A stretch of 64,000 nt of DNA from Eledone cirrhosa (taxonomy: Eukaryota), in NCBI GenBank assembly GCA_964016885.1, contig OZ024742.1, positions 191,828,001 through 191,892,000 on the forward strand. The letters are read 5' to 3'. Every line of letters begins with the position of its first letter. The stretch's first letter is position 1. Of the stretch, positions 1 to 64,000 are shown piece by piece. The position numbers were made by a program, and so were the translations under genes. Under the pieces are notes generated by a model. It made no database searches and was not told the DNA's origin. It was given only the letters and a program-made list of their open reading frames with translations.

Positions 1-1849
1 ATAAATATTTGCTCTACGGTTCTTATATATTTGATATATGTTTTCCTTATCGAGCCCTCTTTGGATTTTAGTCTTCAATTTTATTATTATTACTATTTGG
101 CTCCTTCGGTTGAGCACTCTACTGACTTATATTCATCATGCAGAAACAACATCTGAATATTTCTACAAAGAACATACCCGTACCAAGCAGGAAAACATAC
201 CTAAAACTCCTGATACAGAAAACAGACGCGTTCATTAAAAGGTTGCGTTGGCGAGCCTTTTATTTCGATAATCCGCGAAAAGCAGACAACAAACAGGATA
301 AATTTGGATTTAAAACCTATAGTAACCCTCCGTGGAACCCAGCATTGCTACCCTTCGAAAATGATGTCTTGGAACTCATTCGGAGTATCAAATTTCGGTA
401 TAGGAGCAATTCCTTCCAGCAAGACTTGAAAAATAGAATTCGTTCTATTATGGATTATAACGCCGTGCACGTCCATTCCGACAAAACTGGCAACCCCTAT
501 ATCAAGTGGAGCGCAGTACTTACCATCAACTACTACATAATGCTGTAACTACGGATTACCGTAAAACTAATCGGTGTGTCATCAATGAAATCAACGATGT
601 TGGGTTTAAAATCACATCTGATCTCAATATCCTGGACCGGACCGAAACTCTGGGCCCTATCTACCCCCACTTTACCCTGAAGGATCACAAATCCAATTTT
701 CCGAACAACCCCTCTATTCGGCTTATTAACCCTACGAAGTCCGATTTAGGTAGACTTAGTAAAACGATTATTGATAGAATTATACCTGAAATTAGAAGTT
801 TGGCCCCTCTCGCACTGTGGAACAATTCTTTCGCGGTGATTGATTGGTTCAACGGCATATGTAACAAGGAACATTGCCGTTTTATCCAATTCGACATCAA
901 CAATTACTACTCCTCCATCACTTTACCACTTCTCCTTAAAGCTATCAATTTCGCTAAAACACTCACAGTGGATAAGGATTTCGAAGTCGATGTCATCCTT
1001 AATGCCCGAAAGTCGGTGATTAATTTCGACGACTCTATTTGGATTAAAAAATCCAATAGTACTCCATTCGACGTGAGTATGGGCGCCAGTGACTCTGCGG
1101 AGGTTACTGATCTTATTGGCCTTTTCCTTCTTTTCTCTATCAAGGACGAATTCCCCAACGCGGGCGGTGGTTTGTACCGTGACGATGGTCTTTTGACCAT
1201 GACTAAGTGAGGACCTCGTGCTTGCGACAGGTTCAGAAAAGAACTCACAGCCTTCTTTAAAGGCTTCAACCTCTCTATACAGGTTGAGGCCATCTCTCGG
1301 TCGTTAATTACCTCGACGTTACCCTCAATGTATTGAATGGGTTGTATTACCCGTATAGAAAGCCGAATGATACGCTTAATTACATAACTAAGCATTCCAA
1401 CCATCCTGCCAGCATAACCAAGAACCTGGTAAAAAACGTTTCGTTGAGGCTTTTTCGTCTTTCCACCAACGAGCGCATTTTCAACGACCATTCCACTTAT
1501 TACAATGAAGCTCTTGCTCGAAGTGGATTTGTCGATAAGGTAGCATATACAGAGTACGAAAATCGACCTTGTAGAAATAGATCCCGTCGCATTTGTTGGT
1601 TTAACCCACCATATAATATGGAGGTGGCCACACCATTAGCTAAGATCTTTCTTTCCCTTATTACGATGCATTTTCCCCCTACACATAAATATAGTAAAAT
1701 TTTTAATAGAAATACTATTAAAATGTCTTACTCTACGACTCCTAACCTTGCACATAACATCACAGCTTCAAATTTAGCTAAACTACCTAGCCGTAGGAAC
1801 ACGTGCAACCCTGTAGTTAGTACTAACTGTAATTGTAGGAATAGGGCTG
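1..1849 (+). mobile_element. Penelope-like retroelement, Hydra-clade-like family A; frameshifted RT pseudo-ORF, truncated at the CNC linker
   Basis: ORF pieces 138-548, 506-1210 and 1333-1849. Motifs: STKNIPVPS..FIKRLRWRAFYF, FIQFDINNYY, MGASDSAEVTDLIG, GLYRDDG, WFNPPY, ending at CNCRN. Bases 1-95 match pLTR-type sequence also seen at 19858-19960 and 25940-26035. Clade assignment is from motif recall. Confidence 0.85.
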
Positions 1850-1857
1850 ATATATAT

Positions 1858-2248
1858 GTACTTATTCTGGAAAACAACACTTTCTTCTTCAATGGAAAGA
1901 ATTACATCCAAATTAGAGGCACAGCGATGGGAACGAAGTTTGCTCCCGTTTACGCGAACTCTGTAATGGGATACTTAGAACAACAACTCTACCAAGAAAT
2001 AGAGGAAAAATATAGTACTGACTTTAGAAAGTACATTGAAAAATCTTGGAAGAGATACCTTGATGACTGTTTCATCATCTGGACAGAATCTCTAGATACT
2101 CTGGATGAGTTCAATATCCTCCTGAATAACCTACACCCATCTCTCCAATTCACAAAAGAGATGAGTAGGACCAAATTACTATTCCTAGATATAATGATAA
2201 CCAAAAACGACACCACCATTACCACGGATATATATTATAAACACAAAG
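1858..2248 (+). mobile_element. Neptune/Poseidon-type PLE RT fragment (family B)
   Basis: ILENNTFFFNGKNYIQIRGTAMGTKFAPVYAN...WKRYLDD...LFLDI..TDIYYK. Its 3' part is near-identical to 16725-16892 (-). Confidence 0.85.
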
Positions 2249-5200
2249 GTTTAAATAACAGTATATTTAAATTAAACCAAAAAAATCAAAGAGAAAAAAA
2301 GAAGAAAGGGAAAAAGAAATTGTTTATATACATTTTTTGCCAGTGGGAGAGAGTAAACGTGACTATATTTAAGTGAGAGAGAATATTAGTTATAAGGACA
2401 GTAATAGCGTAATTTTGTATACGTGAGAGGAGAGAAGAAGCGAAGAAATGAATATAGCGTGGATGAATAATAGCCGGATTCATTATAATGATAGGTTGAA
2501 GAATTTTATCTAAGGTTTAATTAATAAATTTGATTAAATGTTTAATTAATAATTTAGTAGTTTAATCAGTAGTTTAAATGTGTATGTTAATTATTAAAAA
2601 ATTGAAAACTTTTATATATTATTAAAAAAATATATTATTATTATAATAAAAAAATATATATTATCTTTAATTATTAATTATTAAAAAATTGTAGGTTCAA
2701 AGTATCCCAATAATTCTAAGCCCATGAAAATTCCGAGTGTTTACAGATGAATAATCCCTTATTTGTATTATAATAGCAGTACAGCGTAAAGAAAATTATT
2801 AGTTATTTATTAATAATTCATATAACTTTAAGGATCAAATGCTCTAAGGTTAAGAAGTTAAAAAGTTAAATTTTCTATCTTAATAATGTAAGTAGAATAT
2901 GAATCTTATGTTATTTTATAGTAAGTCATAAATTTATAAATTCATAAATTTACCTGTTATAAAGTTATAACTGTTAAAACGTAAAGTTACTTGCTATAAC
3001 GTCATAATGTATAGAAATTATAATATTTAAAATGTTCATAGGAATATATCTAAAGCATAAAGCGCAAAAAACTCTTTCATAAGAGTATATTTATAGAATA
3101 TATTTAAAGTATACATTTTAGGTTATACCATATATACATAAAAAATCACTATGTTTATCTTATATATATATAAATACATTTGGATATATATATTTTAAGC
3201 ATTTGAAAAATATAAGAATATAGAAATATAAAAATATAAAATACACAATATAAAATATGAATTATAATTTTAAAAAAATATTAGAATATTGAAATATAAA
3301 ATACACAATATAAAATATGAATTATAATTTTCTTATACCCATCAGAGGAAATTTCAAAAAATTTTCATTAAATGTTTCAGTATATTTATCAAGAAACATT
3401 TTTCAAGAAAAAAATTGTTTCCTTAAAAGAGTTATAAGCAGTCATATAAAAGAATCTAATGATTTATCGATAGGTGTAATAATAATAGAGGATATTATGT
3501 AAAAGAGATGAGTTATGTATTACATTTTATATATATATTTAAACGCTGAATACAGCCGATGTTTACAAGAACTAAAAAAGTTATTCCTTAAATTCACAGA
3601 ATTCTTACTTTTTAATATAAAGAATATTTCCTCTATACAAAGAGCACAATTTTCAGATGAAGTATTGGATGAAGGAGCTTTGGAGATAATATTCCAAAGT
3701 AAAGAATAGTTAATGTTCTTTGATTTTAGTAAATTAGATAGAGAAGGTGAACATTTTTTTATTAATATTCGTAAAAGAGCATTTATGGTTATTAAAACGG
3801 GACTTAAAATCTGTGGAGGTGGAGGCTACATAATTAAATGAATTTAAATTAGTTTTTACATTACAATTATATACTATATTTTTAGCTAAACAATTATTAT
3901 TTAGCGGACAGTTAGATTTATTTCTACAGTTACATTTATCTAAATTTAAGTTACTAGGAGCCGTATTATTAAATTGGATATTGCGGGGGTTATTAATGGT
4001 ATTCTGGTTAGGTTTTAAGTTTCTATTATTAATTCTATTAATAGGGCGGTGGATTGGCAGTATCGGTAGAGGGTCGGACGCCATGCTTTCCAGCATAGTT
4101 ACGTCTCTTTACGATCTGAGTTCAAATCCCGCCGAGGTTGACTTTGCCTTTCATCCTTACGAGGTCGATAAAATAAAGTACCAGTAATGTACTGGGTAAT
4201 TGCTGGCCTTGTGCCTAAAGTAGAAACAATTATTAATTCTATTAATATTCTGCGCTAAATTACTAGTGGTGGAATATGATAATATTATAGTATGTCTATT
4301 AAATATTGAGTAATACCTATGTGTTCTAGGAAAGCATTTATCTAGAGCTTTAAAGAATAATTTAGCAATGAGAAAGGAGGAGCGAACCATAATATATTCC
4401 TACTTCTATTTCTTTTTTTTTGTTTTTCGAATTATTGTAAGGTTTTCTATTATAGTTGTTAAAATTATGGTTAGTTGGCATATCATTATTATCAATGTAT
4501 TTAATTTTAGTACTATATCCAGCTCTACCTAACGCTTCGTTAAAATATTGCGCTTTATCTTCAAAAATATTCTTATTAGCTGAAATTCTAGAAATACGTT
4601 GCTGCATAGAGTTTACTATAGTGTTTTTAACGGATCTGGGGTGATTGGAATTAAAGTTAACGTAGTTTAAGTTCTCATTTATTTTGTGAAATGGATAATA
4701 AAGACCTGTGTTAAGGTTTAAAGTTTCATCTAGAAAGTTAACTATTTTATAATTATTCTCTACTTCTAGTATAAGATTAAGGCAATTAAAAAATTGTATA
4801 ATTTCTTTTCTTTTCCTATTTATTTCACAGTTATTATTATTTTCTATAAGTAATAGCATATCGTCGCGATATAAACCTCCAGTCATCTCCGGTATTTTCC
4901 TATGTAGAGTATTATTAATAAAAAGCCCCATAAGATCCGTTATTTGTGCGGAATCGGATGACCCCATAGTAATATCGAAATTACTATCTCTGTCTGCTCT
5001 AGTCCTGAGGTGGTTGTTAAATTGAATTAATGTTTTCCATGCAGTTAAGATAATCTGCATTTCATTACTAGTTAAGTCTGTATGTTTAAATGCATATGTG
5101 AGGGACTTATTAAGTAGATTATGAGTGATGAATGAGTAATAATTAGCAATATCCAATTGAATAAATGTATTATTATAGTTATATTTAATGTCTTTAAACC

Positions 5201-5905
5201 AGTCGATAACTTCATTAGTCCCTTTCCATAATTTTAAATAAGATAATTCCTTAATTTTTTGGTATGATTCTGTCTAAAATATTCTTGCTAAGTATGCCAA
5301 GGTCTGATTTAGATGGTGCAATTAATCTAACTGGTAATTCAATTTCAAAATTTCTTTTATGGTCCTTCATATTAATTTTTGGTTTCCTAGGCATGAAGGG
5401 TTGTGTCCTATTTTCGATACCTAATTCCTGCATTATGTAAGAAGCTTCCGTATTCAGTTTTTCAAGGTCATCACTGGTTGTTGTTTTTTTGTATTTCTTC
5501 CTTAATTTCTTCAATATAAGCTCGTTATAAATATCCTTTTGCATTCCATAGAGATTGTTGATTTTATCTGACTTGACTAGAATTTTTTCCATTTTTTCAA
5601 AGCTTTCTATATTATTTTTGAGATTTCTTAGGTAATCCTGGCCTACAAAGTTTTTTTATTTTATTTAATGCTTTGAATGATAGAGATGATCTCATTTTCA
5701 AAATCCATTAGTAGTTTGTTGGAAGGTGGATTCTTTTAGATTTGAAGGTTCTATCGAGATTAGAAATATTCTCTTTCGCATCAGATTTATCGAAGTGAAA
5801 AGCTCGCCACCTGAGTCTTCTTATAAATGAGTCTGATTTTACTATTAGTTCTTTTATAAATTCTTTATTCCTAGGTAAAGGTGTGTCGTTGAGAGAAGAG
5901 ATCTT
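2249..5905 (-). mobile_element. Hydra-clade-like PLE family C (decayed RT + GIY-YIG, long AT-rich 3' region)
   Basis: SFIRRLRWRAFHF near 5800; SKSDLG; DIANYY; MGSSDSAQITDLMG; GLYRDD; CNCRNKSNCPLNNNCLAKNIVY..YVASTSTDFKSRFNNH. Multiple frameshifts; interrupted by a SINE. Confidence 0.85.
4044..4228 (+). mobile_element. tRNA-derived SINE (family 1) with 19-bp TSD, inserted in PLE C
   Basis: Box-B-like GAGTTCAAATCC and tail ..AAAGTAGAAACA. Direct repeat ATTATTAATTCTATTAATA at 4025-4043 and 4229-4247. Confidence 0.9.
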
Positions 5906-5924
5906 AAAATATATATATATATGT

Positions 5925-5960
<36 letters not shown>

Positions 5961-6149
5961 TCTTAAAATATATATATATATTTATGTGTGTGTGTGTGAG
6001 TGTGTGTGTATTCTTCGTTCGATACCCGTAAGCTATACTGTCATACTTTTTTCTCATATTTCGCACGCCTAAATACATCATTTATGTTGATCTGTATAAA
6101 TATTAACCATTTTTATCTATCAAACTAGCTGTCAACACACACACACACA

Positions 6150-6198
<49 letters not shown>

Positions 6199-6249
6199 GG
6201 CGATGAATTAGTTTTGCGAGGTTTTTTATATGAAATCGTGTGTCGAAAC

Positions 6250-6960
6250 AGATATTGTTATATTTGGGGAGGGTCATATTTGCGTAATATTGCCAGAATT
6301 AATAACAGAACACACTCACTGTTTGGTTGGTTTTCGCTTCTCGCTGTCTTTTATATATATATATCTGCGATCTAACTTACTCATATATATATGAAAGACG
6401 TAAAATAAGAAAATTATAAAAATTAACTTACTTACTAAAATTTCACTCCAACTAATTAGTTTCTGAAAGGGAATAAACATGGTTTCCGAATGGAACACAT
6501 GGAGAAGGCCTTTCGTCATCAGGGAAGTCTATTCTCAGCTAAGTTCCCAAGCAATGCGTGGACACAGGGAACTTATACAAAAATAATTCAGTGGATGGAA
6601 AAAAAGCAAGCGAGGTCTAAGTTCCAAGACACTGAAAATATCACTGCCTACTTGATCGGTGGCAAATTCAAAAGAATCAATCACGTGACATCGAGGTTAA
6701 TCAGTGAGGAGTGGGGTGTTAAGAAGACAGTAGCCGAACTATTACTATGAACTATAGTAATAGTTTTGACACATTTTTGCTCAACAAAATAATTTGGAGA
6801 TAATTATAAAGAATTAGTATATCTACCAACATATATACACAGATGCATACCTATGCTAGCAAATATATAGGTTTTGTCTTAGTAAATTGTGGTTCAATGC
6901 AAGGGGATGCAGAACAATTATATGAAAGACGTAAAAGAAGAGAATTATAAAAGTTAACTT
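6250..6960 (-). mobile_element. Non-coding HHR-bearing repeat unit (~532-bp period), retrozyme/pLTR-like
   Basis: Homologous to 54153-54822. ATATGAAAGACGTAAAA recurs about 530 bp apart. (TA)n lies on both sides. Confidence 0.75.
6445..6528 (-). ncRNA. Type I hammerhead ribozyme
   Basis: Minus strand: acttcc CTGATGA c GAAAGG..CCTTTC a GAAA ctaattag TT ggagt. Palindromic stem III; covaries with the 54-kb copies. Confidence 0.8.
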
Positions 6961-6974
6961 ATATATATATATAT

Positions 6975-7156
6975 TTAATTGTTTCTACTTTTTGCACAAG
7001 GCCAGGAATCACCCAGTGTATTACTGGTACTTTATTTTATCGACCCCATAAGGATGAAAAGCAAAGTTAACGTCGGCGGGATTTGAACTCAGAAAGGCAA
7101 GGGCCGTAACTCTATGCGTCAACGCATGGCGTCCGACCCTCTACCGATACTGCCAG
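6975..7156 (-). mobile_element. SINE family 1
   Basis: Reverse complement of the 4044-4228 consensus. Confidence 0.85.
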
Positions 7157-7502
7157 TGTGTTGTGTGTATTATAGACGGGAAGAGACTGAATGGTCAAAT
7201 AACAGAAAACAAAGCGATATCCCACTGTATCTCTGTATGCGTATATTATATATTTTTCGTTCGTTGATGCAGTATTGATAAATGGTTAAAAAAGTCACAT
7301 CACATTCATTACATTTGTGGTGCGACCCCACAACGTTGCATCATGTGCAAATATCGTTTCTTATAGCCTCGTATTGACACATAAAATGTCAGTTAAGTTG
7401 GGTAGACGGAAAGTATTTTTGAAGACCATCGGATGCACTAATTGTATTTGTTATACAAATGACCAGCCTTGTAACACTCTGTGTCTGGCGGAATCTCATT
7501 AA

Positions 7503-7680
7503 TAGTTATTTCCACTTTTGGCACAAGGCCAGCAATTATCCTAGTGCATTACTGGTGCTTTATTTCATCGAACCCGTAAGGATGAATGGCAAGGTTAGTT
7601 GCGGGATTTGAACTCAGAACGTAAACGGCCATAGTTCTATGCTGCAAAGCATGGTGTCCGACGCTCCACCGAGCCCACCA
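7503..7680 (-). mobile_element. SINE family 1
   Basis: Reverse complement of the 4044-4228 consensus. Confidence 0.85.
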
Positions 7681-7916
7681 AAAATGATATTAAACTACTC
7701 ATGTCTGTGAAATTCGCATTCGTACATTAATTTGAAGCTGTAATTCTGACCGAATTACTGGAAATCGACTGAGGACCAATACACATATATTTTCCATTGA
7801 AAAATAAGTTTATAAAACCACAACAATTCCAAATGCAACTCAAAGAACAGAGAAAATGTATTTTAAGAAAACAAAGCTTACGAATATGTGTGTATCTACA
7901 TGTGCCGATGAACTGG

Positions 7917-8023
<107 letters not shown>

Positions 8024-8116
8024 TACTATTCAATACGTATATTCAATAACACATTTTATATGCACGGATGAATATATGTATTGTGTATATATATATATAA
8101 ATATGTATGTGTGTGT

Positions 8117-8155
<39 letters not shown>

Positions 8156-8527
8156 AACATTGACAGAGAGTGAATGTTGTTCAAACAATGCACACTATCA
8201 GAAGAAATCCGGAGGAAATGGAACATGACATATAGATAAAGAGTCATTTGCATTCGTAAAAGTAGTATATTGAAGAAGTTGACAGAGAAACATTATGTAG
8301 AAGAAGCTGTGTGTGAGAGGCTCTCTTACAGGTAGCAGACCAAACAGCATTAGGCGATTTCTAGGTTTCTTATGAACAATAGAAGATTTTTAGCGTAAAC
8401 AATACATTAATGAATGCATATCATATACAGATGTATTTCAGTAATTACAAGTGTTGAAACTTACAATAATCATTGAATATTCGTTTGTACATATGTATAT
8501 ACTGTGGAGAGTGTGTTTAAATAACAG

Positions 8528-8586
<59 letters not shown>

Positions 8587-8786
8587 ACATACATATATAT
8601 AAATATATACATATATATATATAAATATATACATATATATAAATATATACTTATATAAATATATACATATATATACATATATTTATATACATCTTACGTT
8701 AACGATTTTGCCATTTTGACGTTATAGTCACTTATATATTATGAAATACTGTGCGCTTCTTGCTCATAATAGTTTCTATACTTTTC

Positions 8787-8875
<89 letters not shown>

Positions 8876-8922
8876 TATATATATATGTATGTATATATAT
8901 ATATATATATTTATATATATTC

Positions 8923-8962
<40 letters not shown>

Positions 8963-8983
8963 ATATTCATATATATATATATG

Positions 8984-9038
<55 letters not shown>

Positions 9039-9082
9039 CTAAAAATATATGTAATTATATGCATATGTACATATATACATAC

Positions 9083-9132
<50 letters not shown>

Positions 9133-9289
9133 GAATATATATATATGAATATATATATATATATATAAATATATATACATATATATACATATATATATAT
9201 ATCGTACTAAGAGTGAGGAATTAAATTTCGTTTCATTCTTTTCCATGTAAATATATATATACATATATATATAAGTATATATATATATA

Positions 9290-9356
<67 letters not shown>

Positions 9357-9359
<3 letters not shown>

Positions 9360-9760
9360 AAATATTAAACAAATAATGAACAAACAATTCCTTATATTAA
9401 ACAAAAAAAGTTCACTATTTAACGATCGTTTCTAGGGCATATATGTGTTATAATTGGTATGCATATTTAACAGATCTATGTACAAAATTATACAAAATTA
9501 TACAAATTATCAAGATTAAATATACATACCTAACTCATATATACGCCGTCTTCAGAAATTTCTGAAGACGGCGTATATATGAGTTAGGTATGTATATTTA
9601 ATCTTGATAATTTGTATAATTTTGTATAATTTTGTACATAGATCTGTTAAATATGCATACCAATTATAACACATATATGCCCTAGAAACGATCGTTAAAT
9701 AGTGAACTTTTTTTGTTTAATATAAGGAATTGTTTGTTCATTATTTGTTTAATATTTTAT
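9357..9760. repeat. 404-bp spacerless palindrome
   Basis: Centre TTCAGAAA|TTTCTGAA at 9558/9559. No mismatch seen by eye between the arms out to ATAAAATATT/AATATTTTAT. Confidence 0.92.
9558..9700 (+). ncRNA. Type I HHR with ~115-nt stem II domain (mirror copy on - strand at 9417-9559)
   Basis: attt CTGAAGA c GGCGTATAT...ATATATGCC cta GAAA cgatcg TT aaat. Confidence 0.65.
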
Positions 9761-9891
9761 CTTGACTCTGTATACCGTTTATCTTTCACCGAAAGTGGAT
9801 TTTCATTACATCTCTTCTTTCCATGATATCCGGAATACATTGAGTTCTTCATACGGATTGGACACTACCGTAAACTCTTGGTAGATTTATC

Positions 9892-9979
<88 letters not shown>

Positions 9980-10040
9980 TATATATATATATGAATATAT
10001 ATATATATATGTATATACATATATATATATTATATATATA

Positions 10041-10071
<31 letters not shown>

Positions 10072-10145
10072 GTATATACATATATATATATTATATATAT
10101 AAATATATATATATAAATATATATATATATACGTATATATATATA

Positions 10146-10305
<160 letters not shown>

Positions 10306-10306
10306 T

Positions 10307-10382
<76 letters not shown>

Positions 10383-10387
10383 TCATC

Positions 10388-10421
<34 letters not shown>

Positions 10422-10469
10422 TATTCATCTATATATATATGTATATATATATATATATATTCATCTATA

Positions 10470-10537
<68 letters not shown>

Positions 10538-10627
10538 TATATACATGTATACATATATATACTTACATATATATATACATATATATAGAATATATATATA
10601 AATATATATATATAAATATATATATAC

Positions 10628-10668
<41 letters not shown>

Positions 10669-10758
10669 TATGGAAAAGAATGAAACGAAATTTCATTTCT
10701 CACTCGTTGTACGGCTAATATGAATATAAATATATACGTATATATATATACATATATA

Positions 10759-11000
<242 letters not shown>

Positions 11001-11546
11001 CATATATAGGATGTTTGTATGTTAGGCAACAAACACTTGTTTATTTATTTCTTATCGAATTATTTAGTCTATTCCGCCACCTCACTAAATTAGAATTATT
11101 TGATCCAACTGAATGTTATTAATTCCTCATATCTTTTGTTTCCCATCTAGCCGCAAGGACATCACCATTCCTATCTTTTTCTACCGTTTGTTACTCTGTA
11201 TATCCGTATGTCTGTGTCTATGTGTTTCTATGGTTGTGTATGTTTTTATGTGTATTCTATGATTCTATGCTTGCCCATACGTTAATGTCTATGAGTGTGT
11301 GTTTTTTGTGGCATTGTTTGTTTATATGTGGGTGTAAATTTGTGCAAGGAATTGTAGCTATATATATATTTCTATGTTTGTGCATTTTTATGTGTATTGT
11401 GTGTGTATGCCTATGCCAGTCTGTACGTATATGCGTGTGTTTCTGTATTTATGTATATGATTTTTATAGCTATGTTTGTTTATATGAGTGTGTAGGTGTG
11501 TACGAATGGTGGTGTTTCTATGGTTGTCCATTTTTCTACTAATTGT

Positions 11547-11645
11547 GTATGTTTAGGTAAATGTGTGTGTACACGGGTGTATGTTTAGGTAAATGTGTGT
11601 GTACACGGGTGTATGTTTAGGTAAATGTGTGTGTACACAGGTGTA
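11547..11645. repeat. 32-bp tandem repeat x3
   Basis: TGTATGTTTAGGTAAATGTGTGTGTACACGGG repeated. Confidence 0.85.
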
Positions 11646-12006
11646 TGTGTGTGTGTAGACGGGTCTGAATGTGTGTATGCTATATACATTGTGTTTACGT
11701 GTAAGTTTAAATGCCATCGTTTCAATTTCTAGGTCTATATTTTAAGTACATTGTGTGTATGTTGTTTATGTGCGTGTATATTTGTGGTATTTTTAACTAT
11801 ATTTGTGTATAATTCTGTTATTCTATGCGCATCTCTCTATGTGTGTCTGCATGGTTGAATGTGCATCGTGTGTGAGTTTCTGTGAGGGTAGTAGGTGTAA
11901 TAGAAATGGGGACTTCATTAACTATTCTCCTCTTCTTCATTTCAAGTAAACGATATATTTTCGTTCGGCTTCAGCAGAACAAGGACGTCTGAACTCAATT
12001 TTGACA

Positions 12007-12065
<59 letters not shown>

Positions 12066-12363
12066 GTGAAAGAGTGTAAAATAACATGGTCAACAGTACA
12101 AAAAGGGTTTTATTTATAGTATTAACAATTCACAACATACTAGTGTACGTCTGTATTCATATATGTATTTATGTATACATACTTATATTTAAGTAATAGC
12201 CATACTAAGAGTGAGAAATGAAATTTCATTGTTTTCCATTTATCGTTTTCGGTACATCCGGCCGACTAACTCACTAGATATGCAAATTTGGCTGCTCAGC
12301 CGTTAATATGCATAAGGAAAATATATACTCTCAAACGTTCAATCATCTGACAGGAAGGTATAC

Positions 12364-12402
12364 GATGCTGACGATAGCTAATAATCTAGAAAATAGTTCA
12401 TC
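12364..12402 (+). ncRNA. Minimal type I HHR
   Basis: gatg CTGACGA TAG ctaataat CTA GAAA atag TT catc. Confidence 0.65.
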
Positions 12403-12799
12403 ATTCCTTAGTCAGTGTTGAACCAGAAGTTAACGATGGTTGCCGAACACTGTACGGCTACTAATTCGGGCTGTTTGTTTACAAACAAACCGAACCTTAT
12501 AATAAATGTTCGGTAAACCCATACGTACATATATATATATATGTGTGCATGTATGTATATATATATATACATACTAGTGTACGTCTGTATACATATATGT
12601 ATGTACGTATACATACTTATATTTAAGTATCAGCCGTTCTAAGAGTGAGAAATGAAATTTCATTTTTTTTTTTCATTTATCGTTTTCGGTACACCCGGCC
12701 GACTAACTCGCTCGATATGCAATGTATGCTGCTCAGCCGTTAATATGCATAAGGAAAGTATATACTTTCAAACGTTCAACCGACTGATAGGAATAATAC

Positions 12800-12838
12800 G
12801 ATTCTGATGACAGCTATTAAGCGAGAAACTAGTTCACC
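12800..12838 (+). ncRNA. Minimal type I HHR (second unit; stem I partly decayed)
   Basis: gatt CTGATGA ca GCT atta AGC ga GAAA ctag TT cacc. Confidence 0.55.
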
Positions 12839-13063
12839 GTTCCTTTGTCAGCGTTGAACAATATGGCAACGATAGTTGCCGAACACTGTACGGCTACTAA
12901 TTCGGGCTGTTTGTTTACAAACAAACCGATCATTATAATAAATGTTCAGTAAACACATACGTACATATATATATATGTGTGTGCATGTGTGTATGTATAT
13001 ACATACTGGTGTACGTCTGTATACATATATATATATATATATATATGTACGTGTACAAACTTG

Positions 13064-13122
<59 letters not shown>

Positions 13123-13175
13123 TATACATACATATATATATATACATATATATATATATACATATATATATATAT

Positions 13176-15485
13176 TTATTAAAATAACAGATTCAAGTTT
13201 AAGCAAAGAATCGCTGCTTTCACCTTTAACGGGATCTTCTGAAAGTAACAAAGTCAATCTGTGAACGCAGAAGTAAATATTTAAAAAAACGTTGCAACCG
13301 AAGGAAGACAGGAAGACGATTCTTTGGTTCGTGGAAACGTTCATTGGCAAAGAACATGAAAAAACGAATATAATACGTCATTATTTGGAGCGGTGACATG
13401 CAAAGAGCGGTGACATGCAAAGACAAAACCACGTTTACGGTATAAAAGAAGTCGTAGACTAATATTCTATTATGTGGTTCATAGAGAACGTTATCTGGCA
13501 ATGAACAGAAAAAACGAAGATAATGCATCATATGTGGAGCGGGGAGAACAATTGCACGCAACGAACCACGTAAATGGTATAACTGAAGTCGTAGACTAAA
13601 ATTCCACTAGGAAAGCGAATGATTCTCGACTTTTGAGTTAAGAATAAAGTAAATAGAATACAGAGGTAATAGAAATTAAATAAATACATACACGCATCCA
13701 TATACGTACATACACAAGCATACGCGAAAACGCACGCCATAGGTATAAAAATACACGCACGTACACAAAAAACCCCGCACGCACAGATAGAACCCACGCA
13801 ACGCCTGTACCCGCACGCATACGAATGTATACACCAAATACACATAAAAATATATATAAGAAAAAAAATATATATATATATGTGTGTGTGTGCGTGTGGG
13901 CGTGTATACATATAATTAAATAAAGGTATATAAGTAAATAAATACGTATATAAAAAGCGCACACACATACCTACATGTAAATACACATATATTCGGAGAC
14001 TACGTCAACCAAAACACAAATTACACCTATACCTACACCCTACATACGTACGAACCCGCCTACTCACACAGACGCAAAACTAACGTATACACAGCCAAAA
14101 GCATATGTACCAGAATATATAATATATACGCCAAAACATATACAATCAAATATACGTACTAGAAAGTATACGTACCTTCACAAAACATACAGGTAATATA
14201 TACTTACCTATACAAATAAGTAATGGTATAAACATAACATATACTTAGCTACCACATCAAGACGTAAAAAATCCGCGTATAGTTCGTACTATCCGTTAGG
14301 GTATAATGTGGGGCTGTAATACAAGAAAGTTTTGTGCAAGTTATGTTTACAAGCCGAAATTGCCTCAGATTTTTTGTTTAAGATGTGCTCTTTGGCTTAG
14401 ATTATTTCCAGGGCCTCAGCGGCGCAGAGGTCACATGGTCTTTTATTTCCGTAATACGATCTAGCTCTAGCTAGGATCTCCCAGTGTAACTTATATTGGG
14501 TGTGGTTGTCTTGTAGACTCCAGATATAAGCTGAAATTGACGTCATATTCCTTCTTGAAGGGTTACCAAAAAATGGGTATCCATGTAAAGACGCTGCTTG
14601 AATCTATTGGCTGTTAACCCTATGTAGGCCCTACGGGATGTGGGTGTTTCAACCTTACATTTGTAGACAATGTTACTAGAGAGGCATTTCCCTGATAGGG
14701 GGCAGTCAACAAGATTTCTACAATTACAGTTAGTACTAACTACAGGGTTGCACGTGTTCCTACGGCTAGGTAGTTTAGCTAAATTTGAAGTTGTGATGTT
14801 ATGTGCAAGGTTAGGAGTCGTAGAGTAAGAAATTTTAATAGTATTTCTATTAAAAATTTTACTATATTTATGTGTAGGGGAAAATGCTTCATAATAAGGG
14901 ACAGAAAGATCATAGCTAATGGTGTGGCCACCTCCCTATTATATGGTGGGTTATACCATATATTGCGTCGGGATCTATTTCTTCTAAGTCTATTCTCGTA
15001 CTCTGTCTATGCTACCTTATCGACAAATCTGCTCCGCGCAAGAACTTCATTGTAATAAGTAGAATGGTCGTTCAAAATATGCTCGTTAGTAGATAGACGG
15101 GAAAGCCTCAAAGAAACGTTTCTTACCAGGTTCTTGGTTATGCTAGTAGGATGGTTAAAATGATTACTTATGTAATTAAGCGTATCATTCGGCTTTCTAT
15201 ACGAGTAATGCAAGCCATTCGATAAATTGAGGGTAACGTCGAGGTAATTAACCACCGAGAAGTTGGCCTCAACCTGTATGGAGAGGTTTAAGCCTTTAAA
15301 GGAGGCTGTGAGTTCTTTTCTGAACCTGTCGTAAGCACGTGGGCCCCATTTAGTCATGGTCTAAAGACCATCATCACGGTACAAACCACCGCCCACGTTG
15401 GGGAATTCTTCCTTGATAGAGAAAAGAAGGAAAAGTCCGATAAGATCAGTAACCTCCGCAAAATCGCTGGCACCCATACTCACCG
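13176..15485 (-). mobile_element. Hydra-clade-like PLE family A, 5'-truncated copy with GIY-YIG and 3' pLTR region
   Basis: Near-identical to 1075-1845. Continues CNCRNLVDCPLSGKCLSSNIVY..AYIGLTANRFKQR..PCDLC..ACKH. The 3' region ends at AATAAA into (TA)n. Confidence 0.88.
13197..13245 (-). ncRNA. HHR-like motif with U4A core (family A pLTR)
   Basis: cttt CAGAAGA t CCC gttaa aGG t GAAA GCA gcgattctt TGC TT aaac. Further copies at 19971-20019 (-), 20049-20097 (+) and 25838-25886 (-). Confidence 0.55.
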
Positions 15486-15656
15486 ACCAATCGGTGTGTA
15501 GTTTCACTGGATTACTAAAGCTGATTGGTTTAGGCGTCACGGTTGGTTGAGCAAGTCTAACGACTTCTATTTGACCATATCCAAAGCATCAATTGTTTTG
15601 CTATTTTTAGAAATGATGAAAATAGCATTTTCTAGTAATCGTCACCATCAACATCA

Positions 15657-15856
15657 NNNNNNNNNNNNNNNNNNNNNNNNNNNNNNNNNNNNNNNNNNNN
15701 NNNNNNNNNNNNNNNNNNNNNNNNNNNNNNNNNNNNNNNNNNNNNNNNNNNNNNNNNNNNNNNNNNNNNNNNNNNNNNNNNNNNNNNNNNNNNNNNNNNN
15801 NNNNNNNNNNNNNNNNNNNNNNNNNNNNNNNNNNNNNNNNNNNNNNNNNNNNNNNN
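15657..15856. other. Assembly gap (200 N)
   Basis: Run of N. Confidence 1.
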
Positions 15857-15859
15857 ACA

Positions 15860-16892
15860 TCACTTTTATGATTTATTATTGTTCATTTAGCTTGAGTTGG
15901 AATTTATCAATAACATTATTTTCTTTGATTTTTCTCTTGATTTCACTTAGGCTGTGTAATTTGAAGAATGGAAATATTATAAATATTTTCTGACCACATG
16001 TTGCTAGATGTTTACTTAGGGGTATCTGACGGACATTTGTGTCTCTGATTTGCTGTCGGTGCACCCGTGCTCGTTCCGATAGTGCATTTCCAGTTTGACT
16101 GACATATAGTTCTTCACAATTCTGGCATTTAATGCAGTAAATTAGATTTCTGATTTTGCAGTTCATATTTGCATTTGGGAATATTTTTCCAGTTTTTGCG
16201 TTCATTGACCGGTATGTATGGAATGACATGTGCCACATCGACTATCATTGCATTTAGATACAGTGAATGATTGGTCTTTGTGGTTAAGGTCAAACTTTGT
16301 TAGAAATTTGGTTAGAAATTGCTTCAAATTTTTCGGCTCTCTTTTACTAATAGTCAAAGATCGGTCTGTGATTAAGCCTTTTCATTCATTACTTTGAGCA
16401 ATGATAGGTAGGTTTGCTTTGGCAGTGTTGAAGATAATCTGGTGACATGGGTTGTGTGTCATTATAAATGGTATGACCAGTTGTTGGTTTCTTCTTCCTT
16501 GGGTTGTCCTAAGTTGTTGTGTAGGTATTTTATAGCCCGCTGTATGCCATTTTCAATAAGTAGAGTTGGGCATTTTTGTTTGAGCAAACATTCTCTCAGT
16601 TCTGTTAGGCGTTTGTTCCTGGTATTCGTATCTTCTACAATGGTACAAATTCTTCTGGGTAGGCAGTATGGGATGTTGCGTTTTGTATGAGGTGGATGGC
16701 ACGACTTAAAATTCAGATATTGATGGGTGTCTTTGTGTTTATAATATATATCCGTGGTAATGGTGGTGTCGTTTTTGATTACCATTATATCTAGGAATGG
16801 TAATTTGGTACTACTCATCTCTTTTGGGAATTGGAGAGATGGGTGTAGGTTATTCAGGAGGATATTGAACTCATCCGGAGTATCTAGAGATT
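15860..16892 (-). mobile_element. Neptune-like PLE family B 3' portion (RT thumb + GIY-YIG), decayed
   Basis: LPFLDI..TDIYYK..YLNFKSCHPPHTKRNIPY; NLIYCIKCQNCEELYVSQTGNALSERARVHRQQI..HL..C. Confidence 0.88.
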
Positions 16893-16894
16893 CG

Positions 16895-17178
16895 GTCCAG
16901 GAACGGCGTGACAGTCGCTTAAATATTCGAAAATACCTCCGTTTCGCTCAAATTTCCGCCTTCTCAGCTCTAGCTCCCACATTTTTCAACCGATTTCGTT
17001 CAAATTCGAAACTCCTTCCCCCAGCATGCCCCTTCGATAAAGGTCATCACCACCCTCCCCTGCATGGCCTGTGTGTGGGCATAGATGAGTCATCGAGAAG
17101 CAGTCGCTAAGATCAACACCTATTCATCAAAGCAGATATTATTTTACCTACCCATGCAACGCTGGGTACTGCTGCTAG
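16895..17178 (+). mobile_element. Non-autonomous Helitron 3' fragment
   Basis: Subterminal hairpin CCCATGC-AAC-GCTGGG followed by a CTAG|T end. Homologous to 42345-42780 (-). Confidence 0.75.
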
Positions 17179-17219
17179 TATATAATATAATAATACAACG
17201 ACGATTTGTTAAGCCTTCA

Positions 17220-17273
<54 letters not shown>

Positions 17274-17921
17274 AATATAGGTGAACGCGAGAATGCCTAT
17301 AGAATACCATATTAGAGATAAATAGTTTAAGGTGCACATACACACACACATATGTATGCATGTATGTATACTTTTTCTGTGTACGTTTGAGCGTGCGCGT
17401 GTTTGAATCTCGTATGTGTGAGTACATTTTTCATTTTGTATTACAGATATTGCTACATATCTGTACCATACTATTTATATATGCAAAAATAAGCATCCAT
17501 GTACACAGTTAATACTTTTCAGAATATTCACAGCTTCCCGTATTCCATACCTCCATACAATGTAGTTTGGTGGGAGAAGGGTTAAACAGTAGAGACTAAC
17601 GTGAAATGTGCATTACTTTCTAATGTGTAACAGAAGAATTTAAATTTTGCTTGCCTGACCGGTTCAGACATTCAATTCTAACGAGTGTAGGATAAAACCC
17701 ATTAGGTATAATTAGTTTAACATGTAATGTCAACAAAATATGACATTAAAATTATTGTTAAGCGTAAGAAAATTCCCACTTACAGTCTTCATCTTTCGTC
17801 GATCAGCTTGATATTATTTAAAGCAAAATATTCTACATTTCGAATGTAGTCATTATAACACCGAGGGGTTAATTAATGACGAAATCACACACGTATAGGA
17901 AGGTCGTGATACTTATTATAT

Positions 17922-18079
<158 letters not shown>

Positions 18080-18654
18080 TATATATACACATAATATATA
18101 TATATATATTTTTATATATAGACAGAGAGAGAGAGAATGTGAGGGAAAAAGAAGAAAAGAGAGATAGAGAGGGCGCGAGACAGAAAAGATACAAAAGGAG
18201 AAAGATATGGAAGGAAGCATGTATGGTTGAATTTTATGGAGTTGGCTTCATAACCACGAGATTCCATTTTCAATACCAGTGTTTGGAAGCTTTGGCTAGA
18301 ATCTTTACCAGATTTTCTTGTCAACGCAAGTCCTGTGAGGGCAGTGAGATAGATTGATACTGAGTTTAAGTCCATTGCATGGGGATTGTACCTGTAACCC
18401 GAAGACCCAACGTTGCTATTTATTTTGATAATTGTTGATATGATTTTGGAAATTGTAGATACACAATAACTATGTATGTATAGTTCCGTAATTCCTGAGG
18501 ATGTTTGCGGGGCACCATATACATATACGGCGTTTCTAGGACATTTTAAATCCAGGTGTAGCCCATCTCCTCTCCAGGTCAGAATACAGCAGATTGTTTC
18601 CTGAGAAGGATAGAGAGTGAGAGATAGGAAGGGAGAAACAGATATATAGAAAGA

Positions 18655-18812
18655 ATTGACCCCAGTACTAAACTGGTAAATTTTATCGACCTTAAATTGA
18701 TCAAAGGTAAAATTGACCTCGGTAGGATTTGAACCCAGGGAGCAGAGATTCGGACTGAATACTGAAAACATTCTACCCAACGTTCTGAGGACTCCGCTAA
18801 TTCACCGCCTAT
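18655..18812 (-). mobile_element. SINE family 1-related, diverged
   Basis: GGTTCAAATCCTACCGAGGTCAATTTTACCTTT..GGTCGATAAAA..TACCAGT on the minus strand. Confidence 0.7.
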
Positions 18813-19803
18813 ATCAATAAATAGATATAATTTTAAAGAATTTAAATATGAATTTAAACCTTCTTTTATAATTGTATATAAGAACACTTTGTTATGTTAG
18901 CACTCTCCTTAATATATTGTGTGTGTAATTAGCATATATTTCAGTCTAGTACTCGTACCCATAAAGATTAAATATCACAGTTGCCTTAATTCACAAACGT
19001 GTGTTCATACATCGTTACCCCTCATGATACGGCTCTGTATGGTGGTTGGGAGCACTTTCTGGCTAGTAGAATCCCTGCGGACAGAATGGAGAGACTTGTT
19101 ACCCAGGTGGATGCCAAGGGAGGTGCATTAGAATAGACCTGCCAAATCGCGGGGCTCAACTCTGCGAGTGGACTAGACAACCATGAAAACAGTGAGGTGG
19201 TCTAGGAACCTATAACACCGGAACTCTCCACTACTACAGGTTCGACGACAAAACGAATCGGAGAGTGACTGATATTCGACAGCTTGCGATCTTCGGCTTA
19301 TCGCACAGCGAAGTTTGACGCAGCACAAGTTAAGAATCATCTCATCAATGAAAAGGCCCCGGTGGGGATTCAATACTTGCAGATATTTTCGAATTTGGTG
19401 GAGAGAAATACTAACAGAAAATTTCCAAACTACCACACTTACAACTGCTGGACTTTCTTCAGAAATAAGAAATTCCAATACATATCTATATACAACTATG
19501 CCTGAAGCTAAATTATAATTCTATATATGTTGAACTAACTTACACAACTTCATATGAGATCAATCACCTCATTTACACAGATGAGATAACCATATATTCT
19601 CGCCTATTTTCAAAATCCAGCAGTTGCAAGAGTGGGTGGGATCATGCTGATGAGAACCAGGTCAATTTGAAATATGTATCAACGATTGTCCCTTTTTCTT
19701 CTGCTGGACACCGCCAGACGACATGAGTCGCTGTTATCTTGGCATAGCTACGGCTATCTAAATGTTTAATTTAAACATATCGTATTTCTTCAGAAATACA
19801 AAA

Positions 19804-20358
<555 letters not shown>

Positions 20359-20400
20359 TATAATCTTCTATACACGATCATACACACCCGTGTATATTTA

Positions 20401-20511
<111 letters not shown>

Positions 20512-20520
20512 CTGATATAC

Positions 20521-20572
20521 ACAGGTACTCAAGTTTCGTATTGTTCTGGGCACCCCAGCTTATTCAGCCTGT
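20521..20572 (-). ncRNA. Degenerate type I HHR relic
   Basis: acagg CTGAATA agCTGGG gtg CCCAG aacaatac GAAA cttgag TA cctgt. Stem I is a perfect 5 bp; G8 is mutated. Confidence 0.5.
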
Positions 20573-20728
20573 CATGAGAATAATAATATACATATAGTGT
20601 GTGTGTGTGTATATATATACACACACACTCTCTATATATATATATATTTATATAAACATTATATAGTGTATGTATATATATATACACATACACTATATAA
20701 TCTTTATATATATAAACATTATATAGTG

Positions 20729-20760
<32 letters not shown>

Positions 20761-20852
20761 CATACACTATATAATGTTTATATATATATATACATATAGT
20801 GTGTGTGTGTTTGTATATATATATATATATATATGTTACACCTCTATTCTTT

Positions 20853-20909
<57 letters not shown>

Positions 20910-20913
20910 TATA

Positions 20914-20973
<60 letters not shown>

Positions 20974-20977
20974 TATA

Positions 20978-21045
<68 letters not shown>

Positions 21046-21089
21046 ATATATTTAAAAGAATAGAGGTGTAACACACAAGTTATGATATA

Positions 21090-22375
21090 TTGGTAAACGG
21101 AATAGAAAATGCTGACAAATTGTTCACAGTGAAAAATAGTTTAATTAGGAATAAGTGAGAATTAGTAATAGTATTGGTTAGTATTGAGTTTTGGTTTTTA
21201 CTAATGCTTTTCAAAAATAATTTTGAGATAGAGCGTCCGTGATGTTTGCTCTGATCTGATTAGTTTTGGGAATTCTACCTGTTTTTATGTTAAAAAAGTG
21301 GCTCCAGCGGTATTAAAATAAGTTTTGCGCCAATTCGTGTTGCAAAAATTCTTGTGGTCAAAACAATTTTGATTGGTCGGTAGAGGTCATGTGAATGTAA
21401 AAAATTGATTTTGCGCCAAATGTAGGTTTGTGTCGGCTGACTGAGAAATAAGTCTTTCACAACAAATATGTGTGTGTGTAGTAGTAGTAAAGAGGTTCGT
21501 TGTTGTGATAATGGTCAGCAGCAGGGATGTGTGTGCGAACCGCAGCTTGTTGACAGTTCAAATGCCTATTAAGACAAGTGTGTGTGTGTGTGTGTAGAAG
21601 AGTAATTCGTGGTAGAGGGATGGTCATTAGGAATGTGTCTGTAAGTGTGTGGGTGATATTTTAACATGTTAAAAGATATTTTTCAGCTCTTGTCTTATAC
21701 GGAGAAGTGTGTGTGTGTATGTCTCTTTGTATGTTAATGTACGCGTGTGTATGTGTGTGTGTATATATGTGTGTGTGTGTGAGAATGTGTGTGTGTGTGT
21801 GTGGGTGGACCAGTATTTTTTTCTGGTAAAATGGTGTACATTCATTATTCGATATTTTCAGTAAAATCGATTCTCTCAATAGAACATCAAAACCTTAATA
21901 ATAAAAGGTGTGAAATGATATATAGTATTGGCATAATACCAAGGTGTGTGTGAGTGTGTGTGTGTGTGTGTCCAGATTGTACGTACTGCAAGGAGGATGG
22001 ATCCATTAGGCCATTAGGCCGTATTGGAATACCTGTGCACAAATATGTATCTGGAGTGTGTCCAGATTGTACGTACCGCAAGGGGAATTCATTAGGCTTT
22101 GCCGTATTGGAATACCTGTGCACAAATATGTATGTGCCCATCAGTGTGCAATGCATGTGTGCGTTTATGTATGTGTGTGTGTCGGCACGTTTATATCTAT
22201 AGACATCAAAAGGTATGCAAATGTGTGTATATTTGTGTTGCACCATAGAACATGTGTGTTTACGTATGTCATTGTGTTTATATGTGGATAGAGATGTGTG
22301 CTGATGTAGGTATATATGTTGACGTGTGTACGTTGTGGGTTCGTCTTATGGAGAAGTGTTTAGACGGGGTCCGTA
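21090..22375 (-). mobile_element. 3' end/pLTR of Neptune-like PLE family D
   Basis: Begins with the last codons (GPRLNTSP*) of the 32226 ORF and matches 31035-32225 and 61730-62735. Confidence 0.85.
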
Positions 22376-22798
22376 TATATATATATATATATATATATAT
22401 AATGTTTATATATAGTGGATATATATAGTGTATATATATATGTGTGTGTGTATGTGTGTATGTGTATTTCCACGCTTCACCAATAAAGTATCGTAAAAGT
22501 GCCAAAAGCATAATATAATATTTAGTTTATCTTTAGAAATTTATCTGGCCGCGTAGAAGGTGTGAATGTCAGGTTGTAATGTGAGATTTATCTACTGCAC
22601 CTATTGGCAGTAATCAGCTGCCGTTTTTTCGTTCTAATTTCCAAATTATATCTCAATAGATGTTATACAATTTAACGTGAATAACATTTAATTATAACGG
22701 CGTTAAATGAGAATGGGGAAAGGGTTGGGTAGAACGGGTAGAAATATGTAGAGAAAAGGAAGAAATTGCTAGCAGAAAGTATGAGAACACAGAAATGT

Positions 22799-22802
<4 letters not shown>

Positions 22803-22866
<64 letters not shown>

Positions 22867-22874
22867 AAAGAGAG

Positions 22875-22931
<57 letters not shown>

Positions 22932-22975
22932 GAGAGAGAGAGAAAGAAAGAGAGAGAGAGAAATAGAGAGAGGAG
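22803..22975. repeat. (GA)n microsatellite
   Basis: Direct reading. Confidence 0.95.
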
Positions 22976-24045
22976 GGTGTGTGAAATGTGTGTATGTATG
23001 GGTAAAATCGTTTGCGTAAATGTAGGCAGAAATGTAGGCAGACCAGATGGAAAAGCAGAGAAGAAGGAGAGAGAGAGAAATGTGTGTATGTATGGATAAT
23101 TTCGTTTGCGTAATTGGATGAGCGAGGGGGGGGGGCAGATAGCGTGGGTGGATGTTTGTAGAGTCGTATGATAGAGATAAATAGAAGTCGGATGGAACTC
23201 CGTCGGTTTCGCCGAGACGTTTTCCAATTGTTCGATCAGTAGATCTGCCTGCTGGTGAAATTAGTGAGTAAGTGTCTTGGCATTACAAAGACATGTATAG
23301 CATTAACGGAATTCGCAGGAATGTTCTGCGTGACAAAGTATGTGATAAGTCTGGTCTATTCAATTACAGGCCTAATCCATTGGAGGGGCTACCACACAGC
23401 ATCCGTCTACACCAGGCATGGGCAACATTTTTCTAGAAGGCTGGGCGTGATGAGATAAGGCTCATCATTAGGCGGGCCGCATGCGCTAATTTACATTTGT
23501 TCCCACATTAAAAAACGGGTGGTAACTCAGGTTGTTTTGATTTGTTTCTTCAGAATTCGTACACGTTGCTTTCCTCGATCGTAAAAATGATAGAAATATA
23601 AATTACGACTGAAAAGTTGGGGTAAAAAATCAGAAAGATTTCACTTAGGTGACTTAGGCTGCCATTCAGAAATCTTTGCGGGCCGCAGGTTGCACATGAC
23701 TAGTCCACACAATTCCGTTCACAAGGTTTAAGTTATCGTGATGCTATGGTAAATGACACCAAATTTCTACAGATTATGATGAAACTCGGTACCTAACAGT
23801 TGCAAGGAGAATCTTTTAACCATTCTGACATTCTGCGTTGAAGAAGGAATAAAAAGACGTGTGAAAGAGAAGGATTTGAAGATATATAGAGTGAAAGAAA
23901 GGAAAGATAAAAATTAGGGAGAGATTTGAAATAATTAGAATGAAGTTATGTCGATCCTTTTGTCAATAACAACTAGATACCTTTTAACTTTCAAAATGTA
24001 GTCTGTTTAGACTGAAATTGTAGAAACCCGGCGTGTATGTGAATG

Positions 24046-24091
<46 letters not shown>

Positions 24092-24304
24092 CATTTTCTG
24101 AAGGCTAAATAGTGAGTTTTGTCACTCTGGTGTTCCGCCTATTCATCACAAGGTCATCAGGGAATCCCTATTTAGCCTTAAAATAAAATGAATATTAAAG
24201 CTCTACTTCGGTATTGAGTACTGTTTCTTTTCTCAGCCGTCAACCACATACGAATATATATACATATATACATACATATAATACATATTTATATATATAT
24301 ATAT

Positions 24305-25045
24305 ATTGTTATACTTTGGGAGGGTCATGTTGTCAATAAGAATCACACACCCAAGTTGCTTTCACTCCAATGTATTATAAATAAAATTATAAATTTCCGG
24401 TTGGTTGGCTGGTTCCACAACCGGACGGTTGTTCATATATTGTCAAAGTTCTTTCGTCACACATTATGTGACCTCTTCATTGACTGGGGATGCTTTTCTT
24501 TCTTTTGTGCCTCTCCTTTGTTTTGTCCTACGCCATCTTGTTTTTCTGTGTGCTGTTTGCTTAGTTTGTGCATGTGTTACAGCCAGGTGTCTGTGTGTGT
24601 TTTTATTTGTTTATTTATTTGTTTATTTACATGATACTGGTTGGTTGTTAGTTCTATGTGTGTGTGTTTTCATTTTGTCCTTAATTGTAAGTTGTTATGT
24701 TGCTATTCTATTCATGTTTTCTATTTAATTTTGGTTGGAGTTCATTTATGTTTATTGCCTCTGTGATTTGTCTAAACATTGCGTATTTTCTGTGTGTATA
24801 TTTTATTTGTATTTCTATGTTCTCTAATTTGCCCTTATGTTCTATTTTTGCATGTTGGTGGAGTACTGATGATTCTTTTCTATCTTGAAGCTCTCGCCAG
24901 TGTTCATTTAATCGTTCTCCTATACTACGAGCTGTCTCACTTATGTACACTATATTCTTATCTTTACATTGTCCTTCGGTACATATTATGCTATATACTA
25001 TGTTTCTAGTGTTACAGTTAATATGGGGGCTAAGTTTACATATAT
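24305..25045 (-). mobile_element. PLE 3' fragment: GIY-YIG endonuclease + 3' UTR
   Basis: CNTRNIVYSIICTEGQC..VYISETARSIGERLNEH..HQHAKIEH..RQITEA..QPKLN, stop at 24708. Confidence 0.8.
24442..24484 (-). ncRNA. Minimal type I HHR relic in PLE 3' UTR
   Basis: gtca aTGAAGA g GTCAC ataatgt GTGAC GAAA gaac TT tgac. C3 is mutated. Confidence 0.55.
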
Positions 25046-25199
25046 ACATGTATATGGAATGAGAGTAAGAAGAAAGCAAGAACGGGACGAGGGGGGGTTC
25101 CTCGTCAGTTGTCATCTGGGGGTCTCGGATATTTCAACGCTTTAAAGACGATACATCTATCCATATATATAAATATGTTGCTTCACCATTTTGTTTGTT

Positions 25200-25375
25200 T
25201 ACACCTGCGTCCCCTTTATTTACGTGTCCCAACGACTTTTTTTAGCTGTTGTTCGCACCAACCAGAGGTATATGGTCTTTAAAGCGATGAAATGCCTATG
25301 ATGGTTGGAAGATCACTGATGAAGGACAAACTTTTTTCATATGTAACCCAATTGCGACTCCGCAGCGCCCTTATT

Positions 25376-25457
<82 letters not shown>

Positions 25458-25625
25458 AAAAAATGGGGAGAAGAATACTGCTGGTTGCACATGGATAACA
25501 TGTAATAAAATAAGTCCCTCATCAGTGATTTGCCGACGATCATAGATATTTCATTGCATTAAAAATCATATACCTCACGTCGGTGCAATAATAACTAAAT
25601 TAAGTTATTAGGACAATTAAAACGC
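25200..25625. repeat. Diverged inverted repeat pair converging on (TA)n, each arm containing ATCACTGATGA(A/G)GGAC
   Basis: 25225-25340 versus the reverse complement of 25500-25615. Confidence 0.6.
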
Positions 25626-25749
25626 GTAAAGCGAGTGAAACAAGATAACAACAAAGAGGATAGCTAACCGTAGAAGGAAGGGAACAAGCTTCATAGTTAT
25701 TATGTTAGCATAAGCTAGGTGAATATATGAGCGCTTAGAAAAAAGACCT

Positions 25750-25819
<70 letters not shown>

Positions 25820-25825
<6 letters not shown>

Positions 25826-26029
25826 TAACAGATTAACGTTTAAGCAAAGAATCGCTGCTTTCACCCTTAACGGGATCTGCTGAAACTGTTAAGGGTGAAA
25901 GCAGCGATTCTTTGCTTAAACTTTAATCTGTTATTTTAATAAATATTTGCTGTACGGTTCTTATATATTTGATATATATTTATCCTTATCGAGCCCTCTT
26001 TGGATTTTAGTCTTCAAATTTATTATTAT

Positions 26030-26035
<6 letters not shown>
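25820..26035. mobile_element. Second fold-back mini-insertion of the family A pLTR end
   Basis: Inverted arms with junction at ~25887; the right arm continues into the sequence seen at 1-95. Confidence 0.8.
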
Positions 26036-26099
<64 letters not shown>

Positions 26100-26565
26100 A
26101 ATCTGTGTGGCTATGATTACGTTTGTGTGTTTGTTTATTTCCCGTAAAAAGAAATCGAGGACATAAGTACCAGGCTTGGAAAAAATCACTGGGGTTGATG
26201 TATTTGACTAAATTAAGTGGCTACGCTAACCTGACCACAGTCTAATTACTGGAACTAGTAAAATAATATATGTTAATCTCATCGTTTCAATTTACTCCAC
26301 TGATATGTTTGGTATTGGAGGTAATGGTATTGTTTTTGTTTATAGTGTTGGTGGAGTAGGTAATAGTGTTGATTTCATTCGTGGCGGTGTTATTGCATGT
26401 AAGGTAAACAGATTTCATGTTGCCGGTGTTGGTGTTATTGTTTGTGTTGGTGTTAATGGTAATATTGATGCTGGTAGGGGAGTGATTAATGCAGTTGCTT
26501 TTGTTGGTGGTGGTGGTGGTGGAGAAGGAATTGGTGTTGGTGGTGATAGTATTGATGGTGTTGTT

Positions 26566-26615
26566 TTAATTGTTGTTGGTGCTGGTAGTAGAATAAGTAA
26601 TGTCATTGTTGTTTA

Positions 26616-26646
<31 letters not shown>

Positions 26647-29600
26647 GGTGGAGGAATTGGTGTTGGTAGTCGTGGTGGAGGAATTGGTGGTGGTCGTCGT
26701 GGTGGAGGAGTTGGTGGTGGTCGTCCTGGTAGAGGAGTTGGTGGTGGTAGTCATGGTGGAAGTATTGGTGGTGGTAGTCGTGGTGGAGGAATTGGTGGTG
26801 GTCGTCGTTGTGGAGGAATTGGTGGTGGTAGTCGTGGTGGAGGAATTTGTGGTGGTCGTCGTGGTGGAGGAATTGGTGGTGGTAGTCGTGGTGGAGGAAT
26901 TGGTGGTGGTCGTCGTTGTGGAGGAATTTGTGGTGGTCGTCGTGGTGGAGGAATTGGTGGTGGTAGTCGTGTTGGAGGAATTGGTGGTGGTAGTCGTGGT
27001 GGAGGACTTGGTGGTGGTAGTCGTGGTGGAGGAATTGGTGGTGGTAGTCGTTGTGGAGGAATTGGTGGTGGTAGTCGTGGTGGAAGTATTAGTGGTGGTC
27101 GTCGTGGTGGAGGAATTTGTGGTGGTCGTCGTGGTGGAGGAGTTGGTGGTGGTCGTCCTGGTAGAGGAGTTGGTGGTGGTAGTCATGGTGGAAGTATTGG
27201 TGGTAGTAGTCGTGGTGGAGGAATTGGTGGTGGTCGTCGTTGTGGAGGAATTGGTGGTGGTAGTCGTGGTGGAGGATTTTGTGGTGGTCGTCGTGGTGGA
27301 GGAATTGGTGGTGGTAGTCGTGGTGGAGGAATTGGTGGTGGTAGTCATGGTGGAGGAATTGGTGGTGGTCGTCGTTGTGGAGGAATTTGTGGTGGTCGTC
27401 GTGGTGGAGGAATTGGTGGTGGTAGTCGTGTTGGAGGAATTGGTGGTGGTAGTCGTGGTGGAGGATTTGGTGGTGGTAGTCGTGGTGGAGGAATTGGTGG
27501 TGGTAGTCGTTGTGGAAGTATTAGTGGTGGTCGTCGTGGTGGAGGAATTGGTGGTGGTAGTCGTGGTGGAGGAATTGGTGGTGCTCGTCGTTGTGGAGGA
27601 ATTGGTGGTGGTAGTCGTGGTGGAGGAATTTGTGGTGGTCGTCGTGGTGGAGGAATTGGTGGTGGTAGTCGTGTTGGAGGAATTGGTGGTGGTAGTCGTG
27701 GTGGAGGATTTGGTGGTGGTAGTCGTGGTGGAGGAATTGGTGGTGCTCGTCGTTGTGGAGGAATTGGTGGTGGTAGTCGTGGTGGAGGAATTTGTGGTGG
27801 TCGTCGTGGTGGAGGACTTGGTGGTGGTAGTCGTGGTGGAGGAATTGGTGGTGGTAGTCGTTGTGGAGGAATTGGTGGTGGTAGTCGTGGTGGAGGAGTT
27901 GGTGGTGGTAGTCGTGGTGGAGGAATTGGTGGTGTTAGTCGTGGTGGAGGAGTTGGTGGTGGTAGTCGTGTTGGAGGAATTGGTGGTGGTAGTCGTGGTG
28001 GAGGAGTTGGTGGTGGTAGTCGTGGTGGAGGAATTGGTGGTGGTAGTCGTGGTGGAGGAGTTGGTGGTGGTAGTCGTTGTGGAGGAATTGGTGGTGGTAG
28101 TCGTGGTGGAGGAATTGGTGGTGGTCGTCGGGGTGGAGGAGTTGGTGGTGGTAGTCATGGTGGAGGAATTGGTGGTGGTCGTCGTGGTGGAGGAATTGGT
28201 GGTGGTCGTCGGGGTGGAGGAGTTGGTGGTGGTAGTCATGGTGGAAGTATTGGTGGTGGTAGTCGTGGTGGAGGAATTGGTGGTGCTCGTCGTGGTGGAG
28301 GAATTGGTGGTGGTCGTCGCGGTGGAGGAATTGGTGGTGGTAGTCGTGGTGGAGGAATTGGTGGTGGTAGTCGTGGTGGAGGAATTGGTGGTGGTAGTCG
28401 TGTTGGAGGAATTGGTGGTGGTAGTCGTGGTGGAGGATTTGGTGGTGGTAGTCGTGGTGGAGGAATTGGTGGTGGTAGTCGTTGTGGAAGTATTAGTGGT
28501 GGTCGTCGTGGTGGAGGAATTGGTGGTGGTAGTCGTGGTGGAGGAATTGGTGGTGCTCGTCGTTGTGGAGGAATTGGTGGTGGTAGTCGTGGTGGAGGAA
28601 TTTGTGGTGGTCGTCGTGGTGGAGGAATTGGTGGTGGTAGTCGTGTTGGAGGAATTGGTGGTGGTAGTCGTGGTGGAGGATTTGGTGGTGGTAGTCGTGG
28701 TGGAGGAATTGGTGGTGCTCGTCGTTGTGGAGGAATTGGTGGTGGTAGTCGTGGTGGAGGAATTTGTGGTGGTCGTCGTGGTGGAGGAATTGGTGGTGGT
28801 AGTCGTGGTGGAGGAATTGGTGGTGGTAGTCGTGTTGGAGGAATTGGTGGTGGTAGTCGTGGTGGAGGAGTTGGTGGTGGTAGTCGTGTTGGAGGAATTG
28901 GTGGTGGTAGTCGTGGTGGAGGAGTTGGTGGTGGTAGTCGTGGTGGAGGAATTGGTGGTGTTAGTCGTGGTGGAGGAGTTGGTGGTGGTAGTCGTGTTGG
29001 AGGAATTGGTGGTGGTAGTCGTGGTGGAGGAGTTGGTGGTGGTAGTCGTGGTGGAGGAATTGGTGGTGGTAGTCGTGGTGGAGGAGTTGGTGGTGGTAGT
29101 CGTTGTGGAGGAATTGGTGGTGGTAGTCGTGGTGGAGGAATTGGTGGTGGTCGTCGGGGTGGAGGAGTTGGTGGTGGTAGTCATGGTGGAGGAATTGGTG
29201 GTGGTCGTCGTGGTGGAGGAATTGGTGGTGGTCGTCGGGGTGGAGGAGTTGGTGGTGGTAGTCATGGTGGAAGTATTGGTGGTGGTAGTCGTGGTGGAGG
29301 AATTGGTGGTGGTCGTCGTGGTGGAGGAATTGGTGGTGGTCGTCGCGGTGGAGGAATTGGTGGTGGTAGTCGTGGTGGAGGAATTGGTGGTGGTAGTCGT
29401 GGTGGAGGAATTGGTGGTGGTAGTCGTGGTGGAGGAATTGGTGGTGGTCGTCGTGGTGGAGGAGGAGTTGGTGGTGGTAGTCGTGGTGGAGGAGTTGGTG
29501 GTGGTCGTCGTGGTGGTGGAATTGGTGGTGGTCGTCGTGGTGGAGGAATTGGTGGTGGTCGTCGTGGTGGAGGAATTGGTGGTGGTCGTCGTGGTGGAGG

Positions 29601-29946
29601 AGTTGGTGGTGGTCGTCGTGGTGGAGGAATTGGTGGTGGTAGTCGTGGTGGAGGAATTGGTGGTGGTCGTCGTGGTGGAGGAGTTGGTGGTGGTAGTCGT
29701 GGTGGAGGAATTGGTGGTGCTCGTCGTTGTGGAGGAGTTGGTGGTGGTAGTCGTGGTGGAGGAATTGGTGGTGGTCGTCGTGGTGGAGGAATTGGTGGTG
29801 GTCGTCGTGGTGGAGGAGTTGGTGTTGCCGTTAGTTATGATTTTGAAATTATTGTTATTGCCGTTGGCGAAGGTGGTGGTGAAGTTGTGGTGGTAATAGT
29901 CGTAATGTTGATTTTTTGTTGATTTATTATTTGTAGATGTTTGCAA
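26566..29946 (-). CDS. Possible mucin-like Thr/Ser-rich repeat exon (NSSTTTTTT)n; may be non-coding
   Basis: 1126-codon open frame; the commonest unit variants are synonymous in this frame. No signal peptide or linked exons seen, and the annotated start is TTG. Confidence 0.3.
26650..29825. repeat. 27-bp minisatellite, ~117 units, consensus GGAGGAATTGGTGGTGGTAGTCGTGGT
   Basis: Direct reading. Higher-order duplication: the rare CGC variant occurs at 28318 and 29344, 1026 bp (38 units) apart. Confidence 0.97.
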
Positions 29947-30454
29947 AATTTAGGAGGCGGTTATAAGAAGATCAAATTTTAATTTGATAGTTTCTTCTAG
30001 TCTGAACCCTATTTTAAGAACTATATATCAGTTACGGTCATTAAGCAGAATAGTGTGTCCTTTAATGAAGTTACAGAAATGTAGACAACAAGTATAGGGC
30101 ACAGAGAAGGTATGTAGAGTGGTACAGAGAACGTTAAACGCCTTCTGATACTGTTGTTTTTTGTATTCATTATAATCATTATTTTAGCTGGCGTCGAACG
30201 TTATAAATAAGTGAAGATTTATATCTAAAAAGATTGCCACCTCCCTTGTAAAGCAAAATCATCTTTCACACATTTATATCTGTATGTGTATGCGTGTGTA
30301 TGTATATATGTCTATGTATATGTATGTGTGCATATAGATTGTTATGTATGTATAAATATGTGTGTGTATATATGAGCGTGTATATATATATATATACATG
30401 CTCACACACACATATATTTATACATATATATAAATCTATATACACACACACACA

Positions 30455-30539
<85 letters not shown>

Positions 30540-30586
30540 AATCAAATAAAAACAAAGAACAAGTTCCTTATATTAAAAAAATCATC

Positions 30587-30711
30587 ATTTTACGATCGTT
30601 TCTATGATGTATATGTGTTTTGGCATGTATATCATATAGATCTATGTAAACATATTACAAATTATGAGACGAAATATACATACTTTCACATATATATCTG
30701 TCTTCAGAAAT
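30587..30711 (-). ncRNA. Type I HHR with long stem II domain (same family as 9558-9700)
   Basis: attt CTGAAGA ca GATATATATG...CATATACATC ata GAAA cgatcg TA aaat. Confidence 0.65.
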
Positions 30712-30787
30712 ATATATATATATCAGAAAGGGTGTGGTAAAATACCAAGTAGACTATAACACACCAGGGTACTCGATACTTGGGGTA

Positions 30788-30852
30788 GCTGAGCTCCGGC
30801 CGTTTCGACAGCTAGATCCGGATCTAGTCGTCGAAACGGTCGGAACTCAGCC
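30788..30852. repeat. ~65-bp GC-rich near-perfect palindrome
   Basis: GCTGAGCTCCGGCCGTTTCGACAGCTAGATC|CGGATCTAGTCGTCGAAACGGTCGGAACTCAGC. Confidence 0.85.
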
Positions 30853-30875
30853 TTCAGGGTCCTGAATCTGTTCAT

Positions 30876-34128
<3,253 letters not shown>

Positions 34129-34132
34129 TTTT

Positions 34133-34175
<43 letters not shown>

Positions 34176-34184
34176 ATATTATAT

Positions 34185-34212
<28 letters not shown>

Positions 34213-34232
<20 letters not shown>

Positions 34233-34418
34233 AATAATTGTTTCTACTTTTGGCACAAGGCCAGCAATTACCCTAGTACATTACTGGTACTTTATTTTAT
34301 CGACCCCGTAATGATGAAAGGCAAAGTTAACCTCGGCGGGATTTGAACTCAGATCATAAAGGGATGTAACTATGCTGGAAAGCATGTCTGACCCTCTACC
34401 GATACTGCCAATTCACCA
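34213..34418 (-). mobile_element. SINE family 1
   Basis: Full-length match to consensus. Confidence 0.88.
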
Positions 34419-35092
34419 TATAGTGTATATAAATGTGTGTCCGTATATATATATATACATATATATGTGTGTGTGCCTATATTTTTTTTATCTTAGTTAC
34501 TATTTATAAAGGGTGCTGCTGATGATACCGCTGCCATAGTGCTTACTATTGTTGGTGTTATACATGTTGCAGATACTGGTGTTGTTGATGCTGATGTCAT
34601 TGTGCTTATATCAGAGCACACTTGTGTTTTGAACAAATACAAGTTCAGTTGAATACTGTTGCCACACATGTGATATCTAAAATGTTTACCCTCAAATATG
34701 CTGACCGTTTAAGATGTCAATTTAGGTCGGAAATCATGTCATGCGTTCCCAGATTTACCTCGATCAAGAACTGCAGCAAACTTCTGATCATCACTCCAGA
34801 ATTCACCTCTTTTTACACATTTTGATCACTAACCAGCCCAAGTAAGCGTAATAAAGATCATTTCTGCCTATGACTTGACAGAGCAATGCTGTTGTTGTTG
34901 GAGTTGTTTGTAGTAACGATGGTGGTGTACCGAATGAAGAGGGAAACTGCTTGTATATGTTAGCCTTCCTTGATGACAGCGACATTATTGTGATTGCTGT
35001 TGATCTGTCGTAGAATTTACACTAATAGTTTCAGTAATCTTTCCGAAAGAGTTGCTGAATTTGTTGTCTGTCTTCTTGTGAATGCTATTCTG

Positions 35093-35093
35093 G

Positions 35094-35176
<83 letters not shown>
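35093..35176. repeat. (GTT)n microsatellite
   Basis: Direct reading. Confidence 0.95.
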
Positions 35177-35179
<3 letters not shown>

Positions 35180-35314
35180 ATCGTTGATGTTATTGTGGAT
35201 TTTGTCGGTATTTCTGTAGCTGTTGCTGTTGCAAGTGGTGTTGCTACTGCTGTTGATGTTGATTTTAAATTTTGTATGTTATGTTTAGAGACCCCAGTAC
35301 CTGAAAGTTACTTT

Positions 35315-35912
35315 ATTTAATCAACCTTGAAATGATGAAGGGCAAATCTGAACCCAGCGACATTCGAATTCAGAATGTAAAGTACCTGAACATATAAAAC
35401 CACAAAATATTTTGTCAGATCACCTTGCGTTTTATCATTCCACCACATTTATCTTCACTGTTAATGGTTTCGGATTTGTAACAACGCCAACAATTCGTGG
35501 TGGTGGGGTTGGAGAAAGTTGATTAAATCGAACCCAGTGCGTTACTGGTACTTTATTTTATGGACCCCATAATGATGAAAGGTAAACTAACCCCGGCTAT
35601 ATTTGAACTCAGAATGTAAAGAGCCGTAACTATATGCCGCAAATCATGTTGTCCGACGCTCCACCGATACTACTAATCCCTTGCCTTTTTAACTTCACTG
35701 ATAATGATTTCTTATATAGGTACAAGGTCGGCAATTTGGGGGGAGGGGAAATTCGATTAAAGTGCTTGACTGGTACTTTATTTTATCGACTCCGTAAGGA
35801 TGAAAGGCTAAGTTAATTTCGGCGGGATTTGAACTCAGATCATAAAGGACCGTAACTGTATACTGCAAAGCATGGTGTCTGACTCTCTACTGATACTACC
35901 ACTCCACCGCCT
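35315..35912 (-). mobile_element. Three adjacent SINE family 1-related copies
   Basis: Copies at ~35315-35450 (degenerate), 35465-35670 and 35705-35912. The last is flanked by the direct repeat TTTTTAACTTCACTGATAATG. Confidence 0.8.
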
Positions 35913-36199
35913 TTTTAACTTCACTGATAATGCTATTGGATTGCATATTTATAGAACAGCAGTTAATAACAACGTTTATTGGCACAAATATATTAGATAA
36001 TGAATATCAATACAATATATGTTTTACTCCAGTATAATCTTGATTATTGCCCCTGTGTATTCTAGATCTTTGCTTCATTTTAATCGAGATTTGTCCTGCC
36101 ATACAATATATAATCTTTAGAAATAAGGAAAAAAACAAAGTTATTGTTAGCACTGTTTGAAATCAAAACACCGAGAGAATATTTCACAAATATAGAACT

Positions 36200-36200
36200 A

Positions 36201-36245
<45 letters not shown>

Positions 36246-36390
36246 CAGCAGCAGCAGCAGTAGTAGTAGTATCAACATCATCATCAGTAGTAGTAGTAGT
36301 AGTAGTAGCAGGAGCAGCAGCAGCAGTAGTAGTATTATTATTATTATTATTATTAGTAGTAGTAGTAGTAGTAGTAGTAGTGTAGTAGTA
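36200..36390. repeat. Compound (TAG)n/(CAG)n/(TAT)n microsatellite
   Basis: Direct reading. Confidence 0.95.
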
Positions 36391-36801
36391 AAGAAGAAGG
36401 AAAAAATGTCTACGACTGCGAGAAGAAAAACTAACAGGACATTTAGTAGAAAATTAAAAGCCAACATTTCGAGCAGCAGTAATATAACAGAAACAGAAAG
36501 ATAGAAACAAAGAAAGATAGATAGACCGAAAGAAATCATTGTTTCTTTTTAAATTGTAAGTTAATTTGATATGTCACATTGTGGCGCCACCGACGTTTAA
36601 GCTAAGAGCCATGGTATGTTTAGAGATGGGTGATAAAAAAACTGAGTCATCGCTTAAAGTAAAAAGGAGCTAACATAGAAAATAATCGACTAAGTCTAAT
36701 ACAGTCTGTAGTAAATCTTGAAGAAATGATATTTGTGAAGTTTTATTGCGGATTGTAATTTACCTTATATGGATATGGCTTGCCGGTTGATATAACGAGA
36801 G

Positions 36802-36995
36802 TTAAGCACGGTGGATTGGCAGTATCGGTAGAAGGTCGGACGCCATGCTTTGCAGCAAAGAGTTACGGACCTTTATGGTCTAAGTTCAAATCCCACCGAG
36901 GTTAACTTTGCCTTTCATCCTTACGGGGTCGATTAAATAAAGTACCAGTAATACACTGGGATAATTGCTGGCTTTGTGTCAAAAGTAGAAACAAT
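36802..36995 (+). mobile_element. SINE family 1 with TSD
   Basis: TATAACGAGAG direct repeat at 36791 and 36996. Confidence 0.88.
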
Positions 36996-37347
36996 TATAA
37001 CGAGAGAAAGTGTAGGAATGATATAGGGATGGTAGGGGTGATACAAGGAGGATGGCGAAAGATTAGAGGACATCGCTATTTCTCCAAATTTAAGATCCCA
37101 GAGATTAAACAATACTATTTAGACACACAAGTAAATATTGACATTCCCAATGGAGACATAACAACCCAGGAAATCTATTCTGCAACGTGGCGGTGATGAT
37201 GATTATCGGAGTCCCGGCTAAATTGACCAGCATGTTGTTAATTAGGTTTCTCGCCCGCACAAGTGTGATGATGAGGATAACGACGACATACACGACTATG
37301 AAGATAATTATAAGCGTAATGGTAGCACATTATTCTTGAATTGGCAG

Positions 37348-37720
37348 GCGAGGCGGTGATTGGCAGTATCGGTAGAAAGTCGGACGCCATGCTTTGTAGC
37401 AAAGAGTTACGGACCTTTATAGTCTTTGTTCAAATCCCGCCGAAGTTAACTTTGCCTTTCATCATTACGGGGTCGATAACATAAAGTACCATTAATACAC
37501 TGGTTAATTGCTGTCCTTGTGCCAAAAGAAGAAACAATTATACTTGGATTTGCAGTATCAGAAGAGTGTCAGACACCATGCTTAGAGTTATGGCCCTTTA
37601 CGTTATGAGTTCAAATCCCACCGAGGTTAACTTTGCCTTTCATCCTTACGGGGTTGATAATATAAAGCACCAGTAATGCACTGTGGTAATTGCTGGCCTT
37701 GTGCCAAAAGTAGAAATAAT
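37348..37720 (+). mobile_element. Head-to-tail dimer of SINE family 1
   Basis: Copies at 37348-37540 and 37545-37720. Confidence 0.85.
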
Positions 37721-38027
37721 TACACTTATTCCAGCTCCTGCATATGAAAACGCCGGAGGTTCCACGATTCTGTCTATAAAGAATTATTAAAATTATATTG
37801 GAGACAAAATCAACATTATAGTGGAGGCAATATCTAGGTTATACTGGATATCTAGATTACAATCGGCGTTAAATCATAATTATACTCGTAGTAATAACTA
37901 CGTTTTGTTGGAGTAAAATCAGAATTATGGTGGAGGTAAGATCGAGATCATACTAGAGCTAAACTTATCATCGTATTAGGAACAATGTCTAGATTTTACT
38001 GGAGGTTAAATCTAAATAATGATTTCT

Positions 38028-38225
38028 ACTATAGCCACAAGGCCATCAATTTGGGGGGATGGAAAAGTTGATTAAGTCAACCTTAATGTATCACGGATAC
38101 ATTATTTTATCGACCCCGTAAGGATGAAAGACAAAGCTAACCTCGGTGGGATATGGACACGGAACGTAAAGGGCCTTAACATCATGCCGTGAAGCAGGGT
38201 GTCCGACGCTCTACCGATACTTCCA
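38028..38225 (-). mobile_element. SINE family 1, diverged
   Basis: Match to consensus on the minus strand. Confidence 0.75.
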
Positions 38226-38658
38226 AAATAATGCTGATAGTAAGATCTAGGTTTTACTGAAGTATTATCAAGATTATATAAAGTCTGTGTCTAAGTTAGA
38301 AGCTCATCAAGCTGATGTTTGTTCCTGTTTCATGTGTTGTTTGGAAACGAGGAAATTCCTGTTCCATATAACATGAATTTCAAAAATTATATTGTTTGAA
38401 AATAATTTTCATTACATTTTAGTTAATCATGTCAGAACATTAAGATGAATGTGTGTTTGAAAGTATATAGTAAAGAAGGATAACAGAACGAACAAACCAA
38501 CGGGAGATTGTCACAAACATTACTGTTTTTCCGATTTGTCACTCATTTTTCTTTGCAATTGTCATTTATTCTGCTCCCCTTATTTTAAGACTCCGCCCTC
38601 AGCTATCCCATCATCCCACGATACGTATTGATTATTATTTTATTCTCTGGCTACTGAT

Positions 38659-38769
<111 letters not shown>

Positions 38770-39221
38770 GTGTGTGTGTGCGTGTGCGTGTGTGTGTGTG
38801 TGTATAAGTGTATAATCAGGATAGAGCAAGTTTAAAACTAGTTAGACCGAGTTACCTAACAGAGAACGCCATACGGCTAAGCCCTTGCCGTCTCAATAGC
38901 TACTTCCTCGCGCTCACACATAAACACACACAAACACACACACACACACACACAAAGAATGTGTATAAAATATACGAGGTTGGGCTATAAAATATACACA
39001 TTTCTGATGTTTAGTCATGTAAGCATGCCACAGTGATACATGGCAGTGCGAGTTTAATTCGTTCATTGACCAAGCTCGTTTCGTTTTACGATTTACTCGT
39101 TTTACAAATAAATATTCTACATTGAAATTAATTGAAATATAAATAATCCGTTCCAGTCCCCCCAAACAAACCTCAAATAATTTTTGATGGGTTTTCTTCC
39201 ACTAATTATTATAAAGGAACG

Positions 39222-39430
39222 ATCGATTTCGTCAAATCGGACCGAGGGAACAATGTTTCCGTTGGTCTTTCCAATTGCTAATACTATCTATCGGTCGCAA
39301 CTCCAGGTAGAAGGAGCAACGTGAAATAAAGTGTCTTGCTCAAGGACATAACGCATCGCCTGGTCCAGGAATCGAACTCACAACCTTACGATTGCGAATC
39401 CAATTCTCTAACCACTCAGCCACACGCCTT
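39222..39430 (-). mobile_element. tRNA-derived SINE family 2
   Basis: Head GGCGTGTGGCTGAGTGG (box A), GAGTTCGATTCC (box B), then GTCCTTGAGCAAGACACTT. Second copy at 50790-51005. Confidence 0.85.
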
Positions 39431-39917
39431 CACTATTATTATAAAATAATAGCATAAAACACACAAAACTAAAAAATACAAAACACACTGGGAAAACACA
39501 ATAGGGATGCTGCCACAACGAGATGAACATGTGAAGTGAACGAGCACAGGGTGCACTTGTTGAGAGAGCATGAGCTCAGCACCGATTAGAGGTCGCTTGC
39601 ATAAAACTCGCTCGTTCAATGGATTTCCACTCGTAGTACAGGACAATAATTCGCGCGAGTTTCAGATTGTACTACACATTACTCCTACAATGGTGCACTC
39701 ATACTGCGAAGTTCTACTGTATATTGAAAATAATAAGACACTTAAGCGATTTATGGACCTAGTTGTGTTATTGATGGGCAGATTTTTAATATATGCATAT
39801 ATATATATATGGATATATATATATATATATATATACAATACATAAACAGAGAATGCCCTAAGCAATACTCCGACCAACTCCATCTCACTCAACAAACATT
39901 AGGATATACTTAAGTAT

Positions 39918-39959
<42 letters not shown>

Positions 39960-40300
39960 TTACAATAATCAAAGTTCAGTTTAAGTCACTTATTTGCTTA
40001 CAATTGTTTCCTCCAAACCGAGGTTTGGATTCTTCGGAGCAACTATTTACTGATCTATAATATACTTGACCTCCTTTTCAACCCAAGAGACACATAAAAC
40101 ATATGCGCATATTGATCAACAGTAGGGTGACATTCATCAAATGATATAGCATGGCAACTGATGTTATTACATTGAGCTATTTATCTTACTGGTAATAGGA
40201 TAGTAATTAATGACTATCTTTCACTATTTAGGGTTTGTATATATAATATATTACCATTAAAGGTTTTATTACATACATAACCATAAATAGTACCCTTAAT

Positions 40301-40334
<34 letters not shown>

Positions 40335-40414
40335 GCGAAGGAAAAGTGGTAAGGAACCAGGTGGACCATAACGCACCAAAGTACTCAATACTTAGGGTAG
40401 TAGAGTGGGTAATA

Positions 40415-40489
<75 letters not shown>

Positions 40490-40492
<3 letters not shown>

Positions 40493-41117
40493 TGGTTGTT
40501 CTATGGTATTAATTTGGCATAGGTGAAACCGTCGGTAAAAGCAAATGGAATAAGTAAATATTATAAAATATATTTTTTTATTTATTTAAAAAAAATTGTT
40601 TGAATCTTGCTTGCTCCGCTTATTTCAATTTTATATTTCAGGTATGTCAAATCAATACCATAGAACAACCACTGTATCATAGACACCCTATATATTTCCA
40701 TGGGTACTTAGTACCTGTGGGGATATTAACCTCTTTTAATGTTCTCCGTTATGTAGAGGAGAAATCTATTGTTTTATTTAGCTGCTATTTTTAGTGGCGT
40801 ATTAGACAACACGTCTATGTTTACTTCCGCTTCTACTAAGGGTTAGTTCATGCATAGGACAAGTTTACGGCCCCTTTCGATCCTTTGCTAGCTGGCAGAT
40901 GTCAATATATTTTCCCGTTCCCGGGACTTTTGTCATAGGTAAGGAAAATGGTCTCTGATGAACCAAACATTTCAATTGGATATCCCTATGGATCTCCAAT
41001 CTTGTGTGAGGTGAAACCGTCGGTAAAAGCAAATGGATTAGGTAAATATTTAAATTATATTTTTTAATTTATTTTAAAAAATTGTTTGAATCTTGCTTGA
41101 TCCGCTTATTTCAATTT

Positions 41118-41118
<1 letters not shown>
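40490..41118 (+). mobile_element. Non-coding HHR-bearing unit, 488-bp period (1.2-mer), with short 5' inversion, in (TA)n
   Basis: 40521-40635 is repeated at 41009-41118; 40490-40521 is the inverse of ~40643-40675. Confidence 0.75.
40951..41030 (+). ncRNA. Type I HHR with extended stem II
   Basis: gtct CTGATGA ACC..ATTGGATATCC ctat GGATCTCCAAT..GGT GAAA CCG t CGG TA aaagc. Stem I is imperfect. Confidence 0.65.
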
Positions 41119-41195
<77 letters not shown>

Positions 41196-41331
41196 CATAT
41201 ATATATATATGTATATATATACATATATATGTATGTACATATATATATGTATATATATACATATATATATGTATATATATGTATATATATATATATGTGT
41301 GTGTATATATATATATGTATATGTATATATG

Positions 41332-41390
<59 letters not shown>

Positions 41391-41453
41391 TTATATATAT
41401 ATAATATATATATATATGCATATATTAAAAAGTGTGCCCATCAATAACACAAC

Positions 41454-41504
<51 letters not shown>

Positions 41505-41513
41505 GTATATCTA

Positions 41514-41642
<129 letters not shown>

Positions 41643-41691
41643 TATAAAATAACAGGAGGCTTGACTGGTGTAAATCCTTAAAAGGTTTATT

Positions 41692-41750
41692 ATGCTATGA
41701 TCATTTCAGTGACCGGGTTCAGTATGAATCCGGTGACATCATCAGGTATT
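41692..41750 (-). ncRNA. Type I HHR followed by AATAAA
   Basis: atac CTGATGA t GTcACCGG attcatactgaac CCGGTcAC t GAAA tgatca TA gcat aataaa. Confidence 0.65.
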
Positions 41751-42079
41751 CGAAATTTAACAAACGAATATAATAGACAAAATTCATGGGACTGAAAAGC
41801 AGAGACAGGAGGGCGGCCGAACATTTAGCACCTTCTAGCCCGGTCAGCCGCCCTCAAGTGATGATTATTAAGTCTTTTTATATCCTTCTGGTAAAGGCAC
41901 GTAAGCTTATCGTGTGCTACTACCAGCCTGTCACAGACAGAGGCCAGCGGTGAGATCAGGTTACATTCAAGCTGGTCAGAAGTGGGAGAAGGTGCAACGA
42001 AATATATTTCCTAAAAAAAAAACATATATATATGACCAGTTCTATCCAGTGGTGAACTAACAAACCTAAATATATGTAT

Positions 42080-42147
<68 letters not shown>

Positions 42148-42344
42148 ACATGTGTGAGATTCTGGGCATAATTAGGTATATTTTAAAAAAAGGAAAAGAA
42201 TGACTTCACTTTTAATGTTAAAAATGTTTATGATTTAATGTTATAATATAATATTATAATATTATGAGTTGATAGATCCAGTAAGTTCTTTGTTAACTTC
42301 GGTGGGAAGAATTTTAGAGATTCCTGGTTATATATATATATATA

Positions 42345-43109
42345 CTATCAGCAGTACCCAGCGTTGCCTGGGTAAGTAAAATAATATTTGCTTTGATGAA
42401 AAGGCGTTGATCTTAGTGACTACGAGTTTCTTGAAAATCGGTCGTAAGGTGTAGCAAATGGCGAAATGTTGAGTGAAATCGTATGAAATATGTGGGAGGT
42501 GGAAAAAATCGTATTTTGAAGAGTTAAATGGCTGCCACGCCGTCCCTGAACAAAAAATCTCAAGTGTAAAGCTACTATAAGATGTGCAATGATATGTTCT
42601 ATCGTAGTATAAAAGTTGAACCAAATAAATTGATTTATGTGTGAGGTGGAGCCGAAGTTTCGAATTTGAAGGAAATCGGTTGAAAAATGTGGGAGCTATA
42701 GCCAAAAAGGCTGAAATTTGAGCGAAAAGGTGGTATTTTCGGATATTTAAACGGCTGCCACGTCGTTCCTAAACAAAAAGTCCAAAATGTAAAGCAAATT
42801 TACGACGTGAAATAATCAGATCTAGCGTAGTGTAAAATTTGAAAAAAGTAGTTTGATTAATGTGGGAGCTAGAGCCAAAAATCTTATTTTTCGATACCTA
42901 AAAAAAGGTGACTCCCCTATCGATTTTTATCGGCAGAATAACCCCGAAATAAAAAAAAAAACGATACGCTGATACATAGAAAACACTCCCCGATGACTAA
43001 TCTATGAGCTTGTAAAGTTTCATGAAAATCGGTCGTAAGATGTAGGTCGCCATGGGTAATACACAGACACACAGACACACACACATACTTAATTTTATAT
43101 ATATACAGA
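42345..43109 (-). mobile_element. Non-autonomous Helitron, apparently full length
   Basis: A|TC 5' end followed by a GTCT/GT microsatellite; internal tandem duplication; 3' hairpin CCCAGGC-AAC-GCTGGG and ATAG|T end (CTAG in the 17178 copy). Confidence 0.75.
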
Positions 43110-43575
43110 TATACCGTCGGGAATGGAAAATAGTATACTCTTAACCGGACTATAGTCTTATCGGGACTAAGTAAAAATATTCCATAGTATTATTATTTTG
43201 AGTCTTTCAATGATTAAAAATCGGTCTATTATCATTTAAAATGGATTTATAAGTAAAATAAATGAAAGTTACACCAAAAAATTCAACAAGAATTATTGCA
43301 AATGGAGCAATATTTCAACATATTGGTATGCATTTTTTATTTCCTAATAATAGTCCAAAATGCTTTTTTGAACTCGATTGCTCGCAATTTTTTTTTCAAT
43401 CACTTCCTCGATTTCAGACAGTATAATTTTCAAAACTTTCAAACGATTGCATCATATATGACCGTACAGTCAACAAAGTATTTATTCCTTCTTTTCCAGA
43501 GATCTAAAATATTGATAAATGATTAAAGTTATGTTAGCTACCTATGGACATTCATATTATAAATATAAAAATAAT

Positions 43576-43707
43576 TGTTTCTATGTTAGGCACAAGGCCA
43601 GCAATTACCCAGTGTATTACTGGTACTTTATTTTATCGACCCCGTAAGGATGAAAGGCAAAGTTAACCTCGGCGGGATTTGAACTCAGAATGGCAAAGGC
43701 CGTAACT
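43576..43707 (-). mobile_element. 5'-truncated SINE family 1 inside Tigger, 18-bp TSD
   Basis: TATAAATATAAAAATAAT at 43558 and 43708. Confidence 0.88.
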
Positions 43708-45197
43708 ATAAATATAAAAATAATACATACTAACCTTTCTAGTTAATTCGGTTTCCTCCTCTTCTATTATCATGCGCTCGTTTTGAACTTCCAAACATAT
43801 TTCAGCATCAGTTAAATCACCATAGCATGGCTCGCTGACATCACAATCGATGAATTCGGGTTCCAATTAAGGAATATTGGCATCATCACTTTCAATTAAT
43901 ACATCGTTCAACTCGACTTCAATTTCATTGTGAAAACTCGCCCGCCTTTTTAAAGCAATTGACAATCGTCATGGGTTTGAGAAGAAAAAGAGAGCGCTAC
44001 AACATTTGCATAGACAAAAAACATGAACGAACTTTTCACATTCACTTACGCTCTTCCCATTTTCTATTGCCACCAATAACTTTCGCACAATTTGTGTACG
44101 ATAATGCACTTTCACAGCATGTATTATTCCCTTATCAAGGGGCTGAATTAATGAGGTCGTATTTGGAGGTAAAAATACGATTTTTACGTTTTCAAAATGA
44201 TTTTCAATTTTATGACAGCTTGCATTGTCTGCAAAAATAATGATTTTTCGTTTTTGGCCACGCATTTTTTTGTCAAATTGTGCAATAATTTCCAGCAAAA
44301 TGTGTTTCGTCATCCAAGCTTTTGAATTACTGTAATGTGCTAGAGATGCTTTTTTATTCAGCATAAAACGAGGTCGTTGAAATTTTCCGATGACAAACGC
44401 GTGTTTTTCAGTTCCATCGGAATTGACTGCTAAGAGAATGGTGAGTCTGTCTTTTGCGGTTTTTCTACCCGTTGGATTTGTTCCGGAGACAGCTAGTGTA
44501 CCAGATGGAAGTGCTTTTAAAAAAAGACCAGATTAATCGAAATTATACACATCCTTTGATGAATAGCCGTCAATTTCCTTGGTATAAATTGTTTCTATCC
44601 AATGTTTGACACTTAAGTGTTCAGCGACAGCTCTTTCACCATGCACTTTCATGAATTTTATATTTTCACGCTTTTTAAGTCTCTCTAACCAACCATGAGA
44701 TGGTTCAAAATCAGGAATTCCCAAAGTTTGTGCAAATATTTTTGCCTTTTCAAGCATCATAGGGCCGCCGTTGATCGGAACATTTTGATTTCTCATTTGT
44801 TGAAACCATTTTATGAGTGCATCTTCCAATCCTTGATGATCAACTCATCTTCTACGTTTCGCATGCAAATTCACATTTGATAGAGTCAATTTTCAATATT
44901 TTTTCTCCTTTTTTTTTTCATCCTGGAGATGGCTGCTTGACTGCAATTGAATTTATTAGACAATTCATTTTGTGACTTGGCGGATTTCAATTCATCCTAA
45001 ATAGCAATTATTTTAGTAAAGCAGAGCGTTTCAAAGACATTTTTATGACACAATGAATTATTATTTTTGTATTTGCATATATTAAACTTTAAATTGCTTT
45101 TAGAATGGTTGTATAAATGATATCATCGCATTTCATTTTGAATTGTTTTAAAATGGTTATGTTACATTATAAGACCAATTTACTTTACCGTATTCAT

Positions 45198-45645
45198 TGT
45201 AGTGACGTGGTTAGTGGGTCTGGTCACAACTCCTGATCGGATCCGAGAATAGCCCTTAAAAGGACTGTTATCGCATACGGTCTAATCGGATCTGAGGATA
45301 GCTCTGAAAAGGGACTGTTGTCACATACGGTAAGGATCAACAGACGAAGGAAGAAGTTGAACGGACGAGCAAAGTGAGAGATGTAGTTTTCGGTCAACTA
45401 TTTATTTTCAATCATGAAGCGACGATACAGAGGTACAAGGCGTGTGTGAGGGGAACAACGATTCACGAGCTGACTCTGCCAAAGGTCTACTGTGTTTTGA
45501 AACACTCTACTTATACAAAAATAATCGTTTGATGTTTAGCTACTGCGTAGGCGTTTCATGTTGGTGGCTTAAGGGTTGTTTGTTTCATGGTAGCTAAGCA
45601 GATAGAGGTATTTATGTCACAGATGTTATTTCCGGTGGCAGTACA
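45198..45645 (-). mobile_element. Possible solo LTR inserted in the Tigger 5' region
   Basis: TGTAGTGAC...GGCAGTACA imperfect inverted ends, minus-strand AATAAA and an internal short duplication. No clear TSD. Confidence 0.3.
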
Positions 45646-45878
45646 TACTCTTATTCGGACTAAATTATATAGAAAATATATAAACGGTAATTTATTATGC
45701 TATACTCTTATGCGAACTATACTCTTATACGATATACTCTTAAGCTGACCCATGCACTGTACAAAACATAGTACATAAATTCGGGAATTGATTATCCTAT
45801 ACTCTTAAGTGGACTATACTCTTATCCGATATACTCTTAAGCGGACTCGACTGTATATATATATATATATATATATAT

Positions 45879-48788
45879 AGGAGAAAGTATGACCCCGACG
45901 GCAGAACTCAAGCCGTTACGACGGCTATTTCTGGACTAAAGTAAGAGTTTTATTAGTCTGGTAAATAAATAGCCGAACATTTCAAGAGGTACTTCCTTAT
46001 ATGGGAAGATTGTAGTTGTCAAGAGGATTGGTCAACATTTGTAGCAGACACAGAAAAATCTATCATGGCAGTGGGTGCGGGGCGGGGGTGGCTGAACTTG
46101 CCTGAAGAACAATAGGGGAGTGGGTAGAGCCGGTCAAGCGTTGAAGGTGAAATCTACATGGCAAATTCTAAGGAATGTGTATGAAAGTAGGCCTGGGGAG
46201 GTAGGCGAAAAAGGGTTTCTTTAGAAAATGGAGGAGGGACGTTATAGAAAAGGTAAATCAAATGAGAATTAGGGGACAAAGAAGAAATATAATAAAAAAG
46301 AATATATATAAAAAATGAGAGAATGTAAGATTGGAAAGTGGGAAGTGAAATAAAACAAAAACTAAGGAGTCTAACACAGCTGCTATATTTAGTTGGTGCT
46401 GCTTTTCCGGCCAAAGCTATAGAATGGATTGCTAGATGAGAATTATTGAAAATTTAGAATTGGGTATTAAAAATTAATACCACATCTCTGGGGTCTAACA
46501 CAGCTGCTATGATTAGTTAGTATAGCATAATCTGCGAATGTTATCTGTAAGTTACTGAGGTTGGTATACTGACGCTAAAGAGGCCCGAAAGGCTGCCTCG
46601 GTGTAGGCGAAAGGGGAAAAAAACAAAGGAACGAACGAGGAAGAAGTTCGGTGGTGGAAAGAGTGATAGGAGGAGGCAAAGGGAAGAAGAAAACATTGAT
46701 GAAAAGAAAAAGGGCACATCTACCTATGGTTTTCCCTATCTTATTCGGCAAGTGAGATGTTTCAGCCCTTGTCTACCCACCCGGATCGTTAGGGGGTTTG
46801 AGGGCGAGGTAGATCTTCTGCAATCTGTGTTTGTATGCAGTTACCAGTTCATCTTTTTTGTTTAGGAGTTGATCCTTCGTAAACAGCATTTATAATGTTT
46901 CCTCCGAGCATAAGTTGCATGGACGGCGTCCTCCCGTGTAAGAGTTAGCTCTGGACAGTAAGCTCCAGATAAGATGGTAAGTTATATTATCATCTTGGAT
47001 ATCCCAGATATGGCTCGAAGGTGACATGTCGCCGGACCGGGTTTCGGAACGTATATCGGTGTTGGTAGAGCCGGGTTATAAAATCACAAGCGGTTAATCC
47101 TATATAAGCTTTGTTGGTGTTGTCCGCCCTCACGTTGCACTGGTAGATCACGTTACATACTCGGCATCTGTTATTGAGGGGGCACGTAAATATATCAGGG
47201 CAGTTACAGTTCCTGGTCGGCTCTCCACTAAATTGTAGGTTGTTTCTTACATAGGGTTGAGTTTTTTGTTGTTTGAAGAGACGATGTTTTTTGCGAAGTT
47301 AGGTGTGGTGTTGCAGATAGCTTGATAGTGTTTTTGTTGATTATGTTGTGGTAGCGGTGTTGTAGTGGAAAGTGCTTTTCGAGGAGCCTAAAGAAGATTT
47401 TCCCGATAGGCATTGCCACCTCGGCATTGTGATGAGGATGGAACCACGTTAAGTGGCGTGAACGGTGGCGTCGCCTGCTGGTTACGCTAAGGGAAGCTGG
47501 ATAAAAGGATACTTCCTCCCGGAAGCCACTCCGCTTGAGGGCCTGGTTGTAATGAGGCGCATGTTCGTCGAATATCTGCTCATTAGCGATAACTGGGACC
47601 TCTAAGATAATAATATAACTTACCATCTTACTTGGAGCTTACTGTCCAGAGCTAACTCTTACACGGGAGGACGCCGTCCATGTAACTCATGCTCGGAGGA
47701 AACATTACAAATGCTGTTTACGAAGAATCAACTCCTAAACAAAAAAGATGAACTGGTAACTGCATGCAAACAGATTACCTCGATCTCAAACCCCCTAACG
47801 ATCCGGGTGGGTAGACAAGGGATGAAACACCCCACTTGCCGAATAAGATAGGTAGATGTACTCCTTTTCCTTTCCTCTAGGTTTTCTTCTTCCCTTTGTC
47901 TCCTACTATAACTTCTTTCCACTACCGAACTTCTTCCTCGTTCGTTCCTTTGTTTTTTTCCCCCTTTCACCTACCCCGAGGCAGCCAATCGGGCCTCTTT
48001 AGCCTCAGTATCCCAACCCCAGTAACTTACAGATAGCATTCGCCTATTACGCTATACTAACTAATCATAGCAGTTGTGTTAGATCCCAGAGATGTGGTAT
48101 TAATTTTTAATACCCAATTCTAAATTTTCAATAATTCTCATCTAGCAACCCATTCTATAGCTTTGGCCGAAAAGCAGCACCAACTAAATATAGCAGCTGT
48201 GTTAGACTTCTTCGTTATTGTTTTATTTCACTTCTCACTTTACAATCTTAGATTCTTATATATCTGTCTTTCCTTTTTTATTATATTCTTTTTTATTATA
48301 TTTTTTCTCTGTCCCCTAATTCTCATTTGATTTACCTTTTCTATAACGTCCCTCCTCCATTTTCTAAAGTAACTTTTTTTCGGCTACCTCCTCTGGCCTA
48401 CTTTCATACACATTCCTTAGAATTTGCCGTGTAGATTTCACCTTCAACGCTTGACCGGCTCTACCCACTCCCCTATTGTTCTACAGGCAAGTTCATCCAC
48501 CCTACCTCGCACCCACTGCCACGATAGACTTTTCTGCGTCTGCTACAAATTTGGACCAATCCTCTTGACAAATGCAATCTTCCCATGTAAGGAAGTACCC
48601 CTTGAAAAGTTCGGCCATTTATTTACCAGACTAAAAAAACTCTTACTTTAGTCCAGAAATAGCCGTTAAAACGGCTAGAGCTCTGCCGTCGGGGTAATAC
48701 ATTCTCCTATTACCCACTCTACTACCCTAAGTATTGAGTACTCTGGTGCGTTATGGTCCATCTGGTTCCTTACCCCAACTCCTTCGTT
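45879..48788. mobile_element. Hydra-clade-like PLE family F with ~1.1-kb inverted 3' duplication
   Basis: Minus-strand coding 47590 to ~46800 (HYNQALKRSGF, CNCPDIFTCPLNNRC..NVIYQC). 45879-46990 is the inverse of 47600-48710. (TA)n on both sides. Confidence 0.85.
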
Positions 48789-48862
48789 TTATATATATAT
48801 ATATATATATATATACAGTATATATATATGTAAGAATATTTTCGAAACAGCGAGCGAGTTTG

Positions 48863-49089
48863 TAATTATAAATGTAAGCTATCGCCGTATTTTGACTAAA
48901 GGAATTAAAGAAAATTATTTAGCCTGATAATGGGGTTAGGAACCCTCGGAGAAATGGAAAAATATGAGTATTGACGTAAATGTACGTCAATACTCATCTT
49001 TTCCATTTCTTCGAGGGTTCTTAACCCCATCATCAGGCTAAATAACTTTAATTCCTTTAGTCAATATACGGCGATAGCTTACATTTATA

Positions 49090-49092
<3 letters not shown>
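48863..49092. repeat. ~230-bp imperfect palindrome in (TA)n
   Basis: Apex GAGTATTGACGTA aatg TACGTCAATACTC. The arms contain a CTGAT(G/A)A TGGGGTT..AACCCTC G half-HHR-like motif. Confidence 0.85.
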
Positions 49093-49179
<87 letters not shown>

Positions 49180-49261
49180 GTAAATATATATGTATATGTA
49201 AATATATATATATATATATATGCATATGTAAATATATAAATATATATATATATGTGTGTGA

Positions 49262-49292
<31 letters not shown>

Positions 49293-49333
49293 ATATATAT
49301 GTATATGTAAATATATATATATATATATATATA

Positions 49334-49390
<57 letters not shown>

Positions 49391-49786
49391 CACACATATA
49401 TATATATATATACATACAGTGAAAGAGAGAGGGAGAGAGATCAGTGTAACTTTATGATTTACTAATTCGTAAACTGTGCGTCGAAAATGTTGACGTCACT
49501 ATATAAATGAAATGTAAACTTATCAGTTTCTCTTGTCCTTTGAATGGCTAAAATGACTCTTCCACCTGAACAGCTTTATACATTATAGTAAACATTTTGT
49601 CTTGAACTACATCGATTTCTTTATTGAATATCAACTATCAAGTAGGCGCGTCTATGGAGTTAAATGTTTTGGCTCGCAACCATGTGTTTGTTTTATTTAT
49701 TTATTTATTCATTTATTTTATTTTATTTTTTGACCAATGACTTTTGAATGAAATTCGTTAGATGGCAACCCATCGTATAAACACAC

Positions 49787-49822
<36 letters not shown>

Positions 49823-49825
49823 GTA

Positions 49826-49863
<38 letters not shown>

Positions 49864-49908
49864 GGAGAGAGAGGGGGAGAGAGAGAGAGAGGAAGCCGGT
49901 CTTGTATA

Positions 49909-50100
49909 CAGGGTCTCCCCCAAAATTGTATATACACTTCAATAGCATTCTAATAAATATTGCCTGTACTGATAATCAAAGCGTGTATACATTTTTGGGA
50001 GACCCTGTATATATGTGTATATATATACAGGGTCTCCCAAAAATGTATACACGCTTTGATTATCAGTACAGGCAATATTTATTAGAATGCTATTGAAGTG

Positions 50101-50104
<4 letters not shown>
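49909..50104. mobile_element. Tc1/mariner-type MITE (99 bp) plus adjacent inverted partial copy
   Basis: TA|CAGGGTCTCCC...GGGAGACCCTG|TA at 49909-50007; second copy at 50028-50104. Confidence 0.75.
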
Positions 50105-50131
<27 letters not shown>

Positions 50132-50750
50132 TTATATATGAAAAGAGGCAAACAGAAATAACAAAGCAAAGGGCAGTACAATGAAGAAATATATTATTAG
50201 CTTTACGCTTGATATAGTAGGACAATTATCTTAATGTGTGTGTGCGTATGTTGCGTTTGTGTATTGTGCCTCCCTCTGTGTTCATTCATTGTTTGTTTTT
50301 TAACGTAACGGTGCGGCAGATAATATTTCAATAAATATGCACATGACTGTAAAGACTTCAGAAACATGTACTAGGTAACTACAAGTATGGCCGTACTACA
50401 GTATGGCCGTAGTCTACTTATTAAAAGCAGTAAAAGAATAACAGTTCTTACATCTGATGAATAACACCTTTGCAGTATTTATTTCCTAGACTTACTCATA
50501 TATATAATCAGAACAGAAGAACATTAGTCCCGCGTGATTAATTCATTCATAGCTTTCGTTTAGTTATTAATTCAATTAACAATATATATTTCATATCAGA
50601 TACTGCTATTTCACAATATGAATTACTTTGTAGATCAATCTATCATATCACCAATATTTTACTTTAAATATATAGGCCACGAAAACTTATTAACGTTGTC
50701 TTTGTATTTTAGTTATAGTGTTACTTTGATATTTATTAATATTATAAGAT

Positions 50751-50788
<38 letters not shown>

Positions 50789-50789
50789 G

Positions 50790-51005
50790 ACAGTCAATCG
50801 ACTTTCGTCAAATCGGACCGAGGAAACAATGTTTCCTTTGGTCTTTCCAATTGCTAATACTATCTATCGGTCGCAATTCCAGGTAGAACGAGCAATGTGA
50901 AATAAAGTGTCTTGCTCAAGGACATAACGCATCATCCGGTTCGGGAATCGAACTCACAATCTCACGGCTGCGAATCCAATCCTCTAACTATCAGCCACGC
51001 GCCTC
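50790..51005 (-). mobile_element. SINE family 2
   Basis: Match to 39222-39430. Confidence 0.85.
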
Positions 51006-51206
51006 CGTATATTTTATATTTATTTATATTCACCTAAAAAATCCATACAACATAACTCACATATAATTTTAACATCCCTTTTTAAACTTCACTCCACCAT
51101 CTACATTCCACTATCAATACAACAATCCCTTTTCTTCATAGGTTCTTCATAGTAATTCTATTTTTAACACCATTCAACCATTCCTTTCAAAAGGTCATAA
51201 CCTTAA

Positions 51207-51462
51207 CTGAAGTGAGTTATATTTCGTCTTAACATCATATGGCAAAACACTATTTGATTGGTTTGTTCTTCAGCTACCTCCAAATAAGGTCATAGAACTC
51301 AATTTACTATTGATTTTAAATAAAATTGTCATTGCTTTTGACAACGGCTGACGATATACACGTAGGTAGATATATTCCTTATTTGATATTTTGTAACTAA
51401 CCTTACATAGATCGATAACGAAATATGCGTACGATGTATTATTATCACCTAGAAACGATCGT
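51207..51462 (+). repeat. Direct-repeat copy of the HHR-bearing segment at 53187-53442
   Basis: CTGAAGTGAGTTATATTTCG...CCTAGAAACGATCGT. Confidence 0.85.
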
Positions 51463-51565
51463 TTGTTCTTCAAATGTGATTATGGTTTTTCGTGCCGCAA
51501 GTATGACATCAATTTGGGATCTAGTCAGGTCACTATTGTTCATGGCCATAATTAGAGCCTTATTT

Positions 51566-51640
<75 letters not shown>

Positions 51641-51704
51641 CATATGCATACATATATATACACACACATACATTACATACACATACACACTCACATACAC
51701 TTAT

Positions 51705-51748
<44 letters not shown>

Positions 51749-53186
51749 TCTTATCATACATACATAGATACGTGTATACCCATGCAGTTACATCTGGTTA
51801 TGTACCTTGATGCCCTAAGTCAGTAACGCATGAATCTGTGGAAGCTAAAAAATTAAAAGGTAAAAAAATTAACAGGAAGGCGTATAATTAGGAGAAGGGG
51901 ATACTAACAAAAAGGTATGTCACATAGAGCTATAGTGAGCTGCTATTTAGAATGTTTAATTAGGTTTATAGTACTTAAATGTGTCTCGTATACGGTGATT
52001 ACAAGCTATAATCAGTTCTTGTCTTTTATTCAATAAATCGTCCTTAGATTTAATAATTTCCAAGATCTCTCCTTAATATAATCTGCATTCTCTCCTGTTC
52101 CCAAGATATGGAGTTCTTTGTAGAATGGTATCCCACGATAGATTTAAATCTATTTTTTTCTTTTTATAGTTATTTACTGCTTCAGCTAAAGATGTGGTGT
52201 TAGCTAGTTTAGTATTGTTAAAGCTACTGGAGTGTGCGTAATATCTTTTCTTACGTGTTCGATGTAGATCCTATATACGATTTGTTGGAGTCAGTAGTAG
52301 ACACAGTGCATTTATATATTACATTAGTAATCAAACAGATGCCATTTAAGGGGCAAACGCTTCTATTTCTGCAATTACAACCATACGTAAGATGGTTGTT
52401 GGAGGTATCTACATAATTCTCATTAATCCTGGAGCTATTCTCATTGTAATTAATATTAGAGAGAAAAGGAGGGCTGCTTTGTGGGTGATTTAGTGCTGGG
52501 GTTGTATTGCGATTTTGTATTATGTTGTTTTTGTGTTGGTGATTTGGGTAGTTTTGTTTTCCAGGTTGAAGAATTGTATTATTTGTCCTTTTAAAAGGTG
52601 CAGTCTTATTTAAATTATCTTGTCGTGGTTTGATCATATTATTTTTAAATTTATAAATGTTGTAGTTGCTTATTTTCTATTGGAGATTGTTTGATGTAGA
52701 TTATGAGAATTTAACAGTATACCTGTTAAATATTTGGTGGTATCTGTGGTTTGGTAGAAAATGTTTATGTAGAATTTCGAAGAATTTGTGTGTGATTTGT
52801 CCAATACTTTGTAGGTTGAAGGGTGCGTTTTACCATGTTATGTTTCTTTTGTGGTTTTTATTAATGTGCTCTGTTAAGGAAGAGTTCCTATGGATAGTAT
52901 TTGTATTTGCGGATTTTGGTAAATTACCGTGGTTGTATTTGGTGTTATTATTGGGTAGATTATGAGAGGTTGAATGTTTGGTAGTCATATGTGAGTTGTT
53001 AACATTGGTCATAGATCGTGTAGTAATAGTTGTTGTGGTTTTTCGGTTGTTTGGTGTAATAGGAATGACCCCATTAGGCATTTGTTTCGATGGTATTTTT
53101 GGTGTTTGTAGTTTTTGCTAGGTTTTGTAGTATGGTCCATAGTAGTTTGGGGGATATATGAAATGTTTTCTTTATATCCACTTCCA
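51462..53186 (-). mobile_element. Hydra-clade-like PLE family E fragments (short RT piece 51462-51568; thumb/linker/GIY-YIG 51900-53186)
   Basis: [12 protein letters not shown]; KRNITW*NAPF; CNCRNRSVCPLNGICLITNVIYKC..SYIGSTSN. Long Asn/Thr-rich inserts. Confidence 0.78.
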
Positions 53187-53312
53187 CTGAAGTGAGTTAT
53201 ATTTCGTCTTAACATCATATGGCAAAACACCATTCTATTGGTTTGTTCTTTAGCTACCTCCAAATAAGGTCATAGAACTCAATTTACTATTGATTTTGAA
53301 TAAAATGTTAAT

Positions 53313-53448
53313 TGATTTTGACAACGGCTGCCGATATACACGTAGGTAAATATACTCCTTATTTGATATTTTGTAACTAACCTAACATAGATCGATAACG
53401 AAATATGCGTACGATGTATTAGTATCACCTAGAAACGATCGTAAATCA
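53313..53448 (+). ncRNA. Type I HHR, long stem II, U3-A8 core variant
   Basis: tgatt TTGACAA c GG...CC ta GAAA cgatcg TA aatca. Perfect 5-bp stem I; homologous to 9558-9700. Confidence 0.6.
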
Positions 53449-53494
53449 GTGAAGTATATTCCTAGTGACTTGAATTTTTATTTCATTGTTTTAA

Positions 53495-53546
<52 letters not shown>

Positions 53547-54063
53547 TATATAAATGAAAGGTATAGAAAACACTGCAGCGAAAAGCCAACAAATATATAT
53601 ATATATTTATATAAACACACATATATGAAAAAACAACCTGAGCACCTCCCCCTTGTTTGAAGAACTTTGTAACGCGAACTGGCGCGAAATTTATTATACT
53701 TATTGACCAAATACGGGGGCGAAATTTATTACTCTTATTGACCAACAAATCAAATTACTTCTCTAAAAACATGGCGTTTCGAGCCACTTTTTTCCATATA
53801 AAACAAGTAACATTCAAATACCAACCAGATGTGTGAAAAACCACAGACCCTCCATCTCAACTCTACTTTTGAAAAGAAGAAGAACTGCGAAACCGGTAAA
53901 GGAACCAAATAAATATATATATTTTTTTAAAAATAAGACATCAGTTACATTTTCGATTTCATCTTTTTTTCTTTATACTTTTACTCGTGTAGGACACCGG
54001 TTATTTTTCATTTTGTAAAAAACCTCTCTTTCCAATATATATATATATACATACATACATACA

Positions 54064-54158
<95 letters not shown>

Positions 54159-54206
54159 GACGTAAAATAAGAAAATTTTAAAATTAACTTACTTACTAAA
54201 ATTTTC

Positions 54207-54288
54207 ACTCCAACTAATTAGTTTCTGTAAGGGAATAAATATAGTTACGCACCGCAAATATAGAGAAATCCTTACGTCATCAGGGAGT
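54207..54288 (-). ncRNA. Type I hammerhead ribozyme
   Basis: actcc CTGATGA c GTAAGG..CCTTAC a GAAA ctaattag TT ggagt. Confidence 0.85.
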
Positions 54289-54738
54289 CTATTCTCAGCT
54301 AAGTTCCCAGGCAATGCGCGGACACTAGGAACCCATATAAAAATAATAATTCAGTGGATGGAAAAAAGCAAGCGGGGACTAGATTCCAGGGCACTGAAAA
54401 AATTCACTGCCTACTTGGTCAGTGGCAAATTCTAAAGAATCAATCACGTGACACTGAGGTTAATCAGTGAGGAGTGGAGTGGTGATAAGACAAGAGCCTA
54501 ACTACTACCATGAACCATAGCAGTAAATTTCGGCAAGTTTTGCTCAACAAATAATTTGGAGATAAATATATAGAAATAGTATATCTACCAGCATATGTAT
54601 ACAGATGTATACTCATGCTAGCAAATATATATGTTATGTCTTAGTACCTTTGTGGTTCTATTCAAGGGGATGCAGAACAAGTATATGAAAGACGTAAAAT
54701 AAGAAAATTTTAAAATTAACTTACTTACTAAAATATTC

Positions 54739-54820
54739 ACTCCAACTAATTAGTTTCTATAAGGGAATAAATATAGTTACGCAACGCAACTATAGAGAAA
54801 TCCTTACGTCATCAGGGAGT
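54739..54820 (-). ncRNA. Type I hammerhead ribozyme (tandem partner)
   Basis: Same fold 532 bp upstream; inner hairpin TATAGTTGCG ttg CGTAACTATA. Confidence 0.85.
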
Positions 54821-54951
54821 CTACAATTGTTCTGCATCCCTTTGCATAGAACCAGAAAGGTACTAAGACATAACATATACATTTGCTAGCATGAGTATAC
54901 ATCTGTATACATATGTTGGTAGATATACTAATTCTCTCTCTATATATATTG

Positions 54952-54982
<31 letters not shown>

Positions 54983-55019
54983 GGGGGGGGTGTATTGATA
55001 TATATGTATATATACTATG

Positions 55020-55444
55020 TAGAGAAGATAACACACGAAGAGTGAGAGCGTGTGTGTTTATCAATATACAGGGAAAACTACCAGTGTATGGAATCTATAA
55101 ACTACGAAAGGTGAGTTAGACGGATAATAATTAGAAATATAAATCAAAATGAATTTACCCACCTCTATAACTATGTATCACACACGTACAAAACCAAAGA
55201 GATTTGTTTCGCCAAAACATTGGGGAATGGAACGAAAATACTCAGTTTCATCAGCGTGCTTTAAGGGAATACATTCCAGACGACTCTAAGAGATCTTAAG
55301 ATAACTGCCTTGCAACACGTGTTAGAGAGAAGTGAATGTGTGCGAGAGACAGTAAACTTGTGGCCTGGGTGGAATGAGCGGCTAGAAATCGCAGCCCCCT
55401 TGATAAACACACTCTCTATCTCTCTCACGCTCTCTCTCTCTCAC

Positions 55445-55482
<38 letters not shown>

Positions 55483-56053
55483 TCTCTATCTATCTTTCTC
55501 TCTCTCTATCTCTCTCTCTTTTTCTCGGTGTTATATTTTCTACATATTATATTTGAAGAGCTCAAGATTACTTTTCCTTTGAGCTCATAATTTACAGGGA
55601 CTAACGCGAGTCTATGACCCCGTTAATTTATTTTGATATATTGCCCCTTATAACACTCTTTTCGCTCTCGCTCTTTGGTAGAGCAATCTTCTTTGAGTGG
55701 TCTTGGGCTGCGATTTATATCCGCTCATTCGACCCAGGCCACTAGTTTACTATCTCTCGCACCTATTCACTTCTCTCTACCACATGTTGCAAGGCAGTTA
55801 TCTTAAGTTCTGTTAGAATCGTCTGGAATGTATTCCCTTAAAGTACGCTGATGAAACTGAGTGTTTTCGTTCCATTCACCAATCTTTGGGCAAAGCAAAT
55901 CTCTTTGGGTTTGTACGTGTGTGATATATAGTTATAGTTGTGGGTAAATTCATTTTGATTTATATTTTTAATCATTATGCGTCTACATCACCTTTCATAG
56001 ATTATAGATTCCATACACTGGTGGTTTTCCCTATATATTGGTAAATACGCACA

Positions 56054-56133
<80 letters not shown>

Positions 56134-56232
56134 TGTTTTCTTTTCTACATATATTTAAAAAGCTCAGGATTCCTTTTCCTTTAGGCACATAATTTACAGG
56201 GACTAACACGAGTCTATGGCTCCGTTAATTTA
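55020..56232. mobile_element. Non-coding ~600-bp unit (1.3-mer) with ~380-bp inverted copy and degenerate HHR
   Basis: 55020-55398 is the inverse of ~55703-56140; 55520-55632 is repeated at 56130-56232. cacg CTGATGA..GAAA caaa..tttg TA cgtg at 55183-55258 (-), more decayed at 55844-55919 (+). Stem II is poor. Confidence 0.65.
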
Positions 56233-56256
56233 TATATATATATATATATATATATA

Positions 56257-57107
56257 GGGCGGGTAAAATTCCCGAGATCCATGGACGAGTTCTCTCCAGC
56301 GGTCTCTGTCCCTCATTATCGCTGCCATGTCCTGCGTCTCCAATAGACTAGTGTCTGTCCTTAGGGCATCAACATACATTAACCTTGGTCTCCCTCTACC
56401 AGTGTGTCCATGTAGGGGCTCCCACAGGATCAATGAGTGCAATGTCAACTCTGGATGTCAGTGAGCATGTCCAGCTAACCTCAGTCTGCTCTGTGTCACA
56501 TTTGAGCTAACTTTTGGGGGGCTCCCATACAGCTCAGAGTTTTTCATCCTCAGTGTATACTGATTAATGTTCAGAGCCATCCTCAGCATTCTCGTGGAGT
56601 ACCCATCCACCATCTGAGTGAGTTTATTGGTCAGTGTCCAAGTCTCAGACCCGTACAGCAGCACAGACTCCACTACAGCAATGAAGAGGCGGATTTTCAG
56701 GTCTTTACGAAGAAACACCAGGACTCTGGCTTTACTGTAGCACCGGCTCAGAGCAGGAGAGTTAAGGCGAAAAAGATATCAGATGCTGAATTTGCCTACG
56801 ACATAGTTTTGGTGACAAATACAGTAAAGGAGGCAGAGGATTTGATGCAGGAGGTTGAGGCTTTGTCGATGAGTATGGGGCTGAGAATGAATGAGACTAA
56901 AACAAAATAGCTGGTAGAGAATGTTGAGAAGCCAGGGGGAACCACTAATGTAGGCGGGAAGCCGCTAGAATTGGTTAAGGACTTCCTGTATTTGGGAGCA
57001 AAGATTGGGAATACGGAAGATGATGTGGTTGAGACGAAGGGCAAAGCCTGGGCGGCGTGCCACAGCTTGAGATCGGTGTGGAAGTCGAACCTTCGTAAAC
57101 ACCTGAA

Positions 57108-57108
<1 letters not shown>
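56257..57108. mobile_element. RTE-type non-LTR retrotransposon fragment with 5' inversion
   Basis: Minus 56712-56257: KIRLFIAVVESVLLYGSETWTLT..RLRLAGH..GRGRP..DRDRWR. Plus 56716-57108: GFTVAPAQSRR..DAEFAYDI..GLRMNETKTK..FLYLG. Confidence 0.85.
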
Positions 57109-57138
<30 letters not shown>

Positions 57139-57782
57139 TGTTATAAACAACATAAGGCAATTATTTCATTTACCAGTGGTTTCTTAAAAGAAAAAAAAAT
57201 TGGCTTCCAATCATCATAATGAAAAAATCCTGGTGTATTTATTGGCGTTGGATTTTAAAAACAAAAATGCAATCTATATGAAAGTGAGGCTGGAAAAGGA
57301 AGAAGGAAAGGAAAAATAAAATAAAAACACACATGCAAACACACACACACACAATTATATAGATACACATATATATATATACATACACACATACATACAC
57401 ACACACATCTACACACACATACATATATATGTGTATATATATACATACACATACATATACACATACATACATACACACATAAATATCAACATATCCATAC
57501 ATACACATACATATATACAACCACACACATATATATATATATATATATATACACATACACATACATATACATACACATATACATACACACAATCATACGT
57601 ATATACACACGTACATACAGACACATACATATACACATATATACACGCATACATACGCATGCACAAAATATAAATATATACACACACCTCTACATACTTA
57701 CACACACAAATAAATATAAGAAAAAATATATAATAAAAAAAAAATAATAATTAAAAAAATATATATATATATATATATATAT

Positions 57783-57862
<80 letters not shown>

Positions 57863-58098
57863 TATATTTTCAATTTCCAATTGAGTTCTTAGCACGTGGC
57901 CTGAATTCCTTTTAGAGTTCATTGTCATGCGCATGTATTGTTTTTTTTGGCGGTTATTTACTTCCTCATTTTTGAATCAGTTTGAGCATTTCTTTAGAAC
58001 TGCTGGACTGGCAACCTGACAGATACCTCAGGCACAGATGATGATTATCGCTAAATACTGATGTTGGTTAGATTATCAATATTAGTATTATTGGGGCA

Positions 58099-58225
58099 CT
58101 CACTGATGAATTATAGGAGCCCACTTGAATATATATCTATTGATGGTATACAAGCTTCTACATAAATTGGTATAATTTCACCCAAATTGTAGGAATTCTA
58201 TAATGAAACGAGACGTCCGTCTGGG
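58099..58225 (+). ncRNA. Type I HHR with ~95-nt stem II domain and GUC site
   Basis: ctca CTGATGA ATTATAG...CTATAAT GAAA CG agacgtc CG TC tggg. Confidence 0.7.
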
Positions 58226-58436
58226 AAGAGATATATTCGATATGTCTCATATGAAATAATACAGCCAATTTTCCACGCAATACTTTTAGTTAGCACCTCG
58301 AACGCATAATTGGGAATATAATCACTTATTTCCTAATGTTTGTTGAGTGAGTTGGAATTTGGCCGGAGTATCGCTAAAAAGCTTTCTCCGATATTGTATT
58401 TATATATATATATATATATATATACATATATATACA

Positions 58437-58545
<109 letters not shown>

Positions 58546-59786
58546 TGATATATATATATATGTATATATATGGGATAACAAGTTATCGTTTTAGGTAGTC
58601 AATTTAGAGGTTGTGAGCACTCTACTATTTATAATTTTAACGTACGGCGTTGTTTGACGCAACATTGTGTGTGAATGTGTTTTCATATATATATATGATT
58701 TCAATAATCAGCACTACAGGCCGGGGTTAAAATAATCTAATACGTATCAGGTGGTTTATCAATATTAAAAATGTAAGCGAGATGGTATCAAATATCCGGC
58801 TTCAGCTCATCACATCATGCCAGACATTTCAAAGGCATCAAAAATGCCGTTATGTAAGAATTATGCGATGCGTTGTCGTCAGACAGGGGCTTAAATAGAA
58901 ATAAAGCTTTGTTTTGGTTTGGATATTCAATTTCTGATTCGGGTGAGCAACAAATTTAACAATATCCTGGAGGTTCAAAGTCTGCAAATATTCATCGACA
59001 AAACACATAATGACTGAGAAAGTAAAACAACTAAATAAATTATGAAACATTATTTACAAAAATGGAAATACCGATCAACAAATTTACGAAAGATTAAAGA
59101 AAAAGGCACATAAAAGAAGCCAAAAATATTTTGTTGACCTACCATCGATATGTGATATATCGTGTATATACAATTTATTGATCAAACTAAAATCCCCCCA
59201 AACAAATCATGAGCTCTTAACCACAAAAGCAAGATGATATCAGAGACCTCCGAAATTTGTGGCAATTTACAGAATTATTTTAGCCAACTTTTCATTTACA
59301 AAACGAATATTACTTACAACCCAAAATATGGAAGCCCTCAGTATTATTAAGCAAAAGCTACTAGCCGTTAGATATGAGTTGAAAGAGGAAACAGTCACAA
59401 GTCTGTAATGACATGAGTGACAATGATGGCTGAAAGGTAGTCTGATAGATCAATGTCATTGTGAAGGCTGATGCCACCAAAACTGTTATCTTACTGTGTA
59501 GTTGAATCAGATATTGTGAGTTTGGCGCCGAAACGGAGGATGTCATCAAGTTTGCTGAGCCTTCCCTCACGAACATAACAAGTCACACTGTGCAGCTTGA
59601 GAAATGCGAAACAGTTCTTCATGAGGAATAGCTCGAGATATGTTTCAATTAGGCGCAATATGTCCGTCATCTAGTTTAACTTTCAAACACACTTGTATGG
59701 ATTTAAGAGAATTGGAAATCCAAGCATGGAAGCAATAACTTTCAAAATAACATTGGAAGTTAAAATATGCAATTGACCGAGTCGTT

Positions 59787-59864
59787 TGCATAAACGAATA
59801 TCGTCAACGACTTAACCGGAGATTATAATGTCCGGTTACATCGTTGACGATATTCGTTTATGCA
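59787..59864. repeat. 78-bp hairpin
   Basis: 24-bp perfect stem TGCATAAACGAATATCGTCAACGA plus inner TAACCGGA/TCCGGTTA. Confidence 0.9.
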
Positions 59865-59909
59865 CACTACTCTCAGTATTCACTTTCACGCAGGGAAAAA
59901 CGATTTATG

Positions 59910-60620
59910 AAAATATTACGGTGTGAACATTTGGGGGAATTGTTTGTACTAAATCTTGAATGGAATTTTTAAAGGTAAATTTAGATAATATTACTTCTGG
60001 TGTAAATTTGTTGTTAGTTTTAAATGAAATATTTGGCAACATCTTTGAACTACATATATAGGAAAATGGCTTGTGAAATTTTGGGGAAAATTGTCAATGA
60101 AATTATGGCGAAATATTTTCAGAAAGTTTTCAAAGCAATTTTATGTTCATTTTGGTTAAGACGTCCGCTAAATTTTGAAAAGCTTTTACATGTAATGTTT
60201 GGAAACATATTGGGATTGAATTTTGAATGAAATTTTAGAATACATTTTGGAGAAAGTTTTAAAGAAATGATTGGGGAAGTGTTGGTAAATTATTTTAGAA
60301 AATATTTCTGATTCATGTATATTTTCTTGAAAATATCTTCGGAAATTTTATTAAAATGTTGGTTGAAGTTTAAATGAAAATTTTGAAGACATACTTAGGA
60401 GAAGTTTATGGAATGTTTAAAAAGATTTTTATTGAAATTTTTCCAAGAAATTTTGAGGAAATATTTTCGTGGTGTATCTTTTACTATAATTTGAGAAAAT
60501 CTTTACATGAATTGTTTTAGGAAATCTTTGGGAATTTCTTTGAAAAAATTTTGTTGAAAACATTTGAAAAATGAAATGAATTTTTAATGAAATATTTTTG
60601 GGGGAACTTTATGCATTAGT
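59910..60620. repeat. Degenerate low-complexity GAAA/ATTTT short-period repeat
   Basis: Recurrent GAAA(A)T(T)TTT words, strongly C-poor on the plus strand. Confidence 0.6.
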
Positions 60621-61620
60621 GGATGTCTGCCTTTCACCAATGTAAAGGTTAAAAACAGCGGTGTATACGTGTCAAAGGAACGTTGCGATTATTGATCGGT
60701 GTAATTAGAAATATTCGTTTGTTTGTTTTTTAGTTGGTGGGTTCTGGAAATAAGTTTGTTTCTTTGACATGCACAACAATAACTAAGAACAATACCTTTA
60801 TTATCTAATTTATTACAACAAAAACAATTTTGTTTGACTATTTTCTCTACCTTAGCTCATGGGTTGTTAAATATCACATTACTTATACTGCTGTTAGATT
60901 TACTTTATCCTTTCATTTTCCTGTTTATTAAATGCTATATTTTCTACTAGGTTAAGTGTTGTCGAAAAAGAAAGATTAACTGTATCTTTGCTTATTATTC
61001 TATAATATCTATGTGAAGACGGGAGGTCTCCTCCTTTTTCTTACCTCACTACATATTGCTTATTGCTCTTTACAGGACATGGTCATATATATTTGGTATA
61101 TTCATAGTTCCTTATGTTTATTATGTTATTTTGTCTCGTTATATTAATTTTCATAATTATTACACTGTATTGCGTAACTGTCATGTTCTTTTATATATGT
61201 TTATTAGGACAGCCAGTATGGTGCAAAAATGATATCGTTACTACAACTAGAATCCTTTAAATATCTCTAAAAATATCACGTTTAAGAGTTCTTAAGAAAG
61301 ACGTGATAGTGGGTATAACTATCGAAACATATGTAGAAAATACAATTATATGGCATTTTATAAATTAATTGAAGATATATACATAAATATTTCGATGAGA
61401 TAGGTAACACACTTAGATTTCACCTCATTCAAAATTACTGGAAATATTTTGACGTACATTTGACATTAAAATAGCGAATTATTCATAAGTTCTTATATAA
61501 ACGGATCTGAATAATAAGCATGCCTTACATAATAAAATACATCACCTGTCTTTCGTGTAATAATGGGTGTCATCTAAATTCAGTATTGATTATGTCTATA
61601 TTTTAAAAGTTTACGCATAT

Positions 61621-64000
<2,380 letters not shown>

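Follow-up and report, generated by a model that had tools for sequence, protein, structure and literature searches.

The element lies in a TA-rich genome of 3.0 Gb, within a 64,000-nt window (the whole stretch of DNA analysed). As originally predicted, a strict motif scan places two type I hammerhead motifs on the minus strand exactly 532 nt apart. Their CTGATGA cores are at 54815 and 54283, and cleavage is predicted to follow 54744 and 54212, respectively; across both strands of the 64 kb, the scan returned only these cores and one at 6522. The insertion reads, in order, (TA)n, a 674-nt minus-strand arm composed of unit positions 453-532, 1-532 and 1-62, an inverted plus-strand arm, (CT)4 and (AT)n, and within it 54150-54291 repeats 54682-54823 at 97% identity. 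Between the predicted cleavage sites the motif scan delimits one complete 532-nt unit (54212..54743, minus strand), the would-be monomer or circle, whose predicted fold has a z-score of -5.0 against 100 shuffles. Hammerhead 1 (54739..54820, minus strand, core 54815) is a type I motif of the minimal kind found in Penelope-like elements (PLEs), with stem I ACUCC/GGAGU, a 51-nt stem II segment, GAAA at 54757-54754, a palindromic stem III and a GUU cleavage triplet ending at 54744; it carries a private G-U at 10.1-11.1, a pair that is G-C in 217 of the 229 motifs of the family. Hammerhead 2 (54207..54288, minus strand) has the same layout with G10.1-C11.1 and predicted cleavage after 54212.

The terminal 62 nt (54150..54211, minus strand) run up to a putative RT start site, A, where CTTTC is followed by ATATA blending into the (TA)n/(TACA)n target tract (54035..54154). 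At the other end, the inverted segment that had been proposed is present: 54825..54933 (plus strand) is unit ~62-172 reversed, about 107 nt, and corresponds to a "tail" between site A and a second site, B, at which it stops. It is followed by (CT)4 (54934..54941, plus strand), probably the product of RT reiteration on a CUCU template, and then by (AT)n to 54949, so that the predicted TA flanks exist on both sides. Within the tail, directly before the internal copy of site B, lies a 22-bp hairpin (54580..54629, minus strand) with compensatory changes across subfamilies. A conserved GTCACGTGATTG block (54441..54452, minus strand) is E-box-like and may have a promoter role. No open reading frame of at least 100 aa overlaps the element, in agreement with the prediction, and the longest ATG frame in the window unit is 50 aa. 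Adjoining the element is an inverted pair (55039-56067) with a hammerhead-like motif (core 55254, minus strand).

A diverged second locus had been noted to share the period. It belongs to the same family with a period of 531 (6391..6961, minus strand; subfamily 2, 571 nt, 85% identical to the window unit) and has an A end running into TA, but it holds one hammerhead (core 6522) rather than two. Units of similar size elsewhere in the window were likewise borne out as same-strand repeats at offsets of 434, 488 and 602, and at least one represents a further family: an unrelated 434-436-bp hammerhead unit (12135..13034, plus strand, cores 12368 and 12804) with 3,326 candidates genome-wide, the same hammerhead type (C..A around stem II, with the palindrome and GUU of the 532-nt family) and the same end pattern, in which inverted arms end at two sites 43 nt apart and run into (TA)n. 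A 5′ boundary of this family at position ~377 was discarded as a BLAST break at a TA run. Other hammerhead-like motifs occur at 40521-41122 (core 40955, plus strand, 488-bp period), 41745 (minus strand) and 24160 (minus strand). The flanks of six loci (L023, L070, L123, L138, L153 and L170) contain a further recurrent end whose hammerhead has a short stem II; it adjoins the same TA tracts and once stands behind a (GA)n run.

The family is abundant. An exact 20-mer spanning stem III and the cleavage site occurs in at least 9,366 copies genome-wide, against none for its reversed control, and searches of the genome with the window unit and the second locus gave 2,866 and 3,103 candidates, with 40 from each set scored. 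After removal of overlapping and duplicate loci, we analysed 126 non-overlapping loci: 40 similar to the window unit and 29 similar to the second locus, all 69 selected for their likeness to full-length queries, plus 57 from the 20-mer list in their order on contig 1, with the last three listed left out. These loci yielded 91 complete units of 478-571 nt, at most 28% apart, and the unit length stays at ~521-571 nt across that divergence. The median distance to the nearest other locus is 2.3%, and the window copy is likewise 2.3% away from the majority consensus of its subfamily. Assembled contigs from three runs of one sample, of unrecorded kind, show only many variant copies and so speak neither for nor against expression. 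Multimers lacking an ORF, which the prediction called for, exist as arrays of 2-6.5 units, and the window copy, with two consecutive complete hammerheads, itself has the form of a retrozyme multimer. In nine representative units read over the junction, the longest ATG frame is 27-69 aa. At three separate loci (L090, L091 and L156), the same unit fragment (462-532, 1-182) stands beside the same SINE-like repeat, possibly a composite that has spread jointly.

Both halves are present in 229 of 274 hammerhead motifs, and the core, GAAA, the palindrome and UH are all retained in 190 of the 229. Stem II is flanked by an extra C and an extra A (C..A in 224/229), the latter preceding GAAA; across subfamilies its second pair is variously U-A, A-U, C-G or G-C and its fifth G-C or U-A. 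Over 16 units, 96.6% of cells pair, against 31-51% in slid controls, and two-sided changes are seen in 13 of 69 pairs, including pairs of the tail hairpin and of a second stem inside stem II; because the subfamilies are not independent samples, these covariation counts, like the Fisher p-value, overstate the evidence. Predicted folds of six units have z-scores of -3.3 to -6.9. The description of the window hammerheads as intact holds by sequence only. Hammerhead 1 has the G-U at 10.1-11.1, and stem III is predicted to be unstable in the monomer, at +1.5 kcal/mol for the hairpin against -9.0 for the duplex of a dimer. The monomer is predicted to fold without stem III and not into the active form; with stem III stable between two motifs and unstable within one, activity would be expected to need a dimer.

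The layout is that of the minimal hammerheads of PLEs (PMC4209133), which share with the present motif an extra nucleotide between A9 and G10.1, G10.1-C11.1, a long helix II, a helix I of 4-5 bp and a palindromic 15.2-16.2/loop 3 that makes them dimer-dependent. The present motif differs from them in a second extra nucleotide (A) between C11.1 and G12 and in a helix II lengthened by an internal loop and the second covarying stem. It also departs from the canonical type I hammerhead, which has no insertion beside the core and gives an Rfam match: no hammerhead is among the eight Rfam matches on the element or among the 150 matches listed of 171 in the whole window, and the matches are microsatellite-driven miRNA noise. 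For comparison, the axolotl HHR_Amex2 has a U-U mismatch at the base of stem II (PMC7229834), and eight of nine Xenopus retrozyme dimers failed to cleave in vitro (bioRxiv 10.64898/2026.07.22.740005).

The ends of the insertions are regular. They fall at two fixed sites ~112 nt apart, A at unit ~57-62 and B at unit ~172-177, each of them TA-rich and blending into (TA)n. Among 62 simple two-ended loci, 59 pair an A end with a B end, the two facing outwards, three have two A ends and none has two B ends; the rest of the 126 comprise three complex loci, 56 with ends on a single strand and five with no detected end. The inverted arm, the two 3′ ends and the microsatellite target together make up the insertion signature of a non-autonomous PLE. 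Such a pattern is expected from the two internal RT start sites of a lizard PLE, which extends both target strands (PMC11167929), and in EN+ PLEs an inverted, 5′-truncated arm, a tail on one of the two inverted ends, two RT start sites and microsatellite targets have been described (PMC3846280; PMC8557442; PMC11167929). The 532-nt family differs from these in lacking an ORF, in a tail of ~112 nt rather than 30-40 nt, in templated repeat addition at B, and in start sites that are TA-rich and so homologous to the target, whereas the lizard PLE was primed without target homology (PMC11167929).

The arms also carry information on the template. Nearly all of them (163/187) traverse the cleavage site, which means that a cut linear monomer is not the template. 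The notion that the inverted arm always stops at site A was dropped, because 13 of the 80 B arms end at scattered positions short of the cleavage site. Among 178 arms, 22 have their 5′ end at unit 450-464, along the hammerhead's 5′ edge, where 8.0 would be expected; this window was chosen post hoc, and three of the loci in it share a flank type or position and are perhaps not independent. Such clustering is compatible with the start of a transcript and also with structure that stops the RT. Just past the cleavage site, a 4-nt repeat (11-22 nt beyond it, 54733-54722) differs between adjacent copies in ~30 of 70 arms, being lost from one of the two across subfamilies, whereas a 4-nt repeat used as control shows no change (139/139). 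This variation suggests RT stalling or jumping at the ribozyme. An A-to-C change at unit +9 (54735) recurs in 14 copies, mostly one per locus, and a stall, a jump or an RNA modification just 3′ of the cleavage site is a possible source of both the +9 and the +11 to +22 changes.

End patterns of the same design are found in coding PLEs of this genome. The window holds a broken copy (31035..34138, minus strand) of a young Neptune-like family encoding RT and GIY-YIG, with many 784-aa open frames elsewhere in the genome, whose A and B ends lie 38 nt apart and run into (TA)n; of 30 loci, all seven that show both ends have one A and one B. We regard this family as a candidate helper, sharing no sequence with the unit. 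Its 3′ region contained no CUGANGA core in the seven copies scanned. A repeated ~100-nt segment occurs in that region (L120-L140), with what we take to be E-box-, CCAAT- and E2F-like motifs. A second Neptune-like family (15876-16947, minus strand; L243-L272) has 775-aa frames, A and B ends ~45 nt apart, (CTAT)n reiteration at B and a pLTR with a minimal hammerhead, in which U..U surrounds stem II.

Taken together, these data support the original inference of a non-coding, hammerhead-bearing family mobilised by PLEs into (TA)n, with ends matching those of coding PLEs. Judged from the sequence, the 520-570-nt ORF-less tandem unit, with its high copy number and conserved hammerhead fold, is probably copied in trans by a Neptune-like RT/GIY-YIG protein. 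One could envision the following course. The unit would be transcribed, possibly from the E-box-like block, as an RNA of more than one unit. The PLE protein would then nick both strands of a (TA)n tract, as the lizard PLE (PMC11167929) and the insertion ends suggest, and one nicked end would prime at A (UAUA, ~60 nt past the cleavage site) and the other at B (UAUAU, ~175 nt past it). The outcome, seen in the DNA, is two head-to-head arms of variable 5′ length ending at A and B. The template may be either an uncleaved multimeric RNA or a re-ligated circle, with the uncleaved linear form somewhat favoured. The hammerhead is predicted to cut only as a dimer through its palindromic stem III, and such a cut could release a 532-nt monomer able to circularise. 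Counting against this course of events are the extra A before GAAA, the GUU triplet, the predicted inactive fold of the monomer, the Xenopus dimers that failed to cleave, the priming of the lizard PLE without target homology and the lack of any sequence shared between the unit and the three coding PLE families compared.

A classic rolling circle, in which dimeric cleavage yields abundant 532-nt circular RNA that the RT rounds as its main template, is a tentative alternative that we hold to be somewhat improbable. It would account well for a hammerhead fold and a unit length kept over 28% divergence, and circles have been shown for the retrozymes of coral, mussel and axolotl (PMC7229834). Tandem copies within one arm share locus variants, and there is no fixed difference between first and second copies across loci, nor between terminal and internal copies, and a diverged linear master was rejected on that ground. 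Two arrays (L032 and L050), with units 3.2-4.0% apart, as expected from independent ageing since insertion, look multimeric from the start. However, at three other loci (L033, L066 and L070) internal units share changes absent from the terminal copy, and a fourth array (L031) alternates X X Y X Y X, patterns that indicate DNA duplication after insertion. Because several arrays gained units later in this way, multimers are weaker evidence for rolling circles than they appear. The clustering of arm 5′ ends at the hammerhead edge also fits a transcript start, though equally an RT stop, and in the lizard PLE unprocessed RNA is the main substrate and cleavage is dispensable for insertion in vitro (PMC11167929).

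The preferred reading, copying in trans by a PLE protein, also bears on a second regularity, the (CT)n runs at B ends. Runs of 3-40 CT units occur at 26 of 33 B ends whose template has CTCT, whereas with other templates only four of 33 have them, and these four are the window copy (whose internal site has private changes), two ends with unparsed templates and a single true exception; a further 17 ends, for which no internal copy was found, stand outside this tally. Genome-wide, 243 exact B ends have five or more CT units, and 230 exact internal sites retain two. We infer that slippage of the RT on CUCU, as it starts at B, adds (AG)n, which is read as (CT)n in the insertion. The dependence of the runs on the CTCT template points to RT slippage, and reiteration at initiation is the simplest reading, with later DNA slippage perhaps lengthening the runs. 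In the second coding family of Neptune-like type, seven of 19 B ends have (CTAT)n/(CT)n.

It is unlikely that the runs owe nothing to the RT and instead reflect pre-existing (TA)n(GA)n compound targets or slippage of DNA after insertion. Microsatellites are very unstable in this genome, runs of 30-40 units may be later growth, and CT and TA run lengths are weakly correlated (rho 0.37, p 0.05). Apart from their dependence on the element's own template, however, the runs do not lengthen with divergence (rho -0.16, n = 28); internal CTCT copies remain at two units; A-end flanks run on into (GA)n in only four of 107 cases, two of these being the ends of other elements; and five or more CT units precede an (AT) run in only eight of 1,298 background instances. 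A fuller account would have the insertions record a telomerase-like step, in which the PLE RT repeatedly copies CUCU at B to give up to tens of repeats, together with two-strand priming at A and B and stalling or jumping of the RT in the hammerhead region, this last part resting on the 4-nt losses, the +9 change and the arm ends at the ribozyme's 5′ edge. We consider the chances of this combined account to be even.

The unit might, finally, be merely the pLTR of a coding PLE. Comparison with three coding PLE families (109 loci, as 30+19, 30 and 30) showed that it is the pLTR of none of them. They share no sequence with it, apart from copies of the unit in 0/30, 0/19, 1/30 and 1/30 of these loci, both in flanks; the Hydra-like ORFs of the window served solely as tblastn queries on family loci. 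Rather than a recurrent flanking of an RT/GIY-YIG ORF by the unit, we found two one-off junctions, both direct and without TA: in one (L163), a Neptune-like 3′ UTR, ~13 nt short of its A end, joins unit 398 on the same strand, and this junction is spanned by only one of 44 matches; in the other (L225), unit 48-197 runs into a GIY-YIG region. Template switching, nesting and later deletion all fit. That the unit is the detached pLTR of an unsampled coding PLE, its copies being 5′-truncated stumps and tandem pLTRs, is very improbable even with a hammerhead of the PLE minimal type (PMC4209133) and a comparison of three families where each search gave 25,000-40,000 protein candidates, because in arms longer than one unit more unit, not an ORF, lies upstream of the hammerhead, because none of the 57 loci picked by the hammerhead 20-mer alone has the unit flanking an ORF as a pLTR and the single Neptune-like junction is unique, and because the ORF-free period is kept in all nine lineages more than 7% divergent.

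Elements of this class have already been described, as non-LTR retrozymes or non-autonomous PLEs (PMC7229834; bioRxiv 10.64898/2026.07.22.740005), for which mobilisation by PLEs has been proposed. By those sequence criteria that could be tested, the 532-nt family is a member: a tandem unit with a type I hammerhead, no coding capacity, multimers and a conserved, self-paired structure. It resembles metazoan non-LTR retrozymes in that its tandem units lack an ORF and each contain one type I hammerhead, and in its low GC, its self-paired fold, a copy number in the thousands and a range from monomers to multimers; its 532 nt exceed the 150-450 bp of PMC7229834 and fall within the 51-972 bp of bioRxiv 10.64898/2026.07.22.740005. 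It differs from them in its PLE minimal hammerhead with a 51-nt stem II segment, in its many dispersed head-to-head copies with two fixed ends, which have no counterpart in the available accounts, and in having no homologous PLE pLTR among the three families compared. Non-coding PLE derivatives with pLTRs and head-to-tail multicopy insertions are also known from Chlamys MRC1 (PMC8557442). However, such non-autonomous elements usually have 3′ sequence in common with an autonomous family, and hammerheads are absent from most Chlamys, whereas the present family has a conserved hammerhead and no sequence-sharing partner was found among the three PLE families. The literature covered describes neither this family nor the addition of repeats, and the family may already be catalogued in Repbase, in Dfam or in the supplements of the retrozyme papers.

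The points of most interest are the rule that an A end is paired with a B end and the dependence of (CT)n on the template; the mechanistic signatures are unusually clear. Which enzyme moves animal retrozymes, and whether it copies a circle or a linear RNA, has been a matter of hypothesis in the retrozyme literature available to us; here the two-start-site signature of PLEs is visible at hundreds of ends, and the young intact Neptune-like ORFs nearby could be expressed, which makes the question of the mover testable in vitro with the 532-nt RNA. The template-dependent (CT)n suggests that the RTs of PLEs, which form the sister group of telomerase, reiterate their template to add repeats, and such addition would seed microsatellites in a TA-rich genome. 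Were the telomerase-like reading true, the genome itself would show directly that an animal retrozyme is mobilised by the machinery of PLEs, and by what steps.

Other repeats of the window include near-perfect palindromes of 180-400 bp at 9357-9760, 49929-50106 and 20834-21073, which are probably small inverted PLE-type insertions. A tandem array of 118 copies of a 27-bp repeat (26230-29949) lies in a minus-strand frame of 1,127 aa, rich in Thr, Ser and Asn and mucin-like, and a remnant of a DDE_1 (Pogo/Tigger-type) transposase occupies 43969-44844 on the minus strand.
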